DNA of 64,000 nucleotides, taken from Candidatus Melainabacteria bacterium 17Bon1m. GTDB taxonomy: Bacteria > Cyanobacteriota > Vampirovibrionia > Obscuribacterales > Obscuribacteraceae. The translations under genes were made by a program, and so were the position numbers. The stretch lies in NCBI GenBank assembly GCA_032128875.1, contig JAVLKG010000005.1:1-64000 (forward strand). Reading direction: 5' to 3'. The notes below the pieces were generated by a model. It was given only the letters and a program-made list of their open reading frames with translations, made no database searches and had not been told where the DNA came from. The first letter of the stretch is position 1, and every line of letters begins with the position of its first letter. Below are positions 1 to 64,000 of this stretch, one piece after another.

Positions 1-154
1 TCGCTGAAATTTCCCCTGCTAAGATCCTGGTGGTCAGGGCAGGTCAGGAAAAATCAACGACGCCCAGGACACTCCCAGAAACGCTGAAGAATGGTCGACT
101 GAAATCGGCTATTCTTGCGTTTCTCCCCAGGTCTGTTTGGCCTGGAAAACGAAC

Positions 155-448
155 TTAGAAGTCGTCGTTGAACACGGATCCGATGTTTTCGAAGTACGTC
201 AGCTTGCCCGGGTGAGCAGCTTTCGTCTGTGCGAGCAAGAGATGAATCGTGTCGCCAACGTACTTCTCACCGTTGCAGTAACCGACCACTTTCAGGTGGT
301 GGCTCGCTCTGATGGTCTCGCGATTGGCGTCGAACAACTTCTTCTGAGAGAGCAGCTCGTCCATTTGCGCTTGGGTCAGCGCTTTGGCGGCGACATGCTC
401 TTCCAAGTTGCGCACGTAGTGTGCGTGCGCGATTTCACTACTGGTCAT
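155..448 (-). CDS. Hypothetical protein (97 aa) downstream of trpS
   Basis: ORF 155..619 trimmed to ATG at 448 (MTSSEIAH), because the longer ORF overlaps the trpS 3' end; GGGG upstream; no recognisable motif. Confidence 0.6.
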   Translation of the reverse strand: MTSSEIAHAHYVRNLEEHVAAKALTQAQMDELLSQKKLFDANRETIRASHHLKVVGYCNGEKYVGDTIHLLLAQTKAAHPGKLTYFENIGSVFNDDF

Positions 449-542
449 CTGTCTTACCCCTGTGGTTCGACAGTGGAAATTTGAAAATACGACGGCGGGA
501 GCCGACTTGTTAAGGTCGAGCAACCCGCCGCCGCTTTCCGGT

Positions 543-1548
543 TTACAGGACAAATCCCATCGCCGTGGAGGCTTTGGAGAGTGTCTTCTCGGCAACCACT
601 CGGGCACGTTCGCGTCCATCCCTTATCACCTGAAGCACGCGCTCGGGCTCGTTCATGAGCTCTTTGTAGCGTGCCTGAATCGGTGCCAGGTAATTGACGA
701 TTGTTTCCGCCAGTAGCGGTTTGAACGTGCCATAGCCCATGTCGGCGCACTCGCTGACCACTTCTTCTCGCGTCTTTCCTGTGAGAACTGCGTAAATCGT
801 GAGCAGGTTGTGCACCTCGGGGCGTTCTGGATTGTCGAACTCAAGACCGCGTTGACTGTCGGTCTTGGCGCTCTTTATCTTCTTGCGAATCACCTCCGGC
901 GGGTCCATCAGGTTGATGCGACTGGCGTCTAAGGTGTCTGACTTGGACATCTTCTTGGTGCCGTCCGTCAAGCTCATTACCTTGGCGGTCTCTGTCACCA
1001 GATACGGTGCGGGCAGGACGAGGACGTCTTTGCCCTTTCCGAAGAGACGATTGAATCGCGTGGCGATATCGCGCGTCAGCTCCAGATGCTGTTTTTGGTC
1101 GAGACCGACAGGAACAAGATCGGCGTCGTACAAGAGAATGTCCGCAGCCATGAGGACTGGGTAGTCGAGGAGGGTCAGATTTGCGTCTTCACCTTCTCGA
1201 GCCTTCTCGCGAAACTGAATCATGCGCTTGAGCTGACCCACCGATGTGATGGAGCCCAGCAGCCGAGCCAGTTGCGAGTGCGCTGCCACGTGTGACTGCA
1301 CAAACAGAGTGGACTTTTGAGGGTCCAATCCGCAGGCGAGATACAGGGCGGCGGTGGACAGCACGTGCTGCCCTAATGTCTTAGGGTCGTAGTCCTCGGT
1401 AACTGCGTGCAAATCGGCAATGAAGAGAAAGACCTCATGCGCGTCTTGCAGTTCTATGGCGCTTTTAACGGCGCCAAAGATAGTTCCCGAGGTGAACGTT
1501 GCCGGTCGGGCGGACGCCCGAGAGGATGCGGTTTGTCGTCGATTTCAT
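543..1548 (-). CDS. trpS: Tryptophanyl-tRNA synthetase, encoded in two frames (+1 shift at 1479-1474)
   Basis: AAGGAG SD then ATG at 1548. Frame 0 reads MKSTTNRILSGVRPTGNVHLGNYL (HIGH motif HLGN) then W-R-R-stop. The +1 frame continues GAVKSAIELQ...ADLHAV...YPVLMAADIL...VPVGLDQKQHLELTRDIA...KMSKS to the stop at 543. Joined length 334 aa. Confidence 0.95.
1465..1488 (-). promoter_or_regulatory. Candidate programmed +1 ribosomal frameshift site GGG AAC TAT CTT TGG CGC CGT TAA
   Basis: CTT-T slippery site followed by TGG; matches the prfB site TAT CTT TGA C except for one base; frame-0 stop 3 codons after the TGG. Confidence 0.65.
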
Positions 1549-1569
1549 GACGTTCTCCTTTTGGGATTG

Positions 1570-1657
1570 TGACCGGTTTTAATCGGTCAGTGAATGGCGA
1601 GCTGCAAGATGCAACCCGCCGGTGGAAGTTCGAGTGCAGAAGAAACTGCACCCGAAC
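1570..1657 (-). promoter_or_regulatory. Three consecutive hairpins in the trpS leader
   Basis: Inverted repeats at 1628-1657, 1596-1620 and 1570-1589 fill most of the intergenic region. Confidence 0.45.
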
Positions 1658-1672
1658 AGGTTTGCGAAAAGC

Positions 1673-2125
1673 TCAGCAGCGGCCGAGCTTCGCCTCGACT
1701 GCCGCGACGAGTGACAGGCGAATGCCTGCCAGCACAGCTTCGGGCAGCATCTGGGCTCGGTCGAGAACCGCGTAGGTGCGGTTGTGACCTTCGCCTTTTC
1801 CGCGCAGGTTGAGGCGGCTTTTCTGCTCCTCGCACATGAGCGCCATTGCGGAGCATTCCTGCTTGCCGGCGCTGGTGTTGAGGAAGCCGACGATCATCGC
1901 GTGGTGCAGGTCCAGCGAGTGGAGAACCTGATTGCATGCGATTGCGGAAACTTCACCGATGCCGTAGCGGCGGGCGAAGTGAAGCTTGGAGATGTTCTCC
2001 AGGGTCTCGAGGTCTTCTTCCAGGACGGCGCAGCAGATGCTCAGCAGCAATCCGTCCTCGACCTTCGAGCGCAGCCACCACCATACTTTCATGGTGGCGT
2101 CGTCGTTGTCGTCCAATGGTCTCAA
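1673..2125 (-). CDS. Hypothetical protein with an N-terminal WWW run
   Basis: 150-aa ORF, GAAGGTG before TTG, codon style like its neighbours; alternative ATG at 2092. Confidence 0.65.
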   Translation of the reverse strand: MRPLDDNDDATMKVWWWLRSKVEDGLLLSICCAVLEEDLETLENISKLHFARRYGIGEVSAIACNQVLHSLDLHHAMIVGFLNTSAGKQECSAMALMCEEQKSRLNLRGKGEGHNRTYAVLDRAQMLPEAVLAGIRLSLVAAVEAKLGRC

Positions 2126-2263
2126 GTTACACCTTCTAGACAGACCGGTGTCTGCCGTAGTGCGTTGCGGGCGTCCCAGGGCGCGAATTGCTTCGGCGCC
2201 GGGGACGTTGTGAGGAAACCCTTTGTTGAGCGCGTTGAGCGCTCGAGTGGGCGCGGTCAGCGC

Positions 2264-2644
2264 CTAAGCGTGCGACCAGATCGGAACGAAGTGGCTGCCG
2301 GTGTGTTGCTTGCCGCGCCACGTGAGCCGATACCACTTGTCCTGGACCCATTGCCAGAACGTGAGTTCGTTGCTCTTTCCGTCGAGACGGAAGCGCAGCG
2401 AACCCCAGTGCGAGCCTTGCGGCTCGATGCGTTCGCGCACGGCGCAGTTCATGATCTGGAGCACCTCGCCCAAGTGAGCCTGCGCAGGCACGACAAGCAC
2501 GAGGTCTTCCACGCGCTTGTCACCACCAGTCTCGTACTCGAGGCTGGCGTTGAAAATGCGCGTCGACGCAGGTGCCTTGCCGCGCTCGGCGCAGAGGCAA
2601 TACCCGGAGCAGGGTGGTGAGAATGTTGTAGTCATAACTTTCAC
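2264..2644 (-). CDS. Hypothetical protein (CxxxCxC motif, Trp-rich C-terminus)
   Basis: 126-aa ORF; GGGAGTG SD-like sequence suggests a start at ATG 2635. Confidence 0.6.
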   Translation of the reverse strand: MKVMTTTFSPPCSGYCLCAERGKAPASTRIFNASLEYETGGDKRVEDLVLVVPAQAHLGEVLQIMNCAVRERIEPQGSHWGSLRFRLDGKSNELTFWQWVQDKWYRLTWRGKQHTGSHFVPIWSHA

Positions 2645-2705
2645 TCCCAGGTTGAGGGCTCTGGAACAGCCGTTCCAGAGCCCATTCGATTGACGTTGCA
2701 GGCTG

Positions 2706-4211
2706 TTAGGCCTTCGGACGAACGCCCCAGGCGCAGCGCGGCGAAAGAGCCAGGGTTTCTGGATCCTGCTCCACTGCGACGATGCCGCCGAGGAATTCGT
2801 AGTCGAGCTTGGTGCCGAGGTACTCCCAGATGAAGGGAACCTTGCTCACCGGGCTGATCAGACGGTCGTGGCGAATGGAGGCGTCGCGGCGCTCCAGAAG
2901 CGGGTTGACCATCAGCTTCTCGTCGTCGCGCCAGTCCTTGCAGAACGGGAAGAGCTTCAGCAACCAGCCGTTGATCTTCTCGCCGCCCGACTCACTGCGC
3001 TGCTTGTAGATATCCTCGAAGTAGCGCGTGTCGGCGTCGCCGGCAGCCGCTTTCGCAAGCTTGTCGACGATCTCGATGACGTGACGCAGCCAGGAGTTGA
3101 GGTCCGGATAGCGCTCGTTGAGCTGCCGAACCTTGGCTGCCAGCTTCTGCCAGTCGGCGACTTCGCCCTTGAGGATGATCTCGGGGATGCCGCACATCGT
3201 GGCGACGCTGTACTCGAAGTAGGACTGCATCGAGTCCATGAGCACGATCTGCGAAACGGCTTTCTCGACGGGACCCGTCGTGCCGAAGTCGCTGATGATG
3301 AGCCCATGCGTCTCGTCGCCGATGTAGCCGCGAATGGCGTCGGAGAACTCACCGAAGCAGCCGGCCCAGTCGTTCGTCGGCGAACCGAGAACGAACTCGT
3401 TGCGGATGATCTTGATGGTTTCCTTGCCTTCGTGCGAGACGAAGTGCTTGCGCCACTTCTCCGGGTCTTGCGCGATGTAGGCGGCGAGCCCCTGCGTGAC
3501 GGTCAGCCAGATGTGATCCGGCGTGAGCATCAGCGGGTAGTGCTGGCGGAAAGCCAGGTCGGCAGCAGACACCAGCCCGTGAATCGGGAAGTGGCTGACG
3601 ACTGAGGCTTCGCCTTCACTCACTGCTTCGAGCGTCTTCTTCGGCGTGGCAGCGGGGGCGCCGCGACGGCCGCCACCGCCCATCATCTGTCCGCTGAGCA
3701 CCGCCTCGAACATGCTACCGAGCGTTGTGGACGCGTGCGGCGAGTAGGCGGCGTTGACGCGGCAGACGCGGAAGCGGGTGACGGGAATCGGCTTGGTTGC
3801 GCTCTCGGCGACGGGCGGGGTGACCGGTTCCGGCGTCGGTTCGGTGACCGCGACGGCTGCACTGTTCGTGCCACCGTCATCGGCGACGACGGCTGCGACG
3901 GGCGCCGGAGCCGGTTGGGCGGCGGGAGCAGCAACGGCAGTCGTAGCCGGCGTTTCCACCACTTCCACCGCTTCGGTCACCTGAAGCTTGGCCTCGTCCT
4001 TCTTGCGGCTCACCGTCCATTCGCTGCCCGCGAACTTGGCGATGGCGGCATCGACGGTGGCATCGGCGATGCCTTCGATGCTCACTTCGATGAGCTCTCC
4101 TTCTTCGCTGTCGGCAATTGCCGTCACCAGGGCTTCGAAGAGAGTCGCGACCGCGCGCTGGGCGCGAAGGGCTGCGACTTCTTCCTTGCTGGGAATCGCT
4201 TTGTCGTTCAT
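2706..4211 (-). CDS. DUF4419-family protein with N-terminal extension and Ala/Pro-rich linker
   Basis: HGLVSAADLAFRQHYPLMLTPDHIWLTVTQG, DFGTTG, LMDSMQSYFEY and CGIPEIILKGEVADW recalled as DUF4419 motifs; AGGAG SD before ATG 4211. Confidence 0.8.
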   Translation of the reverse strand: MNDKAIPSKEEVAALRAQRAVATLFEALVTAIADSEEGELIEVSIEGIADATVDAAIAKFAGSEWTVSRKKDEAKLQVTEAVEVVETPATTAVAAPAAQPAPAPVAAVVADDGGTNSAAVAVTEPTPEPVTPPVAESATKPIPVTRFRVCRVNAAYSPHASTTLGSMFEAVLSGQMMGGGGRRGAPAATPKKTLEAVSEGEASVVSHFPIHGLVSAADLAFRQHYPLMLTPDHIWLTVTQGLAAYIAQDPEKWRKHFVSHEGKETIKIIRNEFVLGSPTNDWAGCFGEFSDAIRGYIGDETHGLIISDFGTTGPVEKAVSQIVLMDSMQSYFEYSVATMCGIPEIILKGEVADWQKLAAKVRQLNERYPDLNSWLRHVIEIVDKLAKAAAGDADTRYFEDIYKQRSESGGEKINGWLLKLFPFCKDWRDDEKLMVNPLLERRDASIRHDRLISPVSKVPFIWEYLGTKLDYEFLGGIVAVEQDPETLALSPRCAWGVRPKA

Positions 4212-4322
4212 CAATTCTCCTAGACTCCCTTTGGGGGAGCGTGAAATTTGGATGCGGACGACGCCCTTGCCTTGCGGGAATTCGCAAGGCAAGGGCCGGG
4301 GCAGAGTTGCGACGAGCGATGC

Positions 4323-5753
4323 TTAGATCGGCTCGTTGACGACCTGCAGGTGCGGGAAGACCTCCTGGAAGAAGCCCCCCATCGCCTCGGCCTGTTCAGC
4401 CGACGGCTGGAACGTGCCCGAGTTGCGATTGTAGTGCACCACACCCTGTTCGTCCTTCCAGATTTCTCCAGCGAAGAACGTGTAGGCGCTGTACGCCGCC
4501 ATCAGGACGTGTTTGCTCAGGATCCAGTCCAGCAGCTTGGCACCGCTTGTGATGCGGGCCAGGATGATTGTGGTGATGATTTTCCCGTCCGGCATCCGCT
4601 GCTTCAGCACCACCAAGTTGTACTTGTTGGGCTGCTGCTCGGAGTGCGTGCGCAGCATGTTGTAGACGTCCTGCTCGCTGCGCAGACCCTGCACCGCGAC
4701 GTAGCGCGGCACCAAAATCTTGCGCATCAGCCAGATGACCGGACGCGAGAAGAGCACAGCCTTCTTCGCGCGCGTGGCCAGATTCGGCTTCGCTTGCGGG
4801 AAGGGTTTCAGCGGAGTGGGCTGGAACTTCTCGACGTCGACGCGCGTTTGCGAGCCCTCGAAGAGATTGTGTGCACCCCAGAAGAGCCGCATGATGGCGC
4901 CGGCCGTGCTGGCTGAGGACACCTTCATGTCGATTTCGCGCAGGTACTCGACGTCGTCCGGCAGTGCCGGGGCGACGGGTGCCGTGTTGCGATTGGCCTT
5001 GCGCTTACCACCGCCGCCAACCAGACGCGCGGGCAGACCGGTGACGCCGAGCATGAACTTCGAGAACTTGCTGCCGGCCTTCGCCTTCGCTTCCATGTTG
5101 CGCTGCGAGTGGCGGCAGAAGGTGGTCACTTCAGCGCCGATGATGCGGAGCGCGTAGCGCTCGATGCGGTCGGGCGTGGTGCGGATCACGTCGTACTCGA
5201 TCGGCTTGCCGTCGAAGGTCAGCCCATCGTTGACGAGCGAGGTGAAGAGCGAGTACGGCCAGTAGCGCTTGTGCAGCGGACGGCTTCCCGACTTGAACCC
5301 GGCGCGCTCCATGACGCGCATGCACGCGTTGACGCAGGTCCAGTACTTGTTGCCGTGGAAGTGTTGCATCGCCTCACGGAGCCGTTCAGCCGCCTCAGGG
5401 GGGAGCCCCTTAAGGCGAATGAGCAGACCCGATTGCGCGAAATTGCGCGTGGCTTCGATGACGGAGGGCGCCCGCTTGAGCGACTTGCCCGCGAACTTCT
5501 GGTAGCCGCCCTTGCCGTCGGGGCAGACCAGGTACGCGTTGGGGCGTCCGAAGCCGATGAAGATCTCGTCGCCGCCGGAGAAGACGTCGGAGATCTTGAA
5601 CACCATGAGGTCGGCGACCGCGTTCTCGCGAACGGTGGTGGCATCGATGACCTCCGGAATGAGGCCGCCCATCAAGTCGTTCTCGGGGCGACGTTCGAAG
5701 TGCTTGGCATAGCCGTCGGCGGTGCCGACAGAATTCTTGTCGTTTCGAGACAT
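4323..5753 (-). CDS. Hypothetical two-domain protein (476 aa)
   Basis: AAGGAG SD before ATG 5753 (MSRNDK); strong GC3 bias; C-terminal H...AGE...NSGTFQP motif. Confidence 0.8.
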   Translation of the reverse strand: MSRNDKNSVGTADGYAKHFERRPENDLMGGLIPEVIDATTVRENAVADLMVFKISDVFSGGDEIFIGFGRPNAYLVCPDGKGGYQKFAGKSLKRAPSVIEATRNFAQSGLLIRLKGLPPEAAERLREAMQHFHGNKYWTCVNACMRVMERAGFKSGSRPLHKRYWPYSLFTSLVNDGLTFDGKPIEYDVIRTTPDRIERYALRIIGAEVTTFCRHSQRNMEAKAKAGSKFSKFMLGVTGLPARLVGGGGKRKANRNTAPVAPALPDDVEYLREIDMKVSSASTAGAIMRLFWGAHNLFEGSQTRVDVEKFQPTPLKPFPQAKPNLATRAKKAVLFSRPVIWLMRKILVPRYVAVQGLRSEQDVYNMLRTHSEQQPNKYNLVVLKQRMPDGKIITTIILARITSGAKLLDWILSKHVLMAAYSAYTFFAGEIWKDEQGVVHYNRNSGTFQPSAEQAEAMGGFFQEVFPHLQVVNEPI

Positions 5754-5818
5754 CTGTAGCTCCTTAAAGGCACCACTCATATGGACTGAGCGGTGACGAA
5801 GTTTGAGAGTTGAGAAAC

Positions 5819-6088
5819 TTACTGAGCGGTGTTGCGGCGCGCGTACTTGCGAATGCCGGAGCCGAGGGTGACCACTCCGGAGAGCACGACGAGGTAGCTC
5901 AGTGGCGTGTAAAGCGGAATGGTCTCGTTGCCGCCGGGAGAGACGAGCAGGAAAGCACCGAATGCCAACCAGGCCAGACCGAGCACGACACGACCGGCGC
6001 CACGAATTGCTTCGTTTTTGGCGAACAGTGTTGCCGCGTTGACGACCGAGAGGAGCACAGCTGCGATGAACAGGCTGCTTGCGAGCAT
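5819..6088 (-). CDS. Small membrane protein (3 hydrophobic segments)
   Basis: 89 aa, AAGGAG SD, hydrophobic helices, basic C-terminus. Confidence 0.8.
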   Translation of the reverse strand: MLASSLFIAAVLLSVVNAATLFAKNEAIRGAGRVVLGLAWLAFGAFLLVSPGGNETIPLYTPLSYLVVLSGVVTLGSGIRKYARRNTAQ

Positions 6089-7000
6089 TGTTTGATTCTC
6101 CTTGTGGCACTAAGAACTAGCGCAAACCCTGAGAGTGAGCGCGTGTTCATTTGTGCGGAAAGATATTGAAACAGCGCAACCGAATGACAAATTTCGGCTG
6201 CCAGGGGTTTATCCATCGAACTTCCGCATCCAGGGCAGGCACAACTCTTCCGAACAAGTTCGGCATGTCGATCTCAAAGAATTTGAGAAGAAATTGAGCT
6301 GTGGACTGGGTTCCTGAATAGACGAGAGTGATTGGGATACAAGAAGAGGCTACGCCCAGGCGGCGTTGATCTCAAAAGAATGTCAAGCAGCTTGAAATAA
6401 TTGGGGAAATTCCCAAGAGTCTAATCAGGCCCAGGATTCGTATGCCTGATTAGCGTAGGTGAGAGAGAACTATTGTCGTGATAGCTCGCGAAAGGTAGTG
6501 CACAATTACGCCGAAGTGGTCACAAGATATTGAACCTGTGCCGGATTCCATGGCTCGTGCGGCCTCACTAGCCAGCAAGAAAAACGACCTCTTGGCAGCC
6601 CTGCGCGAGCTTGAAATATTCGGATTTGGCAGCCTGTTTGAGTGGCTTAGGAACACTTGATTAAACGCCGAAACGCTTGTGTGATGCGGGTTTTGTTGGC
6701 TCGCGCGAGCTTGTGCGAAGTGGCTTGAAGCGGCACGGGTAGCTGAAAAGCATAATGCGAGACTTCTAAAAAGAGCGTAAAAGCGTTGTTTAGGGCCGCT
6801 TTCACTTGTTAGACAGGGTTATCCCTTCTCTACTTCAGCACCTAGAACACCGATCTCAAAAAGTCCCAGCTAACGCGCAATCTCGTCTGATTTCATCCAC
6901 CGGAAGGTGGCCAGTCATACGCCATTTTGTCGAGAAGTGCTGTTGTTGAAGTTCAGGGAGTATCTGTCTGTCTCTAAACAAACACGAAAGGAGGCAAAGA

Positions 7001-8380
7001 ATGATCGCTCTGATTCTAATCGGCGCCTTCTTCGTCTTCAGCATAGGCTTGGTCGCCAAGTTTGTGCTGGACAAGAAGGAGCACGAGCTGAGGATCACGT
7101 GGCCCGAGTTCGGGATTGCGGCCACTGTCCTCATGATTATCGTGATTCCTCTGACAGCCTGGGTGGGACTCAAAGTCGCGTTTACCAATTCGGTGACGTA
7201 CAACGAGTTCTGGTCAGGCTACGAAGTGGAAGCACAGTGGTTGAGAATCCAGACTTCGCGAGATGGAAGCGGTGCCCACAAATGGGACTGCGACCCTTAC
7301 GACGAATGGGTTGTTGACCAGGCCGCTTACACCGACGACAAAGGCAACTACCACGCCGAACAAGGTCACTACGAGACGCGGTATCACCGCTGTCCGTTCA
7401 CGACCGAGGAGTGGACATTCGTTGTCCGAACGACGGTGGGCGACTTCTACATTGCCGAGAACTGGCTGCCGACCAATCCGGAGCAGTACCGCTATCGCAG
7501 TCCGGAAGGGCACTCGAAAAGAGCGCCTGACCATCTCGACCGCGGCGTTCCGGCATTCTGGCAGCGCGTCAAAGACCGCATCGACAGCAACCAACCCGGA
7601 CCCGTCACCGCCAGGAAGACCTACGAGAACTACATCCTGGCCTCGGATCGGACCATCCTGAAAAAGTACAGTGCCGACATCGACCGGTACAAGAAAGAAG
7701 GGCTTTTCCCCAAGCCCAACGGCGCGATTAACGGAGTCTACTCCGCCGACCGCGTGTACTTCGTAGGGACGAATCCGCCGGGCGATTGGCAGCGTTATGT
7801 CAATGCGTTCGATGCTGCTCTCGGCATGGAACTGCAGGGCGACCTGCATCTGGTCATCGTCGACGCCGGAAAGATTGTCGACCCGGAGAATTATTCGGGT
7901 GCGATGTTCGCGTACTGGCAGTCGCCGGAATTCGGTAAAGACGCCATCTCCAAGAACAGCATCATGGTCATCCTCGCCACCAAAGACGGCACCACCGTCG
8001 AATGGGCGCGAGCGGCGACAGGCATGCCCAGGGGCAACGAGCGTCTTCTCATCGAGATTCGCGACCAGATGAAGGGCGTTGCGCTCGACCCCGCGTCCGT
8101 GCTCGGTCCGCCGAAAGGTGAGCTCTACAGCTCGGGCGGCAAAACCTACGTGCGCATCATCCACTCGCAAGGAAAGCTGGACCAGCTCATCTGGGGACCA
8201 GCCAAATTCGAGCGTGTGCGCATGAAGGACTACAGCTACCTGATTCACGAGATCGAGCCCACCACGGGTCAGAAGGCGTGGATCATCTTCTTCATCACGT
8301 TGTTTGGCTGCGTGGCCTGGGGCATTTGCATCGCCTACGGCCCGAAGACCTATCGCAACTTCGTCGGCAGATTCAGGTAA
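7001..8380 (+). CDS. Membrane protein with large extracytoplasmic Cys-containing/TPM-like region (copy 1)
   Basis: AAGGAGG SD; 2 N-terminal TMs and 1 C-terminal TM; clear paralog of 9362..10759. Confidence 0.85.
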   Translation: MIALILIGAFFVFSIGLVAKFVLDKKEHELRITWPEFGIAATVLMIIVIPLTAWVGLKVAFTNSVTYNEFWSGYEVEAQWLRIQTSRDGSGAHKWDCDPYDEWVVDQAAYTDDKGNYHAEQGHYETRYHRCPFTTEEWTFVVRTTVGDFYIAENWLPTNPEQYRYRSPEGHSKRAPDHLDRGVPAFWQRVKDRIDSNQPGPVTARKTYENYILASDRTILKKYSADIDRYKKEGLFPKPNGAINGVYSADRVYFVGTNPPGDWQRYVNAFDAALGMELQGDLHLVIVDAGKIVDPENYSGAMFAYWQSPEFGKDAISKNSIMVILATKDGTTVEWARAATGMPRGNERLLIEIRDQMKGVALDPASVLGPPKGELYSSGGKTYVRIIHSQGKLDQLIWGPAKFERVRMKDYSYLIHEIEPTTGQKAWIIFFITLFGCVAWGICIAYGPKTYRNFVGRFR

Positions 8381-8516
8381 TCGCAACCCGAAGCGGTTCC
8401 TGAAAAACCGATTGTATCTGTCTGTACACCGGAGGTGGACGGCGCGCTTGCCGCCCGCCTCCTTAACCCGCCGAAAATCGGCAGCCAGCCGGTATCGGCA
8501 AATGAAGGAAAAATCC

Positions 8517-9176
8517 ATGAACACTGACAAGATTCTCGAAGCCCTGAAGAAGCCCAAGGTCATCGTCGGGCTGATCATCGCCGCCGTCGTTCTTTTCGTC
8601 GGCATCTCGGTCGTCGGCACCTACACCAGCGTGCGCAATGAAGGTCGCAACCAGGAGCTGGCCATGACCGCGCACTGGAAGAACACCCAGTCGCGCTACG
8701 GGCAGTTCCGCATCGGCATGGCCGACAAGCTGTCGATCGCGCGCGAAAAGCGTGACGCCATCAACAAGATCCTTGTCGACGCCGTCGCCGGTCGTTACGA
8801 CAAGGCCAACCAGCCGGGTACCGTGGACCAGCAGGCTGTCTTCTCTGCCATCGTCGAAGCCTATCCCGACACCAAGGGACTGGACATCTTCGACGGGCTG
8901 CTGAAGGACATCCAGTCCGGCCGCGAAGCCTTCGCCAAGGACCAGGAGACGATGGCCGACATGGTGCGGTCGTACAACGCCTGGCGCACGACGGGCAGCC
9001 TCCTGCATCCGACCTTCGTGAGCTGGGCGGGTTTCCCGAGCGAAACTCTGGAAGCGACTGCGGGCGGTCAGACCTACAAGGGTCAGGCTGCGCTCGACAA
9101 GATGTCCAAGGTCATCGTCGGTCAGGACACCGGCGAAATCTTCGACTCGGGCAACGACAAGCCCATCGGCAAGTAG
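8517..9176 (+). CDS. LemA-like membrane-anchored helical protein (copy 1)
   Basis: N-terminal TM, then YTSVRN..E; AIVEAYPD; GREAFAKDQ..D.VRSYN; WAGFP, resembling the LemA 'E.YPDL' and 'YN' pattern; paralog of 10889..11524. Confidence 0.75.
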   Translation: MNTDKILEALKKPKVIVGLIIAAVVLFVGISVVGTYTSVRNEGRNQELAMTAHWKNTQSRYGQFRIGMADKLSIAREKRDAINKILVDAVAGRYDKANQPGTVDQQAVFSAIVEAYPDTKGLDIFDGLLKDIQSGREAFAKDQETMADMVRSYNAWRTTGSLLHPTFVSWAGFPSETLEATAGGQTYKGQAALDKMSKVIVGQDTGEIFDSGNDKPIGK

Positions 9177-9361
9177 CTCGGCTACCTGAAAAATCCTGAA
9201 GTAGCGCCTTGACGGCTGCTTGCTGCACGCGCAGACAAGCAGCTGTTTGAGGCTGTTGAAACTGGCGCATCCGCGCTCTCTCGAGGTCGGGCTACGCAAG
9301 TAGTCAGACTGCGGGTGCACCACAAAAAGCAACAACAAACTAAAACTCGAGGATAAAGCCT

Positions 9362-10759
9362 ATGATGTCAATGATTATCATCGGAGCACTGATTGTGCTG
9401 GGAATCGGGCTTGCTGCCAAGCTCTTCCTGGACAAGAAAGAGTCTCCGTACCGGATCACGCTTGGGGAGTATGCCATCGCTGGCGGTGTCATGCTGGCGC
9501 TGGTGATTCCCGGCACCACCTGGCTCGGCTACAAGATGGCCTTCCAGAATGCCGTCACGTACGAGGAGTACTGGGGCGGTCAGGAGGTTCAAGCCGAATG
9601 GAAGAAGATCGCATGCGACCGGGACGGCGCTGCTGCGCATACCTATCGCTGCGATCCCTACAAGGTGCGGGTCTCGTACGACTGCTCGTATTACACCGGC
9701 ACCGGCAAGAACCGGCGGCGCGTGTCCAAAACCTGCTACAGGTGGGAGACGCGCTATCACAGCTGCCCGTATGTGACCGAGGAGTGGACTTTCCTGGTTC
9801 ACACCACGCTCGGTACGTTCACCCTTGCCGCCAACAACTTCCCCAACAATCCGGAGAACTACCGCTACACGAGCCCGAAAGGGTACTCGGAACCGGCACC
9901 GGCTGATGTTCCGCGCGGCATCCCTGCTTTCTGGCAGGAAGCCAAAAACCGGCTTGACGCCAACAAGCCCGGTCCGGTCACTGTGCGCAAGGAGTACGAC
10001 AACCTCATCCTGGCGTCGCAGCACACAATCCTGAAGAAGTACAGCCAGGACATTCAGCGCTACTCGAAAGAGGGGATGTTTCCAACAATCTCCTCCTCGG
10101 TGCGCGATTTCTACATGGCTGATCGTGTCTACTTTGTCGGCTTGAATCCCGATTCTCGCTGGCAGTGGCACATCAACTACTTCAACGGCGCTCTCGGCTA
10201 CGAGCTGCAGGGTGACTTGCATCTCGTCCTCGTCAACGCCGACAAGGTGAGCGACCCGGACAACTACGCTGGCGCTCTGGCTGCCTACTGGCAGTCGCCT
10301 GAGCGTCAGCCCAACGCGTTGTCGAAAAACGCAATTCTCGTCGTCCTCGGCGTCAAGGGCGACAAGGTCGACTGGGCAAGGGCGACGACGGGCATGCCTC
10401 GTGGCAACGAAAAGATGCTCATCGAAATCCGCGACCAGTTGAAGGGTGCTCCGTACGACCCCAGGTCCATCCTCGGGGTTCCGCAAGGAGAGCTGGTGAA
10501 CGACGGCGGCCAAGCGAAGGTGCGCATCGTTCATGGTCCCGACCAGGGCGTGCTGGAGAGCATCGTATTTGGTGCCAACAAATTCCAGCGCGTTCGCATG
10601 ACGGACTACCAGTACCTCGCGCACGAGATCGAGCCGGACTCCGGACAGAAGGGGTGGATCTACTTCTTCATCGTTCTCTTCGGCTGCATCGCGTGGGGCA
10701 TCTGCATCAAGGTCGGCACGCCGGCCATTCGTTCGCGTCGCGACCCGTTCAAGCGGTAA
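9362..10759 (+). CDS. Membrane protein, TPM-like region (copy 2)
   Basis: GAGGA SD; shares ETRYH.CP..TEEWTF, ELQGDLHLV and WARA.TGMPRGNE with 7001..8380. Confidence 0.85.
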   Translation: MMSMIIIGALIVLGIGLAAKLFLDKKESPYRITLGEYAIAGGVMLALVIPGTTWLGYKMAFQNAVTYEEYWGGQEVQAEWKKIACDRDGAAAHTYRCDPYKVRVSYDCSYYTGTGKNRRRVSKTCYRWETRYHSCPYVTEEWTFLVHTTLGTFTLAANNFPNNPENYRYTSPKGYSEPAPADVPRGIPAFWQEAKNRLDANKPGPVTVRKEYDNLILASQHTILKKYSQDIQRYSKEGMFPTISSSVRDFYMADRVYFVGLNPDSRWQWHINYFNGALGYELQGDLHLVLVNADKVSDPDNYAGALAAYWQSPERQPNALSKNAILVVLGVKGDKVDWARATTGMPRGNEKMLIEIRDQLKGAPYDPRSILGVPQGELVNDGGQAKVRIVHGPDQGVLESIVFGANKFQRVRMTDYQYLAHEIEPDSGQKGWIYFFIVLFGCIAWGICIKVGTPAIRSRRDPFKR

Positions 10760-10888
10760 GCGACAAGTTTCTGCAACGTTAACCGGCGCTGCGCAAAGTG
10801 CGCAGTGCCAAACGCTGGGCGTCAAAACCCGGCACTTCGTTCAAACCCGCCGCCACAAGCGGCAACAAAACTCGTAAGGAGAATTCGT

Positions 10889-11524
10889 ATGAAGAAGCTC
10901 ATCGTCATCGGCGTCATCGCCGCAGTCGTGCTCGGCCTCATCGGCTGGGGCATCAGCACCTACACCGAAATCCGCAACGACGGCCGCAACACCGAGCTGT
11001 CCATCACGGCGAAGTACAAGGCCATGCAGGCCAGCTACGGGCAGGACCGCCTCGCCCTCACCGACCAGCTCGGCATCGCCCGCGAGAAGCGTGACGCGAT
11101 GGACAAGATCCTGACGGATGCCGTCAGCGGTCGCTACAACAAGCCGGGTTCGCCGCAGGTGGACAACGGCAAGCTGTTCTCGGCCATCACCGAGGCCTAT
11201 CCCGACCTCACCGGTCTGAACATCTTCGACCAGATCATGCCGTTCATCACGAAGATGCGCAGCAAGTTCGCGCAGGACCAGGCTCAGATCTCGGAGATGA
11301 TCCGCGACTACAACTCGTGGCGCACGACCGGCAGCTTCCTGCACCCGACCTTCGTCAACTGGGCGGGCTTCCCGAGCGACGCGCTCGAGATGCAGGCCAA
11401 CGGCAACACCTACCGCGGCAAGGAAGCGCTCGACCGCATGTCGCGTCCGATCATCGGCTCCGACACCGGCGTCATCTTCGACACGGGCGTGGACCAGCCG
11501 GGCGTCACTCCCGAGAAGAAGTAA
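10889..11524 (+). CDS. LemA-like protein (copy 2)
   Basis: AAGGAG SD before ATG 10889; shares IAREKRDA, EAYPD and WRTTGS.LHPTFV.WAGFPS with copy 1. Confidence 0.8.
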   Translation: MKKLIVIGVIAAVVLGLIGWGISTYTEIRNDGRNTELSITAKYKAMQASYGQDRLALTDQLGIAREKRDAMDKILTDAVSGRYNKPGSPQVDNGKLFSAITEAYPDLTGLNIFDQIMPFITKMRSKFAQDQAQISEMIRDYNSWRTTGSFLHPTFVNWAGFPSDALEMQANGNTYRGKEALDRMSRPIIGSDTGVIFDTGVDQPGVTPEKK

Positions 11525-11860
11525 TTGCGCAGCCGAGGTCATCTGTTGGGTTCGCAGAACTCAGCACTTGGCTCTCGGCGACGCAATAGCTGATGTTCTG
11601 CAGGGCAGGGCAACCTGCCTTGCAGGCATTGGCGGCATTGGCGCTCCGGCGCCTTTGCTCTTGAGCGGTTTTATACTATTGCAAGTGGTAGAGTCGGATG
11701 CAAAATAGAGAGCACTGCATGTGGTGGCTGTAGTTTTGCTTGGGTCGGTAATTGCGCTCGGGATGCACAATCTTACGAAGCCCTGCTCCACGCTTGTATT
11801 CGCGCGAAGCAGAGCCTCGAATTGAATTTTTAGTTTTTCTGGACTGCAGGTGACGACTCT

Positions 11861-12094
11861 CTACCTTCTGTCGCTTCCTCCGTAATATTTATCCGGATTG
11901 TTCGAAGGCATGTCCTTGTCGTGTATCTCGTCGTGCGGATCTCGTCCATGCGGGTTCGGTCCGCGTGGATTTGGTCCGTACGGATTTTGAATCTCCGGTT
12001 CGTCATAGCGAGTTTTGTCCTGGAGCATTACTCCTGGACTTACCGCTTGGACAGCCAGAGACATAGACACGCACAACAATAGTGGTGACGCCAT
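11861..12094 (-). CDS. Small secreted protein with NPxGP repeats
   Basis: AAGGAGGT SD before ATG 12094; signal-peptide-like N-terminus; NPYGP-NPRGP-NPHGR-DPHDE. Confidence 0.6.
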   Translation of the reverse strand: MASPLLLCVSMSLAVQAVSPGVMLQDKTRYDEPEIQNPYGPNPRGPNPHGRDPHDEIHDKDMPSNNPDKYYGGSDRR

Positions 12095-12394
12095 TGGCAC
12101 CTCCTTGAGGCTATTCAAATTGGGAGAGGAAAGGATTCGGTGGGTACGAAACGCAAACCGAAATACGAGCTTTCGCTCGGGGAGATATGCGCAACGCGCT
12201 TCTACCCTAGTTTTTTGAGCGTGAAGGATGCGTGAAGTAACCGCCCTTGTTTTCAATTGTGAATGATTGGAAACTAAACGCTTGAAAGAGCGCTGCTATC
12301 GGTCAGGCTGCCGAGCTTGCGGGACAACATTTTGTCGATGTTTGTCACTGAAATTGTTGCTGCTCTATGGGCTCTGCGACAGCTGCGCGCTTTT

Positions 12395-12595
12395 CTATTT
12401 GCGGGGCGGACCGAAGATGAAGAATAAGAGCTTGATCGCGAAGATCCAGATCAGTACTCGGAATAGCAGTTCGAAGAACATTTGCATGATGGAGCGCGTG
12501 CCTTCGGGATTGCCGATGGAACACCCAACTATCAAGCTGATTAGGACCAAAACTGCCAGAGCAATCCAAGTAATTGGCTGTTTCAAGAGTTTCAT
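12395..12595 (-). CDS. Small two-TM membrane protein
   Basis: 66 aa, two hydrophobic segments. Confidence 0.6.
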   Translation of the reverse strand: MKLLKQPITWIALAVLVLISLIVGCSIGNPEGTRSIMQMFFELLFRVLIWIFAIKLLFFIFGPPRK

Positions 12596-12670
12596 GTTTT
12601 GCTCATTTAAAGTTGAAGGTCGCTGATAAGTTGCGGCTTTCAGCGACCTAGTTGAGAGGTTGATGCACGT

Positions 12671-13360
12671 TTAGACTCTGGTCAGAAATTCCAGAGCTTG
12701 CCTTCCCGTCAACGATTTTGGAGCCCAGCAGATTGTCTTGCCAGGGTGACGGAAAAGTTTTGCCGCATACCACACGACTGTCGGATTGAGCTTGGCCAGT
12801 GCTTCGATGTTTGACATGACCATTTCACGCTCGGACTGTGACAGCTTTGCGATGCGGTTCTTGTAGCCGGCGGTAGTGCCATACAAGACTTCGCGCAGCA
12901 GCGCAGCATTCAGCCGTACGATGCCTTTCCGCTTCGAGACTTTGTCCATTTCGCTATCTTGGCTGTTGAGCAGCATAAGGTTTTCGTGGCGAAATGGCGC
13001 TTTTGGTAGATCACCAACTCGCTGATGTCCGCCAGCTTGCGCCGGTCCAACATAAACTTGTTGAGTTTCACGCGCGAGTTGAGTGAAGAGAGCCAGCTTC
13101 TCTTCTCCCTTGCGAGTTCTCGAATCCGTGCCTGTTTCCACCCTGTAGACCAACTCCATTAGTTGCCACTCCGCAGAACGAATCAACCAATGGGTCGGCA
13201 GAAGCTTTACGAAGCACCATGCAATCGAGCCAACTACGATAGTTCCGACTAGCACAAGCAGTGGACTTGTAACGTAATTGTCGATGTGTGTGGCGATCAG
13301 GAGGCTAACAATGACAATCAGCAGAAAGAGGATGATGGTGTAGAGGATTCTCAGCGTCAT
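12671..13360 (-). CDS. Hypothetical membrane protein
   Basis: AAGGA SD; 2 N-terminal TMs and a soluble domain. Confidence 0.75.
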   Translation of the reverse strand: MTLRILYTIILFLLIVIVSLLIATHIDNYVTSPLLVLVGTIVVGSIAWCFVKLLPTHWLIRSAEWQLMELVYRVETGTDSRTRKGEEKLALFTQLARETQQVYVGPAQAGGHQRVGDLPKAPFRHENLMLLNSQDSEMDKVSKRKGIVRLNAALLREVLYGTTAGYKNRIAKLSQSEREMVMSNIEALAKLNPTVVWYAAKLFRHPGKTICWAPKSLTGRQALEFLTRV

Positions 13361-13671
13361 GGTCTGTCCTTTCCGGCGGTAATGTCGGTTTCTCGTTCGC
13401 TGGTATGTCGGGAAAGCCGATGATGGCGCCTTTGGCTGAGTGGAACCTGTACGAGATGGGGAAGAAATAACAATTCAAGTATTGAGGTGTGCGAACGTCA
13501 AAAGGAAGAAATTTTTGTGCGTTTTTATCTCGTTTTGCCTTCTAATTTTGATTGGCACAAGCGCAGCTGTGACTGAATTTCGTAGAAGCGGCACATGTTT
13601 TTTGCAATATGCGTGCAGGTTTTCTTGAGGCGTGCAGAACTTGAACTTTATCAAAACAGCGCATTAAGCAA

Positions 13672-13702
13672 AAAGAAAAGACCGGGGGCCGGTCTTTTCT
13701 TT
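13672..13702. terminator. Bidirectional intrinsic terminator-like hairpin
   Basis: AAAGAAAAGACCGG-GGG-CCGGTCTTTTCTTT. Confidence 0.55.
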
Positions 13703-13878
13703 ATCTTCTTCTTCTTTCCTTAAATTCTGTCGTCCGCAGCGCGTGTTCGACTGATTGAAATTTACGCGCAGCTCCGTGCAAATCTCGTGCAATTGGACGA
13801 TTGATTGTCGAACAGTTTTGCGACTGTCCGGGTAACTTGCGCTAATTTAGGATATATGGCTATAGAAAAAACAGGGCG

Positions 13879-13973
13879 CGTGCAACGCGCCCCCACGCTG
13901 TTATGGTCCCGTGCAACGCGCCCCCACGCTGTTATGGTCCCGTGCAACACGCCCCCACGCCGTTATGGTCCCG
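13879..13973. repeat. 31-bp tandem repeat, 3 copies
   Basis: CGTGCAACGCGCCCCCACGCTGTTATGGTCC at 13879, 13910 and 13941 (third copy has 2 changes); overlaps the kinase stop codon. Confidence 0.9.
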
Positions 13974-14904
13974 CACATTCTAATTCAATAGTAAAACGGG
14001 TGCCTTTGCCGACTTCGCTAGTCGCAGTGATAGAACCATCGTGCGCCTCCACAATGGCCTTGCATATTGCGAGCCCTAGTCCAGTACCACCCTTTTCGCT
14101 TGCGTCTGTAGCTTCTACTTGTGCAAATCGATCGAAAATTCTTTCTAACTGATTTGCCGGAATTCCACGTCCATGATCTTCGACATAGATTTCTACACGC
14201 TCCAGCGAGCATTCTTTCATGTGTGTGCCAATGGTGACGACGTCGCCTTCCTTCGAGAACTTCACAGCATTGGACAGGAGATTAACCAAAAGCTGAATCA
14301 TTCTTTTTCTATCGACAAAGACAGGGTTGTGGTCGCCTTTGGCCTCCAGTAACACCTTGTGCTTCTCCGCAAAACCACGAACGGTTTCCAGCGCTTGTTC
14401 TACAAGAGTCATAGCATCAGCGCTTTCCAGCTCCAATTGCAGTTTTCCGGCTTGCATCTTTTCGATGTCGAGCAAGTCGCTGATGAGTGAGATCAATTGA
14501 TTGCAATTTCGTGTTGCTGATGCCAGGCGCGATTTGCCAGTTTCTTGTAATTCGCCATAGACGCCTTTTGCAATCATGTCCAGAGACATTTGTATTGAAG
14601 AAAGGGGTGTCTTCAGGTCGTGGCTGATCATCTGCACGAACTCTTGTTTGATGCGATCTACCTCGCGAGCGGCGGTGACGTCGTGTGCAACGCAATATAG
14701 AATTTGTTCTTGCTCTGACCATTGAGCAGTCCACAGCATTATTTTGGTGGCGCCGGATTTGGTTCTGATTCTGTTTTCAAATGGTTGGCCAGTCTTTTCT
14801 GCTTTGATTTTTTCAATGGCTTCCAATGTTTTCTCAACATCATCAGGCAGCAATAGAGTGAGCACTCTTTTGGCTTCCAGCTCCTCGGGTTCGTAGCCCC
14901 AACG
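13963..14904 (-). pseudogene. 5'-truncated PAS-HisKA-HATPase sensor histidine kinase
   Basis: SHDLKTPL H-box, NLLSNAVKF, DHGRGI, GGTGLGL. The PAS domain starts mid-domain (RWGYEPEEL) right after an in-frame TAG at 14907-14905; no proper start. Confidence 0.7.
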
Positions 14905-15064
14905 CTATCCGAGTGGTTACTTCCTGACCACAGCTGACGGATTGATCCATAACGGTTACTACCAGTGCATTCGCGCTGTAGTCGCTCCGAGAGCAGGTAC
15001 TGCTTTCGGCCCCACGTCGTATACATGCCCATAAACAAAAATAGACGATAAAGGCCCAATACTT

Positions 15065-15097
15065 AGAGCTGAGGATCACAGATCCTCAGCTCTTTTT
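15065..15097 (+). terminator. Intrinsic terminator
   Basis: 13-bp perfect stem AGAGCTGAGGATC-ACA-GATCCTCAGCTCT followed by a T run. Confidence 0.75.
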
Positions 15098-15141
15098 CTA
15101 TTCGTTAGTTATAATGCGCTTCTCTAAAGAGGGATAAAGCC

Positions 15142-15564
15142 ATGCGATTATTCTGTCTCATATTGGTTATTTTCACTATGTCTTTTTGTCTCCCTTGCAT
15201 TGCTGCTCCTAAGATTGGAGTCTCTGCCGGAGGCTGCAAAATAACAGGTTCTGCACCAAAGGATTGGCGGCAGCGGCTACAGAATTCAATTGCAAACAAA
15301 ATTGAGATGCAACCGAGCTACAAAACTCTGGTTCAAAAATTGGGAAAACAACAAATAGTTTGTCAAATGACATTGAAGGCTGTTCTCGGAGATCAACTTG
15401 AAGCATCCGAAGTAAAAATCTTAAACGGCTCCCTCTCTGAAGAACTTGATCAAAAATTTCTAGAATTGCTGAAGAATACGTCTCCTTATGAAAATATTCC
15501 TTCAATTTGGAAATTAGTAGTATCAGTACGTTTTGAGGAACATCCGCAAGTCCAATTCCTTTAA
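15142..15564 (+). CDS. Secreted hypothetical protein (weak TonB/TolA C-terminal-like pattern)
   Basis: Signal peptide; 'GSLSEELDQKFLELLKNTSPY..IP' resembles the TolA/TonB_2 C-terminus. Confidence 0.6.
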   Translation: MRLFCLILVIFTMSFCLPCIAAPKIGVSAGGCKITGSAPKDWRQRLQNSIANKIEMQPSYKTLVQKLGKQQIVCQMTLKAVLGDQLEASEVKILNGSLSEELDQKFLELLKNTSPYENIPSIWKLVVSVRFEEHPQVQFL

Positions 15565-15606
15565 ACGTTTGCGAATTAATCACCTGAAAACACTTTTTTT
15601 TTGCCC

Positions 15607-15638
15607 AATCACCTAGTAGACCGGTCTACTAAGTGATT
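15607..15638. promoter_or_regulatory. 32-bp near-perfect palindrome, candidate operator
   Basis: AATCACCTAGTAGACC|GGTCTACTAAGTGATT, one mismatch, no loop. Confidence 0.55.
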
Positions 15639-15834
15639 CTGATAGATAATACATAACGCCCGGTTATCGGACTTGCATTTGAGATTCGAATTGCATTTCT
15701 TGACTTAACACCCACATTAAGTTCACCGTTAGGATTGAACTTTTTGCTCGCTCAATACGTATAGAGAAATATCGGGCATTTGTCGAACGTACCGATGTAT
15801 CTGAAAGTCGCCTGCTGTTGCGTGGGAGTTTGCT

Positions 15835-16917
15835 ATGCCAATCAAAACTAAAGTCTGCACCTCGCTTTGTTCCAAAATGTCAGTGATGGTTTTCCTGACA
15901 GGTTTTGCTCTGGTTGTGGGGACTTGCGCGAGTTTAGCCCAGCCGATGGATAGGCATGCACTGATAGAACGATTTCGACAGGCTCGAGCGAACGGCACAT
16001 TGGGGCATGGTGGGATGCGTGGGATGGGCGCTATGGGCAGTATGGGCGGTGATCAAGCGCGCAATTGGCAGAACTTGAGAGGACAGCGCGAACGTGGGCA
16101 ATCACAGATTGACCCTAAGGCGTTGGAGTCTATAGATCGGCAGTTGGACATTGCGTATGGTTCGGGTCCCCTGGAAAAGCTCGATGTTTATACGCCGAAA
16201 GCCAAACCTGCAGTGAAGATGCCTATTCTCGTCTTCTTGCATGGAGGTGGCTGGCGCATTGGAGACAAGCAGCAGCACGGTGGAAAGGGCGTACTTTTCG
16301 CACAAAACAATATCGTTTTTGTGAATGTCAATTATGGTTTGGCACCACAGGTAGTGCATCCGAACCAAGCTTTAGATGTCGCTAGAGCCATTGGTTATGC
16401 CATTGATCATGCCCCGGAATGGGGTGGTGATCCAGACCGCATTTTTCTTATGGGACATTCCGCAGGCGCTCATTTAGTTGATTTAATAGCCACGAATCAG
16501 CGTTTTCTAAATCAGGTCGGAGTAAAACCAACGAGCATCAAAGGTGTAATAAGTTTGGACACCGCATCGTTAGACCTTTTGAAGAGGACAAAGGAAGACT
16601 CGTTTGAAGGGCAACACGTCGGCGCGATGATTGAACAGGCATTTGGGCGTGACCCGTCCGCGCTTAAAGATGGCTCTCCGACACTTAATATTCACAAGGG
16701 GTCTTACTACCCACCGTTTCTTATGTTTTGTGGCGAACGCAGGAAGACATGCCTGGAACAACACCAGGAATTTGCTCGTCAAATCAACAGCGTGGGTGCA
16801 AAAGTAGCAGTTAAGCCAGTGGCACTTTCTCACAGGGATATCAATCTTGCGGCCGGGAACCGCAGCACTGAGATATTCAGGGAGAGTAAAGCTTTTATTG
16901 AGAGCGGCAGGTTATAG
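15835..16917 (+). CDS. Secreted alpha/beta hydrolase (HSL-like carboxylesterase)
   Basis: HGGGW oxyanion motif, GHSAG nucleophile elbow, C-terminal His; signal-like N-terminus. Confidence 0.9.
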   Translation: MPIKTKVCTSLCSKMSVMVFLTGFALVVGTCASLAQPMDRHALIERFRQARANGTLGHGGMRGMGAMGSMGGDQARNWQNLRGQRERGQSQIDPKALESIDRQLDIAYGSGPLEKLDVYTPKAKPAVKMPILVFLHGGGWRIGDKQQHGGKGVLFAQNNIVFVNVNYGLAPQVVHPNQALDVARAIGYAIDHAPEWGGDPDRIFLMGHSAGAHLVDLIATNQRFLNQVGVKPTSIKGVISLDTASLDLLKRTKEDSFEGQHVGAMIEQAFGRDPSALKDGSPTLNIHKGSYYPPFLMFCGERRKTCLEQHQEFARQINSVGAKVAVKPVALSHRDINLAAGNRSTEIFRESKAFIESGRL

Positions 16918-17059
16918 CACCGCAAGCGTCCAAGAATTGGTAATGACAATCTTGCCGATTGTCACGCTCGAAAACGTCAAAAATGGCGTCTAATGATTAA
17001 TTCCGATTGCCAAGGGTGGAAATATTTGTTCCGTGTAATAAACTAAAGCGTCATTCGGT

Positions 17060-17076
17060 TTGAGAATGATTCTCAA
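17060..17076. promoter_or_regulatory. Fur-box-like palindrome
   Basis: TTGAGAAT-G-ATTCTCAA, perfect 8-1-8 inverted repeat resembling the 7-1-7 Fur consensus TGATAATnATTATCA, about 66 bp before the operon start. Confidence 0.7.
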
Positions 17077-17142
17077 TAAGACAAAGTTTTGTCAGTGCTG
17101 ATTGCGCCACGGGCACTGCAGGTATCCAATGGAAGTAAGGTT

Positions 17143-18267
17143 ATGAGCAACAACAACGCATCAAGGAAATTCGGATTTGGAATCGAAGCGGAGTATTTGC
17201 TGCTCGACCAAAACTTCCGGCCCTTGTTTGCTGAAGACCTTGATTTTGAAACCCTTCGCGATTGTGTAGACAGCATTCCGACTGCTGACCTCGGCACGGA
17301 CGGATTCAACACAAAGCCGCTGCATAAGCACGCAAATCCCTACTTGATCGAAGGTTACTATCTCACTGATGAGCAAATGAAGCCGCATACTTTATTGCCG
17401 AAGGGCATCGAGGTGCGCACCCCAATCCGTTCTTCCATCGATGAAACAATTAGTGTGCTCGCTGATGCTACGGAAAGATTACGCAGCCGCGTCGAATCAG
17501 AGTTTGGTTATCACCTGTGCACAATCTCGCATCATCCGACTAAGAGCAACTTTCAAGCCGCGCCTAATTACAAGCGCCATGATTACTGGCAGTGGGCGCT
17601 GGCGGCGATGACGACTTTCGGACCCGATATCAATATCAGTTTGCCTGAAAAAATAGCAGCAGAAGTAGATCAAAAGGCGCTCAACCAACGGATAAATTTC
17701 TACATGCCTGCGGTTGTTGCACTCACTTTCTCTTCGCCATTGATTGACAGTAAGCTTTGGAAAGAAGACGGCATTGCCGGTAGATCGGTGCGGACATACA
17801 AGCGCTCGCAGTGGGCTCCTCTGTATTATGTTCATACAGAACCAGCGTTGCGTTTTGAGTTTAAGGGCTTCGAGATGCCCCTGCAGTTCAGCGATTACAG
17901 AGCGTTTTTCCTTCTGTCCCTTGCTCTTTTGCTCGACCCCTCGCTTACTCTGAAAACCGGCGACGAGGAGCGAATCGCAAATCTAAGGTATTTTGCTGTG
18001 CATGGGCTTGATTCTGAAGCGTCGAAAGTATGTGCAAGAACATTACTGAAAGCCGCGGAACGGACAGCATTGCGTTTATCCCTGGACGCGTCTTGTTTGT
18101 CTCCACTCTGGCGCCGTCTGGAGGCTGGAAACGTGCCTGCCGATCAAATTTCACGGGCGTTTAGAACAGAAACATCATTGGAGAAGGCACTCGAGCATTT
18201 TGTTGTGAAACCCGCAGCGACCGCGTTTGGCGTCAACTCTGCACACGCGACATCTATGCCTCGCTAA
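17143..18267 (+). CDS. Glutamate-cysteine ligase family 2 (GCS2/YbdK-like) carboxylate-amine ligase
   Basis: FGIEAEYLLLD, IEVRTP, TFGPDINISLP, ALTFSSP and RFEFKGFE parallel the GCS2 motifs. Confidence 0.75.
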   Translation: MSNNNASRKFGFGIEAEYLLLDQNFRPLFAEDLDFETLRDCVDSIPTADLGTDGFNTKPLHKHANPYLIEGYYLTDEQMKPHTLLPKGIEVRTPIRSSIDETISVLADATERLRSRVESEFGYHLCTISHHPTKSNFQAAPNYKRHDYWQWALAAMTTFGPDINISLPEKIAAEVDQKALNQRINFYMPAVVALTFSSPLIDSKLWKEDGIAGRSVRTYKRSQWAPLYYVHTEPALRFEFKGFEMPLQFSDYRAFFLLSLALLLDPSLTLKTGDEERIANLRYFAVHGLDSEASKVCARTLLKAAERTALRLSLDASCLSPLWRRLEAGNVPADQISRAFRTETSLEKALEHFVVKPAATAFGVNSAHATSMPR

Positions 18268-18286
18268 CACAGGACTCTTGCCCGTC

Positions 18287-19642
18287 ATGAATTTGCCGCT
18301 TGTATGCATCGCGAAAGCAATGAGGACAGTGGGCTTTGGCGCGGTTTCTGTTGTTTTGGCGCTTTATTTGATTGAGAAAGGATTTAGCGGAGCACAGGTG
18401 GGTGCCCTGTTTTCATTGACCTTGCTTGAAGATGCGTTGTTGACCACACTGGCGTCGGTGTTTGCAAACCGGCTGGGTATGCGCGTTGTGCTATTGCTCT
18501 CCGCTGCTTTGATTCTTGTTGGTGGTTTCGCGCTGGCATTTGCGCAGGCTCCCTGGCTTATTGCGCTCGCAGTCGTGTTTGGTATCGTCAGCCCTGCCGG
18601 TTATGAAGGCGGTCCATTCGCACCGATTGAACAAGCGATTATTAGCCAATCGGTGAAGAAGGAAAAACTTACGTCTGCTTATTCCTGGTACAACCTTGTC
18701 GGCTTTGGTGGCGCAGCGTTAGGCGCTCTGCTTGCAGGCGGTATGGTCGCGTTAATGAAGGGGCAACCTGCGGTTGAGGCTTACCAGGCGATCTTCATTT
18801 TGAACGCAGTGAGTTCGTTCATCCTTGCGATTCTCTATTTTTCGTTGGATATTGCTGAGCCAACTCGTGCTGCAGGTTCGGCGAAGTCTGTTTCAAGCGA
18901 TTTCGAAAAGGATCTGCGCTCGGTCTCATTTTTCGCGTCGTTTCAAACGTTTCTCAAGAACGCCAAGCAATCGTGGCGCAATTTGTTGGGCGGAAAAACT
19001 CAAACTCAGAAATACATCCGCCAGCTCGCCGGATTGCAGGCAATTGACGCATTTGGCGGTGGTTTTATCGTCCAATCCCTTCTGACATGTTGGTTCTACC
19101 AGCGATATCACGTTGATGCGACATTTATCGGACCCGTTTATTTTGGATGCAATGTCATTGCCGCTCTCTCCTTTGTTGTTGCGCCATATGTCGTTAAGCG
19201 GATCGGACTTCTCAATGCGATGGTTTTCACGCACCTGCCGTGCAGTTTGGCTCTTTGTGTAATGCCGTTTCTTCCCACCGCTGGGCTTGCGGCCGCGCTG
19301 TTGCTCTTGCGCAGCGCGTTTTCTTCCATGGACATTCCTGCTCGCCAGGCGTATACAATGCTCATTGTTCCGGAAGAAGAGCGCCCAGCCGCGGCAGGTG
19401 TGACCACCTCAGCCCGAGCTGTCGCGCAGGGCATTGCTCCGGCTTTGACCGGTGTCCTCATGGGTAACGCGGTAACGGGAATTCCTTTAGTTCTAGCAGG
19501 AGCTTTCAAAAGCGTCTATGATGTGAGTCTCTATTTCGCGTTTAAGTCCGTTCCGTTTCACAACGAACCACTTGACCGCGTACCGCTTTTGGACAAGCCG
19601 ACCGATGAGCTAGAACTGAGAGAACCGGAACGTGTCCGTTGA
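18287..19642 (+). CDS. MFS transporter
   Basis: About 12 TMs; ANRLGMR motif A; GGPFAPIEQA; SMDIPARQAY. Confidence 0.9.
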   Translation: MNLPLVCIAKAMRTVGFGAVSVVLALYLIEKGFSGAQVGALFSLTLLEDALLTTLASVFANRLGMRVVLLLSAALILVGGFALAFAQAPWLIALAVVFGIVSPAGYEGGPFAPIEQAIISQSVKKEKLTSAYSWYNLVGFGGAALGALLAGGMVALMKGQPAVEAYQAIFILNAVSSFILAILYFSLDIAEPTRAAGSAKSVSSDFEKDLRSVSFFASFQTFLKNAKQSWRNLLGGKTQTQKYIRQLAGLQAIDAFGGGFIVQSLLTCWFYQRYHVDATFIGPVYFGCNVIAALSFVVAPYVVKRIGLLNAMVFTHLPCSLALCVMPFLPTAGLAAALLLLRSAFSSMDIPARQAYTMLIVPEEERPAAAGVTTSARAVAQGIAPALTGVLMGNAVTGIPLVLAGAFKSVYDVSLYFAFKSVPFHNEPLDRVPLLDKPTDELELREPERVR

Positions 19643-20855
19643 GATGAAAACAAGGGCTCCGCAAGCACATAGCCAAGATTCAGGCATGAGCTTGTATTTG
19701 AGAACACCGTTCAAATCTCCCACGCGCAAAATGATTTTTACGCTGCACAAGTGGGTTGGTGCAGTAGTTGCGTTGTGGTTGCTCACAATGAGTTTGTCTG
19801 GTGTTTCGCTTGTATTTCGTGACGAGCTAGAAGAACTACTCTGCCCGCCGCCAACTATTTCCGTTGGTGAAAAGCGCGTGGAGTTCGAAGACTTCATCGA
19901 GAACATGCAGAAGAAATACAACGGCTACAAGGTAACGGGATTCATTTGTCCCCGCGCTGCGAGCCGCCCAGTGCAAGTCTTTGCGGTAAACGATAAAGAT
20001 AAAAAACTATCGCTCAACGCTGACCCATACACGGGTGAAATCCTTGGTTTGCGCAAAGAGAACGAGGTTCTTGAAGCGCTTGCGGACCTTCACCACAATA
20101 TGTTCAATGGGAAAACAGGCCGAGCTGCAAATGGCATTGGAGCGCTGTGTCTTTTCGCTTTGGCCGTCACCGGTATGATCGTCTGGTGGCGCGGAATCAA
20201 AGACTGGGCCACTGGTTTTCGCTTCAGCTTCAAAGGCAATTTCCGCCGTGTCAATTGGAATATGCACAGTGCTGTCGGTGTGTGGGCACTGCCATTCCTG
20301 CTCATCTGGAGCATCAGCGGATTCTATTTTGGCTTTACCGCTTTCTTCGAGAAGAGCTTGAACGTTGTTTTCCCTGTTTCTGCACAAAAGGAAGTGGCTC
20401 CTCCCGACGAGAAGATCGCCCTGGAAGAGAATAACCAACCGCCCAGCATGGCGATTGCCGCGATGCATGGCGCCAAGCCCAATCTCGATAAAATGGTGGA
20501 ATCGGCTATTGCTGCGGTTCCGCGAGAGGATTACGTCGAACGCATTGCTTTCCCTGACAAGCGGCGACCCACTCTACGTATTTGGCTCTGCAATTCGCGA
20601 TCTGCCGAAGATGAAACAAAAACGCAGGTGTTTCTTGATCCCAAGTCAGGCGAAGTCCTTGCCGTTGCGCCGTCTAATGCCGCGCCGACTGGAGATGTGA
20701 TTCTACAGTGGCTGACAAAATTGCACTTCGGAAGTTTTTGGGGACTTGCTTCTAAATCAATTTGGATTTTCATTGGGCTAGCACCAGCAATCCTGGCAAT
20801 TTCTGGGCTCTCGCTGTTTGTCCATAACATTACTCACAGGCGTGCAAAGCGTTGA
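19632..20855 (+). CDS. PepSY-associated TM helix domain protein (iron-regulated membrane protein)
   Basis: LHKWVG..SLSG, DPYTGEILG, LHHN, TGMIVWW, MHSAVG, LHFG; start codon uncertain. Confidence 0.9.
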   Translation: MSVEMKTRAPQAHSQDSGMSLYLRTPFKSPTRKMIFTLHKWVGAVVALWLLTMSLSGVSLVFRDELEELLCPPPTISVGEKRVEFEDFIENMQKKYNGYKVTGFICPRAASRPVQVFAVNDKDKKLSLNADPYTGEILGLRKENEVLEALADLHHNMFNGKTGRAANGIGALCLFALAVTGMIVWWRGIKDWATGFRFSFKGNFRRVNWNMHSAVGVWALPFLLIWSISGFYFGFTAFFEKSLNVVFPVSAQKEVAPPDEKIALEENNQPPSMAIAAMHGAKPNLDKMVESAIAAVPREDYVERIAFPDKRRPTLRIWLCNSRSAEDETKTQVFLDPKSGEVLAVAPSNAAPTGDVILQWLTKLHFGSFWGLASKSIWIFIGLAPAILAISGLSLFVHNITHRRAKR

Positions 20856-21799
20856 AAAAACCTCGATTAGAATCTTTGTTTGCCTTGGTTCTCTTCGGAA
20901 TTTTCGCTGCTGCATTTGCTCAAAGTGGGCGGTGTGCAGATAATTCCATCAAAGCTGGAAGTATCTCAAGCGGACAAACGACAAGAGGAAAAACGATACC
21001 CGGAAACGCAATAAGCGGAAAAACAATAAGCGGAAATACGTCACGCAGCAAATCAGGCACGTCTGAATATTTCTGTCGCGCTGAGAACAACGTAAAACTC
21101 GGTAGAGTTCGTGCAGCTATTGATGATGCCACCAAGGCAATTGAGTTCGACCCGAAAAATTGGCAAGCCTATGAGTTGCGCGCTTTGCAGTATTTCAAGG
21201 TTGGACCTTACCAAAACAGCATTGATGATTTTCACAAAGCGATTGAACTAGCTCCCAAGGAACTGCGCCTGCGCGAGGGGCTGGTCAAGGTCGTGGCGAG
21301 AACTGGTGAATCCGACTTTGTTATCGATGAGGCGACGAGAGCCATCAAAAGCGGCTTTACCAGCGGTTTTCTCTATCAACAGCGAGCTGACGCTTACTAC
21401 CGCTCAGAGATGTACGAGAATGCCGCAAAGGATTTGACAGTTGTACTGTCGATGCCGATGGCGAAGGATAGGTGGCAGCGTTGGGATCTTTTGAAGCTAA
21501 GAGGAAGATGTTATCTGCGTTCGAAGCAGTTTGCTAATGCTGAGAAGGACTGTACCGAGGCACTCGCAATCGCGCCGGATGACAGCAAGACTTATTTCTG
21601 CCGTGCGGATGTTCGCGACCGCATGGGCAAGTATCAAGAGGCAATCGCCGATCTAAACTCGAACATCAAATACGATCCGGGCAATGGACGCGCGTTTTCA
21701 ATGCGAGCGAAAATATACGAACATTTGGGTCAGAAGCAGAAGGCTGAAGCTGATCGCAAAGAAGCAATTCGCCTGGGTGATAAACAATGGGGCATTTGA
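20852..21799 (+). CDS. Secreted TPR protein
   Basis: Signal peptide, TPR repeats; 4-nt overlap with the upstream gene. Confidence 0.85.
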   Translation: MKKPRLESLFALVLFGIFAAAFAQSGRCADNSIKAGSISSGQTTRGKTIPGNAISGKTISGNTSRSKSGTSEYFCRAENNVKLGRVRAAIDDATKAIEFDPKNWQAYELRALQYFKVGPYQNSIDDFHKAIELAPKELRLREGLVKVVARTGESDFVIDEATRAIKSGFTSGFLYQQRADAYYRSEMYENAAKDLTVVLSMPMAKDRWQRWDLLKLRGRCYLRSKQFANAEKDCTEALAIAPDDSKTYFCRADVRDRMGKYQEAIADLNSNIKYDPGNGRAFSMRAKIYEHLGQKQKAEADRKEAIRLGDKQWGI

Positions 21800-22377
21800 A
21801 CTTGAAATTTGCCGCAGTCGTTGTGTGCAGCTAGTTGAACGGCAACGCTAGCGGCAAGCTCCGCGAACCCTGAAGCCAGGATGTGAGCGGGTTCAGACAA
21901 GCTCTTGGCGCGCGGATCTCTTGACAATCGCGAAGGTCAGAACGTTCGTCGGCTGGTGCTTTTGAAATTGAAGACTGTTCGAGAAGAGGAGTACTACGGT
22001 TTGTTACGGCTTAGATCAACAGCTCTTTCAAGGTTTCGTTACAGCTTTTGATCTCAATGTCCTGATAGCTATTAGGTGTTCATTTTTCTTCAGTCCTCTT
22101 TGCGAAAAACATAACCAAAACGTTCCTGCAGGTTTATCCCAGCAAGATTCACGGCGCATTGCGTTGTGGAATCATTGCCGACCTTGCAAGGTTTTCCAGA
22201 GTGCACTCGCGGGGCTCTGGAGATTGCTTTGCACGCTAGGAATGATGCGAAGACGTCAGTTGCAGAATTTGCCCCGTCACAGTCACGCTAGATGGCTGGG
22301 GTTGCATTCTGCCGACTGAGGAGAAATGACACGAAGCGCTTTTTTGGCGTTTCGTTGCCTCAATAGAATAATTTTGA

Positions 22378-23031
22378 ATGGAAGGAATGCCAATGAGAAA
22401 GTTTGTTTCAATTTCTTGTTTGCTGCTTCTTTGCACGTCCTGGGCCGCCAGTGCCCATGCGCAGCAGACAATCCAGGTCGCTGTTCCGGCTGCCGTCGAC
22501 AGTGGCACGACCATGGTCCCCGCTACCAAACTGGACCCCGGAAGCGTCGTGGATATAGGCACCACCGTAAATCTCGGCAAGTCGTTGAACTCTGCCGAAC
22601 CTGCGGTTGCCCCTGTGTCCGCGCCCAAAGTCGACTTTAAGGTCGACCTCACCGGTGCCACTCTGCCGGTCCTCAACTCCGATGAGTTGGCGGCACAGCG
22701 CGCGCTTCGTCAGTACGACGAATCGATGCGCAACTGGTCTTTGCCGCCCGAGTCGCTGAACGACATCCTCGCTGACAGCCGTGTTGGTGAGCCGCAGGAC
22801 AAGTTTCGCCTCAACCGGCGTGACGAATTCCTGGGGAATTCTCGCTCCGCTCGCGACTTCGAATGGCAGCGTCAACGCACGGCGGATCGCATCGCCGACT
22901 CGATCTACCCTGGATTCGGTCGCATTGAGACGACGTACGCAAACGGTGCGTCTTCTCGGCTCGACTACATCTACACCAAGCGCTGTGGCGGCAGAAGTGG
23001 CTGGGGTGTCTGCTGGCAGTATCGCTTCTAG
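22378..23031 (+). CDS. Secreted hypothetical protein
   Basis: Signal peptide (ASAHA); ends in YRF; likely start ATG 22393. Confidence 0.7.
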   Translation: MEGMPMRKFVSISCLLLLCTSWAASAHAQQTIQVAVPAAVDSGTTMVPATKLDPGSVVDIGTTVNLGKSLNSAEPAVAPVSAPKVDFKVDLTGATLPVLNSDELAAQRALRQYDESMRNWSLPPESLNDILADSRVGEPQDKFRLNRRDEFLGNSRSARDFEWQRQRTADRIADSIYPGFGRIETTYANGASSRLDYIYTKRCGGRSGWGVCWQYRF

Positions 23032-23103
23032 GTTCTCAACGCATCGCGTCTGAACTTCGGAGACAACTGCTGCAGGATCTAATTTGATGCTTAGAAAACT
23101 GAT

Positions 23104-23160
23104 AGGCAGGTGAGAAGTGGCGAACATCAATGTTTCGCTCTCTCACCTGCCTTCTTTCTT
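23104..23160. terminator. Long hairpin/terminator between convergent genes
   Basis: AGGCAGGTGAGA...TCTCACCTGCCT followed by a pyrimidine run. Confidence 0.55.
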
Positions 23161-23311
23161 CTTTTAAAACCCGCGTATACTATAGGATGTCAGATGTTGT
23201 GCGAAAACTAGGAGCCTGATGAAATCTTCGTTTTGGCTTTCTCTGTCTTGAAAAATGGAGAGGAGCTGATCGCTAAATCAGCCCCCCATCTTCCCCGTCA
23301 AAAGACCAGTC

Positions 23312-24313
23312 TTATCTCCAGCGGTAGACCTGCTGGTTGCGGTTGCGATCGACTTCTCTGCCGATCACGTTGCCGAGCGCTCCACCGGCGAGAACGCCGA
23401 GCAGAGTGTTGTCGCGACCGCTGCGATCGCGGTTGTTGTGCCCGATTACTCCACCAATGACTCCGCCAATTACGGTGCCGGCGATTTCGCCGTCCTGGTC
23501 ATATCCGCCGCTTGAGCGTCTGTAGGTTGGCTCGTAGTCCCGGTCTCTTCTGCGAATCACCGGTGGATTGCAGTCGCGATCGACGTACGGAGGTTGACGA
23601 TAAACAGGAGGAGGACACGGTGGTTCGTAAACTACAGGTGGTTCGTATCGAATGGGAGGCTCATAGCGAATCGGTGGTTCGTATCGCACGGGCGGTTCGT
23701 AGCGTGGGTCGCAATCGCGGTCGTTAACCGGCGGGCGATGGTGGACAGGAGGTCTTACATCTGGGAAACAGTCGGGAATTGGAATGCTTCCGCCGGGATA
23801 GCCCGGGCGTCCACGGCCGTTTCCGATATTTATATCGATGTCTATGTCGATGTCTGGGCGACCATGTCCGCCACGGTTGCGATCCCAATCTCGCCCGCGA
23901 TCCCAATCTCTGCCGCGGTCACGTCCACGATCTCTCGGGTCACAATCGTCGTTTCGTCCGCGTCCATTGCCGCGATCCCAGTCGCGACCGCGTCCTCGGT
24001 CTCTTGGATCGCAGTCATCATCACGTCGTCCGTGTCCGCGACCGTCATCCATTCTACCTACGCGAATCTGGCGATTGCAGTCGGTGACGTACACTTCGCC
24101 GTTCTGTGTGATGGTCAAATCGTTTCCACGTCCATTCTTTTCGTATTGATTCACGCGTTGGACCATGTCTGAAAAATCTTGTCTGTCTCTTCTGTAGAGA
24201 TCTTGCAAATATCTTGCTACGCCTTGTCCGTTCGTGCCGTTGTCGAGCAATCGCGCAACGTCATGGGCTGCATTCTTCTCTGCACGGACAGAATTATCAA
24301 ATTCGTGGCTCAC
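23312..24313 (-). CDS. Arg/Asp/Pro-rich repeat protein with C-terminal glycine-zipper 2TM domain
   Basis: DDCDPRDRGR/RDWDRG repeats, YEPP repeats, GTVIGGVIGGVIG...GVLAGGALGNVIG; GAGGA SD. Confidence 0.8.
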   Translation of the reverse strand: MSHEFDNSVRAEKNAAHDVARLLDNGTNGQGVARYLQDLYRRDRQDFSDMVQRVNQYEKNGRGNDLTITQNGEVYVTDCNRQIRVGRMDDGRGHGRRDDDCDPRDRGRGRDWDRGNGRGRNDDCDPRDRGRDRGRDWDRGRDWDRNRGGHGRPDIDIDIDINIGNGRGRPGYPGGSIPIPDCFPDVRPPVHHRPPVNDRDCDPRYEPPVRYEPPIRYEPPIRYEPPVVYEPPCPPPVYRQPPYVDRDCNPPVIRRRDRDYEPTYRRSSGGYDQDGEIAGTVIGGVIGGVIGHNNRDRSGRDNTLLGVLAGGALGNVIGREVDRNRNQQVYRWR

Positions 24314-24538
24314 TGTTATGTCCTCGGGAGGCGAAGGGGATTGCCTGCGTGCTTGCTATTTACCGCAAACTTTGTGACACAAGTGTGACGTTATGCTTGG
24401 GAAATCAAACAGACATGGGAAAACCACGTATGTAAGCGCCCATCGGCGTTCTGGCAGAGACACAGCTTTAACTAAAGGTTCTGATCCACGTGTGCGGAAC
24501 CTTAAAATTGACCTTTTTCGATATTTGCGTTTTTTGAG

Positions 24539-25399
24539 TTACTTAATCGGTCCCGAGGCGAACGGCGCTATATCAATGTTTGCGTTTCTGCCGATCGCGG
24601 CGGCTCTCAACTCTTTTTTGTACAGATCCATTTTGCCTAAATGTTTGTAGATCTCCGCTTTGCTCTTGTGCAAGTGTTCATGTCCATCTTTGGAGTTGTC
24701 ACCTTCTGGGTCTAGCTTTAAAGTCATGTCGTAGTCGGCAAGGGCTTTAGCGTATTGATGCAAAACCATAAAAGCGTCTGCGCGCTTTTCGAACGTCGCA
24801 GATTTCGAGCCACCTATTTTTATGGCTTGGCTGAAATCGCTGACTGCCTGAGCCGGTTTGTTCAGTCGCATATAGCAAGTGCCACGACTGCTATAGACGC
24901 CATCTGTTGGGTTTGCTGTCATCAAGAGAGAATAGTCCTTGATAGCTTCATCATATCGATGAAGCGATTGATAAAGATCTCCTCGCAAGCGCAGTGCTCC
25001 TTCATGAAACGGCTTGCGCAGCTTGATTGCCGAATTGAAATCATCCAGAGCTTTATCCATTTTGCCAAACTCTTCCCACACGCTTGCCCGGAAATAGTAT
25101 GCGTCGGCTGCTTTGCTATCAACTTTAATCGCCTCAGTGAAAAATGCCAGAGCCTTTTCCAGCTCGCCGCGTTCGCGCCAGTAATTTCCTTTTCGAATCA
25201 GAGGAAACGCTGGTGAGGAGAGAGTTATGCCTGTTGCTTGATGGTAGATCTGTTGTGGCTGCTTGGCGAAAGCAGATAGCCCGAATGTGAATATGTGGAG
25301 ACAAATTAGCGCCGCGGCAGTGATACCACAGGAGGTGATAAGTTTTTGGCGTTGGCTATGGTGCACAGAATAACTTTCAATCGAAACATTCCCTTCCAT
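24539..25399 (-). CDS. TPR protein
   Basis: N-terminal hydrophobic segment, multiple TPR repeats. Confidence 0.85.
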   Translation of the reverse strand: MEGNVSIESYSVHHSQRQKLITSCGITAAALICLHIFTFGLSAFAKQPQQIYHQATGITLSSPAFPLIRKGNYWRERGELEKALAFFTEAIKVDSKAADAYYFRASVWEEFGKMDKALDDFNSAIKLRKPFHEGALRLRGDLYQSLHRYDEAIKDYSLLMTANPTDGVYSSRGTCYMRLNKPAQAVSDFSQAIKIGGSKSATFEKRADAFMVLHQYAKALADYDMTLKLDPEGDNSKDGHEHLHKSKAEIYKHLGKMDLYKKELRAAAIGRNANIDIAPFASGPIK

Positions 25400-25683
25400 A
25401 CTACTAGGCGTTGAGTGTTTCGGTCAGAAGTAGGAACTTTTTCTGCCTTCGCGGGGCAACGTTTCCGTGTGCCGGCGCTTTACCGATATACTACTCCATG
25501 TCGCAGGAGCGGGGAAATGAAAAACACCGAAAGAGGCGGGCGCGAAGCATGTTTCGGAAGTTCTTCGAGAACCTCAGAAAGCATGTCGCACCCGCCCCGT
25601 GGTGGTGTTTCAGCTGCGCTCAATGCGAAACAAGTCAGCCTGGCTGCCTTGATGCGAATGAATGCATCATGTCTCTACAGCCG

Positions 25684-26322
25684 TTACCACTCTTTCCACT
25701 TCTCAATCACGCTCTCCGGATAATGCTCCAGGTCGCCTCGACTGACTGCATAGACGTAGGTGGTAGTGATGACGGGCGACATATACCCGGCGCCGTTTTG
25801 ACCGGTCGAAATCCACACGTACGTTGTCGTCGTGTAGGAATCGATCACATGTCCGGCTTCGCTCTGATTCGCGCGCATGAATTCCAGTGCTTGACGCTGC
25901 TCGCTGGTGAGCGACGAGCGTTTTAGCGCTGTTTCCATCTCGCCGTCGGTGATGATACCGTCGCCGTTCGCGTCCAGTTCGTCGAAGTGTTCGAGAACGT
26001 AGGTCTTCACGATCGGCGCGATATAGCGTGCGTAGGTGGCGTAACGATGCCCGTTGACGAGTGTGTCACCTGGCGCCCACATGGTGACGCCGAACATGAT
26101 GATGGCGCCGATGGTGGCAGCGAGGTGTGGGCGCTCGACTTCCATGTCGGCGACCATGAAGGTTAGCCAATAGGCAAGAGCGCCCATGACTCCGGCGGTG
26201 ACGATGCCCCAGAGAAGCACCGATGATGCACCGCCACTGACGGCACTTGCTGGTAGAAGCCCCAAAAAGAAGCCCATGCCCAGCAGGAGTGCTGCCAGCA
26301 GAAAGAGCAGGAACTTTTCCAT
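25684..26322 (-). CDS. Membrane protein with EF-hand loop
   Basis: 3 TMs; DANGDGIITDGE EF-hand. Confidence 0.8.
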   Translation of the reverse strand: MEKFLLFLLAALLLGMGFFLGLLPASAVSGGASSVLLWGIVTAGVMGALAYWLTFMVADMEVERPHLAATIGAIIMFGVTMWAPGDTLVNGHRYATYARYIAPIVKTYVLEHFDELDANGDGIITDGEMETALKRSSLTSEQRQALEFMRANQSEAGHVIDSYTTTTYVWISTGQNGAGYMSPVITTTYVYAVSRGDLEHYPESVIEKWKEW

Positions 26323-26413
26323 AGCTTTGATTCCCTAGTTGAGTTGTGTCGTGCAGCGAAATGCCGCGCGATACCATCGTTTCGAGCGTTGTTAGAGCTC
26401 GATGTGTGACAGT

Positions 26414-27340
26414 TCAGCCGATGCTGCAGCTGTCTGGAGGAACTAGTTCTTCTGCGCGTTTGCGGTATTTCTCCGCGCGCGCTTTTGTGATGTCGGCGAG
26501 CGTATTCCAGAGGTAGCCGGAGTTCGGCTTGTCGTCGCCGAGCAATTCAAAACACTCACGAACAGTCGCTTCCGCTTCATCGAGTCGGCCGAGCGCCAGG
26601 TAGCAGCCGGCGACATGATTGAACGAATGGAAGCTTTCGTCATCGAGCTGTTCTTTGCTCTTCGCCTTCTCGATTGCAAGACCGCGAAGATTGCGAGCGA
26701 GAGCTGATTCGAAGTCGCCAACGCGGAAGTAGAGCGAGCCCAGGTTGGTGAGGTTGCCGCCGAGGCTTTCGGTGTTACCGTTTTCCTCCCAGACTTTGAT
26801 CGCTTTTTCGTACCAGGCTGCGGCGTCGAGCAGGTTTTGCCGGCGCTTTGCCTTGTTGCGGGCTGATGCGCCGAAAACAAGAAAGCACATCGAGACGTAG
26901 GCTTCCGCCATGTTCTCGCCGAGCGGACGGAGTTTTTCCAACGCTATGATGGCGCTGGAAAGCTGGCGCCGGGCCCGGGCATTCTGGTTGGTCTTGCTCA
27001 GCTCCTGCGCCCTGGCCAACTCTTCGTTGACTGCGGCGCAGTTGCGACACTTGCACTCGTCGGAGTGGTTGCGGCGCGCGACCGGAGCCGGTCCCTGCAC
27101 CTGGAAGCCGGGAGCCAGGGCGACACCGTCGGGAATGTGGAATCCCCAGACAAGAGTGATGCCCTGGTATTCGCTGCTGGGCTGCGGAATCTTTTGCAAT
27201 GCCGACCAGTCGCTGACCCAGACCGAAAGCTTGCTGTCGTCTGTCGGATCGGCTCTGACGATGCCGGTTTTCGCGTTGACGTACAGTCGCCTGAATTCCT
27301 CGACTTTCGCGTGAAAGTCGCTTGGTGATTCTCGAGACAT
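26414..27340 (-). CDS. TPR protein with HxxxCxCxxC motif
   Basis: HSDECKCRNC, then TPR repeats (LTNLGSLYFRVGDFESA); GAGGA SD. Confidence 0.8.
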   Translation of the reverse strand: MSRESPSDFHAKVEEFRRLYVNAKTGIVRADPTDDSKLSVWVSDWSALQKIPQPSSEYQGITLVWGFHIPDGVALAPGFQVQGPAPVARRNHSDECKCRNCAAVNEELARAQELSKTNQNARARRQLSSAIIALEKLRPLGENMAEAYVSMCFLVFGASARNKAKRRQNLLDAAAWYEKAIKVWEENGNTESLGGNLTNLGSLYFRVGDFESALARNLRGLAIEKAKSKEQLDDESFHSFNHVAGCYLALGRLDEAEATVRECFELLGDDKPNSGYLWNTLADITKARAEKYRKRAEELVPPDSCSIG

Positions 27341-27417
27341 ATTTTAGTCCTCTTGTAAAACCGCGATGAGCAGCGGGTGTTACCCACTGCTCAATGTGAA
27401 TGCCTCACCTTTCGGTT

Positions 27418-27807
27418 TTAGTACGGAGGCCTGTTCGGATTGTTGCGATCGAGAGAAGCCTCGAAGCTGCGGCCGTTGTGGATGGTCGCGCGCAGAGACG
27501 TGATGAGGATGCCGGCTGTGCTTGCGCCAATTAAGGTGAGGTTGAGCGCTTGCGAGACTTCGAAGGCGTTCTTCAAAACCATCGCCAGGATCATAGCCAG
27601 CGCGTAGCCGAGTATTGAAACGAGGGCCCAGCGAGTGCGCCGACGTTCCATCTCCCAGCGGGCTTCCTTCTCGATCGGCACTTCACTTTTCCAGGATTCC
27701 TCTTTCTTCTTGCACAGGACCCAGAAGATGATTGATGCCGTGAACGTGGTGACGGCGACTGCGAAGGCAGCCATCGTTACGAGAGTTACTAGAATTGCCA
27801 TTTTCAA
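27418..27807 (-). CDS. Small membrane protein (3 TMs)
   Basis: Hydrophobic segments; AAGGGA SD. Confidence 0.7.
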   Translation of the reverse strand: MKMAILVTLVTMAAFAVAVTTFTASIIFWVLCKKKEESWKSEVPIEKEARWEMERRRTRWALVSILGYALAMILAMVLKNAFEVSQALNLTLIGASTAGILITSLRATIHNGRSFEASLDRNNPNRPPY

Positions 27808-28003
27808 TTCCCTTCACTTCAGCTGATTTGCATCTGCTGTTTCGCATTGGTCATTTAGAACTGACAGAGGCGGGCAGTAGGACGAAGAGGCCGACGGTGT
27901 TACCCGTCGACCTCTTCAGCGCAAGGGCCGAGCGCTTGCTGCGCTCGACAGTCGTACGAACCGAACATCAGTGCATGAGCGCACTGTGGTCGGTTTGTCG
28001 CTG

Positions 28004-29332
28004 TTACTTGCCTGCGATCATCATGCTGCCGATCTTGAGGGTCGGCGAGGCGACCGAGGAGCGAAACTCCAGGTCGTTGCCGATTTCTTCGACCGACTTG
28101 AGCATCGCCAGCACGTTGCCGGCAATGGTGATTTCCTGGACGGGATAGGCGAGTTCGCCGTTCTCGATCCAGATGCCCGAGGCGCCGCGCGAGTAGTCGC
28201 CGGTGACGCCGTTGAAACCGGGGCCGGAGACGTGCGTCAGGTACAACCCGTTCTTGACCGTCTTGATGATCTCCTCGGGAGTCTTCGTGCCGGGCTTGAT
28301 GTAGAGGTTGGTCTGGCTGCCGCCGTTGGGCTTGGTGCCGAGCTTGCGAGCGGAATAGCTGTCGAGGAAGTAGCTGGCCAGAACGCCGTTGTCGACGATC
28401 GTGCGCTGACGCGACGCCTGCCCTTCGCCGTTGAACGGGCGAGATCCGAGGCCGCCGGGCATCAACCCGTCGTCGATGATGGTGAGTTCCGGGCACGCGA
28501 CCTGCTCGCCGAGCTTGTCGACGAGGAATGAGGTGCGCCGGTGGATGGCAGAGCCGTAGGCGACGCCGGCGAATTGACCGAGCAATTGCGCGGCCATGAC
28601 CGGGTCGAAGACCACTGGCACTTCTTGCGATGAGCCGCGCACGGCGCCGAGGCGACGCAGAACGCGACGTGCAGCTTCCTGGCCGATGGAGTCGGGGCTG
28701 CCGAGATTCGCCAGCTTGCGGTTGGAGGTATGCCAGCCGTCCGTCTGCATGCTGTCGCCTTGCTGGGCAATGATGGAACAGGACAGAGAGCAGCGGCTGC
28801 CGTTGTAGCTGCCGAGAAATCCGCGCGAGTTGGCGTAAACGGTCAGTCCGAAGCTATCCGAGAAGCTGGCGCCCTGCGAGTTGTTGATGCGCGTATCGAA
28901 ACCGAGAGCGGCGCTTTCGCAGGACTTCGCCATGGCGATCTTGTCGGCCACGGAGAGCTTGGACATGCTGGTGTCCGCCAGGTCGAGGTCGGGGATGAGC
29001 GATGCCAGGTCTTCCTTGTCGGGAAGTCCGGCGAACTCATCGGGCTGTGCCGCCTTGGCGACAACGATCAAGCTGCGCACGACCTTGGTGAGGGCGCGCC
29101 GCGTGAAGTCCGACGTGTTGGCGGTCGTGACGACCTTGCCGACGAAAACGCGCACAGTGAGCGAACGCCCCTGAGCTGCCGTTTCCAGCTTCTCCACGTC
29201 ACCCATGCGCACGGTCGTGTCGACCGAGCTCCAGGTGGAGATGGAGACATCCGAATCTGTTGCGCCGAGCCGCTTTGCTTCGCCAATGACGAATTGGGCA
29301 AGCGCTTCCAAACGAGCCTTGTCGTTTTTCAT
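28004..29332 (-). CDS. pmbA: PmbA/TldE family protein
   Basis: GLGSRPFNGEG, VTGDYSRGASG.WIENGE..PV.EITIAGN; adjacent to tldD. Confidence 0.93.
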   Translation of the reverse strand: MKNDKARLEALAQFVIGEAKRLGATDSDVSISTWSSVDTTVRMGDVEKLETAAQGRSLTVRVFVGKVVTTANTSDFTRRALTKVVRSLIVVAKAAQPDEFAGLPDKEDLASLIPDLDLADTSMSKLSVADKIAMAKSCESAALGFDTRINNSQGASFSDSFGLTVYANSRGFLGSYNGSRCSLSCSIIAQQGDSMQTDGWHTSNRKLANLGSPDSIGQEAARRVLRRLGAVRGSSQEVPVVFDPVMAAQLLGQFAGVAYGSAIHRRTSFLVDKLGEQVACPELTIIDDGLMPGGLGSRPFNGEGQASRQRTIVDNGVLASYFLDSYSARKLGTKPNGGSQTNLYIKPGTKTPEEIIKTVKNGLYLTHVSGPGFNGVTGDYSRGASGIWIENGELAYPVQEITIAGNVLAMLKSVEEIGNDLEFRSSVASPTLKIGSMMIAGK

Positions 29333-29346
29333 AACTTGTCTCCTTC

Positions 29347-30795
29347 TTAGCGACCGGTGCCACCGACGGTGACACCGTCGATGCGGATTGTGGGCATGCC
29401 GACGCCGACGGGAACGCTCTGACCTCGCTTGCCGCAGGTGCCCGTCCCCTCGTCCAGCGCCATGTCGTTGCCGACCATGGACACGTTGTGGAGGGACTTC
29501 GGACCGTTGCCGATCAAGGTCGCGCCTTTCACTGCCTTCGTCAATTTGCCGTCCTCGATAAGGATGGCCGACGTGGCGGAGAACGTGTAGTCACCGTTCG
29601 TAATGTCCACCTGTCCGCCACCGAATGTGACAGCGTAGAGTCCGCGCTTGACGGACTTGATGATCTCTTCGGGCGTCGATTGACCGCCGGCGAGATACGT
29701 GTTGGTCATGCGAGGCATCGGCACGTTGCGGTAGCTTTCGCGCCGACCGTTGCCGGTGGAGCCCTGGCGCATCAGACCGCCGTTGGTGCGATCCTGCAGG
29801 TAGCCCTTGAGGACGCCCTTCTCGATGAGAACAGTGTTGCCGGTGGGCACACCTTCGTCGTCGATGTTGAGCGAGCCGCGGCGCCCCGGGACAGTGCCGT
29901 CGTCGATGATTGTGCAGAGATCGGACGCCACTTTCTGGCCGATCATCTTGGAGAACGCGGACGTTCCCTTGCGGTTGAAATCGCCTTCCAGACCGTGTCC
30001 GACTGCCTCGTGAATGAGGACGCCGGGCCAGCCGTTGCCGAGCACGACGGTCATTTCGCCGGCCGGTGCTTCCACTGCCGAGAGGAGCCCGATGGCTTCG
30101 GATGCGGCTTTCTGTGCGTGCTTCTTCCAGCGATCGTCTTCCAGGAAGAACTCGAAGTCGACGCGCCCGCCGCCGGAGGACGAGCCGGTTTCACGGCGCG
30201 AGCCTTCTTCGGCCAGGCACGAGACGCCCAGGCGAACCAGCGGGCGACGGTCGAGAATGAGGTCGCCGAGAGAAGTGACGATCACCACCGTCTCGTCCTG
30301 AATGCTCAGGCTGGCGGTGACGTTCTTGATGCGCGGGTCGTACTTGCGGCACTCCTTGTCGATCATCATGAGCAGATCGACCTTCTCCTGAAGCGGCAGC
30401 CCGATGAGGACGCCTTCCAGAGGATAGAGGTTGTGCGGCTTGCGCGCCGGACCGACCTGAACGGGCTCGACCGCCTGCGAATGCAGGGCGATGGTAGCAG
30501 CGTTGCGGGCGGCGGTCGTCAGATTGCGGAAGTTGACATGGTCGGTGTACGAATAACCGGTCTTGTCTCCGATAACGACACGGACGCCGGCTCCCGAAAC
30601 GTCGCTGCGCGAGGGGTTCTTGAGAATCCCCTGATCGTAGACGAGGCCTTCGGTGGTGCCGACCTGGAAATAGATGTCGCTGAAGGCACCCTTATCACGG
30701 CTGCCGATGGCGATGCCCAGCACTTTTTCCAGCTGAGCGGGAGTCAGTCCGAACGTCTTCGAGAGGTACTGACTCGGTGTGGTCAATTCTTTCAC
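29347..30795 (-). CDS. tldD: TldD metalloprotease subunit
   Basis: GWPGVLIHEAVGHGLEGDFNRKG, PMPRMTNT, CGK.GQSVPVGVG. Confidence 0.96.
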   Translation of the reverse strand: MKELTTPSQYLSKTFGLTPAQLEKVLGIAIGSRDKGAFSDIYFQVGTTEGLVYDQGILKNPSRSDVSGAGVRVVIGDKTGYSYTDHVNFRNLTTAARNAATIALHSQAVEPVQVGPARKPHNLYPLEGVLIGLPLQEKVDLLMMIDKECRKYDPRIKNVTASLSIQDETVVIVTSLGDLILDRRPLVRLGVSCLAEEGSRRETGSSSGGGRVDFEFFLEDDRWKKHAQKAASEAIGLLSAVEAPAGEMTVVLGNGWPGVLIHEAVGHGLEGDFNRKGTSAFSKMIGQKVASDLCTIIDDGTVPGRRGSLNIDDEGVPTGNTVLIEKGVLKGYLQDRTNGGLMRQGSTGNGRRESYRNVPMPRMTNTYLAGGQSTPEEIIKSVKRGLYAVTFGGGQVDITNGDYTFSATSAILIEDGKLTKAVKGATLIGNGPKSLHNVSMVGNDMALDEGTGTCGKRGQSVPVGVGMPTIRIDGVTVGGTGR

Positions 30796-31026
30796 GTTGT
30801 ACTCCTGATCCGTCTATTTTAGCAGACTGAGAGCGAGGCAACCTTCATGGTCGCCCCGCCCTTCAATCCGCATAGACATTTTGGGCGCGCACCAGGATTG
30901 GTGTCGCCGGTGGTGACATGTCGATTTCCGCCAACAGGAACATGCGTCCCATTTCTTAGAGCGCACAAGCGGCGCTCCGACGGAAGATGTTCAACCGGCG
31001 GCGCGATGAGAGCACCGCGCCGGTTT

Positions 31027-32160
31027 TCATTTTTTGAAGCGAGATTCTTTCTCTTCGCGGTCTTTGATCTCTTGGCGGAACGGTTTGGTGAAACGCCGGT
31101 TCGAGCGGATGCCCGTCAGCCAGCCCTTCCACCACATCCACGCGACGAGCCCGCCCATCATCAGCGCCATAATGCAGAGAGCAAACGGATAACCGAATTG
31201 CCAGTCCAGCTCAGGCATATTGAAGGGTGACTTGTCGCCGTGGAAGTTCATGCCGTAGATGCCGGCCACGAAAGTGGGTGGAATAAACAGCGTCGAGATG
31301 ATCGTCAGCACGCGCAGAATCTCGTTCATGCGGCTGTTTTCCCTGCTCATTTGCAGTTCCATCAAGTCCGAGCACATCGTCTGGTGGCTTTCCACCATTT
31401 CGATAATGCGCAGAGCGTGGTCGTAGCAATCGCGCAGATGCAGCCGCGTTTCGTTATGAACGAGATTGATGTTCTCGCGCTGCAAGCTCGCCAGCGCGTC
31501 GCGCACAGGCCAGATGGTCTGACGCAGCGCCCAGATGTCACGCTTGATGGCGTGTATGCGAGCAGCGTGGTGTTGATCGTGGCGCCGGAAGATTTCCTCT
31601 TCCAGGTCGTTGAGGCGGTCCCCCAGTGTCTTCAACACCGGAAAGAATCCATCCACGACCATGTCCACAATCGAGTAGGCCAGGTAGTCCGCAGTGATGC
31701 TGCGAACCGAATCCGGAGCCATATTGCGCAGGTATTTGCGCAACGGTTCCAAGCAATCACCTCCGGCTCTCTCCTGGAACGTAATAACGAAGTTGTTCCC
31801 GAAGAAGAGGCTGAGCTGCTCGGAGGTAATCTTCTCCTGCAGAGCAACCATGCGCGTGACGATGAAGTGATACTTGGGATAGTGCTCCACCTTCGGGCGC
31901 TGTCGGGCGTTCTTCACGTCCTCCAGCGAGAGTCGGTGCAGCTCGAAGATTTTGCCGAATTCGCCGAGTGTTTCCTCGTCGACCGGTCCGTCGAAGTCTA
32001 CCCAAATAACCGGCACAGTGCCGCGCAACGCCTTGATTTCGGCGGGCGTGAGACCGGTGGTTTCGTGGACTTCCTCGGGGCCGATAGCAAATACATGAGC
32101 AGAGACCGGTTTTTCGGGCGTGCCCGTTTCATCGGTCTGATTGGTCTGATTAGTAGTCAT
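31027..32160 (-). CDS. corA: Magnesium/cobalt transporter CorA
   Basis: QRPKVE, YGMNF and MPEL motifs; two C-terminal TMs; GAGGAG SD before ATG 32160. Confidence 0.93.
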   Translation of the reverse strand: MTTNQTNQTDETGTPEKPVSAHVFAIGPEEVHETTGLTPAEIKALRGTVPVIWVDFDGPVDEETLGEFGKIFELHRLSLEDVKNARQRPKVEHYPKYHFIVTRMVALQEKITSEQLSLFFGNNFVITFQERAGGDCLEPLRKYLRNMAPDSVRSITADYLAYSIVDMVVDGFFPVLKTLGDRLNDLEEEIFRRHDQHHAARIHAIKRDIWALRQTIWPVRDALASLQRENINLVHNETRLHLRDCYDHALRIIEMVESHQTMCSDLMELQMSRENSRMNEILRVLTIISTLFIPPTFVAGIYGMNFHGDKSPFNMPELDWQFGYPFALCIMALMMGGLVAWMWWKGWLTGIRSNRRFTKPFRQEIKDREEKESRFKK

Positions 32161-32355
32161 TTTCGACTCCTCGGGTTGGCTCTCTACCTGCGTAGGCAAA
32201 GCGCATGCGCTTCCCTGACAGAGAGCCGCATGCGGCTCCCGTACAGGCAAAGAGCAGGCAGATGACTGCCTGATTTCGAAGAGCGAGTAGAGGGGAAGCG
32301 CAGCAGACTTTTGCCGTCCGCACTTCGCTCCTCCAATTTCGCTTGTTGGCTTCCG

Positions 32356-32871
32356 TTAGACGGCAGGAACCCACTTGAGGTCGGCGACCAGTCCCTGGGT
32401 CAGGTTTTCCACCTGGGGATGCCAGCCGCCGCGAGAGAAGAGCAGTCGGCAGTCGGTGACCTCCGCGGGGAGCCGATCTTCGTCGGTAACCACGCGGAAG
32501 TAATCTTGCTGCAGGGCCAGCGCCACGCGATCGAAGATCTGTGGAACCGGCTTGCCGATGCGCTTCGCCAGGCGGGCGGGGTGGTAGCGATTGCCGATGG
32601 AAAGATCGGGGTCGATCGCTGCCTGCAGGTCGTTCTCCCGCAAGTAGGAGAAGGAGAGGAACAACGTTCCCGGCTCGGAGTTGTTGTCCGAGCTCAGCCC
32701 TTCCACGCGGAACGTCGCGCATCGCCCGTTGAGAGAGCCGGTGGTGACTACCTTCTCCTCTTCCAGGCGGATGTTCAGTTCCTGGTCGGCCAGCCCTTCT
32801 AAGATCGGTCCGATGATGGCGCGCAGCCGTGCATCTGGTCCTGAGGCTGCGGGCTTGTCGTTCGTGTTCAT
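32356..32871 (-). CDS. Hypothetical protein
   Basis: GGAG SD before ATG 32871; co-oriented in the gene run. Confidence 0.7.
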   Translation of the reverse strand: MNTNDKPAASGPDARLRAIIGPILEGLADQELNIRLEEEKVVTTGSLNGRCATFRVEGLSSDNNSEPGTLFLSFSYLRENDLQAAIDPDLSIGNRYHPARLAKRIGKPVPQIFDRVALALQQDYFRVVTDEDRLPAEVTDCRLLFSRGGWHPQVENLTQGLVADLKWVPAV

Positions 32872-33032
32872 TGGTTTTCTCCGTGCGTCCCGGGTTGGGA
32901 CATGCGCGTACGGCAGCAGGCATCGCAGAGAGAAACAATCATGTCTCTCCCCGCAGTGCCGGGCCGCCGAACGCAAGGCTTCACTATGGCACTAGATGTG
33001 GTGCCAGATTTGGCTGCAATGAATGCCAATTC

Positions 33033-34094
33033 TCATGCACAAATGCGCTTGAGAGCCTCCAGATATTTCGCCGCTCCGGCCGGATGCAGTCCGATGGCGG
33101 CGTAGCGCGGTTTGTCCTTGTCGGCGCGCTTGATTTGCTTCATCTCCACCTTGCCCCAGTTGGCGATGTCTGCCTTGCTGGGCAGGCATGGGGCGGCGGT
33201 GATCTTCACCGGCACCACGTTGTAGATGGCGTTGCGCAGCTCGGTGTCGAGGCTGAACGCTGCCACCACATCGTGTATGAAGATGAGCTCGTCGGGGTTT
33301 TTCTCCTGGCGCGGACGCACGGCGGCGTCGTACCAGAGCGCGTACAGAATGCACAGCGCGCGGGTCCCGTCATTGTCGGGAAGCGCCTCTCGCAGCTTCT
33401 GCACGTTGAAGAAGCCGATGTCCTTGACGCGGGTGACTTCCGTCGGCATCAAGTAAATCGGGCAGTCCAGCCCCATGAGGACGAAGTGCGAGGACAACGG
33501 GTCGCAAGCGACGTTGAACTGCACGGCGCCGCGCGGGGTTTTGTCGCCGAAGTCCATGAGCGAAACGTTGCCCCACGTTGCAAACATCGCGTGCACTTCT
33601 TTGAAGCGGCTCACGACTTCGGGGCAGCGCTCGATCACTTGCTTGAGCCCGGTCATCGGTCCGCCGACGGCGACCATGACAGAACCTTCGGCCTGCTCGA
33701 GAATGAGCTTCACCAGGTCTTCCTGCGGCTCCAGCTCACTGTGCCGAATGGCGGACAGCGGGTCGACGTCGTGGAACTTGTAGTACTCGGCGAAGTGCAC
33801 CCAGTGCGGAACAAGCGTGCGAGGAGCGATGCCGCCGTCGTACACGCGGGTGACCGAGATGCCGAAGTGGCGCAGGAAATTCTTGGCGCGCACGGCAGAA
33901 GCTTGTTGCGCCATGTGGGAGCTCTTGTAGTCCCATTCCCAGTGCTTGTGCTCTTTGGTGGCGTTGAACTTCACCGGTCTGCCGGTCAGGCAGACGGCGA
34001 CCTCAGCGTCAGGGTTGAGTTTGCAGAGGGCCAGGAGCTGGACGAAGTTGTCCGGGTCCGGCGCGTCGATGAAAGCGAGGATGAGCGGTCTCAT
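33033..34094 (-). CDS. Nucleoside hydrolase (IU-NH) family protein, divergent
   Basis: N-terminal DAPDPDN, VGGPMT, QFNVACDP and HDVVAA parallel IU-NH motifs; AAGGAG SD. Confidence 0.8.
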   Translation of the reverse strand: MRPLILAFIDAPDPDNFVQLLALCKLNPDAEVAVCLTGRPVKFNATKEHKHWEWDYKSSHMAQQASAVRAKNFLRHFGISVTRVYDGGIAPRTLVPHWVHFAEYYKFHDVDPLSAIRHSELEPQEDLVKLILEQAEGSVMVAVGGPMTGLKQVIERCPEVVSRFKEVHAMFATWGNVSLMDFGDKTPRGAVQFNVACDPLSSHFVLMGLDCPIYLMPTEVTRVKDIGFFNVQKLREALPDNDGTRALCILYALWYDAAVRPRQEKNPDELIFIHDVVAAFSLDTELRNAIYNVVPVKITAAPCLPSKADIANWGKVEMKQIKRADKDKPRYAAIGLHPAGAAKYLEALKRICA

Positions 34095-34226
34095 ATTTTT
34101 CTCCTTGAGGCGGCACGAACTGAGTTGGCGCCGCCTGGTTCGAAGCGTGTGTGCTCCGTAGAGGAAAGGCAGGGCACGCGGCTGCAAACGTTGCAGTACG
34201 CCCCCTGCCGAAGTGACAGACTCTGC

Positions 34227-34673
34227 TTACTTGTAGTGCAGCGGACCGTGGTTGAGCTGCTTGCCTTCGACGGTTTCTTCGCCCTCGACGACAGCCTCCA
34301 CGTGCCGGACGATTTCCACCACTTGCTTCTTGAGCTGTTCGACCGAAGCGAAAGTGGCTTGCTCAGCCTCTTGCGCAGTGACACCACTGGTCTGCGCCAG
34401 CATCATCGTGGTGCCGATGAAACACGTAACCGTGGAACCTTCCAGCGGTTGCTCGATCATGCCCGGACCGCGAAAGCCCAGTTGTGATGCGATGGTGCTG
34501 ATCAGACCGTGCGCGATCGCCGTCTGCTGAATGACATACGCGCGCACGACGCCGGAGAGCGAGTTGTGCGGCCAGTCACGGCTGCGGGCTTTGCTCTCGG
34601 TTTCGTTGAGGCGCGAAGTCAGTCCAGCCAGCGTGCGCCGTACCGAATCGATTTTTGCGACTTGTGTTTCCAT
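34227..34673 (-). CDS. Hypothetical protein
   Basis: AAGGA SD before ATG 34673. Confidence 0.7.
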   Translation of the reverse strand: METQVAKIDSVRRTLAGLTSRLNETESKARSRDWPHNSLSGVVRAYVIQQTAIAHGLISTIASQLGFRGPGMIEQPLEGSTVTCFIGTTMMLAQTSGVTAQEAEQATFASVEQLKKQVVEIVRHVEAVVEGEETVEGKQLNHGPLHYK

Positions 34674-34818
34674 GATTTTCCTTTTGGGAAATTTCTCTTT
34701 GCAGAGAAGTTTTAGGACTCGCCATGGCGAGGATACGCAGATGAGCACTGGGTGCCCGTCGCCTCACCTTAAACACTACTTGCGTGCCGCCATGGCTATC
34801 CCAGGTTTTAGACGGTGA

Positions 34819-35985
34819 TCAGGCAGCGCCGTCTTCGAGCGCCTGTTTCACCTTGGTGAGGAGCTGACCGTGGTCGAATGCCAGCGGGTTGGCCAGCACT
34901 TCGTCCAGGTCTTCGAACCGAGCGGAGCCCGGCTTGGCGTCGTCACCCGCCGAAACGTTGGCGAGCACTTCAGCCTCTCTCTCGGGCGGCACGATGTACA
35001 CGTAGCCGTGATCGACCACGTGCCCGCGCGCGTCGCGAGTGGGTTCGGAACGCACGTCAACGAGGAAGACATCGTCTTCGCTCACTTCGTACGTGAACTT
35101 CGAGAGTCCGGGCGCGAGGTCACGCCGCACGAAGCATTCCTCGGTCACCTCGCGAGCCGCGCCTTTGGGCAGGTTCTCGAGATGGACGTTGAGGAATCCA
35201 CCGGGCAGGCTGTCCATGTCCTTGTAGGGGAAGCCTCCACGCTTGATGACCAGCACCTTGCGCGACCGTGGGAGGACAACCGCAGTCGTGGTCGTGCAAT
35301 CCGCCTTGGGATATGCGTAGACCTTGAGCTGTATTGCAGTGAGCAGCGACGGAACAGCGCCCGACACCGTCATCTGGTAGTGCTCTTCGTTGAGCTCGAG
35401 CAACTTGCTGTGCATCGCCGGCGTCATGTTGACGGCGTCGACGACGACAATCGGCGAATAGCCCTTGGAGCGCAGCTGAGCGCAAACGAGCTTAAGCCGA
35501 TGAGGAGTTGCTGCGCCGGTCACGAGAACATGAGCACCGTCGTCGACCGTGACCGGGAACGAGCGGAATTTGTTGACTGCGTGAACGACTGGGATGCCGT
35601 TGGCTTTCGCCGATTCGAGCAGGGGCTCATAACCGGGTTGGGCTGCGGGTCCGTCAATGACGAGAACAGCGAATTTCTTGCCGAGAAGCCCGAACTGGAA
35701 GACGCCGAACAGTCCCAGAAGCGGGAATGCCAGCATCGCCAGTAACGAACTGGGCAGCAACATGCCGATCGCCACAGCTACCACGTAGAGAAGCAGTGTG
35801 TTGAACAGCATGTGAAACGGCTTGCGTGCAATGGCAGCCAAACCGCCGAAGTACATACATCCTGCTGCCAAGCCTGCGGTAGCGCATGCCAGGGCACCGA
35901 AGAGCGCGGTCGCGCGATCTTGGACCATGAATGCTACCAACAGGCTAAGCATCACAGGAATGAACAGTTGGAACTTACGATTCAT
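34819..35985 (-). CDS. Membrane-anchored fusion: TM region, degenerate isochorismatase-like domain, Nudix hydrolase
   Basis: 4 TMs; AVLVID..GIPVVH..LVTGAAT..VVVDAV; LPGGF...AAREVTEE Nudix box, RDARGH, LAFDH; AGGAG SD. Confidence 0.8.
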   Translation of the reverse strand: MNRKFQLFIPVMLSLLVAFMVQDRATALFGALACATAGLAAGCMYFGGLAAIARKPFHMLFNTLLLYVVAVAIGMLLPSSLLAMLAFPLLGLFGVFQFGLLGKKFAVLVIDGPAAQPGYEPLLESAKANGIPVVHAVNKFRSFPVTVDDGAHVLVTGAATPHRLKLVCAQLRSKGYSPIVVVDAVNMTPAMHSKLLELNEEHYQMTVSGAVPSLLTAIQLKVYAYPKADCTTTTAVVLPRSRKVLVIKRGGFPYKDMDSLPGGFLNVHLENLPKGAAREVTEECFVRRDLAPGLSKFTYEVSEDDVFLVDVRSEPTRDARGHVVDHGYVYIVPPEREAEVLANVSAGDDAKPGSARFEDLDEVLANPLAFDHGQLLTKVKQALEDGAA

Positions 35986-37363
35986 GTGATCTCCTAACTG
36001 CCATCTGAACTTTCGCTCAGGTGGTTCAAGAAACCTCTAGTTTTCAGCGAGAGTGCTTGGCAACCCAAAATTTCGTTACTGAGATCTCAGGCACGCTTTT
36101 TGCGTGTCTAGAAAGAAATGGGGATCAGGAACGTGTCTTGGACTGTAAGTATTGGCTGTTAACTAGAAGCAGGAAAGAAGCGTTATGAGAGTAAGGAATT
36201 TAAAAATCCCGACGCCATGATCGTTCTGTTCATAATGGGAGATCTTGTTGAAAACCTCTCTAATGAAGCCCTGTAGAAGCTCTCGCAAGTTATCAAGACA
36301 CTGTAGCGTGGTTAGCGCTAGATCAAGCTATAAGTGTGATTCGCTGTGCATAGCCTTTGATCAAACTCATAAAAGAAAAAGCCGGGAGAATTTCTTCCCC
36401 CGGTTCTTTCCTGTGCGGCCAAAAAAAATTAAGCGATGCACACCTGCAAATTATTGAGGGGGAAGGCTGCGGGAGTATGCACGTGTGAGCGCAATCGGGC
36501 GTTTTCGCTGAGCGAGTCGGCAATACAAAACACCTCGCCTATAACTTCCCATTCGGCGCGGGGATCGCTCAGATTGCCGCAAATTGTGAGGTTTGTCCCT
36601 GGTTTGCCACCATCGGTGATGCTGCTTCTGATGGCTGTTTTTACGAACGTTTTGAGAAGGGATGGACTGGACTCTACCGCCGTGCGTTTTTCTCTGCGCT
36701 GGAGCAGTCCTCTTAAGATGAGCTTGCCATAAGGGTTTTGCTCGAATAGCAAAATTCTTGTTCGCGCAATCTCGCACGAAGTTCGTTTTGTCAATCTTGC
36801 GCAGATGCTGCAACGGTCTCAGGCGCGATGAAATTCGCTCAATGTTTTCAATTTCGAGCCGCCTTTTTTCAACCTCTGCAAGCCCCGCCAATTCTGAGTT
36901 TTCGGGGTCTGAATTTATTTGCACTGTTTCATGTTTGCGAAACTAAAAGCCTGTCCAGCGATTCGCTCACGGCTTTGTGGATGACTTGCGAAATGATTAA
37001 CGAAACATTAATAGCTCTGTAAACCCTTGGCGTATAAGGCTTAGCTATCACTCTTATTCAACTCTTGACCAAGGAAGTAAACGCGCAAGCATTTACTCAA
37101 GCACCAGAAACACCTTGCTATGTACCTGAAACTTCGTGTGCGCACGGGGTCGATTTTGCAGGGCTTCGTTTTGGTGCTTGCTTCCCTTTCGTCAGAGGCT
37201 TCGCGTATGCGAAGAACGAGTTATCGCCACAGATTCACTGGTCGATGTCGCGTCGTGCCAGGAACGTCATTGTTCAACTTCGGTTGCACTGATGTTTGCC
37301 ATATAGCGATCTGTTCTCTCTCTCTCTCAACCGATTCTTCGGAATTAGACAAGGACGACAGTT

Positions 37364-39253
37364 ATGCCTCAAAAGACTGTTCAACCACCTATCAACGATA
37401 AAGAGTCCTGGAAGCGGATCGGCAATTGCCTGATGTTCATCATCGGCGCCGCCTGCATTCTCTTCTGGCTCATGAATGGACCGATGCGCCCGGACCCGAC
37501 CAAGGTCCAGAAGGGTCGCACGACCGTCACGGTCGAAGCTCCAGCGGAATCGATTCCGCCCACCGGCTTCGCCGGCTGGATGCTGCACTCCGGTCTTCTC
37601 TACATTGGTGTTCCACTGCTCGGCATTGCCTTCATCAATCAGGTTCGCCGCCGTCGTCGCATCGAAGCGACCGAACGCAAGGAGCACATCGACCGCATCG
37701 AAAACACGCGCATGGCGATGTCACCCATCAATCAGCTGGGTGGACGCCGCAATGCCGCGAAGAAGCAGGACCCTGTCGAGATCGAAGTGAATGGCAAGAA
37801 GGTCAAACTTCCGCCAATGCGCTGCGACGTCGGCACGCTTATCCTGCCCGGTGACCGCCGTTTCAACAATCTGAGCTTCGACAAGGTCATCGGCCAGCAC
37901 GAAGCGAAGGCGGAAATTCAGGAATTCCTGCACTTCCTGCAGCATCCTGAAGCGTACGAATCGATGGAAGCGAAGCTTCCTCGCGGCGTGCTCATGCACG
38001 GCGCCCACGGCGTCGGCAAGACCATGCTCGCTCGTACTCTGGCGTCGCTCTGCGGATTGCCTGTCATCGAAGTTGCCGGCTCTGAGTTCGTCGAAATGTT
38101 CGTGGGCGTCGGCTCGAGCCGCGTTCGCCTGCTGTTCGACGACCTGGACGAGCTGGTGAAAGTCTTCGGTGGCGCCATTCTCTTCATCGACGAATTCGAT
38201 GCGATTGCTCGCGCTCGTGGCAGCTCGCATGGCGGCCAAGAAACCGAGACCACGCTCAACCAGCTGCTCAAGGAAATGGACGGCATCATCGCTCGTCCGC
38301 GCGTCTTCACCTTCGCGGCGACGAACCGCAAGGACATCCTCGACCCGGCTGCGATTCGTCCCGGCCGTTTCGACCGCGATATCCAGTTCTTCAACCCGAC
38401 CCGGCCGGATCGCGAAGCGCTCTTGGGCGTCTACCTGCCCGCGCACCTGCGTGCTCCCGGGCTAGACCTGAAGGTCGCCGCCAAGGCTTGCCCTGGCGCG
38501 TCTGGTGCTCATGTCGCCAACATCGCCAACGAGGCGAAAATTCTTGCCGTTCGCGCCGGACAGAAGACAGTGACGCAGGACATCCTCGACGAGGCGGTTC
38601 TGAAGGTCACGATCGGTGTTCGACGTGACGGTCAGCGTCAGATCCTCACGCCGATGGAACTCGACACGGTCAAGGTGCATGAGAGCGGTCACGCGCTCGT
38701 GTACATGAAGCTGTCCGGTCGTGCCCCGCTGCGCTTCACGATCATCCCTCGCGGTCAATCGGGCGGGCACGTTGCCTACTCGGACGACTACGAGACGCTG
38801 ATCACGAAGGAGCATTTGAAGCTCAGACTTGCCGTTCTCATGGGCGGCGCCGCGTCCACTTTCCTCATCCGCAAGGGTCAGGAAGACTCCGGCGTTTCCA
38901 TGGACATCCAGATGGCGACGGACATTGCCATCCAGATGGTCACCCAGTACGGCATGTCGGAGCTCGGGAAATTCAACCTGGCGTCGATGCAGAAGGCGAA
39001 TCTCGTTTCCGACGAGTTCCGTGCGCGCATCGCCAAGGCTGTGCAGGACCTCGTTGACGAAGGCGAGAAGACTGCTTACCGCGTCATCGAGGAAAATGCA
39101 GACGATCTCCGCCGGCTCATCGACGCTGTTGAAGAGCACGAGACGCTGCTCGAACCCGACATGAAGCGCATCTTCAATATGGACTATCCGGAACAGGCAG
39201 TGGACCCGCTCAAGGTCACGCTCGCCAAGGAAGGAGGCAGCAGCAATGCCTAA
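37364..39253 (+). CDS. ftsH: FtsH-family ATP-dependent zinc metalloprotease (divergent)
   Basis: 2 TMs, Walker A GAHGVGKT, FVG pore motif, Walker B FIDE, RPGRFDR, HESGH. Confidence 0.88.
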   Translation: MPQKTVQPPINDKESWKRIGNCLMFIIGAACILFWLMNGPMRPDPTKVQKGRTTVTVEAPAESIPPTGFAGWMLHSGLLYIGVPLLGIAFINQVRRRRRIEATERKEHIDRIENTRMAMSPINQLGGRRNAAKKQDPVEIEVNGKKVKLPPMRCDVGTLILPGDRRFNNLSFDKVIGQHEAKAEIQEFLHFLQHPEAYESMEAKLPRGVLMHGAHGVGKTMLARTLASLCGLPVIEVAGSEFVEMFVGVGSSRVRLLFDDLDELVKVFGGAILFIDEFDAIARARGSSHGGQETETTLNQLLKEMDGIIARPRVFTFAATNRKDILDPAAIRPGRFDRDIQFFNPTRPDREALLGVYLPAHLRAPGLDLKVAAKACPGASGAHVANIANEAKILAVRAGQKTVTQDILDEAVLKVTIGVRRDGQRQILTPMELDTVKVHESGHALVYMKLSGRAPLRFTIIPRGQSGGHVAYSDDYETLITKEHLKLRLAVLMGGAASTFLIRKGQEDSGVSMDIQMATDIAIQMVTQYGMSELGKFNLASMQKANLVSDEFRARIAKAVQDLVDEGEKTAYRVIEENADDLRRLIDAVEEHETLLEPDMKRIFNMDYPEQAVDPLKVTLAKEGGSSNA

Positions 39254-39554
39254 AGAACCACAAGAACGCTTCCGCTTCCAGAACGGTCCGCGAGACAATG
39301 GCCCGGCAAATCCTCCGCCGTGGCCTGAACTCGTGCAGGTGGGCATGGGCATCGTGCTCATGATTTCCGCCGGCATCATCGGTGTCAACTACGAGTGGAT
39401 TGGCGGTGTCTACATGCGTGGACCCTGCGCTTTCCTCTGCATGGTCGGACTGATGATTTGCATGTGCTTCGTCGGCGATGGCTTCGACAAGGCGCAGGCG
39501 GATGGCGACAACGACCACCCGTACGGCAACGACGACAAGCACGACAACAAGTGA
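39246..39554 (+). CDS. Small two-TM protein overlapping the ftsH-like gene
   Basis: GGAGG SD inside the upstream gene's 3' end; 8-nt overlap. Confidence 0.7.
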   Translation: MPKEPQERFRFQNGPRDNGPANPPPWPELVQVGMGIVLMISAGIIGVNYEWIGGVYMRGPCAFLCMVGLMICMCFVGDGFDKAQADGDNDHPYGNDDKHDNK

Positions 39555-39583
39555 CAGTGAGGCCGTTTGATTGAACTTCGCGA

Positions 39584-39646
39584 CACGACAGGGTGGTGGG
39601 CTTTTCCATCACCCTGTCGTGCTCTTTCCATCTCTTCTTTTTTTTT
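39584..39646 (+). terminator. Intrinsic terminator-like hairpin
   Basis: CACGACAGGGTGGTGG...CCATCACCCTGTCGTG followed by a T-rich tract. Confidence 0.65.
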
Positions 39647-40022
39647 GAGGCACTGTTCTATTATCGGTGGTAGTATTGCTGTTTTTTTTGCGTTGGGCAG
39701 GGGGTATTTTGGTGCCTTGGAAAATGTAATATTTTTCAGATTTTTATTACATTTTCTTGGCAAAACCTTAGGCGCCTGTGCGCCTTCTGGGACTTTTGAA
39801 AATCTCGTTTTTATACGCATCATGCAAAGCGCCGCAGGGTTAGCCTCTTGGACTGCGGAAAATGTAAGATTTTTCTAGAAAAATGTTACATCGTTGTAGC
39901 TTTGAATTGAGCGGGTTGAATGGCTCAGAAATTTATCCTGGTCTTGCTTTTGGGACTTCAGCATTGCTGGCTGTTGCGCCAAAATAAGCCGCACCGTATC
40001 TAAGCTGTCTGTTTGCTTTCTG

Positions 40023-40787
40023 CTAGTTATTGTCGCTGTGGTCTTCTTTGACGAACTTGAAGCGATATTCCAACCATTGGTCCAATTCTTCGTCGAACTT
40101 GCGGATATAGTCGACATCCACAATTCCGCGCCTCAGCGCTTCCAGAACAATGCGTACGCGGCTGTTATAAACTTCCATGCCTGCTGTTTCTTTCAAGTGT
40201 GCGTCGCTGCCTTTGAGTAATTTTTGCGACACTGTGAATATTCGATTTTGAGCGCCGCGAACGCTTATGTGTTGGCGCATTGCAATTGCTTTGTCGGTCA
40301 GTCCCAAGAGCAAATCAATGAGCACTCCGTATTCGCTTTCGTTCAAGCTCTCATCAGGAATTTTGAGTGTTTGTTGAACATTGCGCACGATCGGATCGAT
40401 GTACGGATTGTCTTGCACAAGAACGGAATTGACGGCATAAAGCAGTTTTTCATCGCTCTCAGTCTTGAGGGCGTAACCATGAATTGCTTCGTCTGGAACG
40501 ATTTTTCCAAGTTCGCGTACAAAAGACTCGCGGTGAAACTGAGACCAGAAAAGTATTTTTGTGCGCGGGTCTGTCTCCCAGATACGCTGAGCTGCTTCGA
40601 TGCCGGTGAGCTCAGGCATGACGATATCCATGACCGTCATGTCCGGGCGATGCTGTTCGAATTTGGTGACGCCTTCCAGACCGTTGGTGGCTTCTATTAT
40701 TTCAACGGTATCGACTGCTTGTTTGATAATCGAAGTCACATGCTGTCTTAGTGCAAGAACATCGTCGACGATGAGGACTTTGTACAT
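40023..40787 (-). CDS. NarL/LuxR-type response regulator
   Basis: VLIVDD, MDIVMP, ALK receiver motifs; LuxR-like HTH (GLTDKAIA). Confidence 0.9.
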   Translation of the reverse strand: MYKVLIVDDVLALRQHVTSIIKQAVDTVEIIEATNGLEGVTKFEQHRPDMTVMDIVMPELTGIEAAQRIWETDPRTKILFWSQFHRESFVRELGKIVPDEAIHGYALKTESDEKLLYAVNSVLVQDNPYIDPIVRNVQQTLKIPDESLNESEYGVLIDLLLGLTDKAIAMRQHISVRGAQNRIFTVSQKLLKGSDAHLKETAGMEVYNSRVRIVLEALRRGIVDVDYIRKFDEELDQWLEYRFKFVKEDHSDNN

Positions 40788-41109
40788 TCGAGACCTGCGA
40801 GTGGAGAGCGTGGCTGGATATTATCATCTTGAATAAGCGGGTTAGATTATTGATGAGGCAATGCAAGCGTATTTCATTCATTCAATTAGACAAGTCTACT
40901 TCAAGTTGGGTTTTTAAAAGAAATCGGGTTGAGGACAGGAAGTTGAAAACCGGAGAGGAGAAAAGCATTGCGCTTCTCTCCTCTTCAAGTCGAATCACAT
41001 TTTGAAGTGCCTCTCAGAGCCTGCGCTCCGTAAGTCCTTCAGAAGGCGACCATTGTTACGTGCGGCAGCGTTGCTTTAGCAGCTTAATTCGGCTGGTTAG
41101 GCTGGTCAG

Positions 41110-41514
41110 TCAGTACGCTTCGCCGAGCAACGGGGGGTGCTCGATGAGTTCGATGGGCGTGATCTCGACGGCGCAGTCCACCGAATCCTCGTCGATGCTG
41201 ATGGGCACCATCAGAGGAGTGACGCAGTCGCCGGGACGATAGTCCTTGAATGCGTCAGCCATGACGTAGGGATCGCGTTTTACCTGGACGTGCGTCATCA
41301 CACCATAGGATTCGACAGGTGGGATGTTGTCGAAATTGGCGGTGACGCGACCGCTGCAATCGCTCATGAAGACATCATAGGTGTCGAGCTTTGTGAAGGG
41401 GGCGGCGCCGGGTGACGTGTCGAACAGCACCACGCGAACGCATGCGGGCTGGGTTTCGAAGGTTTTCGGCAAGAGGACGGAGACTTCGAAAGATTTGGTA
41501 CGCTGGGCTTGCAT
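41110..41514 (-). CDS. Hypothetical protein (weak DUF2141-like pattern)
   Basis: GGAG SD before ATG 41514; VRVVLFD...ANFDNIPP..YGV. Confidence 0.6.
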   Translation of the reverse strand: MQAQRTKSFEVSVLLPKTFETQPACVRVVLFDTSPGAAPFTKLDTYDVFMSDCSGRVTANFDNIPPVESYGVMTHVQVKRDPYVMADAFKDYRPGDCVTPLMVPISIDEDSVDCAVEITPIELIEHPPLLGEAY

Positions 41515-41920
41515 TGTTAACTCCGTGATTCGAGTGCAAGGGGCGCGGCGCGAATGCGCTGCGCTTAGAGAAATGCCTCGCCGATTCAAGCCAGAAATCG
41601 TATTTGCATGTAGAAGCGTGTGAGCGTGCGCTCACGGAAAATATGCTTCAAATCGAAATGCAAGGGTTACTTAAAGGGCTTCGATTCTGGATGGAAAAGG
41701 AAAAGGACACTTTATTCGTAGCAGTGTGGCGCGCCAAACGCATTTCAAATTTTGTTGCGCGTTGCAGCGTAGATTTGTTTACATGCACAAACGCCCACGT
41801 GCCGGACTTCTGCAAACATGTGAGGAAATACATCTGACGCTAGCGATTAGCAAAGGCGCGATAGCTTTGACGGCGCTCACGCTACGGGCCGCGCCGCTCA
41901 CCCTTTCGACCACGCCCCTG

Positions 41921-44900
41921 TCACACAGACTCTTCCGGTTTGGCTATCTCTGCACGAGTTTCTTGCACTTGCGTAATCGTGTCGATGGTACTTTGCACCA
42001 TTTCCATTTGTGGAACGAGAAGCGGCAGCGAAACAGCAGCTGCAATCGATGCAAACTGCGGAGCAGTCATACCGAAAGGAGCGACTCGCGCCGGCTTTGG
42101 TTGGTTGACCAAGTCGAGATGAGGAAGAGTCGCAATTGCCGGAATCGGCATGGCGTTTTGAGTGTTGGTCTGCAGCGTTCCGAGAAACTTTTTGAAGGTC
42201 GCTTCCTTCAGCTCTATGTCCAGTTGGCTAGCTGTGACGATGGTAATGATATTTTCGGCATCTTGGTGACGCATCCGATAGTGCCGGAACTCCTCGATGT
42301 CGGTTGCCACCGGCAGCTCAATGCGCTGGCGAGCCTGGATTTCGATGACACGCTTGCCTTCAACGATGCTGTCTGAAAACTTGCCTGCATTGAGGTCCGC
42401 AATCAGCCATGCCAGCGCTCCATCTCCGAAGTGTTCTTCTGCGATTGAGACAAATGTTTCGCCTGGTGCGATGATCCAAATTGGGCGGTATAGAGGCTTG
42501 GAAGAATTGGCACCTCCACCGGATTGCTGTTCTTGCTCGGACTTGTTGAGCACTTGCTCCGAGTGTTCTGCCGCACCATGTCGAACAGATTCGCTTTGCG
42601 CCTCCCCGCCTTTGCCTGTTTTGGCAGTTGCCGAAGTGTCTTGAACTGGAGGCGCCACGACAGGTTTGCCACCACGTTTTGTTTGCGCGCTGTCAGCAGA
42701 ACCAGTTCCGTGGTTTTGGCTTTCGCTTGTTCTTTCCGGCATTCTCCTTGCTGCTCCAGCGGCAATAATCAAACTTGCAAGAAGGAATTCCCCACCAACG
42801 TAGCGGTCTTCATTGGACTTCACTGCGCCAGACATCAGCTGTTCGAACGAGCGAGAAATGTCGCTCTTGCCCTCTTTGACATTGTTTATCAGGGCTGCAA
42901 TTTGCGTTGGTGCTACTGTTTTCTTTTCACCAACCAACACTTCTGAACCGGTATTCGATGACTTTCCAGTGACGCCCCTGAGGTCAACATTGAACGCTTT
43001 GATGTCGCCACTGATAACGTGTGCCGTGCCCATTTTTGTGCCGCGTTCGATTGTGTGTGGCGTAGCAATGCCGTCAGTGTTGGCTTTGATAATCGAGGAT
43101 AGCGTGCGGCGATCTGCGATCTGCGATCGGCGCTCTGCGATGGTCGCTCCGTCTGTTGTTCTTTGATCGCTCACTGATAAAGCGTCAGCAGTTTTGCGGT
43201 CGGTCAATACAGGCGATTCTCCGGAAAATGCGCGGGTTGTTATAGTTTTCTCTTGCGGCTTAAGCGCTGCGACGAGTTCTTGTGGTGCCTTTCCGGTTAG
43301 CGGTGAGATACCAGCTTGAATGCCGGTTTCCTTCGGTTGAAGAACGCGGTCAGTTGGTTGAAGAACGTGAGCGGCCGGTTGAAGAACGCGATCGGCCGGT
43401 TGAAGAGCGTGAGCGACCGGTTGAAGAACACGATCGCCCGGTTGAAGAACGCGATCAATCGGTTGAAGTACTCGATCAGTCGGTTGAAGAACGCGTTCTT
43501 TCGGTTGCAAGCCGTTTTCCAGCCCTGGCTGTTGCGGAACTGCTTTCACTGGCACAGTCTGTTCGTTTTGCCTGACGCTGTTGGCGGTAATTTCTCCTTT
43601 CAGTTTGATCCCCTGTTGCGCATCTTGTGGTTTGAAGGTCTGCGTGACTTGATTCTCTTGCACTCTTGCTTTTGCAGTGATTGAGATTCTGTCCGCTTGT
43701 GCGCGAAGAACGGCATCCGGAGTGAATTTTTCCGTTTGTGCTAATTGAAGTGTGGTCTTGGTAAATTTGGCGGGTAGTTCGGCGAGCGGCGTGGTTTCTG
43801 CAATTATCTTTCTGCCTGAATTTGGCTGTCCGAGATCTCTGGGTGCAAGGCCTGATTGCACACCATTTTCGGCGCCCTGTATGACTCGCCTGCTTTGAGC
43901 CGGCTGCGCGATTTGCTCTCCACTCTTTGTGAGTGTGGAAAAACTTGTGCCACCGTTTGTAGTGGCAATGCTGGTGACGTCTTGTTTTCGAGTCCAGTTT
44001 TGGTCTTGGCTGGGAGTGATGCGATTTGCAGTTTCTTTCGCTGGCAATACCGGCTCTGCCTTCATCAAACTGCTTTGCGGCACTTCACGCAAACTGGTTA
44101 TGACCGACTCAGCATCAGCGTTTTGAAACTGCTGGGGCTGCTGAATCTGTTTGTTGTAGACTGGGACTTGCTGCTGAATTTCTTGTGCTGTTCTCGATTG
44201 TTCAACAACAAAACCTTTCTGAAGTTCAAAAGGCGTTTGGCTTCCCATTCCGCCAACTTTCGAGAACGTGTCCTTTGTCGAACCGCCCGAGCCTTGGCTT
44301 TCGTGGGGCTGTATGCTCATTTTGTCGAGCGGTGCCAATGTCCTTTCGCTGAGCGGTGCCAATGTCCTTTCGCCGAGCGGTGCCAATGTTCTTTCGCTCC
44401 CACCTTGTGTCGGAACTGGACTGCCTACAAGAGTGCGTTCCTGGTTGAGCGCAAGACCACTTTCTGCTTTCTGCAGTGTCTTCAGTTTTTCTGCTGAAGC
44501 TATTGGAAAGCCTAGTTGTGACTCGGTGTTTGAGGGGCGCCCGACAAATGCGGTGGGCAAAAATGCCCCGCTTTGCCCCTCGCTTGGAATTACCCTTTTC
44601 GCGGATGCTGAAGTCTCTTCACCCTTGCTCTGTTTGAGCGCTGAGACTTTGAGTTCTCCATCTGCTGACTCTTCCACCGAAGAGCGAGCCACGGAGCTTC
44701 CTCCGGTACGCTTGGATAACGTGTACTCGAACTTCTTCTCGCCTGTCTCAACGGCTGGTTCCGACCCTTTGACGGCGTATTGCACTGGCTCATAGCCTCC
44801 GCCGAATTCTTCTTTTTTCTTCTCCGCTTTTAGCAGATCGAGCGGCTGCCACGGAGATTCTTGAGATGCGGAAGACACTGACCCATCGGAAAGAGCCTTT

Positions 44901-45049
44901 TTATTGCTTTTAAAACTAGTAAATTCGGCGCCATCACTGGCTGCCGGGTCTTCAAAGCCCATTCTTTTCTGGTTCTTTGGGGAAAAACGAGTGGTTGGAA
45001 GTGCACTCTTGTCCAGTGTATATCCGTAATTCTTGATTTCAAGACGCAA
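41921..45049 (-). CDS. Large low-complexity protein with C-terminal LysM-like domain
   Basis: Gln/Ser/Thr-rich; IAPGETFVSIAEEHFGDGALAWLIADLN; start codon uncertain. Confidence 0.8.
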   Translation of the reverse strand: MRLEIKNYGYTLDKSALPTTRFSPKNQKRMGFEDPAASDGAEFTSFKSNKKALSDGSVSSASQESPWQPLDLLKAEKKKEEFGGGYEPVQYAVKGSEPAVETGEKKFEYTLSKRTGGSSVARSSVEESADGELKVSALKQSKGEETSASAKRVIPSEGQSGAFLPTAFVGRPSNTESQLGFPIASAEKLKTLQKAESGLALNQERTLVGSPVPTQGGSERTLAPLGERTLAPLSERTLAPLDKMSIQPHESQGSGGSTKDTFSKVGGMGSQTPFELQKGFVVEQSRTAQEIQQQVPVYNKQIQQPQQFQNADAESVITSLREVPQSSLMKAEPVLPAKETANRITPSQDQNWTRKQDVTSIATTNGGTSFSTLTKSGEQIAQPAQSRRVIQGAENGVQSGLAPRDLGQPNSGRKIIAETTPLAELPAKFTKTTLQLAQTEKFTPDAVLRAQADRISITAKARVQENQVTQTFKPQDAQQGIKLKGEITANSVRQNEQTVPVKAVPQQPGLENGLQPKERVLQPTDRVLQPIDRVLQPGDRVLQPVAHALQPADRVLQPAAHVLQPTDRVLQPKETGIQAGISPLTGKAPQELVAALKPQEKTITTRAFSGESPVLTDRKTADALSVSDQRTTDGATIAERRSQIADRRTLSSIIKANTDGIATPHTIERGTKMGTAHVISGDIKAFNVDLRGVTGKSSNTGSEVLVGEKKTVAPTQIAALINNVKEGKSDISRSFEQLMSGAVKSNEDRYVGGEFLLASLIIAAGAARRMPERTSESQNHGTGSADSAQTKRGGKPVVAPPVQDTSATAKTGKGGEAQSESVRHGAAEHSEQVLNKSEQEQQSGGGANSSKPLYRPIWIIAPGETFVSIAEEHFGDGALAWLIADLNAGKFSDSIVEGKRVIEIQARQRIELPVATDIEEFRHYRMRHQDAENIITIVTASQLDIELKEATFKKFLGTLQTNTQNAMPIPAIATLPHLDLVNQPKPARVAPFGMTAPQFASIAAAVSLPLLVPQMEMVQSTIDTITQVQETRAEIAKPEESV
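43332..43510 (-). repeat. In-frame 21-bp tandem repeat (LQPxDRV-type, about 8-9 units)
   Basis: GGTTGAAGAACGCG... recurring with period 21. Confidence 0.9.
44327..44397 (-). repeat. In-frame 24-bp tandem repeat (ERTLAPLx, 3 units)
   Basis: GAGCGGTGCCAATGTCCTTTCGC recurring with period 24. Confidence 0.85.
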
Positions 45050-45094
45050 ATGCGCAAAAAACTTTGCCTGAAAGATTAATTCATGACAACTGTC

Positions 45095-46243
45095 TTAAGC
45101 GTTCACGGGCGCGAGAGGATGGCGAATTTCAACAACAGTGCCTTTGCCTGTTTGAGGATCCGGTGACAGCCATGAAACTGCGGCGCCAATGAGCCCGGCT
45201 CGAAGTCTCATATAACGCAGTCCACGGGAGTCGGCCAGCCTTTCGGGAGGAATTCCTTCGCCGTCATCTTTGATGCGAATAAGTAAGTGCGCCGGTTCGC
45301 TTTCAATGAAAATGCCAACGCGCTTGGCTTTTGAGTGTTTGCATGTGTTGGTTATCGACTCTTGAATCAGTCTGTACAACAGTTGCTGCTCCACTTGCGA
45401 TAAACCTTTTAGGATTTTCGCCTCAGCTTTGTTCTCAAAATCGATCATGTAACCGCCGCGCTGTCCGCCGCGCTCCAAGCATTCCTCAGCTGCTGATGCT
45501 AAACCAAAGTGTTCTAAGACGACCGGTGATAGCGCGTCCATGATGTTTCGGATTTCCACCATCGAGCTGTCAACCCCTTTCAAGATTTCCTTAGTCAGCT
45601 CGCTTTCCCCGGTTTTTCCAAACTTGTCGATATTAGTTTTCAGCGCTTTGAGATCATTCAAAACCTGGTCGTGAAGGTCGGCAGCCAGCAATCGACGTTC
45701 GGTTTCGTCTTGTTTCACCAAAGTCATTCGCGACTCGAGAAGCTCCTGCTCGCGCAGTTTTAGCTCAATAAATTGCGCCTCGCTTGTGCGTCGTCTTTCT
45801 TCCAGCAGTTTCAAAACCCAGCCCGACAAAGTTCCTAAAACCGCCGAGGTCACGAGCATGGCCGGCTTGATCGAGATTGGCAGGAAAAAACACAAGACAC
45901 TTGCAACAACCAATAAGAGCAGACAGATTTGAAACAGAACGATGGCGCGCACGAGACCCTTTAAGGCATAACTTGTTGCTACCGCGCCGAAGGCTGCGAC
46001 GAAAGAAAGGCAAAACATAAAAAGCTCGGACGCGCCATCGGGGCCGGAATGTTCGGTGACGCCTCCAAAGAAATTGAGGGAGTTGTGCAACGCGGTTGCC
46101 AGTTCCAGTGACAACTTGCTCTCGTCAATGCCGATGCCACCGGTCAAAAGACGCGCGAGGGTTACAGAAGCAAAAGACGCGCCAGCCATTTCGAAAAGGC
46201 GCTTTTGCCGTGGATTGCTTGATAGGGTGTGCGATTGCGTCAT
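45095..46243 (-). CDS. Membrane sensor histidine kinase (HisKA_3/NarX type)
   Basis: TMs; ERRLLAADLHD; QESITN..KHS; DDGEG; RGL..MR.RA. Confidence 0.9.
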   Translation of the reverse strand: MTQSHTLSSNPRQKRLFEMAGASFASVTLARLLTGGIGIDESKLSLELATALHNSLNFFGGVTEHSGPDGASELFMFCLSFVAAFGAVATSYALKGLVRAIVLFQICLLLLVVASVLCFFLPISIKPAMLVTSAVLGTLSGWVLKLLEERRRTSEAQFIELKLREQELLESRMTLVKQDETERRLLAADLHDQVLNDLKALKTNIDKFGKTGESELTKEILKGVDSSMVEIRNIMDALSPVVLEHFGLASAAEECLERGGQRGGYMIDFENKAEAKILKGLSQVEQQLLYRLIQESITNTCKHSKAKRVGIFIESEPAHLLIRIKDDGEGIPPERLADSRGLRYMRLRAGLIGAAVSWLSPDPQTGKGTVVEIRHPLAPVNA

Positions 46244-46341
46244 CGGAGCTTTGGTTCCCCAATTTTATCTCAATTTTGCGTGGGAACTTGAACGCTTTGC
46301 AGCGGTCGGAACTGAAAACGAGGGAGGAATCTGAGGTAGCT

Positions 46342-46539
46342 ATGAAGAACCAGCAAGACGAAAAACGGCAGAAAGATAAACAGAATAAGCAAACCAATCA
46401 AAGCGCTGAAGAGTGTGATTATCTGCATCCGGAAGAATGCGAAAAGCATCCGCAAAACGATCTCGATGAGACGAAAAAGGCAGTGCAGGAAATTGCCGAC
46501 GATTTCATCAAAGAAGAGAACGAAAGCAAAGAGCGCTAA
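46342..46539 (+). CDS. Small charged hypothetical protein (65 aa)
   Basis: GAGGT SD before ATG 46342. Confidence 0.55.
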   Translation: MKNQQDEKRQKDKQNKQTNQSAEECDYLHPEECEKHPQNDLDETKKAVQEIADDFIKEENESKER

Positions 46540-46669
46540 CGAAGTAAACAGAAAAATCTCCAAGTTATCGGCAAATCACTGAAAGCTGCACCAAGCTTTC
46601 AGTTTTTTTGCGTGTTAAAAAGAGAAATTGGGCACATCATGATCGAGGTCTCTAATAGAAGGAGTTGCG

Positions 46670-47626
46670 GTGGTTTCGCAGCGAAATAATTGGCGCAATG
46701 GCGAACGTCCTGCAGGTTTTGCAAAATGTCGTTCTGCCTTTTCTGCAAAGATACAAATTCTTATTGCACTCTTGCTGGTTTGTTCGCCGAGTGCTCTTGC
46801 TGCCACTTCTGAAGAACAGTCATTCGTCAAAGATGTGCGTCAGGCGATGGTCTCCGACAACTGGCAAGAATGCGACGCGCTGTCCGAATTATTTTTACGA
46901 AAGCATAAGACGAATGGGTTGGCCAATGCGGTCAAGGGATACACGCTTGTTCAGTTGGGCAGCGACAAAAAGGCATTGCCATATTTTGATGCGGCGATAA
47001 AAAATGGAGTTTCGGCATTGCCTGCTTCTGTTGCGGAGGCGCACGCGAACAACATTTGGTCATTGCGAGGCTATGCGCTCATGCGCAGTGGAAAGTTTGC
47101 AGAGGGTATTAAGGACCTCGAAAAGTCGCTTGAAATCAGACCTCTCACTTGCCTCGATATACTCAATCAGCGCATCGATTGCATAAATATTGGCACCGCA
47201 TACAAGAAAATGAATAACGCGCAAAAGTCTGTCAGTTACATAAACGCCGGCGATCTGATGCTGAAGCAATATCGAAATGTTTTCTCTCCAAATTTGAAAA
47301 CACCGGCAGAAGCTAAATACAACGCAAACAAACTTTTGCCGGAAATGAAGCGCGATCCGAAGTCCAACATCCTTGTCTGCAAGTACGCGGCGCATCAGCG
47401 TTATTTGAAAAATTGGAATGAGTCATTGAAGTATCTCGATAAAGCAATCGCTGCCGAGCCTTATTTGATGCAGGCTCGTCTCATGAGAGCTGAGAGTTTG
47501 AAACGGCTAAAGCGTGGCGCTGAGGCCAAGAAAGATATCGACGCCATAATGCAAACGCGCTCGAAAGCGGGCACGAACGTATGGGCGATAAATCAAAGCG
47601 AATTGAATGAGGTTCTCAAACTCTAG
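46670..47626 (+). CDS. Secreted TPR protein
   Basis: TPR repeats; paralog of the next gene; start codon uncertain. Confidence 0.82.
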   Translation: MVSQRNNWRNGERPAGFAKCRSAFSAKIQILIALLLVCSPSALAATSEEQSFVKDVRQAMVSDNWQECDALSELFLRKHKTNGLANAVKGYTLVQLGSDKKALPYFDAAIKNGVSALPASVAEAHANNIWSLRGYALMRSGKFAEGIKDLEKSLEIRPLTCLDILNQRIDCINIGTAYKKMNNAQKSVSYINAGDLMLKQYRNVFSPNLKTPAEAKYNANKLLPEMKRDPKSNILVCKYAAHQRYLKNWNESLKYLDKAIAAEPYLMQARLMRAESLKRLKRGAEAKKDIDAIMQTRSKAGTNVWAINQSELNEVLKL

Positions 47627-48843
47627 TGAAGGAATCTCGTGCCCTTGGTTTTCGCGCTTGCGCACTTGGAGTTTTGGTTTCAGCGCTGGTGTCGCTTAAC
47701 GACGCTTCGCTTGCAGTTGGTTCGAAGAGCGCAGACTATCAGGCGTTTGAAAAGAATGTACACGCACTGATTGAAAAGTCCTCCTGGACAAAATTGGTAA
47801 CTCTTTGCGACAGCTATCTGGCTAAGCATCGCGATGATATCAGTGTCCGCTCTTTGCGTGGATATGCATTGGTGCAAAGCAATCAAGACGCGCGAAGCTT
47901 GGCGGATTTGACTGCTGCTATCAAAGCTGGTTTGACCGATATGCCTGCAGATCTTGTTGAAGAACACGCCAGTCCGCTCCTCTCGCTGCGCGGGTTTGCA
48001 CTGATGCGAGTGGGTCGCTACAAGGAAGGAATTGCCGATATAGAAAAATCCATCAGCGGAAAGATTAGGCTTGTCTCCGAGCTATTGAATAGAAATGTCG
48101 ACTACAAAAATCTGATTGCCGCTTACACGCGGCTCAATGATCATGGCAATGTGCAGAAATATGCCAGAGCTCTTTCCGATACAGAAATGCAATTGCAAAA
48201 TACGCTGCAACCGCGTCTCGGCAACGAAGCGGACGCGAAGAAAATGGTTGCTAAATTGACTCGCGAGTGCGCTGCGGACAAAAATTCTAGTATTCCACTG
48301 ACCAAATTAGCTGCTTATCAAATTTATTTGAAAGCCTGGGCCGATGCGCTGAAAACCGTTGACCGTGCCATTGTTATAGAGCCCTATATGAGCCGCACTC
48401 GCCTGATGCGCTTTGATATTTTGAAGAATCTCAAACGCGAAGCAGAGGCTAAAAAGGAAGCGAAGTTAATTCTTCTGCGTGCCATGGCGCAAGGTGGAAG
48501 CGCCGAGAGTATTGGCGATAAGATGCTGATTACCGCTCGAATGATTGAGATTTACCGCAAGTTCAACGACCTCGATGGGCAGATAGATGTTCTTGAGGCC
48601 GTTGCCCACACAGGTTCGGCAAGTGAGTCTCAACTCTATGACCTTGGTCAGGGCTATGCGAAAAAACAACTTTGGGCAAAAGCTATCGATGCATATGGTG
48701 AAGCGCTCGACTACGCTACCGATAATCAACCTTTGATTCTTGACGCGCGCGCAAAAGCTCACAAAATGCTTGGCCACGCAAAAGAAGCAAAGGCGGACGA
48801 AGATGAAGCTTATAGGTTGCGCCACAAGAGTCGAAAAATCTAG
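47626..48843 (+). CDS. Secreted TPR protein
   Basis: Shares SLRG.ALMR.G...EGI.D.EKS and EPY with the upstream gene. Confidence 0.85.
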   Translation: MKESRALGFRACALGVLVSALVSLNDASLAVGSKSADYQAFEKNVHALIEKSSWTKLVTLCDSYLAKHRDDISVRSLRGYALVQSNQDARSLADLTAAIKAGLTDMPADLVEEHASPLLSLRGFALMRVGRYKEGIADIEKSISGKIRLVSELLNRNVDYKNLIAAYTRLNDHGNVQKYARALSDTEMQLQNTLQPRLGNEADAKKMVAKLTRECAADKNSSIPLTKLAAYQIYLKAWADALKTVDRAIVIEPYMSRTRLMRFDILKNLKREAEAKKEAKLILLRAMAQGGSAESIGDKMLITARMIEIYRKFNDLDGQIDVLEAVAHTGSASESQLYDLGQGYAKKQLWAKAIDAYGEALDYATDNQPLILDARAKAHKMLGHAKEAKADEDEAYRLRHKSRKI

Positions 48844-48943
48844 GCATATAATTTTGAATGTTTTTTGCCCGCGACGTGTGACGCGAGGTGTAAGAGAAAT
48901 ATTTGGGCACATCGTCTAAAAGAAAGGGTAATTTCGCCAAGTT

Positions 48944-49576
48944 ATGACAGACCCCAGCACTGCCACAATACGAATCTTTGTTGTCGAAGACCACCAGGCA
49001 ACCCTGGAGGGGCTGAGCGGTGGGCTCGGACGCGAAGAAGGGTTTGAAATCGTCGGATTGTCAGAAAACAGTGATGACGGGCTCAAGATGGCAATGCAAG
49101 TTCGCCCGGACGTTATAGTTCTGGACCTGCACCTGCCTGGCAGTCTCGGACCCAAACAAATGGTGGACGAGTATGTGCGCGTTCCGAACACGCGTGTGGT
49201 CGTGTTTTCAGCCGAAAGCCGCCTGGCTTTCATTCAAGCTGTTCTGTCACAGGGCGTCTCGGCCTACTTGCTTAAATCTGAGCGTTTGAAAACGGTGGCA
49301 GAAACTATCAGACGTGTGATGCGTGGCGAAAAGGGTATCGTCTCGCAGGAGCTGACTTTTGACCATAAGAAATTAACGCCTTCCGAGCAAGAAGTCCTGC
49401 ACATGCTGGGGCGCGGTATGAAGTATCAAGAAATCGCCGACGAAAGGATGACGTCTGCCGCTACCGCGCGCAAGCAGTGTGAAGTGTTGCAGTTGAAACT
49501 CAACCTTGAAAACCGCGAGCAACTGATCGCCTGGGCCGTGCAAAACGGTTATGGAAGTCGGGAGCTGGGAAATTAG
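48944..49576 (+). CDS. NarL/LuxR-type response regulator
   Basis: VVEDH, LDLHLP, YLLK; LTPSEQEVL..LGRGM..QEIA. Confidence 0.92.
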   Translation: MTDPSTATIRIFVVEDHQATLEGLSGGLGREEGFEIVGLSENSDDGLKMAMQVRPDVIVLDLHLPGSLGPKQMVDEYVRVPNTRVVVFSAESRLAFIQAVLSQGVSAYLLKSERLKTVAETIRRVMRGEKGIVSQELTFDHKKLTPSEQEVLHMLGRGMKYQEIADERMTSAATARKQCEVLQLKLNLENREQLIAWAVQNGYGSRELGN

Positions 49577-49621
49577 GGATTAGAAGCAATTTTAGTATGA
49601 TCTGCCGCATGCAGCCCTTTT

Positions 49622-51274
49622 GTGAGAGCGAACGGCCGGGAGCGTATGAACAGAGTCGGCACCTCGGTGACAGTCGGCGACCTTCTTAAGAAGGTCGGAT
49701 TGGTTTCGGACGCACAACTGGCCCAGGCTAATTCCATCTCTACCAAGACCGGCGCACCGCTGGGCAGTGTTCTTGTCGATACCGGTATTTTGACCCTCGA
49801 CCTTTCGCGGGCTGCCATACTCGCGCAGTCCCTGGTCAGTGAAAATGTCCTTCCGGCCGAAGTGGCTGCGCTCGCCTTGAAAGTGGTTTTTGAACAAGGT
49901 CTCGGCTTCGAAGAAGCTTTGGGCACCTTGGGCTGGCGCTCTGAGTATTACCAGGTGACAAACTGGCTCGGGCAGTTGTTGTACAAGGCAGGTGCTGTTT
50001 CCGAAACCGGGATACAGGCTGCGGTGGAAGCCAGCTATGCTTCCGGATTGCCTCTCGGGCGGGTTTTGGTTTTGCGCAAAGTTATTCCCGAGTCAGTGGC
50101 TTATGCGGCGCTGACCTGTCAGGTTTTAGTTCGCGAGAGAAAAATTACACAAGAGCAAGCCGTCGATGCTTTGCGAACAGCGTTATGCACGCGAAAGTCA
50201 ATCGAAGAAGCGCTCGAGCTGGAAGGCTATCATCAAGAAAAACTGCGCAAGTCCGTGCGGCTTGGCGAACTTTTGATTGTTGCTGGTCTTGTCTCTGAAA
50301 TCGATCTGCTCTCCGCCGTCGAGAAAGGGATTTTAGACAACAAGCCTATTGGGCAGGTTCTTCTCCATTTGAATTTGATTGACCAGCCGACTCTTGAGCG
50401 TGCACTGAGCTTGCAGCAGATGATAAATACACAGGCACTGACGCCTTTCGAAGCGGCGACCGTGCTTCAGGATTTACAAAAACGTGGTGTCAATGACACG
50501 CAAGATTTAGCAGTAATTGAAGTTCCGGAGGGGCAAAAACCTGCTGGAGTTGGCGAATTACCAGAGCTTTTGAAAGTCTTCGGACTGTACGACGAGAAAG
50601 ATTTGCTGCGCGCAGTGCAAGATCTGCTGTTGGAAAAACAAAACCTCGCTTATCGCATGGTCAGTCAGCAGGAAGAAATGAAAACGCGGCTGGCGCGAGA
50701 TTTGCACGACACTGTAATTGCCGATTTGATGATGCTAAAACGTTATCTCTCCGGCGATAAAAAACTTTCCGAAGAGCAGATTATCGAAATGGTCGATCAC
50801 GTCGTGCGGCAAATTCGTGACATCTGCAGTGACTTCGCTCCAAGGCATTTAAAGGACTGGGGGCTGAAGATGTGTTTGCAAGACCTTCTCGAGCGCATGA
50901 GTCAACGTACCGGCATCGGCGTCAATCTCGTGTGTGATCAAAACCTGCCGGACATGCCGGATCCCGTAGAACTGCATATATTCCGCATTATTCAAGAAGG
51001 TCTTAATAACGTCGAGAAATATTCAGGCGCGTCCCGTGTGATCGTGCATATTGAGCGGGTCGACGAGAAGACTATACGTTTTACTCTGATGGATAACGGC
51101 AAAGGTTTCGATGCTGATCGCCAGGAAGATCGGCCGAGCAATGTGGGTGGCATGGGCATGGGCGGCATGAAAGAACGCGCCGATCTTATTCGCTGTTTCT
51201 ACCCAACAACATTGTCCGTAGAATCTCAGCAGGGCGGCGGTTCGCGCGTAACATTGGAAGTGCGGATGACTTAA
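49622..51274 (+). CDS. Cytoplasmic histidine kinase with N-terminal MshEN-like repeats
   Basis: VGDLLKKVGLVS, WLGQLLYKAGAVS, RLGELLIVAGLVS; LARDLHD, QEGLNNVEKYS, DNGKGF, GMGMGGMKERA; start may be ATG 49646. Confidence 0.88.
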   Translation: MRANGRERMNRVGTSVTVGDLLKKVGLVSDAQLAQANSISTKTGAPLGSVLVDTGILTLDLSRAAILAQSLVSENVLPAEVAALALKVVFEQGLGFEEALGTLGWRSEYYQVTNWLGQLLYKAGAVSETGIQAAVEASYASGLPLGRVLVLRKVIPESVAYAALTCQVLVRERKITQEQAVDALRTALCTRKSIEEALELEGYHQEKLRKSVRLGELLIVAGLVSEIDLLSAVEKGILDNKPIGQVLLHLNLIDQPTLERALSLQQMINTQALTPFEAATVLQDLQKRGVNDTQDLAVIEVPEGQKPAGVGELPELLKVFGLYDEKDLLRAVQDLLLEKQNLAYRMVSQQEEMKTRLARDLHDTVIADLMMLKRYLSGDKKLSEEQIIEMVDHVVRQIRDICSDFAPRHLKDWGLKMCLQDLLERMSQRTGIGVNLVCDQNLPDMPDPVELHIFRIIQEGLNNVEKYSGASRVIVHIERVDEKTIRFTLMDNGKGFDADRQEDRPSNVGGMGMGGMKERADLIRCFYPTTLSVESQQGGGSRVTLEVRMT

Positions 51275-51292
51275 CTACCGGAATAGGTCGCG

Positions 51293-52309
51293 ATGCTTAT
51301 CTATCGAAAAATAGTCTCTTTGTTTGCTGTTTCGTACAGATTCTCTTTGCTCAAACTCCATTCGCCATTTAGAACTGCTGCTGCGTCTTTGTTTCTGCTG
51401 CCCGCTGTTTCGTTGATGGGCTGCCAATCTCAGGACGTCCGAGCGTCGAATGCGAAGCCCTTGCCCATGCCCACTGCTGCAAAGGGAGAGGTAGTGGTTA
51501 AGCTTGAGCCGTCTCGGTTAAAGCGCGAAGGACAGTTGAAAATCGGCAAAGGCTGGTTTGGTGCGCCGACATTCGATCAAAAGGAAGAACAACTAGTCAG
51601 CGGCAATGTGACAGTGAATGGCGAGAAATTCGCAATCGGAATTCCAAAAGATGGACCGTATGAACTGAAAGCTGATGAGGACGAGTACAAGAATTCTTCT
51701 ATGCGTATCAGCGTCGACGCGAACAATGATGGGCGCTTGCCGGATCACGAGTCTTGGTTCTCCTCTAATCCATTCCGTATAGGAGACAGTATGTTTACCG
51801 TCAGTGCTGTTGATCCGGGCGGCACCTGGATAACTTTGGCTAAATCGAGTGTTCCACTGGCTGGAGTGGTGCTTGGGCGGCGATGCCCTGATTTTGAGCT
51901 TTGGACCACCACCGGCAAGAAGGTGACGCTCGCCGACTACAAAGGCAAGCACCTTTTGCTTGATGTCTGGAGTATGACCTGACATAGCTGTATAGAAGAG
52001 TTTCCCTCCGTGAAAGGGATACAAAAAAAATATGGTCAAGACAAGCTTCAGGTTCTGCTTTTGAGCGTTGACTCCGGCTATGGCATTAACCCGCAGCGGG
52101 CTATGGAAAGCGACTTGAAGACGATGACCAAGCAAGGCGTACAGGACTGGCCTAATGTCGTACTGCCGAACGGAATGAAAGACACAGAGCGCATGTTCAA
52201 CTTAGATGGATATGGACTGACTCTTGTTGATCCGAATGGCATTGTGCGAGGCATCCATATCTATGGAGATGACGTGACTGAGTTGCTGGAGAAGGGTTTC
52301 GGCAAATAG
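51293..52309 (+). CDS. Putative selenoprotein: TlpA/redoxin-family lipoprotein with UxxC
   Basis: ORFs 51293..51982 and 52010..52309 share a frame; readthrough of TGA 51980-51982 gives PDFEL..GKKVTLADYKGKHLLLDVWSMT-U-HSCIEEFP; LMGC lipobox-like motif. Confidence 0.85.
51988..52023 (+). promoter_or_regulatory. SECIS-like hairpin
   Basis: TGTA...TCCC-TCCGTGAAA-GGGATACA; apical GT about 28 nt after the TGA. Confidence 0.55.
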
Positions 52310-52525
52310 GCGTTTTCTTTGCGATTTAATCTTTCTGTTCTGTTAGCGGAAAACCTCATCATCTCTGCTAAGTCGTCGGTTTATACGCGAATTCGCTAAA
52401 CCGTATTTGCGAATTTCAATCCTTGACGGACCGCCTTACTATCTAAGCGTCGGACAGCGCAGAGGCGCGGACGACGGAGAGAAGATAGGCAGACTATAGA
52501 CAGAGCCCTGTAGAGGACCGTTAGG

Positions 52526-54124
52526 ATGGAACCGGCAAGACAAATGAACAACCTGCGGTCATTTCAAGCCGGTGCGGCTGCGCGGTCCACTTCAACGTCA
52601 CCGGCGTCGCTCTCTCAGCACAAACAATTGAAGAGAATGCGTCTCGGTCAATTGTTGATTGAATCGCAACTAGTGAGCGGAGAACATCTTCACGAGGCGC
52701 TGACCATCTCCGCACATACCGGCGAAAAGATGGGCAAAGTACTTTCTTCTCTGCAGTATATCAACGAGAAGGACATGCAATCGGCGCTCTTGGCTCAGTC
52801 TCTGGTTGGTGAAGGCATTCTTGATGAGCGCACTGCAGTGGCCGCACTGAAAAAGGCTGTTGAAGCAGGTCTATCGCTGGCGGAAGTACTCGATGAATCT
52901 GCGCCTGAAAAGGCTGCTGTTGAGAGAGTTCTTGAATTGGAACAGCTTGTCGTCCGCGCAAATCTCGTTAGTCAGCAAGCTTTCGAGTTGGCGCTCGATA
53001 AGTCTAGAAGCGAAGGAGTTCCATTCGGTCGCGCCCTCATTCTTACCAACGGCATCGCTTTCTCGCTTTTGAGCAGCGCATTGGAAGCTGTTTCGCAAGT
53101 GCGCAATGGCGCCCTTGATGCTACCGATGCCGTGAAGGCCTTGAAAGACGTCAAAAAGAATCAGTACACTCTTGAAGATGCATTGCAAGGTCTCAAGATT
53201 TCGCCGAAGAGCTCCGTCAATCGAATCAAGCTGGGCGATTTACTTACCTCAGGTAAAGTTATTAGCGAGAGAGATAATCTCGTAGCGGTTGAACGCTCGC
53301 TTATCGAAAGACGGATGCTCGGTGAAATTTTGGTTGCGTCGGGTCTCGTTCCGAGTGGTGTTCTGAACGACACCCTGGCGGTTCAAGATATGGTTCTCAA
53401 AGGTGTGATTTCCATCGAAGCGGCAGCGAAGGCAGTACGCATGATGAAAGACGAACGTATTAGTCTTCAGCGAGCGGCAGCGATTTTAAAGCTATTCGCT
53501 GATGATCCAGATGCCGATGAAGCTATCGCTCTTCTTATCAAAGCCAATCTCGTCAATTCTGATTTGTACTCACGTGCCGTTCGCATGCAAATGCAACACC
53601 GCATGGGACCGCTGAAGGCGCTCGTTGCTTCTCAACTCCTTTCTCCTGTCACACATAAAGCTGCTGTCAGCGCATTTAGAATGGTTGCCGACGGCGATGT
53701 GACCGAGGCTGAAGCAGTAGTTTGCTTGCAGACCGTTGATAGAAAGCGCTGCACGCTCATTGAAGCTCTTTCTGAAATTCGTGGCGAGTCCAGAAGAAAA
53801 GCTCCAGTTGAAGAACATAGCGATGAGGTCAAAGCTCTTTTCGAGCAAAAGAAAGCCCAGTGCAGAGCCGAGCGCCGTTCTGTCAGCATGCGCGTGATCG
53901 TTGCAATCATGGCAGTCGTCGGTGTCCTGTGTCTGATCGTTCAACTGACGGTTCCCCAAGATTGGCACATCCCTGCTATGGCAATGGTGGGATTGATTGG
54001 TTCGATTGGTGTTTTTGTTGTCGGCAAAGCCGGCACCCGTGGCGATGAACTGGCAGAGCAAGCAGTTTTGAAAGAAGCGGAGAACGCAAGAGGAATGATT
54101 AATCGCTTTAGAACAAGAAGATAA
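52526..54124 (+). CDS. MshEN-like repeat protein with C-terminal TM pair
   Basis: MRLGQLLIESQLVS, IKLGDLLTSGKVIS..RMLGEILVASGLV; two TMs near the C-terminus. Confidence 0.82.
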   Translation: MEPARQMNNLRSFQAGAAARSTSTSPASLSQHKQLKRMRLGQLLIESQLVSGEHLHEALTISAHTGEKMGKVLSSLQYINEKDMQSALLAQSLVGEGILDERTAVAALKKAVEAGLSLAEVLDESAPEKAAVERVLELEQLVVRANLVSQQAFELALDKSRSEGVPFGRALILTNGIAFSLLSSALEAVSQVRNGALDATDAVKALKDVKKNQYTLEDALQGLKISPKSSVNRIKLGDLLTSGKVISERDNLVAVERSLIERRMLGEILVASGLVPSGVLNDTLAVQDMVLKGVISIEAAAKAVRMMKDERISLQRAAAILKLFADDPDADEAIALLIKANLVNSDLYSRAVRMQMQHRMGPLKALVASQLLSPVTHKAAVSAFRMVADGDVTEAEAVVCLQTVDRKRCTLIEALSEIRGESRRKAPVEEHSDEVKALFEQKKAQCRAERRSVSMRVIVAIMAVVGVLCLIVQLTVPQDWHIPAMAMVGLIGSIGVFVVGKAGTRGDELAEQAVLKEAENARGMINRFRTRR

Positions 54125-54180
54125 ATCGAGAAAAACATAGGTTTTCTTACCTGATTCGGGCGGAAACTGGTAAGGGCGTC

Positions 54181-54208
54181 AGAGGCTGAAGCGCAAGTCA
54201 GCCTCTTT
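54181..54208 (+). terminator. Possible intrinsic terminator
   Basis: AGAGGCTGA...TCAGCCTCT-TT. Confidence 0.45.
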
Positions 54209-54305
54209 ACGCTTTTTGTATTTGAATTATTAATCGGTGCGGACGGTATAGAATAACTAAGACTTACCGAAGTGTTCCCGATGGCTCGTCGTTTTGGAGT
54301 GAACT

Positions 54306-54986
54306 ATGAAGCTGAACTTTGTGTTTTCGATTTCTTTGTCTTTTGCGGTGTGCGCCTGCATCTCGACGCTGCCTGGCAGAGCCGATGAGTATTCGATTGC
54401 CGTGTCGAAGTACAACGCAGGCAATTTCGCTGAAGCCCAGCAGCACTTCACCAAAGCTGCACAAAGCCAGCCGAAATCATGGAAAGTTCAATACCAGCTT
54501 GCCAACACCCAATTGCAACTTAAGCAAATCGATAAAGCGAAGAAGAGCTATCAGAAATGTATTTCGCTCAATCCGCCCGCCGACACCAGAGCGCAATGCG
54601 AACGAGCAATCAGTTATTTGAACAACCCGCCTCAGCCTGCGGCGCCTGCTCCGTATAGACCATCGCTGTATCAACGAACATCTTCCTCAACGTCAAGTGC
54701 CAGTGACGCTGGTAGTTCCGCAGTGTCAGCTGCGGATCGTGACAAGGAGGCTGCCCGTGCTCGCATTACCCGTGAGGCCGAGGCTGAGATTGCGAAGATG
54801 AAAGCGGAGGAAGAAGAACATTTGAAAGCCGCACAAGCCAATACTAACCGTTCATGGATTCATTCCGATGGAACAATCCAGACTCACTTGAGCGAATCAG
54901 AAGAAGCCGAATTCAAGAAAGAAGTCGCAAGAAAAGAAGCTGCTATCCGGGAAAGAATGCAGCGGCAGCTGAACTCAGTCAGGTAG
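54306..54986 (+). CDS. Secreted TPR/coiled-coil protein
   Basis: Signal peptide, TPRs, Ser-rich linker, coiled coil; GGAG SD. Confidence 0.82.
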   Translation: MKLNFVFSISLSFAVCACISTLPGRADEYSIAVSKYNAGNFAEAQQHFTKAAQSQPKSWKVQYQLANTQLQLKQIDKAKKSYQKCISLNPPADTRAQCERAISYLNNPPQPAAPAPYRPSLYQRTSSSTSSASDAGSSAVSAADRDKEAARARITREAEAEIAKMKAEEEEHLKAAQANTNRSWIHSDGTIQTHLSESEEAEFKKEVARKEAAIRERMQRQLNSVR

Positions 54987-54988
54987 TT

Positions 54989-55645
54989 TTAGTTGACCGC
55001 TTGCTGCGCCTGCTCTGCATACGCCAGCAAATTGGTGGCTTGCTCTTCGCGATGCGTGGAGCTAAGCAAAGCAGCGTATCCATTGATAATTTGCAGTGCT
55101 GCTTTTGGATTGTCGTTCATCGTTTTGATTGACGCCGACATTGCCTTTTCGTAAAAAGGCTCAGCTTGCGCAAATTTTTGCTGCGCGTGGAAAATGTATG
55201 CCATATACGACATCAGGCGCACTGTTTCGTCGTGAGTAGGTCCGTGGTTGGTTTCGTAAATCTTCAAGCAGGATTGAGCGAATGGCTCCGCTTTTGCGTA
55301 TTCGCCCTTCGCATAATACATCTCCGCCAGCAAAACCAGAGTTGTTGCCGTTCTTATGCTGTTTCCGCCGTACTTGCGCTGTTGAATATCCGCAAGTCCA
55401 AGCATCAGAGGCTCGGCGTCCTCATACTTAGTCATGTCCATCAAGCAGCGCGATAAGATCTCCGCTGTTTCAATCATTTCCTCAGACTCGCCACCGAAAA
55501 TTTCAGCTTCTTTCAGCGCTTCCCATAGCTGGTATTCCGCGTTTGGGTAGTCGTATTTTGCCAGCGCGGATTGTCCCGCCGTCAAACGTTCTTTCCATGC
55601 CATCTCTTGATACCTGAATTGAGAGAAATTCTTTGCTGCGCCCAA
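54989..55645 (-). CDS. TPR protein (kinesin-light-chain-like repeats)
   Basis: LAEMYYAKGEYAKAEP, HGPTH; likely start ATG 55603. Confidence 0.82.
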   Translation of the reverse strand: MGAAKNFSQFRYQEMAWKERLTAGQSALAKYDYPNAEYQLWEALKEAEIFGGESEEMIETAEILSRCLMDMTKYEDAEPLMLGLADIQQRKYGGNSIRTATTLVLLAEMYYAKGEYAKAEPFAQSCLKIYETNHGPTHDETVRLMSYMAYIFHAQQKFAQAEPFYEKAMSASIKTMNDNPKAALQIINGYAALLSSTHREEQATNLLAYAEQAQQAVN

Positions 55646-55948
55646 AAGCGACAGAACTCCTCTTTAACTTATGTACCACGTAAGAGAAAAAGCCGAAATT
55701 CCCCTTTTAGGGGAAGTTTTCAGGTTCTTCACCAATGGACGGTTCACGTAAACATTGCCTTTGCGGAAAAACGACAGTGGTTTGGGTGCCTATCTGGAAA
55801 ACTTTCTTGAGTCACTAGAAGTGCGATCTGGCCTTGCCGTCCTTCGATTTTGCATAGGCCCAAATGTGGCGCTATGGCTGCCAATTTTGGTTGCGAAGTG
55901 CCAATTTTTGAGTTTCAATATGGTTGGACGCATTGGAGGCGTCGACCT

Positions 55949-56224
55949 ATGAAACCCGAAACTATGCGTCAAATTCGCAACATCTTGCTTAGAACATTTG
56001 CCGTGACATTTGTTCTAAATCTACTGATGGCAGCAGCAACTTTTGGACTTTGGGATACGTGGACCTCAATTACAGGCCAGTGGTTCCACACATCTCCACA
56101 GTCGCTTGGTCCGCAAATGGTCAGTTTCTTCACCACGATCAAATTCTTCGCTTTATTCGTGCTCCTGGGACCTGCTCTTGCCTTGCATTGGACTCTCAAA
56201 GCAGAAGCCAAAGCAGGTATCTGA
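55949..56224 (+). CDS. Small two-TM membrane protein
   Basis: GGAGG SD before ATG 55949; PALALHW C-terminus. Confidence 0.7.
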   Translation: MKPETMRQIRNILLRTFAVTFVLNLLMAAATFGLWDTWTSITGQWFHTSPQSLGPQMVSFFTTIKFFALFVLLGPALALHWTLKAEAKAGI

Positions 56225-56315
56225 CCTTTGGGGTGGTCTCTTTACGCTCATCGCACAGGGATTGACCATTGAGCCTCTGGTCAAGCGCTTGCGCATCCAG
56301 AAGACAGAAGACTAA
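56221..56315 (+). pseudogene. C-terminal remnant of a CPA1 (NhaP-type) Na+/H+ antiporter
   Basis: LTFGVV / frameshift / FTLIAQGLTIEPLVKRL resembles the last TM of CPA1 antiporters; no 5' part present. Confidence 0.55.
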
Positions 56316-56406
56316 GACTCGCTAAGCAGCGCAACGGCAGGTTCGATCGATGCGCTCGACGCTAGATTTCGGCCTTGTTGTTATATCATCGAGAAAATAG
56401 CTTTCT

Positions 56407-56844
56407 TCATCTGACGATAAGCACAGAGCAGCGAGCATTCCGAACAATTTTCTCTGCGCTGGTTCCTAAGAGAGCACCCCAGATACTTGAATGTCCTGTG
56501 TCGCCGATAACCAGCATGTCCATGCTGTTCTTTTTCACAAAATCAGTCATTGCAGCAGTTGAAGAACCTGGAGTGATCTCTGTGAAGGTTTTTACGCCGG
56601 CTTTTTCAGCAAGGGTTCTGGCTTTTATTTGAGCTCGCTCCAGTCTTTCCCTGGAAGTTTTGTCGGCGGCCAATACCTCGCTTGCACTATAAGAGGCATC
56701 CACCGACTCCTGAATGGACACTATGTGTAACTCAGCTTCTTTAGCTGCTGCTTGTTTGACTGCTTCTTCCAGCGCTTTCCATGAGCTATCGGAACCGTCG
56801 AGGCCAACTGCGATTTTGTAGATTTTGCTGCGCTCTTCTGCCAT
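56407..56844 (-). CDS. Universal stress protein
   Basis: IAVGLDGSDSS; DMLVIGDTGHS...LLGTSAEKIVRNARCSVLIVR. Confidence 0.93.
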   Translation of the reverse strand: MAEERSKIYKIAVGLDGSDSSWKALEEAVKQAAAKEAELHIVSIQESVDASYSASEVLAADKTSRERLERAQIKARTLAEKAGVKTFTEITPGSSTAAMTDFVKKNSMDMLVIGDTGHSSIWGALLGTSAEKIVRNARCSVLIVR

Positions 56845-58488
56845 TTACTTTGCATCCGATGATTCTTGAACACGCCTTTCAGTTTCCCACAAATCTATCG
56901 CTTCAAGCGCTTTTTCGAAACGCTCGAAGCAATTTCCCATGTCAATTTTTGCTCCAATATCATTTAGGGTTTTTCTTATGTGTGGACTTATCCCGACAAA
57001 GAGCACCTTAATTCCTTTTGCTTGCCATTTCTCAATTGCGGTCTCCAAGGCAAAAGCACCGGTTTGATCTACCAATGGCACGTTTAAGAAGCTCAAGATT
57101 ACATATTTGGCGGCGCCCATATTCTCCACAGATTCTGTGAGATTTTTCGCTTCTCCAAAGAATAAAGGACCGTTCAAAACATAAGAGTAAGTAGTTTTGC
57201 GCACACTTTCAGGAATATGCAATGTCACTTCTTTGAGTTCCTCGAGAGTTTCAAGATCGCCAAATGACGAGACTCTCGCGTCAGCCAATTGTTTGACGAA
57301 AAGCACTGATGCAACTGCAACTCCCACTAGAACGGCAATAATTAGATCGACGAAAATTGTTAAAGAAAGAACCATAAGCATCACGGTCATGTCTGCTTTT
57401 GGCGTTCGTTGTAGACTGCGTAAAACACGCCAGTCCATGATGCTCAAACCTACGGTAGTAAGTATGGCTGCCAGCGCACAAAGCGGTATTTCGGCTGCTA
57501 TTTTAGTGAAATAAATCAGTACAAGCAAAAGAAAGCCGCCGTGCAAAATACCCGAAAGCGCAGTCGTTCCGCCCGATTTCACGTTGACCATAGAGCGCAT
57601 CGTAGCGCCGGCTCCTGGCAGTCCGCCAATGAGCCCAGACATCATGTTTCCAACTCCTTGCCCGATCAGTTCACGATTACTATCATGTTTTCTGCCAGTT
57701 ACCTTGTCCAAAACAATAGAAGTCAAAAGAGAATCAATTGCGCCTAGAAATGCCAATGTGAGCCCATTTTGCAAGACAAGGTGGACGTCGGCAAAATTGA
57801 AATTGGGCAGCTTGGGCTGCGGAAATGCTGCAGGGATACTTCCTATTTTCGGAACGTCGAGTTGAAAAAAATGAGTCAATACTGTCGCTGCCACCAGTGC
57901 TACCAATGAAGCTGGAATTTTTTTATAGACAAAGGGCAACAAATAAATCAGCGCCAGGCTTACGGCACTGATCAGCACGGCATCTCGATTCCACGATGTC
58001 GGTAGCGCGCTTAATGACGCAAGTGCGTCAACCACACTTCCTGAGGCTTGCATTCCAAAGAGGGGCGCAATTTCTACGCAAATTATTATCGCGCCAATGC
58101 CTGTCATAAAGCCCGAGATGACCGGGTAAGGCATATACCCGATGAGCTGCCCGGCTTTGACATAACCCATAACAATTTGAATAATGCCGCCAACGATTGC
58201 AGAGGCAAATACAAGATCAGCTCTGCCTGACGACGATGCAAATATGGACGCAGCAACGACAGTCATCGGCCCCGTGGGTCCGGAACACTGGCCAGGTGTT
58301 CCTCCGAACAGCGCGGCAAAAATGCCACAGGCTATGGATCCATACAACCCGGCAACCGCGCCCAACCCAGAAGCAACCCCAAATGCCAGGCAAAGTGGCA
58401 GAGCAACGATTGCTGCCATCAACCCGCCCGAAAGATCGCCGAGTGGATTGGTGCGCAATGTGACTTTCAATGTGTTGTATGCATTCAT
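56845..58488 (-). CDS. SulP family anion transporter with STAS domain (BicA-like)
   Basis: GDLSGGL..AIVALP..LAFGVASG, SGPTGPM, NRELIGQG, GAGATMR, GPLFFG; GGAAAT before ATG 58488. Confidence 0.93.
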   Translation of the reverse strand: MNAYNTLKVTLRTNPLGDLSGGLMAAIVALPLCLAFGVASGLGAVAGLYGSIACGIFAALFGGTPGQCSGPTGPMTVVAASIFASSSGRADLVFASAIVGGIIQIVMGYVKAGQLIGYMPYPVISGFMTGIGAIIICVEIAPLFGMQASGSVVDALASLSALPTSWNRDAVLISAVSLALIYLLPFVYKKIPASLVALVAATVLTHFFQLDVPKIGSIPAAFPQPKLPNFNFADVHLVLQNGLTLAFLGAIDSLLTSIVLDKVTGRKHDSNRELIGQGVGNMMSGLIGGLPGAGATMRSMVNVKSGGTTALSGILHGGFLLLVLIYFTKIAAEIPLCALAAILTTVGLSIMDWRVLRSLQRTPKADMTVMLMVLSLTIFVDLIIAVLVGVAVASVLFVKQLADARVSSFGDLETLEELKEVTLHIPESVRKTTYSYVLNGPLFFGEAKNLTESVENMGAAKYVILSFLNVPLVDQTGAFALETAIEKWQAKGIKVLFVGISPHIRKTLNDIGAKIDMGNCFERFEKALEAIDLWETERRVQESSDAK

Positions 58489-58580
58489 CAAATTTCCAGG
58501 AGGCCTTTCAAAGTAAGATACTTCATTCAGTTTGGAATGGGTCTTGCAGATTGCTTGCAAAAATAAACCAATTTCGTTTT

Positions 58581-58651
58581 TTGCACACTTCCACGCAGTG
58601 TGGAGAAAAATTGCACACTTCCACGCAGTGTGGAGAAAAATTGGACACTTC
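58581..58651. repeat. 30-bp direct repeat, 2.3 copies, each with an internal palindrome
   Basis: TTGCACACTTCCACGCAGTGTGGAGAAAAA twice plus partial TTGGACACTTC; TCCAC-N5-GTGGA. Confidence 0.85.
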
Positions 58652-58753
58652 GAACGAAACGTGCGTACTCGGCTTATTGAATGCGCTCTGGCAACGCATA
58701 TTGTTCAGGCGTTAGATTCTTTAGTGGCTAAAGTGTTAAATAGAGTTCCGTAA

Positions 58754-59995
58754 ATGCAGCTGGAATTTATCGGACGAAGGAACAAGCACGAAATTACGAC
58801 GGTCAATGCGCCGGTAAATCTTTGGCTGGTGCATAATTGTTTTGAGGAGCAGGCAATGTCCAACGAACCACAGCCGCAACCTTCAAATCACAAGCAGGAT
58901 AGCGCTCTTGAAGAAGAGCGCGCCAATTTGGCGTTTATGAAGCAGCAGCTCGAAGGTGCCAAAAGACAGCTCAAGGAAGCTACAAAAACACACGGGCAGT
59001 TTGACTCTATGTCGGAGTTGTTGGCGCTTCAGGAAGGAATGAGCCTGGAGGAAGCACGTGCTCGCGCGTTGGAATTCGAACAGAAATCATTCGGCATAGC
59101 ATTTGAAGATGGCAGAGTTGAAACGAGAAGGACGCGAGTAGAAGAGTGCGTCGCTGATCTGGAGGAAACACCAGCTTCTTCAAGCTCTGCGACAGCATCA
59201 GACCCAACGATAGCATCGCCCCTATCCACGCCTGCAGCCATGTCAGAAGTTGCAGAAACTTTTGCGACAGCCGCATCTCTCGATTTGCATCCAGAAGCCA
59301 TGCCGTGGCTTATGCGTGACGGCGTCTGTCTCTTTCGTGACTCTGAGCAACCTTTTGAAACTTTTGAAGACGAGCTCTTGGCGCTCACGACGCGCGTGGA
59401 TCAGTTCGCGTGGTTGCGCGTTTTCTCCTTTTTCCCTGAGCTGAACGGGCTTTCTGCAGAATTGATGCGAGCCTTTGTGCGAGGAAATTTGTGTGCATAT
59501 ACTCGCAACAAGTTGATAGATGACTATCTAGTTTCTACCGGGCAGCACTCCAGGCATGATGTTCCGCTAGGTTTTGCGCAGATAACTGCGGCACAAGTTC
59601 TTCAGTTGGAACAGCGGTTTCCTCAGCTTGCTGCATTCTTCGCCGGCGCTGGATATGTTGGAGCCGCGCACGAGAGCTTGGTTTTACTCGATCCTACGTG
59701 TGTGCCGATTTTGGTGGCGGCATACGTTGCATCGTTAGTTGCTGAGTTGAATGAACAAGGGATTGAAGTAAATGATTGGACGGTTGCATATGCGTTCCAT
59801 CCCGATGTCTACGCTCACTCCGATGGTGGAGAAGGTACGGTTTATGAGGTTCTCGAAGGTATAGATGTGAGTTTGTCCAAGGTCAAACATTGGGATCAGC
59901 ACCTAGAGTTTTACGCAGAAAACGATGCGATTATTTCCAATTCGCAGCAGGTGAAGAGGATTGTCGCGCAACTTGTTCATCTGGCGAATGCATGA
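58754..59995 (+). CDS. Hypothetical protein with N-terminal coiled coil
   Basis: 413-aa ORF; GAGGAG SD favours a start at ATG 58856. Confidence 0.75.
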   Translation: MQLEFIGRRNKHEITTVNAPVNLWLVHNCFEEQAMSNEPQPQPSNHKQDSALEEERANLAFMKQQLEGAKRQLKEATKTHGQFDSMSELLALQEGMSLEEARARALEFEQKSFGIAFEDGRVETRRTRVEECVADLEETPASSSSATASDPTIASPLSTPAAMSEVAETFATAASLDLHPEAMPWLMRDGVCLFRDSEQPFETFEDELLALTTRVDQFAWLRVFSFFPELNGLSAELMRAFVRGNLCAYTRNKLIDDYLVSTGQHSRHDVPLGFAQITAAQVLQLEQRFPQLAAFFAGAGYVGAAHESLVLLDPTCVPILVAAYVASLVAELNEQGIEVNDWTVAYAFHPDVYAHSDGGEGTVYEVLEGIDVSLSKVKHWDQHLEFYAENDAIISNSQQVKRIVAQLVHLANA

Positions 59996-60039
59996 GCGAT
60001 AGTGTGCAGTTCAAAGTGGCCCACTTTTAAGTTGTGTTT

Positions 60040-61524
60040 TCAACGTTGTGCTGTGTGCTCTCTAGTTAGTTCAGACGCAAAAAAGCTCACGCGCTCTGCC
60101 ATCTCGTCTTCTGGATGGTGTGAAAAACGCAGCATAAACTCGTTGGTCTTTGCCGAGTGTGCGTAATACGGTTTTGTCGTGGCGCATGAAAGGCCCGCTT
60201 TCTTAGCGCAGCTCAAAATTGCGTCCGGCGAATAGGTCTCTTTGAATTGAACGACTACATGCATTCCGCTGGTGGATGAGGCGAGTTTGATCTCGTCTTT
60301 GAACTGTTTTTTGAGTGCGAATATGAGCGCTTGCCTGCGTTTTCTCAAGCTCTTCCACATTGCGCGCACGTGCGTTTCGATAACGTTTTTGTCCAACATC
60401 TCAGTGAGCACAAGATGCTCCACGAGAGTAAATTGGCGATCCCAACTGCATTTGAAACTCTGGAACGTTTCAATCAGAGGCTCGGGAATCACAAGAAAGC
60501 TGACCGAAACAAGCGGATAGAGCAATCGCCAGAACGAATAGAAGTAAATCACTGAGCCGGTTTTGTCCATGCTAAACAGCGATGGAGCCGCCTGTCCGTC
60601 GTATTGGAATTCAGAATCCCAGTCGTCTTCGAGAATTGCGCAGTTGTTGCGATTGCACCAGTCTATTAGCGCAGCACGCCGTGATTCAGAAAGCATCGCG
60701 CCGGACGGCTCCTGGCATGATGGTTCGACATAGATCCATTGCACAGGTCTGTCGATTTCTTTGAGCTGTTCGACCATCAGTCCGTGCTCATCAATTCCCA
60801 CAGGAATAACGGCTGCACCAAGGCTGTGAAACTGTTCTCTCGCGCCCCAGAAGCCTGGGTTCTCGCAAATAATTGCATCGTCTGGTTTTACCAAAAGTGA
60901 AAACGCCGGGGAAACAACACTCTGAACACCTGAGCCAATCACGATTTGCTCTGGTTTGCAGATGATCTGCTTTGTTCTGCGCAAATAACCAGCAATTGCT
61001 TTGCGCAAAGGCAAATAACCAAATGCATCGCTATTGGCTTCAAAGTCGAAGTTTTCTGCTGTGCGACTCCAGTGCATCAGCGACTTTCTCCACGCCTGCA
61101 CGGGCAGCATTTCGCTGGGCGCGGAGCCAAAATTTATCTCATCGAAATCTGTATTTTCGATTGCTTCGATGCGCTGCGCATGCAGGTTGGTGGCTAGGTT
61201 TGAATATCTGTCTTGCCACGGGTATCCAGCAGATTTGGATTGTTTTTCGCTCGCGCTTTCAGCGGAAGAACCGTTTCTATCAGCTTTGCGAACCCATGTG
61301 CCTGCTCCAGGACTCGTCGTCAAATGCCCGGTGGCGATCAGACCTTCTAAGCTCTTCATTACCGTCGTGCGCGAGATGCCCAGATAGAGCGCCATGTCAC
61401 GCGTTGACGGCAGCTTTTCACCAGGGGCCAAATGCTGGTTTTCAATTGCAGACGCAATTGTTTCACGCAGTGTCTCTGCTGTGATTTTGGAGCCTTTGAG
61501 TTGCTTAAGTATCGCCAGGTTCAT
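60040..61524 (-). CDS. MocR/GabR family regulator (GntR wHTH plus aminotransferase-like domain)
   Basis: LAPGEKLPSTRDMA..LGISRTTV; GYLPLRKAIA; ENPGF; ILEDDWDSEF; GMH. Confidence 0.92.
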   Translation of the reverse strand: MNLAILKQLKGSKITAETLRETIASAIENQHLAPGEKLPSTRDMALYLGISRTTVMKSLEGLIATGHLTTSPGAGTWVRKADRNGSSAESASEKQSKSAGYPWQDRYSNLATNLHAQRIEAIENTDFDEINFGSAPSEMLPVQAWRKSLMHWSRTAENFDFEANSDAFGYLPLRKAIAGYLRRTKQIICKPEQIVIGSGVQSVVSPAFSLLVKPDDAIICENPGFWGAREQFHSLGAAVIPVGIDEHGLMVEQLKEIDRPVQWIYVEPSCQEPSGAMLSESRRAALIDWCNRNNCAILEDDWDSEFQYDGQAAPSLFSMDKTGSVIYFYSFWRLLYPLVSVSFLVIPEPLIETFQSFKCSWDRQFTLVEHLVLTEMLDKNVIETHVRAMWKSLRKRRQALIFALKKQFKDEIKLASSTSGMHVVVQFKETYSPDAILSCAKKAGLSCATTKPYYAHSAKTNEFMLRFSHHPEDEMAERVSFFASELTREHTAQR

Positions 61525-61744
61525 CTCTAATTACTTACCACCTACGGGCAATATACCGGCGGCAGATAATGCGCATTTTGCAGATTCTCGAGAAGCGGCG
61601 GGGGTGGGGTTTTAGCCCAGTCGCATTTTTGTGCACAACGCGTTTAATCCTGCACTACGTATTTTGCACACGCACCTGCAACAGATCTGCAACACCGCGC
61701 TTTGAGAATCGTGTAATCCCGCAACTGCACGAAGTTTATGAAAC

Positions 61745-62410
61745 ATGATCACTGAAAACCTTATCGATTCATACGTCACTCAAGGCGCCAGCGCTTTCTC
61801 CCAAGGGCAATTTCAAGCCGCCGGAAGATTGTTTCTCGCTGCGTATCAAAAGTCGAAATCTTTGAGCAAAACAGATCCAAAATTGGCTTTGGTTTATGCC
61901 AATCTTTCTTTGTTCTACTATCAGCAAAAGCGCTATCGAAAGGCTGAAGGTCTGCTTGAACAGGCGCTTTCTATTCTCACGGAAAACAAGCTTTTGCAGT
62001 CGGAGTTTGCCGAAAAGGTACGTGTGCAGCTTGCCAATGTTTATCTTGCGCAGGAAAAACACACGCAATTGATCAAGCACTACAAGACTTGTTTGTCGTA
62101 TTTCTTGTCTGTTTCAAAACTCGCAGATGCTTCTGCTGCATACAACAGAATCATCGATCTGTACATTGCGCTCGACCGCATGAAGGATGCAGAAATCTGG
62201 TGCAGGCAGGCGGTTTCATTCGATAGAGAATATTCGGCGCAGAGTGATCCGGTGGCGAAAAAACGATTGATCAAAATGGCTTGGATTTACACACGGCTGG
62301 GCCGAACCGATGATGCCTGCCGCATCTACAATAGCAGTGTTCATCAAGAGAAAGAACAAGCAGCGTTTATGCGACCAGTGTTGAGTCAAGGCGTTGGAGT
62401 CTATAGCTAG
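61745..62410 (+). CDS. TPR protein
   Basis: NLSLFYYQQKRYRKAEGLLEQAL and further TPR-like repeats. Confidence 0.8.
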   Translation: MITENLIDSYVTQGASAFSQGQFQAAGRLFLAAYQKSKSLSKTDPKLALVYANLSLFYYQQKRYRKAEGLLEQALSILTENKLLQSEFAEKVRVQLANVYLAQEKHTQLIKHYKTCLSYFLSVSKLADASAAYNRIIDLYIALDRMKDAEIWCRQAVSFDREYSAQSDPVAKKRLIKMAWIYTRLGRTDDACRIYNSSVHQEKEQAAFMRPVLSQGVGVYS

Positions 62411-62606
62411 ACCGGTTCGGCATGTGGCGCTCTTTTGTGTGCGAATTGCAAGCGCTTTTTGAAATGGCAATTCCTTTCTGTGTATATCGAATCACGCCTG
62501 TGGTAAGTTTCGAAAATATACTAAATGACGTGGTAGAATTGCGACTAAAACGAAAAGGCTAAGCGCACCCGTTGTACGAGTGCGAATAGCCCAATCGTTC
62601 TCGGCT

Positions 62607-63014
62607 TTACTTGGTCGCGTGAATCTTGATGTTCAGCGTGCGGCCGTTGATCGTGCAGCTGTAGGTCAGCGTGACGGCCGAACCCGGACCGTTGTCCGGA
62701 TAGTCACCGAGGGTGACATTGCCGACCGTGAAGCCTGCTTGCTTCACGAATTCCTGCGCGTAGAACAGGGTGTTGGCCGTGGTGACGACGTACTTGCCGG
62801 CGGCATCGCGCTTGTATTCGGCGCGGAAGGGCTGCCAGACACGACGCTTTCCGCCACGATTGAACGTGAACTGGAGGGTCTCCAGGCTCTTGATGTTGAG
62901 CAGTCGGGTGCTACGTTCGACTGCGCCGACTCCCATGCCTTGCAGGGCATGGTCGAGCAGTTCGATATCTCCCTCTCCGGAGATTTCGATGCGGGTGCGC
63001 TTGAGTTTGCTCAT
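62607..63014 (-). CDS. Hypothetical protein
   Basis: AAGGA SD; strong GC3 bias. Confidence 0.7.
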   Translation of the reverse strand: MSKLKRTRIEISGEGDIELLDHALQGMGVGAVERSTRLLNIKSLETLQFTFNRGGKRRVWQPFRAEYKRDAAGKYVVTTANTLFYAQEFVKQAGFTVGNVTLGDYPDNGPGSAVTLTYSCTINGRTLNIKIHATK

Positions 63015-63251
63015 GATAGGTTTCCTTGTCGGTGTTCGCCTTCGGCGATTTCATCACGTCAGGCGAGGGGGAGGACTTGTCGACTAGCGAAGCTCAGTGG
63101 CTTCTCGTCTTTGTTTGTCCTCTAGGGAAACGCGTTGAGCGCGTTGGGGAGTTGCAAATTTTGTCGCGATTTTTGTTGCGCCAATTTTCAATCCGCTGCT
63201 CGGAAAACCGGGCGGTATTCCCGGTTTTCCGAGGCTGGGAGCAAGTGAGGC

Positions 63252-63881
63252 TTACGCTTCGATGATGTCGAAGAGGCGCGCGATTTCGTCGGCGGTGAAG
63301 GGCACAGCCCAGTCACCGGCGCCGATCAGCATGCCGCCGTCCTCCATTTCGCGGTCGATGGAGCAGTGCCAGCCGGTGTGGAAGCGAACGGGACTGCCAC
63401 CCTTCGTGTGGGTGAAGTGACCCTTCACGACGGCGACGCGCTTCTTGGGCGCGGCCACGAAGGCGGTGCGCTGTTTTGCCGCTTGGTAGACGCCGGTTGC
63501 GGCGGTCACGGCCTTTGCGACATAGCCGGCGAGCTGGTCGACTGCTTCAGCCGAGCGGCGGCCGATGCTGGCGCGCTCGAGCTGGCTGCCGGCGTAAGCG
63601 GCGTCGGTCTTCACCCGTTCGATGTCGATGCTGGACAGCACGGACTCGACGGCGGCGATTTCGTCGGCGACGGTGCCGATCAGGTTGCCGAAGTTCTCGG
63701 AGCCCTGGGGCGCTTTCTCGAGCTTGTTGGCGGCGCCCGCCAGCGAGCCGTAGGCATACTGAAGCGCGTTGAGCGTCAGCCAGTGGGCGCGCGTGTTCTG
63801 GTCATACTCGGTTTCGAGCGAGAGGGAGAGGGCTTTCAGAGTGGCTGCCTTATCGGCGAAATCGACAGTTGCAGTTTGCAT
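63252..63881 (-). CDS. Hypothetical protein
   Basis: 209 aa; strong GC3 bias; helical N-terminus and small beta-rich C-terminus. Confidence 0.7.
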   Translation of the reverse strand: MQTATVDFADKAATLKALSLSLETEYDQNTRAHWLTLNALQYAYGSLAGAANKLEKAPQGSENFGNLIGTVADEIAAVESVLSSIDIERVKTDAAYAGSQLERASIGRRSAEAVDQLAGYVAKAVTAATGVYQAAKQRTAFVAAPKKRVAVVKGHFTHTKGGSPVRFHTGWHCSIDREMEDGGMLIGAGDWAVPFTADEIARLFDIIEA

Positions 63882-64000
63882 GCGTTTTTATCTCTTGTGG
63901 GTTGTTGCCAGGCCAGGCAGCCGCTCACGATGAGCGACTGCCTTCCTTGCGGATTTAGGATCTTGCGAATCACGCGGTCAGGGACGTAGTCGCGCCCCCA

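Follow-up and report, generated by a model that had tools for sequence, protein, structure and literature searches.

Within the window, by which we mean the whole 64,000-nucleotide stretch of contig JAVLKG010000005.1 that was analysed, the minus strand carries at 543..1548 a gene for a putative accessory tryptophanyl-tRNA synthetase (TrpRS) of 334 amino acids that is read as one protein via a +1 shift. The host belongs to the Obscuribacteraceae (Vampirovibrionia/Melainabacteria), a group of non-photosynthetic relatives of cyanobacteria. A Shine-Dalgarno (SD) sequence, AAGGAG (1555..1560, minus strand), lies 6 nt 5' of the ATG at 1548-1546, and the 3' end of the 16S rRNA is the canonical GGATCACCTCCTTTCT. 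From this ATG a frame-0 open reading frame (ORF) of 27 codons (MKSTTNRILSGVRPTGNVHLGNYLWRR, then TAA) extends over 1465..1548 on the minus strand. Over its first 24 codons this ORF corresponds to the TrpRS N-terminus and contains the HLGN (HIGH) motif; it ends with CAC CTC GGG AAC TAT (1482-1480) CTT (1479-1477) TGG (1476-1474) CGC CGT TAA (1467-1465). The remainder of TrpRS, including KMSKS, is encoded by a +1 ORF of 310 codons plus stop (543..1475, minus strand), which is open from the GGC at 1475 to the stop at 545-543 and contains no Trp codon. The HIGH motif is therefore 5' of the shift and KMSKS 3' of it, and in this genome the +1 frame, as read from the sequence, has no start codon upstream of the shift site. 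The two frames meet in the shift cassette TC GGG AAC TAT CTT T GGC GC (1471..1490, minus strand), delimited by orthologue comparison, in which CTT (1479-1477) takes the place of the P-site slip codon, TGG (1476-1474) that of the frame-0 A-site codon and GGC (1475-1473) that of the first +1 codon; skipping the T at 1476, so that CTTT is taken as one step, gives an uninterrupted TrpRS. The original prediction had described the minus-strand start signal with its 27-codon frame-0 ORF, both of which are found in the sequence and in the ORF listing, and had proposed that a one-base skip after CTT yields the full 334-residue enzyme, on which translation and alignment agree. The upstream neighbour encodes a DUF4419 protein (Pfam). 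Two small flanking ORFs have no Pfam match, and the gene context gives no functional clue; a promoter and terminator consensus scan of 100-2300 returned nothing usable for the recoded trpS.

The joined protein matches PF00579 over residues 4-287 (E = 1.7e-76) and aligns over residues 8-333 to the solved TrpRS 3sz3 (E = 6e-88), running seamlessly across the junction GNYLGA. With both HLGN and KMSKS present, it has the sequence characteristics of a bacterial class I TrpRS, and aminoacylation is predicted. Its composition is unusual, as it lacks tryptophan entirely. The Trp count is zero in all 15 members of the Trp-free clade that come from genomes and in the 25 best database representatives, compared with 4-5 Trp residues in the next 95, and the genome-wide Trp frequency is 1.07%. 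Because the accessory clade has no Trp, the sole UGG that a ribosome meets is the codon at the shift site. The Trp-free state is shared by 10 unshifted relatives and must therefore be older than the shift; it thus supports manufacture under a shortage of Trp-tRNA as a property of the entire clade, not of the shift in particular. In the two unshifted Trp-free relatives available for comparison, the upstream regions hint at leader ORFs with Trp codons. Database gene calls for such genes give shortened proteins of 273-304 amino acids.

That three T's stand at the shift site was confirmed with contigs from public sequencing runs aligned to positions 1100-1900. In four of four runs the contigs span the site with no inserted or missing letter; two of these originate in other studies and other habitats, and one represents an RNA-seq library. 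The RNA-library contig retains all three T's at a depth of 36, as a consensus in which minor edited forms would be invisible and which is in itself no proof of transcription. Of the 16 related species genomes with this accessory gene type, 13 (this genome and 12 others) have the same extra T, as do 11 of 17 metagenome pattern matches; the other six matches, without the insert, are distant TrpRSs with 39-47% identity to this protein. An uninterrupted CTT GGC, for which the close relatives had been proposed as a check, is found nowhere inside the shifted clade. The frameshifted trpS is a confirmed, real observation and not an artefact.

Conservation extends well beyond the extra base. The T sits inside a 20-nt block, TCGGGAACTRTCTTTGGCGC, that is identical in nine orthologues and the same in the 11 shifted metagenome contigs, with TAT reading TRT across all 13 shifted genomes. 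All 13 genomes and all 11 contigs have the CTT T slip sequence and a TAA 3-4 codons past CTT. The A-site codon is UGG (Trp), not the stop UGA, in every copy; TGG C is invariant, and GGC is the only +1 Gly codon in the 13 genomes and 11 contigs. Twelve of the 13 shifted orthologues keep AAGGAG, and one has AAGGGAG. Shifted genes have 24-28 codons 5' of the shift and 309-314 3' of it, the +1 ORFs being intact at that length in all copies not cut by a contig end, and no complete shifted copy from genomes or metagenome contigs has a further stop or shift. In the tree, 15 shifted sequences form one clade (98/96*) nested in the Trp-free clade of 25 (100/98*), and branch lengths within the shifted clade total about 4.2 substitutions per site. 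This topology suggests that the shift arose once and was then kept.

Selection acts on the protein and on the shift site. Between shifted orthologues, dN/dS is 0.09-0.25 downstream of the shift; for the 24 codons upstream it is 0.16-0.56, and dS ranges from 0.5 to saturation. These values point to purifying selection on both reading-frame parts and run in the direction the original prediction required. A pseudogene was rejected on the dN/dS of 0.09-0.25, the lack of a second lesion and the identity of the lesion across one whole clade. There are 136 columns in which the residue is invariant and its codon could vary; only 11 show the same codon throughout, and four of these 11 are GGG, AAC, CTT and GGC at the site, at its positions -3, -2, 0 and +1 (hypergeometric p of about 2e-5 for the clustering). 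The same positions vary in outgroup trpS genes (n = 74), where CTT is used in 6, GGC in 27 and GGG in 12, and the shift site itself is thus under selection. Taken at the level of sequence, these comparisons demonstrate an obligatory, conserved shift, selection on gene and site, accessory status and a Trp-free product.

The accessory gene type is present in 16 of 104 genomes of the family (Obscuribacteraceae) and in none of 297 other genomes of the class searched. All 15 genomes with a Trp-free copy also have another TrpRS. In this genome the second trpS is intact and lies elsewhere from the recoded copy; its product has 2g36_A as best PDB match (E = 2.2e-77) and carries, in the anticodon-binding domain, a C-x22-C-x6-C-x2-C arrangement whose spacing we read from the sequence. 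This is the motif of the [4Fe-4S] TrpRSs of the Thermotoga maritima type as defined in the relevant section of PMC2954223. The second TrpRS is the housekeeping enzyme, of the [4Fe-4S] motif type and with predicted cluster binding, and the recoded gene is an accessory paralogue that would serve as a backup beside it. The original prediction had framed the system as autoregulation of trpS: the prfB-like +1 shift stands, but the gene is not the cell's only trpS. Of the pairing of an intact second trpS with relaxed selection on the recoded copy, the second copy is there and the relaxation is not. Because the gene is an accessory paralogue, a backup sensor fits better than simple autoregulation.

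The elements needed for decoding the site can be compared with those of prfB, which encodes release factor 2 (RF2). The prfB of this genome reads GAA TAT CTT TGA C, is followed by a +1 ORF and has no SD-like run. A tRNA-Leu(GAG) gene is present whose product could pair with UUU through G:U, A:U and G:U, as in RF2, and GGC has two tRNA-Gly(GCC) genes, abundance being judged here by gene number alone. UGG is read by the single anticodon CCA, with two such tRNA genes, and any scarcity of the tRNA that decodes it would be conditional. As originally predicted, only a weak SD-like GGGA lies upstream of CTT, at a distance of 5 nt, where it pairs weakly with the anti-SD CACCUCCUUU; no SD-like stimulator is found at the recoded trpS site with the 3-nt spacing of E. 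coli prfB. RNAalifold on 10 shifted sequences gave no conserved downstream RNA structure across the clade. The closest genus alone has a hairpin, UGGCGC...GCGCCA, that starts from the A-site codon and could not form on the ribosome. Rfam, at a permissive threshold over seven loci, returned no T-box, leader or other relevant RNA and two chance-level matches. In the long ORFs of this genome, CTT-TGG codon pairs number 289 observed versus 338 expected (ratio of 0.86), which is no clear genome-wide avoidance; the bare hexamer is therefore not especially prone to slippage in ordinary circumstances, and little of the full product may be made. A genome-wide scan for CTT_TGG followed by a +1 ORF gave 209 raw candidates among 5810 sites, mostly ordinary genes in the other frame.

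The explanation that we favour, and hold to be probable though well short of certain, is that an accessory Trp-free TrpRS is made by a programmed +1 shift at CUU_UGG_C that is gated by the supply of Trp-tRNA. That a prfB-like +1 frameshift is required for expression, as first proposed, is strongly supported by the conserved shift, the intact +1 ORFs and purifying selection. We infer the slip mechanism and the dependence of the shift on Trp-tRNA as follows. Ribosomes would initiate at the strong SD and ATG and translate 24 codons, which would place peptidyl-tRNA-Leu(GAG) on CUU in the P site with UGG next to be decoded. When charged tRNA-Trp is plentiful, UGG would be read and translation would stop at the UAA 3-4 codons on, leaving a useless 27-mer. 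When charged tRNA-Trp is scarce, the A site would stay empty and tRNA-Leu would re-pair on UUU, as in prfB, after which Gly-tRNA would read GGC and the full enzyme would be made. The new TrpRS would recharge tRNA-Trp and so shut down its own synthesis. The shortage might be caused by low Trp, by an inhibitor of the housekeeping enzyme or by loss of its Fe-S cluster. That the product is entirely free of Trp lends independent support to a Trp-dependent regulation, since such a protein can be completed during the very shortage that would trigger its synthesis. The codon itself is a weaker argument: UGG results whenever a T enters between a CTT for Leu and a GGN for Gly and is therefore no independent signal, and this forced origin weakens the case for Trp dependence. 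A Trp-free enzyme joined to a shift at a Trp codon suggests a built-in sensor for a shortage of charged tRNA-Trp.

Several other explanations have to be weighed against a Trp-tRNA-gated shift. We consider it unlikely, though deserving of serious attention, that the +1 shift is needed but runs at a fixed low rate whatever the level of Trp-tRNA, either to keep the accessory enzyme scarce or as a "saviour indel" that was first tolerated and then fixed. The UGG forced by the Leu/Gly junction, the lack of a recognised stimulator and the unavoided CTT-TGG pairs across the genome all agree with such an arrangement, and the strong, conserved SD would suit a constitutive shift of low efficiency. Atkins et al. 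2016 also count translational "correction" of indels among the classes of frameshifting. Yet a one-base deletion would restore the frame, and the T and its cassette have been kept over about 4.2 substitutions per site; their persistence when a single deletion would suffice speaks for selection acting on the site. A change of promoter or SD would moreover be a simpler way to throttle expression, and a fixed-rate shift leaves the Trp-free product unexplained. The suspicion of a pseudogene or of a sequencing or assembly error is natural, since no error is commoner than a single extra base in a short run of T's and since the genome has an intact second trpS. As far as sequence data reach, it is refuted by the same insertion in the genomes of 13 species, in 11 metagenome contigs and in the contigs from four runs, and by intact ORFs with a dN/dS of 0.09-0.25 (with saturated dS) and no second lesion in any copy; we leave it next to no probability.

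The same protein could in principle arise by other kinds of recoding, namely quadruplet decoding (of CUUU or UGGC), transcriptional slippage or U-removing editing, all of which together we regard as quite improbable. Slippage is at odds with the three T's of the RNA-library contig at a depth of 36 and with the shortness of the run, since known polymerase slippage needs runs longer than three T's. Quadruplet reading could draw on the unusual tRNA arrays of this genome, and a tRNA-Gly with a 9-nt loop is considered as a reader of UGGA in some mitochondria in the pertinent part of PMC5009743, but an anticodon loop of 8 or 9 nt is absent from the 68 tRNAs found, a single one of which has a loop of 6 nt. 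Equally improbable, in our view, is an internal start (for example, TTG at 1412) that would produce a truncated TrpRS-like protein with a non-canonical role, the 27-mer being a separate product. Public gene calls annotate exactly such truncated proteins, of 273-304 amino acids, and TrpRS paralogues with side functions are known, such as TrpRS II with NOS (PMC9437257). However, the 24 upstream codons are conserved as the beginning of a TrpRS, with HxGN present and with a conserved SD and in-frame ATG, the junction restores GNYLGA exactly, and the truncated form would be without the HIGH motif.

Bacterial cellular genes with an established programmed +1 frameshift are, to our knowledge, very few, and we know of no established autoregulatory case other than prfB. 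In the passages of PMC5009743 on RF2, prfB has the same slip sequence CUU_U, preceding UAU and following C as the recoded trpS, with a short ORF0 (25 codons versus 24-28) and the whole protein in +1. The two would also share a logic, as each product would speed decoding of the A-site codon. For the recoded trpS this link to UGG is indirect, as its product charges the tRNA-Trp that reads the codon, and is analogous to that of prfB. Unlike prfB, the recoded trpS has a sense codon, UGG, in the A site, so that charged tRNA-Trp and not a protein factor would be sensed; it has no SD-like element 3 nt upstream, and it is an accessory paralogue of one bacterial family, whereas prfB is near-universal. 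The heptamer of yeast Ty1 and ABP140, CUU_AGG_C, is one base off the recoded trpS site. According to the same passages, RF2 CUU_UGA_C and Ty1 CUU_AGG_C depend on a slow A site, and Ty1 relies also on abundant tRNA-Gly for the +1 GGC codon (PMC5009743). Ty1/ABP140 and the recoded trpS would have in common the re-pairing in +1 from a P-site CUU, a sense codon that is slow to be decoded in the A site, and a GGC read in +1 by tRNA-Gly. Ty1 differs in being eukaryotic, in using a constitutively rare tRNA-Arg and in having a product that does not act on the sensed tRNA.

Control of a second synthetase by Trp supply is not without parallel. Vecchione and Sello are said to have described, in 2010, ribosome-mediated attenuation of an auxiliary trpS, trpRS1 of Streptomyces coelicolor. 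As in the case proposed here, a second, inducible TrpRS is turned on when ribosomes pause at Trp codons. In trpRS1, however, the pause is on a separate leader ORF and acts on transcription termination, while the recoded trpS would sense through a codon of the coding sequence itself and respond by switching reading frame. The Streptomyces TrpRS1 is an induced, indolmycin-resistant enzyme in the account given in PMC9437257. In the same phylum as our gene, the ThrRSs T1 and T2 of Anabaena provide a duplicate synthetase that is expressed upon cofactor-dependent failure of the housekeeping enzyme, the backup responding to zinc deficiency (relevant sections of PMC4787780 and PMC9437257). Unlike the recoded trpS, the Anabaena gene is described there as induced transcriptionally, with a 200-fold rise in mRNA and without recoding. 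A link of the recoded TrpRS to cofactor failure is speculation. Antizyme (OAZ) resembles the proposed case in that an obligatory +1 shift acts as a metabolite sensor in negative feedback; it differs in being eukaryotic, with a stop codon in the A site, stimulation by polyamines and a downstream pseudoknot. Its +1 frameshift is mentioned in PMC5009743.

In the literature searched, we found no report of frameshifting in trpS or TrpRS, and the words "tryptophanyl" and "trpS" are absent from the first two thirds or so of PMC5009743. In the main text of Antonov et al. 2013 (PMC3711429), a single cluster is labelled "+1 tRNA synthetase" and assigned to phase variation; the synthetase is left unspecified there and could be named in the supplements. 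The natural importance of "hungry codon" frameshifting is left open in the corresponding part of the review by Atkins et al. 2016. If our favoured explanation is true, the recoded trpS would be a natural use of such shifting and would add a mode of aminoacyl-tRNA synthetase regulation to T-boxes, attenuators and operator mimicry. With a sense codon in the A site, decoded by the very tRNA that the product charges, the RF2 principle would also be carried over from a protein factor to charged tRNA. As far as the literature searched goes, the Trp-free composition of the whole TrpRS clade is an unreported adaptation. Annotation pipelines now truncate such genes or would flag them as broken. A cassette of ~20 nt that works as proposed would be a compact sensor of Trp-tRNA charging for synthetic biology.

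For the family itself, a fuller scenario, which we put forward only tentatively and consider on the whole unlikely, is that of a translational alarm: the cassette would signal the failure of a housekeeping TrpRS sensitive to oxygen or iron. The large-genome Obscuribacteraceae of soil and water would have retained the ancestral [4Fe-4S]-motif TrpRS of a mostly anaerobic class and would have acquired a cluster-free TrpRS of the cyanobacterial type, purged it of Trp and placed a UGG "tripwire" in its frame. If so, it would be the first case of an aminoacyl-tRNA synthetase under programmed-frameshift control, and also of a bacterial +1 recoding site with a charged tRNA as the sensed signal. Once oxidative stress, lack of iron or a TrpRS inhibitor had disabled the Fe-S enzyme, ribosomes starving at this single UGG would slip +1 and build a replacement TrpRS without any transcription factor.

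The accessory trpS of Candidatus Melainabacteria bacterium 17Bon1m (minus strand, 543-1548) is very probably expressed through an obligatory +1 frameshift that is maintained by selection. A Shine-Dalgarno sequence, AAGGAG (1560-1555), precedes an ATG at 1548, from which frame 0 ends in CAC CTC GGG AAC TAT CTT TGG CGC CGT TAA (stop codon, 1467-1465), and the +1 frame is open throughout from GGC (1475) to a stop at 545-543. The frame 0, the CTT TGG site (1479-1474) and the 334-aa +1 product described in the original prediction were all found exactly so in the sequence. Once CTTT counts as one step, the result is a continuous 334-aa protein, P0001, that matches Pfam PF00579 (E 1.7e-76) and aligns over residues 8-333 to the solved TrpRS 3sz3 (E 6e-88), crossing GNYLGA ungapped, with HLGN 5' and KMSKS 3' of the shift. 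The position of the shift is fixed by the sequence, because no start codon lies in the +1 frame 5' of the site and any shift other than at CTT/T breaks the conserved NYLGA. In public protein collections the gene calls of shifted genes (P0003-P0015, P0017, and P0019) are N-terminally truncated, at 273-304 aa, or, in P0009 (326 aa), use a false +1-frame start; none of the best 120 of 7922 protein matches past threshold was a shifted gene's product joined to full length.

The predicted three Ts at 1474-1480 recur in all four public runs whose contigs were compared with window 1100-1900: one possible source run, metagenomes of drinking water and of an aquifer, and an RNA-seq library made from the sample behind a second possible source run. 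The contigs of every run span the site with no letter inserted or missing; being consensus sequences, they establish the presence of three Ts and may let rare variants escape, and the contig of the RNA library is no proof of transcription. The extra T is found in 13 of the 16 genomes with this gene type. Nine of these read TAT CTT TGG CGC within an identical 21-nt block, one further genome has the same reading, and three have TGT CTT TGG CGC; the invariant stretch at the site is TCGGGAACTRTCTTTGGCGC. The three unshifted genomes use other synonymous codons (TAC CTG GGG, TAC CTC GGC, and TAT CTT GGT). In all 13 shifted genes an ATG behind AAGGAG (AAGGGAG in one) opens frame 0, which runs for 24-28 codons up to CTT and reaches TAA 3-4 codons further on, and the +1 ORF is intact over 309-314 codons except in one gene truncated by the end of its contig.

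Scanning a metagenome collection for the same flanks with 0 or 1 base between CTT and GGC gave 17 matches. An inserted base, always T, is present in 11, which are 58-94% identical to P0001 and all Trp-free; their +1 ORF is intact in every match not cut by a contig end, and three represent lineages absent from the 13 genomes, as judged by their N-termini. The 6 matches with no insert are distant TrpRS, 39-47% identical (one fragment is too short to place), and apart from the short fragment they contain Trp. In line with the original prediction, an uninterrupted CTT GGC was found nowhere within the shifted clade in the 16 genomes and the metagenome pattern scan. A maximum-likelihood tree of 34 rows groups all 15 shifted sequences, 13 from genomes and two from complete metagenome genes, in a single clade (support, 98/96). 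That clade sits within a larger one of 25 members (100/98), the other 10 of which are unshifted, and the larger clade has the TrpRS of photosynthetic cyanobacteria as its sister group; a previous tree, built on fewer rows, had the same topology with lower support, 86/69. Because the shifted sequences form a single clade whose branch lengths, added up from the tree, come to about 4.2 substitutions per site, these sequences show one origin of the shift and its retention without reversion over a long time, although a one-base deletion would remove it.

Between shifted orthologues, pairwise Nei-Gojobori dN/dS is 0.16-0.56 in the 24 codons 5' of the shift and 0.09-0.25 in the +1 part, where dS ranges from 0.5 up to saturation. 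The shifted genes agree on one degenerate amino acid in 136 alignment columns. Only 11 of these columns are fixed for a single codon, four of them at the site: GGG (-3), AAC (-2), CTT (0), and GGC (+1). The chance of all four falling among the 11 at random is about 2e-5, and comparing column with column is fair since all columns share one phylogeny. The same positions are free to vary in the outgroup trpS (CTT in 6/74, GGC in 27/74, and GGG in 12/74; the motif was recognizable in 74 of 79 loci examined).

All 15 members of the accessory clade from genomes lack Trp entirely; outgroups have 1-5 and the cyanobacterial sisters 4-5, at conserved positions. Among the best 120 of 7922 database representatives, the top 25 are Trp-free throughout, comprising 15 N-terminally truncated or mis-started calls of shifted genes (273-326 aa) and 10 full-length unshifted proteins 61-67% identical to P0001, and the next 95 carry 4-5 Trp each. 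At the genome-wide Trp frequency in long ORFs (1.07%), about 3.6 Trp would be expected per 334 residues. In the shifted genes a ribosome meets UGG just once, as the frame-0 codon of the shift site. Being common to unshifted relatives, the Trp-free trait is older than the shift.

In both unshifted Trp-free relatives examined as DNA, a short ORF containing a single Trp codon stands directly 5' of the trpS start, MLAILGNKGDAWHCL at -69..-21 in G086 (locus L036) and VALWLCARL at -38..-8 in G050 (L037); in four shifted genes, no such ORF was found in the 260 nt upstream. These ORFs could be a leader-peptide control of older date, since superseded by the frameshift, or could be due to chance. In the window, small minus-strand hairpins at 1570-1589 (TGACCG..CGGTCA) and 1600-1614 (GTTGCA..TGCAGC) stand directly 5' of the conserved AATCCCAAAAGGAG leader, and in the alignment, orthologues have differing, likewise seemingly self-complementary sequences there, which may be a 5'-UTR or terminator element. 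Pfam has no match for either of the small ORFs on the two sides of trpS (158-448 and 1676-2125), and further upstream (2709-4292, minus strand) is a gene for a 528-aa protein with an Ala/Pro/Val-rich linker and a C-terminal DUF4419 (E 1.7e-65).

The host prfB has a +1 site of the classical kind, GAA TAT CTT TGA C (contig C7, about 10950-11030, plus strand; locus L033), which is followed by the RF2 body in the +1 frame and has no SD-like run in the 20 nt upstream. The trpS site differs from it by one base, UGG for UGA. The prfB site implies that host ribosomes and tRNA-Leu(GAG), which has a single gene, already perform the CUU-to-UUU slip; there are two tRNA-Gly(GCC) genes. Five features of the trpS cassette appear to match prfB: the slip codon, the 3' C, the short ORF0, an obligatory shift, and the feedback logic. 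Two features that define the prfB family, an A-site stop codon and an SD stimulator, are lacking. Also one base from the trpS site is CUU_AGG_C of yeast Ty1/ABP140, which likewise has a sense codon in the A site; the 40% shifting of Ty1 is attributed to slow decoding of that codon together with abundant tRNA-Gly for the +1 GGC (available text of PMC5009743). At the trpS site, a UGG waiting for Trp-tRNA would permit a P-site slip or out-of-frame binding of Gly-tRNA, and the supply of charged tRNA-Trp would set the shift frequency. A second tRNA-Trp(CCA), quite unlike the first and with its CCA end encoded (contig C1, complement 269233-269381), abuts a tRNA-Phe; the two seem to belong to a tRNA array, with further tRNA genes nearby, and another arrayed tRNA has a 6-nt anticodon loop.

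That the shift senses Trp-tRNA seems to us reasonably probable. A Trp-free enzyme that restores Trp-tRNA is as would be expected for a protein made during Trp-tRNA shortage. The main rival, a constitutive throttle, appears rather unlikely. UGG arises automatically from any T between CTT and GGN, which counts against the regulatory reading. No SD-like stimulator lies at the prfB spacing of the trpS site (the anti-SD of the host is canonical), and no RNA structure common to the whole shifted clade was found. A 6-bp hairpin, UGGCGC...GCGCCA (1457-1476, minus strand), whose stem starts within the A-site codon and whose loop contains the frame-0 UAA, is restricted to the closest genus and is not conserved among shifted genes further removed. 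Long ORFs show no avoidance of CTT-TGG pairs (289 observed versus 338 expected). Quadruplet decoding is no longer a serious rival, as none of the 68 tRNAs found has an enlarged anticodon loop, which does not in itself prove slippage.

In a Streptomyces study, an auxiliary TrpRS was reportedly induced via a Trp-codon attenuator, and such attenuators would be alike in purpose to sensing of Trp-tRNA by the shift. The induced TrpRS1 of Streptomyces is described as resistant (available text of PMC9437257). A full-text literature search found no description of frameshifting in any trpS, nor did the available text of the review PMC5009743; a 2013 survey, in its accessible part, has one "+1 tRNA synthetase" cluster, which it classes as phase variation, with the enzyme left unnamed (PMC3711429).

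The host is a member of the non-photosynthetic Vampirovibrionia, and the window belongs to contig C5 of its genome (7.55 Mb, 35 contigs, 93% complete, 50% GC). Another trpS, free of interruption, is on contig C2 (about 434254-435315, plus strand; locus L002, 1432-2493); its 353-aa product is 35-37% identical to P0001, is of a type matched in 40 of 41 relatives, and in contrast to the accessory copy has many Trp residues. Its closest solved structure is the Thermotoga maritima enzyme 2g36, and it has the exact C-x22-C-x6-C-x2-C spacing, seen also across the housekeeping TrpRS of the class, that binds a [4Fe-4S] cluster in the T. maritima TrpRS (available text of PMC2954223). With a cutoff of E<=1e-70, the accessory type is present in 16 of 104 family genomes, the host included, in none of 3 genomes from the other family of the order, and in 0 of 297 further genomes searched in the class; 5 of 13 same-genus genomes have no match, at completeness of 64-93%, so the gene may have been missed in some of these. 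The Fe-S-motif copy accompanies the Trp-free copy in 15 of 15 genomes, and this distribution marks the frameshifted type as accessory. Genome G084 (98% complete) encodes an unshifted TrpRS with 5 Trp (contig C7, 29270-30262; locus L041) that groups with cyanobacterial enzymes in the tree; no Fe-S-type copy was found in it, this type is its only TrpRS, and the housekeeping enzyme seems to have been replaced. Anabaena, of the same phylum, offers a precedent for a backup synthetase on cofactor failure, as its ThrRS T2 is described in that role under zinc deficiency (available text of PMC4787780). It is an attractive if doubtful speculation that the shift is tied to failure of the Fe-S-motif housekeeping TrpRS.

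Follow-up and report, generated by a model that had tools for sequence, protein, structure and literature searches.

An accessory gene for tryptophanyl-tRNA synthetase (TrpRS) whose product contains no tryptophan lies at positions 543-1548 on the minus strand of the window (the whole 64,000-nucleotide stretch of DNA that was analysed). Only a +1 shift at the site TAT CTT TGG C, in which the T of TGG is skipped, yields its 334-amino-acid product. The shift site is conserved among orthologs, a different trpS is present in the same genome, and the Trp-free state extends to relatives that have no frameshift at all. We lean slightly towards a reading in which a spare TrpRS that can be made without Trp-tRNA was later gated by a prfB-like shift at a hungry UGG codon.

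Gene anatomy and the shift site

The ATG start codon (1548-1546, minus strand, as for all features given here) opens frame 0. A Shine-Dalgarno sequence, AAGGAG (1555-1560), is located 6 nt 5′ of this ATG and is kept upstream of the ATG in the orthologs. From the ATG, frame 0 encodes MKSTTNRILSGVRPTGNVHLGNYL-W-R-R-stop. The frame-0 segment of the joined product, M...HLGNYL, comprises 24 codons (1477-1548), the last of which, CTT (1479-1477), is the P-site slip codon and is joined to GGC (1475-1473) with the T at 1476 skipped. This T belongs to TGG (1474-1476), which is the 0-frame A-site codon and the sole in-frame Trp codon for the ribosome, and the 0-frame TAA at 1465-1467 terminates the unshifted product of 27 amino acids. 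The +1-frame segment, GAVKSAIELQ...MGFVL (543-1475), consists of 310 codons and a TAA stop (545-543) and has no Trp codon. The signature motifs HLGN, MAADIL, GLDQ and KMSKS are found at residues 19, 133, 148 and 199 of the joined product, intact as the initial annotation had described them (GLDQ being its GxDQ); HIGH-type (HxGN), KMSKS and GxDQ are motif names in use for class I aminoacyl-tRNA synthetases. HLGN is encoded in the frame-0 part and the other three motifs in the +1 part, so that a complete enzyme requires the +1 shift at the TAT CTT TGG C site. Furthermore, no start codon is present in the +1 frame upstream of 1412, and internal initiation would therefore yield an enzyme that lacks the HIGH-type motif. 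The +1-frame part alone scores 306.2 bits with the TIGR00233 profile (cut-off 176.75), and the genome search gave 309.8 bits. The product is predicted to be a cyanobacterial-type tryptophan--tRNA ligase, a class I aminoacyl-tRNA synthetase with intact catalytic motifs.

The 20-nt block around the shift site, TCGGGAACTATCTTTGGCGC (1471-1490), has one variable base (TAT or TGT) and is otherwise invariant. Written as TCGGGAACT-N-TCTTTGGCGC, it is invariant in 14/14 genomic orthologs from four genera, in one of which TGT replaces TAT before CTT, and the same block is found in 11 metagenome trpS loci. The slip site CTT TGG C is also invariant in the 14 orthologs, all of which have a 0-frame TAA 3-4 codons past the TGG. 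A genome search of 40 relatives identified orthologs with 66-96% identity in eight further genomes, and the extra T is present in 9/9 genes. With a pattern search of 104 family genomes and a search among the proteins of 401 genomes of the class, the shifted genes total 14 in four genera. An exact-pattern scan of metagenome contigs returned 13 stretches, 11 of which are trpS loci of the same architecture. In the frame-0 segment, the protein is kept across the 14 orthologs and the nucleotide changes are synonymous; the +1 part has dN/dS values of 0.08-0.22, and synonymous differences between genera of shifted genes reach 0.64-0.74. Such an early frame break with coding constraint on both sides, conserved in all 14 orthologs, would fit a prfB-type +1 frameshift.

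The extra base sits within a short T run, and automatic gene callers report these shifted genes as truncated proteins of 273-304 amino acids, which could point to a sequencing error or a decaying pseudogene and would make the amino-acid count meaningless, but this is extremely improbable given the identical extra T in 14 assemblies of four genera and in 11 metagenome loci, the site without an indel in contigs of 4/4 public runs (one of which is an independent DNA run), the low dN/dS downstream of the shift, the conserved frame-0 peptide upstream of it and the integrity of every catalytic motif. Thus, it is nucleotide conservation and purifying selection that mark the frameshift as real, and not the lack of Trp, and both error and pseudogene can be set aside on these sequence comparisons.

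We also searched the surroundings of the site. No T-box or other leader RNA was detected in an Rfam scan of window positions 1-6000 (E<=1). No conserved RNA structure was found around the shift site, where the consensus folds are near 0 kcal/mol, and a GGCGC/GCGCC hairpin near the site is confined to the genus of the window. The invariant TCGGGAAC ends 3 nt 5′ of CTT, and only its GGGA can pair with the anti-Shine-Dalgarno sequence (CACCUCCUUU, 16S 3′ end); this possible pairing, GGGA with UCCU, is weak (~4 bases). In Escherichia coli prfB, a Shine-Dalgarno-like stimulator is located ~3 nt upstream of CUU, and the GGGA near the trpS site sits further from CTT than that element. An obvious GGGGG element is absent from the genome's own prfB.

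Two candidate partners of the gene were rejected. A GC-rich second tRNA-Trp does not track the shifted trpS as a dedicated partner: its gene is found in 13 of the 104 family genomes, including G005, G006, G010 and G011, which belong to the same genus and have no shifted trpS, and the three further genera with shifted trpS yielded no such gene. The upstream gene for a 150-amino-acid protein with a WWW stretch is a conserved protein gene with a paralog that lacks WWW, which argues against a Trp-sensing leader, and among the loci listed it was not seen beside the trpS of other genera. RNA-library contigs X3-X5, which come from one sample (possibly the source sample), cover positions 48-2400 unchanged; such contigs show presence, and transcription, ends and strand cannot be read from them. 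The window's genome (93% complete) has no psbA and probably belongs to a lineage of the cyanobacterial phylum that does not photosynthesise, resembling Vampirovibrionia.

The Trp-free clade and the housekeeping copy

A second trpS, which the initial annotation had proposed to look for, was found intact on another contig of the window's genome. This copy (C2) encodes 353 amino acids with 8 Trp and is 35% identical to the product of 543-1548. The other trpS type is also present in all the 13 checked genomes that carry the Trp-free copy (9 + 2 shifted and 2 unshifted; G073, G075 and G079 were left out). In G084 (98% complete), the cyanobacterial-type trpS is the only one, and that copy keeps 5 Trp. 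The Trp-free trpS occurs in 16 of the 104 family genomes (14 shifted and 2 unshifted), and within the window's own genus 5 of 13 genomes yielded no copy, one of these being 93% complete in 20 contigs. The trpS at 543-1548 is thus an accessory copy beside a different housekeeping trpS, and the Trp-free state tracks being a spare copy.

Among the best 120 database proteins, 36 have no Trp, and two others (P0179 and P0204) have Trp solely where the +1 frame has been spuriously read through upstream. Ordinary cyanobacterial-type TrpRS with 58-61% identity and 4 or 5 Trp make up the remaining 82. Ten distinct Trp-free proteins are unshifted (P0166-P0172, P0174, P0175 and P0178; 60-66% identical), all of which are full length and have ...VHLGNYLG(A/S)... 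within one frame. The genes were checked at the DNA level in two genomes: the G086 gene, identical to P0166, reads CAT CTG GGG AAC TAC CTG GGG GCC, and the G050 gene, near-identical to P0172, is also unshifted. A candidate Trp-rich upstream ORF was seen near an unshifted Trp-free gene in one genome only. When genome contigs were scanned with the aligned Trp-free proteins of unshifted genes, the matches listed added no Trp-free locus and are ordinary TrpRS, the best with 63% identity, of named cyanobacteria. The TrpRS in genomes of the same phylum are 54-60% identical to the product of 543-1548, and the named proteins in this identity range are cyanobacterial.

In a maximum-likelihood tree built carefully from 52 rows (17 of 69 rows, near-duplicates and long outgroup rows, were left out), the Trp-free clade has a support of 100/100, and its stem measures 0.29 changes per column. 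The shifted, read-through and truncated rows form a single nested subclade (97/90), and the unshifted Trp-free rows fall outside this subclade in two groups. The difference between shifted and unshifted genes requires a single state change on the tree, and a quick tree of all 69 rows agrees. With the tree rooted on Trp-bearing relatives, the loss of Trp is at least as old as the frameshift. The initial annotation had taken the loss of Trp as independent support for the frameshift, which we cannot uphold: ten unshifted relatives outside the shifted subclade, two of them verified in DNA, are equally Trp-free and the shifted genes are nested, so that the loss is no independent evidence for the frameshift. 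Equally Trp-free unshifted homologs are the outcome that the annotation itself had named as contradicting its inference. Its view of an auxiliary cyanobacterial-type TrpRS is retained, with the Trp-free state extended to the whole clade. Trp-freeness therefore marks the clade of auxiliary copies and not the frameshift.

Loss of the conserved Trp residues

The joined 334-amino-acid product contains no Trp, as originally noted, and the statement that the 0-frame codon at the shift site is the only TGG in the translated path also holds. Of the 18 TGG triplets on the coding strand, the remaining 17 fall outside the translated frame. Thus, the absence of Trp does not come from a lack of TGG, although the triplet count makes no fair null, given that triplet placement depends on codon structure. 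Four positions had been named as usually holding Trp, and the alignment bears this out. Residue 30 is Ala (GCC, 1458-1460), residue 105 is Gln (CAG, 1233-1235) and residue 272 is Tyr (TAT, 732-734), where the cyanobacterial-type TrpRS have Trp in the contexts RNW, LNW and MGWG, respectively; residue 95 is Arg (CGG, 1263-1265), where most TrpRS have Trp. The columns of residues 30, 95, 105 and 272 hold Trp in 85, 85, 85 and 84 of the 85 cyanobacterial-type rows, and the Trp-bearing copy of the family relative G084 also has Trp at all four. Among 13 more distant TrpRS, Trp is found at residue 30 in 8 and at residue 95 in 11, with E and Y predominating at residues 105 and 272, respectively. Arg also occupies the column of residue 95 in P0204 and in every one of the 42 rows aligned for the Trp-free clade. 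No Trp is encoded in any of the 14 DNA-verified shifted genes of the family genomes (12 complete and 2 partial) or in any of the 11 metagenome trpS loci that carry the site (7 complete).

How unusual is a TrpRS without Trp? At the proteome Trp content of 1.08% (3776 crude long ORFs; genome of 50% G+C), ~3.6 Trp are expected in 334 amino acids and none is observed (P ~0.026). Among 1320 crude long ORFs of 280-400 amino acids, a set that includes some spurious ORFs, 94 (7%) have no Trp. Likewise, 10 of the 96 TrpRS representatives of 300-360 amino acids (among the best 150 representatives in a library of 1.84 billion proteins) have no Trp, and nine of these ten are of AT-rich-type composition, with a FYMINK fraction of at least 0.31. 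The FYMINK fraction of the protein from 543-1548 is 0.22, and the median of the Trp-containing TrpRS representatives is 0.27. By itself, zero Trp is only weakly beyond chance. The stronger signal is that a single branch saw every conserved Trp column replaced, with all members of the clade staying at zero.

Selection for translatability without Trp-tRNA is probably the best reading of this pattern. The four Trp columns conserved in the nearest relatives changed a single time, along the clade's stem, most likely by avoidance of the cognate amino acid, so that the enzyme could still be synthesised without charged tRNA-Trp; such a lack may arise when Trp is scarce or when the housekeeping enzyme is inhibited. 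In one subclade, which includes the window, a single base inserted later into the HxGN-Y-L-G motif would have created UAU CUU UGG C. With ample Trp-tRNA, the ribosome would decode UGG and stop 3-4 codons further on, leaving a product of 27 residues. With the A-site UGG starved, the peptidyl-tRNA-Leu would slip from CUU to UUU, GGC would be read next and the full Trp-free enzyme would be made, its Trp-free body being translated after the shift without further Trp-tRNA. Without Trp-tRNA, the housekeeping TrpRS, whose gene has 8 UGG codons, could not be replenished. The genome encodes a tRNA-Leu with anticodon GAG and a tRNA-Leu with UAG. A sense codon is normally decoded fast, and basal shifting could therefore be very low. 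The shift would be expected to respond to the level of Trp-tRNA. We give an even chance to a two-step design, in which a spare TrpRS first became Trp-free and its sole Trp codon was then turned by the one-base insertion into the sensor of a prfB-like +1 shift, so that the enzyme would be made when charged tRNA-Trp runs out.

The trp operon of the window's genome fits the idea of cognate bias. The proteins of trpEGDCFBA have 0, 0, 1, 0, 2, 2 and 1 Trp, respectively, which amounts to 6 in 2112 residues (0.28%, versus 1.08% in the proteome). The same bias is seen in the product of 543-1548, with 0 Trp versus 4-5 in the nearest Trp-bearing relatives and 8 in the housekeeping copy.

It is also conceivable, though we consider it unlikely, that the Trp-free state is a neutral by-product: a spare copy that evolved fast after duplication or transfer would have lost four catalytically dispensable Trp by chance, and the rarity of changes to Trp would then have held the count at zero, with no selection from starvation. 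The long stem of the clade and the Trp-free TrpRS that function in other lineages (10 of the 96 representatives) favor this possibility and count against selection, and the Trp-free ORFs of the same genome (94/1320, crude) are in keeping with it. Moreover, the cyanobacterial relatives hardly gain Trp either (4 or 5 in all 82 among the best 120), so that the failure of the clade to regain Trp says little. The loss of the four Trp columns is one evolutionary episode and therefore offers no replication. However, all four of the replaced columns are Trp in 84-85 of the 85 cyanobacterial rows, and replacing four given sites at the average rate of the stem has a probability of ~0.25^4 = 0.004 by a rough estimate, and less for slow Trp sites. 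The composition is not AT-biased, unlike that of nine of the ten other Trp-free TrpRS, the single-copy relative G084 retains its 5 Trp, and the sole remaining in-frame UGG is located exactly at the slip site.

A further alternative, which we regard as less probable still, is that the gene mainly provides antibiotic resistance or self-resistance against indolmycin-like inhibitors and is induced by a block of the housekeeping enzyme, in which case Trp-freeness and the UGG shift would serve a drug response and not nutritional starvation. The proposed sensor would answer any drop in Trp-tRNA, and the genome, with its trpEGDCFBA operon, makes its own Trp. A second copy with 35% identity to the housekeeping enzyme also matches the pattern of antibiotic-insensitive duplicate synthetases, among which the available text of a 2022 review includes the indolmycin-resistant TrpRS1 (PMC9437257). 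Nevertheless, no biosynthetic cluster is evident beside the gene and the neighbours give no functional link, as Pfam searches of 7 neighbouring ORFs gave a family for only one (DUF4419). In addition, the flanking genes vary between genera, and the low-Trp trp operon points to a genuine shortage of Trp in the lineage.

Known systems and meaning

The closest parallel is prfB, the gene for release factor 2 (RF2). The genome's own prfB has TAT CTT TGA C with a classical +1 continuation, and the trpS site TAT CTT TGG C is one base away, the stop codon read by RF2 having become a Trp codon. Both genes have a block in frame shortly after the start, which is passed only if peptidyl-tRNA-Leu slips by +1 from CUU to UUU, and both share the flanking bases UAU CUU UGx C. 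In both, decoding of the A-site codon depends on the gene's own product, a regulatory link that is probable for trpS. Unlike in prfB, the A-site codon of trpS is the sense codon UGG and not a stop, TrpRS acts indirectly by charging tRNA-Trp, and the site has no clear Shine-Dalgarno-like stimulator at the spacing of E. coli. The yeast Ty1 element has a CUU-AGG-C "hungry codon" +1 frameshift, which is eukaryotic, depends on a rare tRNA and yields a fusion protein at a fixed ratio. The trpS heptamer shares the form CUU-NGG-C, with a slow-filling A site where tRNA-Leu slips +1 and GGC is read next. The proposed trpS shift differs from that of Ty1 in that it would depend on a regulated level of aminoacylation and not on a rare tRNA.

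The cognate bias hypothesis states that an amino acid is avoided by the enzymes through which cells recover from its shortage, and the Trp-free TrpA alpha subunit was its first hint; in the text available of the source, it is framed and tested for biosynthetic enzymes and not for aminoacyl-tRNA synthetases (PMC4209129). The case described here is similar in that a supply-restoring protein avoids its amino acid and the trp operon is also Trp-poor. Only the spare TrpRS is Trp-free here, and the housekeeping copy has 8 Trp. Auxiliary TrpRS genes are found elsewhere, and trpRS1 is under the control of a Trp-codon leader attenuator. Streptomyces coelicolor TrpRS1 and Deinococcus radiodurans TrpRS II are auxiliary or inducible copies that, like the gene studied here, are divergent second trpS kept for special conditions; they belong to other lineages, and the available part of the review that describes them mentions neither a frameshift nor Trp-free composition (PMC9437257). 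In human cells, according to the accessible portions of two reports, depletion of Trp induces frameshifting at UGG (PMC13751296, PMC8942854). Starved UGG codons can thus provoke ribosomal frameshifting, but in human cells this is an error of stressed cells, whereas the site described here is conserved and encoded by the gene.

Full-text literature searches brought up no trpS described as frameshifted or Trp-free, although supplementary tables of frameshift surveys could list one. No TrpRS frameshift appears in the available text of a 2016 recoding review (PMC5009743), where regulatory hungry-codon frameshifting figures only as an open question, or in a 2025 survey of prfB (PMC12421855). The available text of the 2022 review of duplicated synthetases likewise contains no frameshifted or Trp-free trpS (PMC9437257). 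The proposed design would combine the known autoregulatory frameshifting of the RF2 type with avoidance of the cognate amino acid.

For annotation, the shifted genes are currently called as truncated 273-304-amino-acid proteins. The family holds Trp-bearing single-copy genes, Trp-free unshifted genes and Trp-free shifted genes, so that the order of the steps can be read and can be tested with reporters. If the proposed regulation is true, this would be the first case of an aminoacyl-tRNA synthetase that regulates itself through programmed frameshifting at the sense codon of its own amino acid, and a natural, sequence-defined regulatory use of "hungry codon" frameshifting. The kind of autoregulation that RF2 exerts at a stop codon would thereby be extended to a sense codon, with the ribosome gauging the supply of one charged tRNA and answering with the enzyme that restores that supply.

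Surroundings of the shifted trpS gene

Immediately upstream of the shifted trpS (the accessory, Trp-free TrpRS gene carrying the +1 frameshift), at window positions 1673-2125 on the minus strand, is a gene for a 150-aa protein with a WWW run close to its N-terminus (MKVWWWLRSK...). No Pfam family was matched by this protein, which is kept across same-genus loci, one of which also has a paralog lacking WWW. Positions 2706-4292, also on the minus strand, encode a protein of 528 aa that has both a DUF4419 domain and a linker rich in Ala, Pro and Val.

Further copies of the shift site, and the prfB site of G000

The exact 20-nt block around the trpS shift site is also present beyond trpS, in two metagenome contigs. 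One contig carries an inverted pair of blocks about 800 nt apart (L183:1946-1965 on the minus strand and 2766-2785 on the plus strand), and the other a single block (L194:784-803). Two copies of the shift site were found in the same-genus assembly G003, at L039 (contig C91) and L006/L045 (contig C187). The L039 copy sits at a contig end and its N-terminus is identical to that of the gene from another genome; the doubled site could reflect a strain mixture or a duplicate. In G000, the genome containing the window, the +1 frameshift site of prfB (locus L203, contig C7) is of the classical kind and reads GAA TAT CTT TGA C; upstream of this site, no GGGGG-type element is obvious.

Upstream ORFs of unshifted Trp-free trpS genes

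In genome G086, the unshifted Trp-free trpS is preceded by an ORF of 29 codons (L155:1415-1504, plus strand), which has a GTG start and a 7-residue stretch with three Trp codons, and whose TGA stop overlaps the trpS ATG as ATGA. This ORF may be a Trp-sensing leader of an unshifted gene, a candidate seen in this one genome. At the other unshifted locus (L156), the upstream ORF has only nine codons, one of them for Trp. No terminator-like site was found.

Tryptophan-related genes of G000 and possible trpS replacement in the family

The trpE-G-D-C-F-B-A operon of G000 (C14:36817-43423, locus L202) encodes products with only 6 Trp in their 2112 residues, against a proteome mean of 1.08%, and TrpE, TrpG and TrpC contain none. 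G000 also has two highly dissimilar tRNA-Trp(CCA) genes (C1:269308-269381 and C1:1087994-1088066), the former GC-rich with CCA encoded in the gene. This GC-rich gene, 86-97% identical inside the genus, was found in 13 of the 104 family genomes compared, and its distribution across them does not follow the accessory trpS. The family genome G084 (98% complete) has no copy of the Trp-containing housekeeping-type trpS of its relatives, and its sole trpS is cyanobacterial-type with 5 Trp (C7:29264-30265, loci L166/L171). This gene content suggests that the family has exchanged its housekeeping trpS on at least one occasion.
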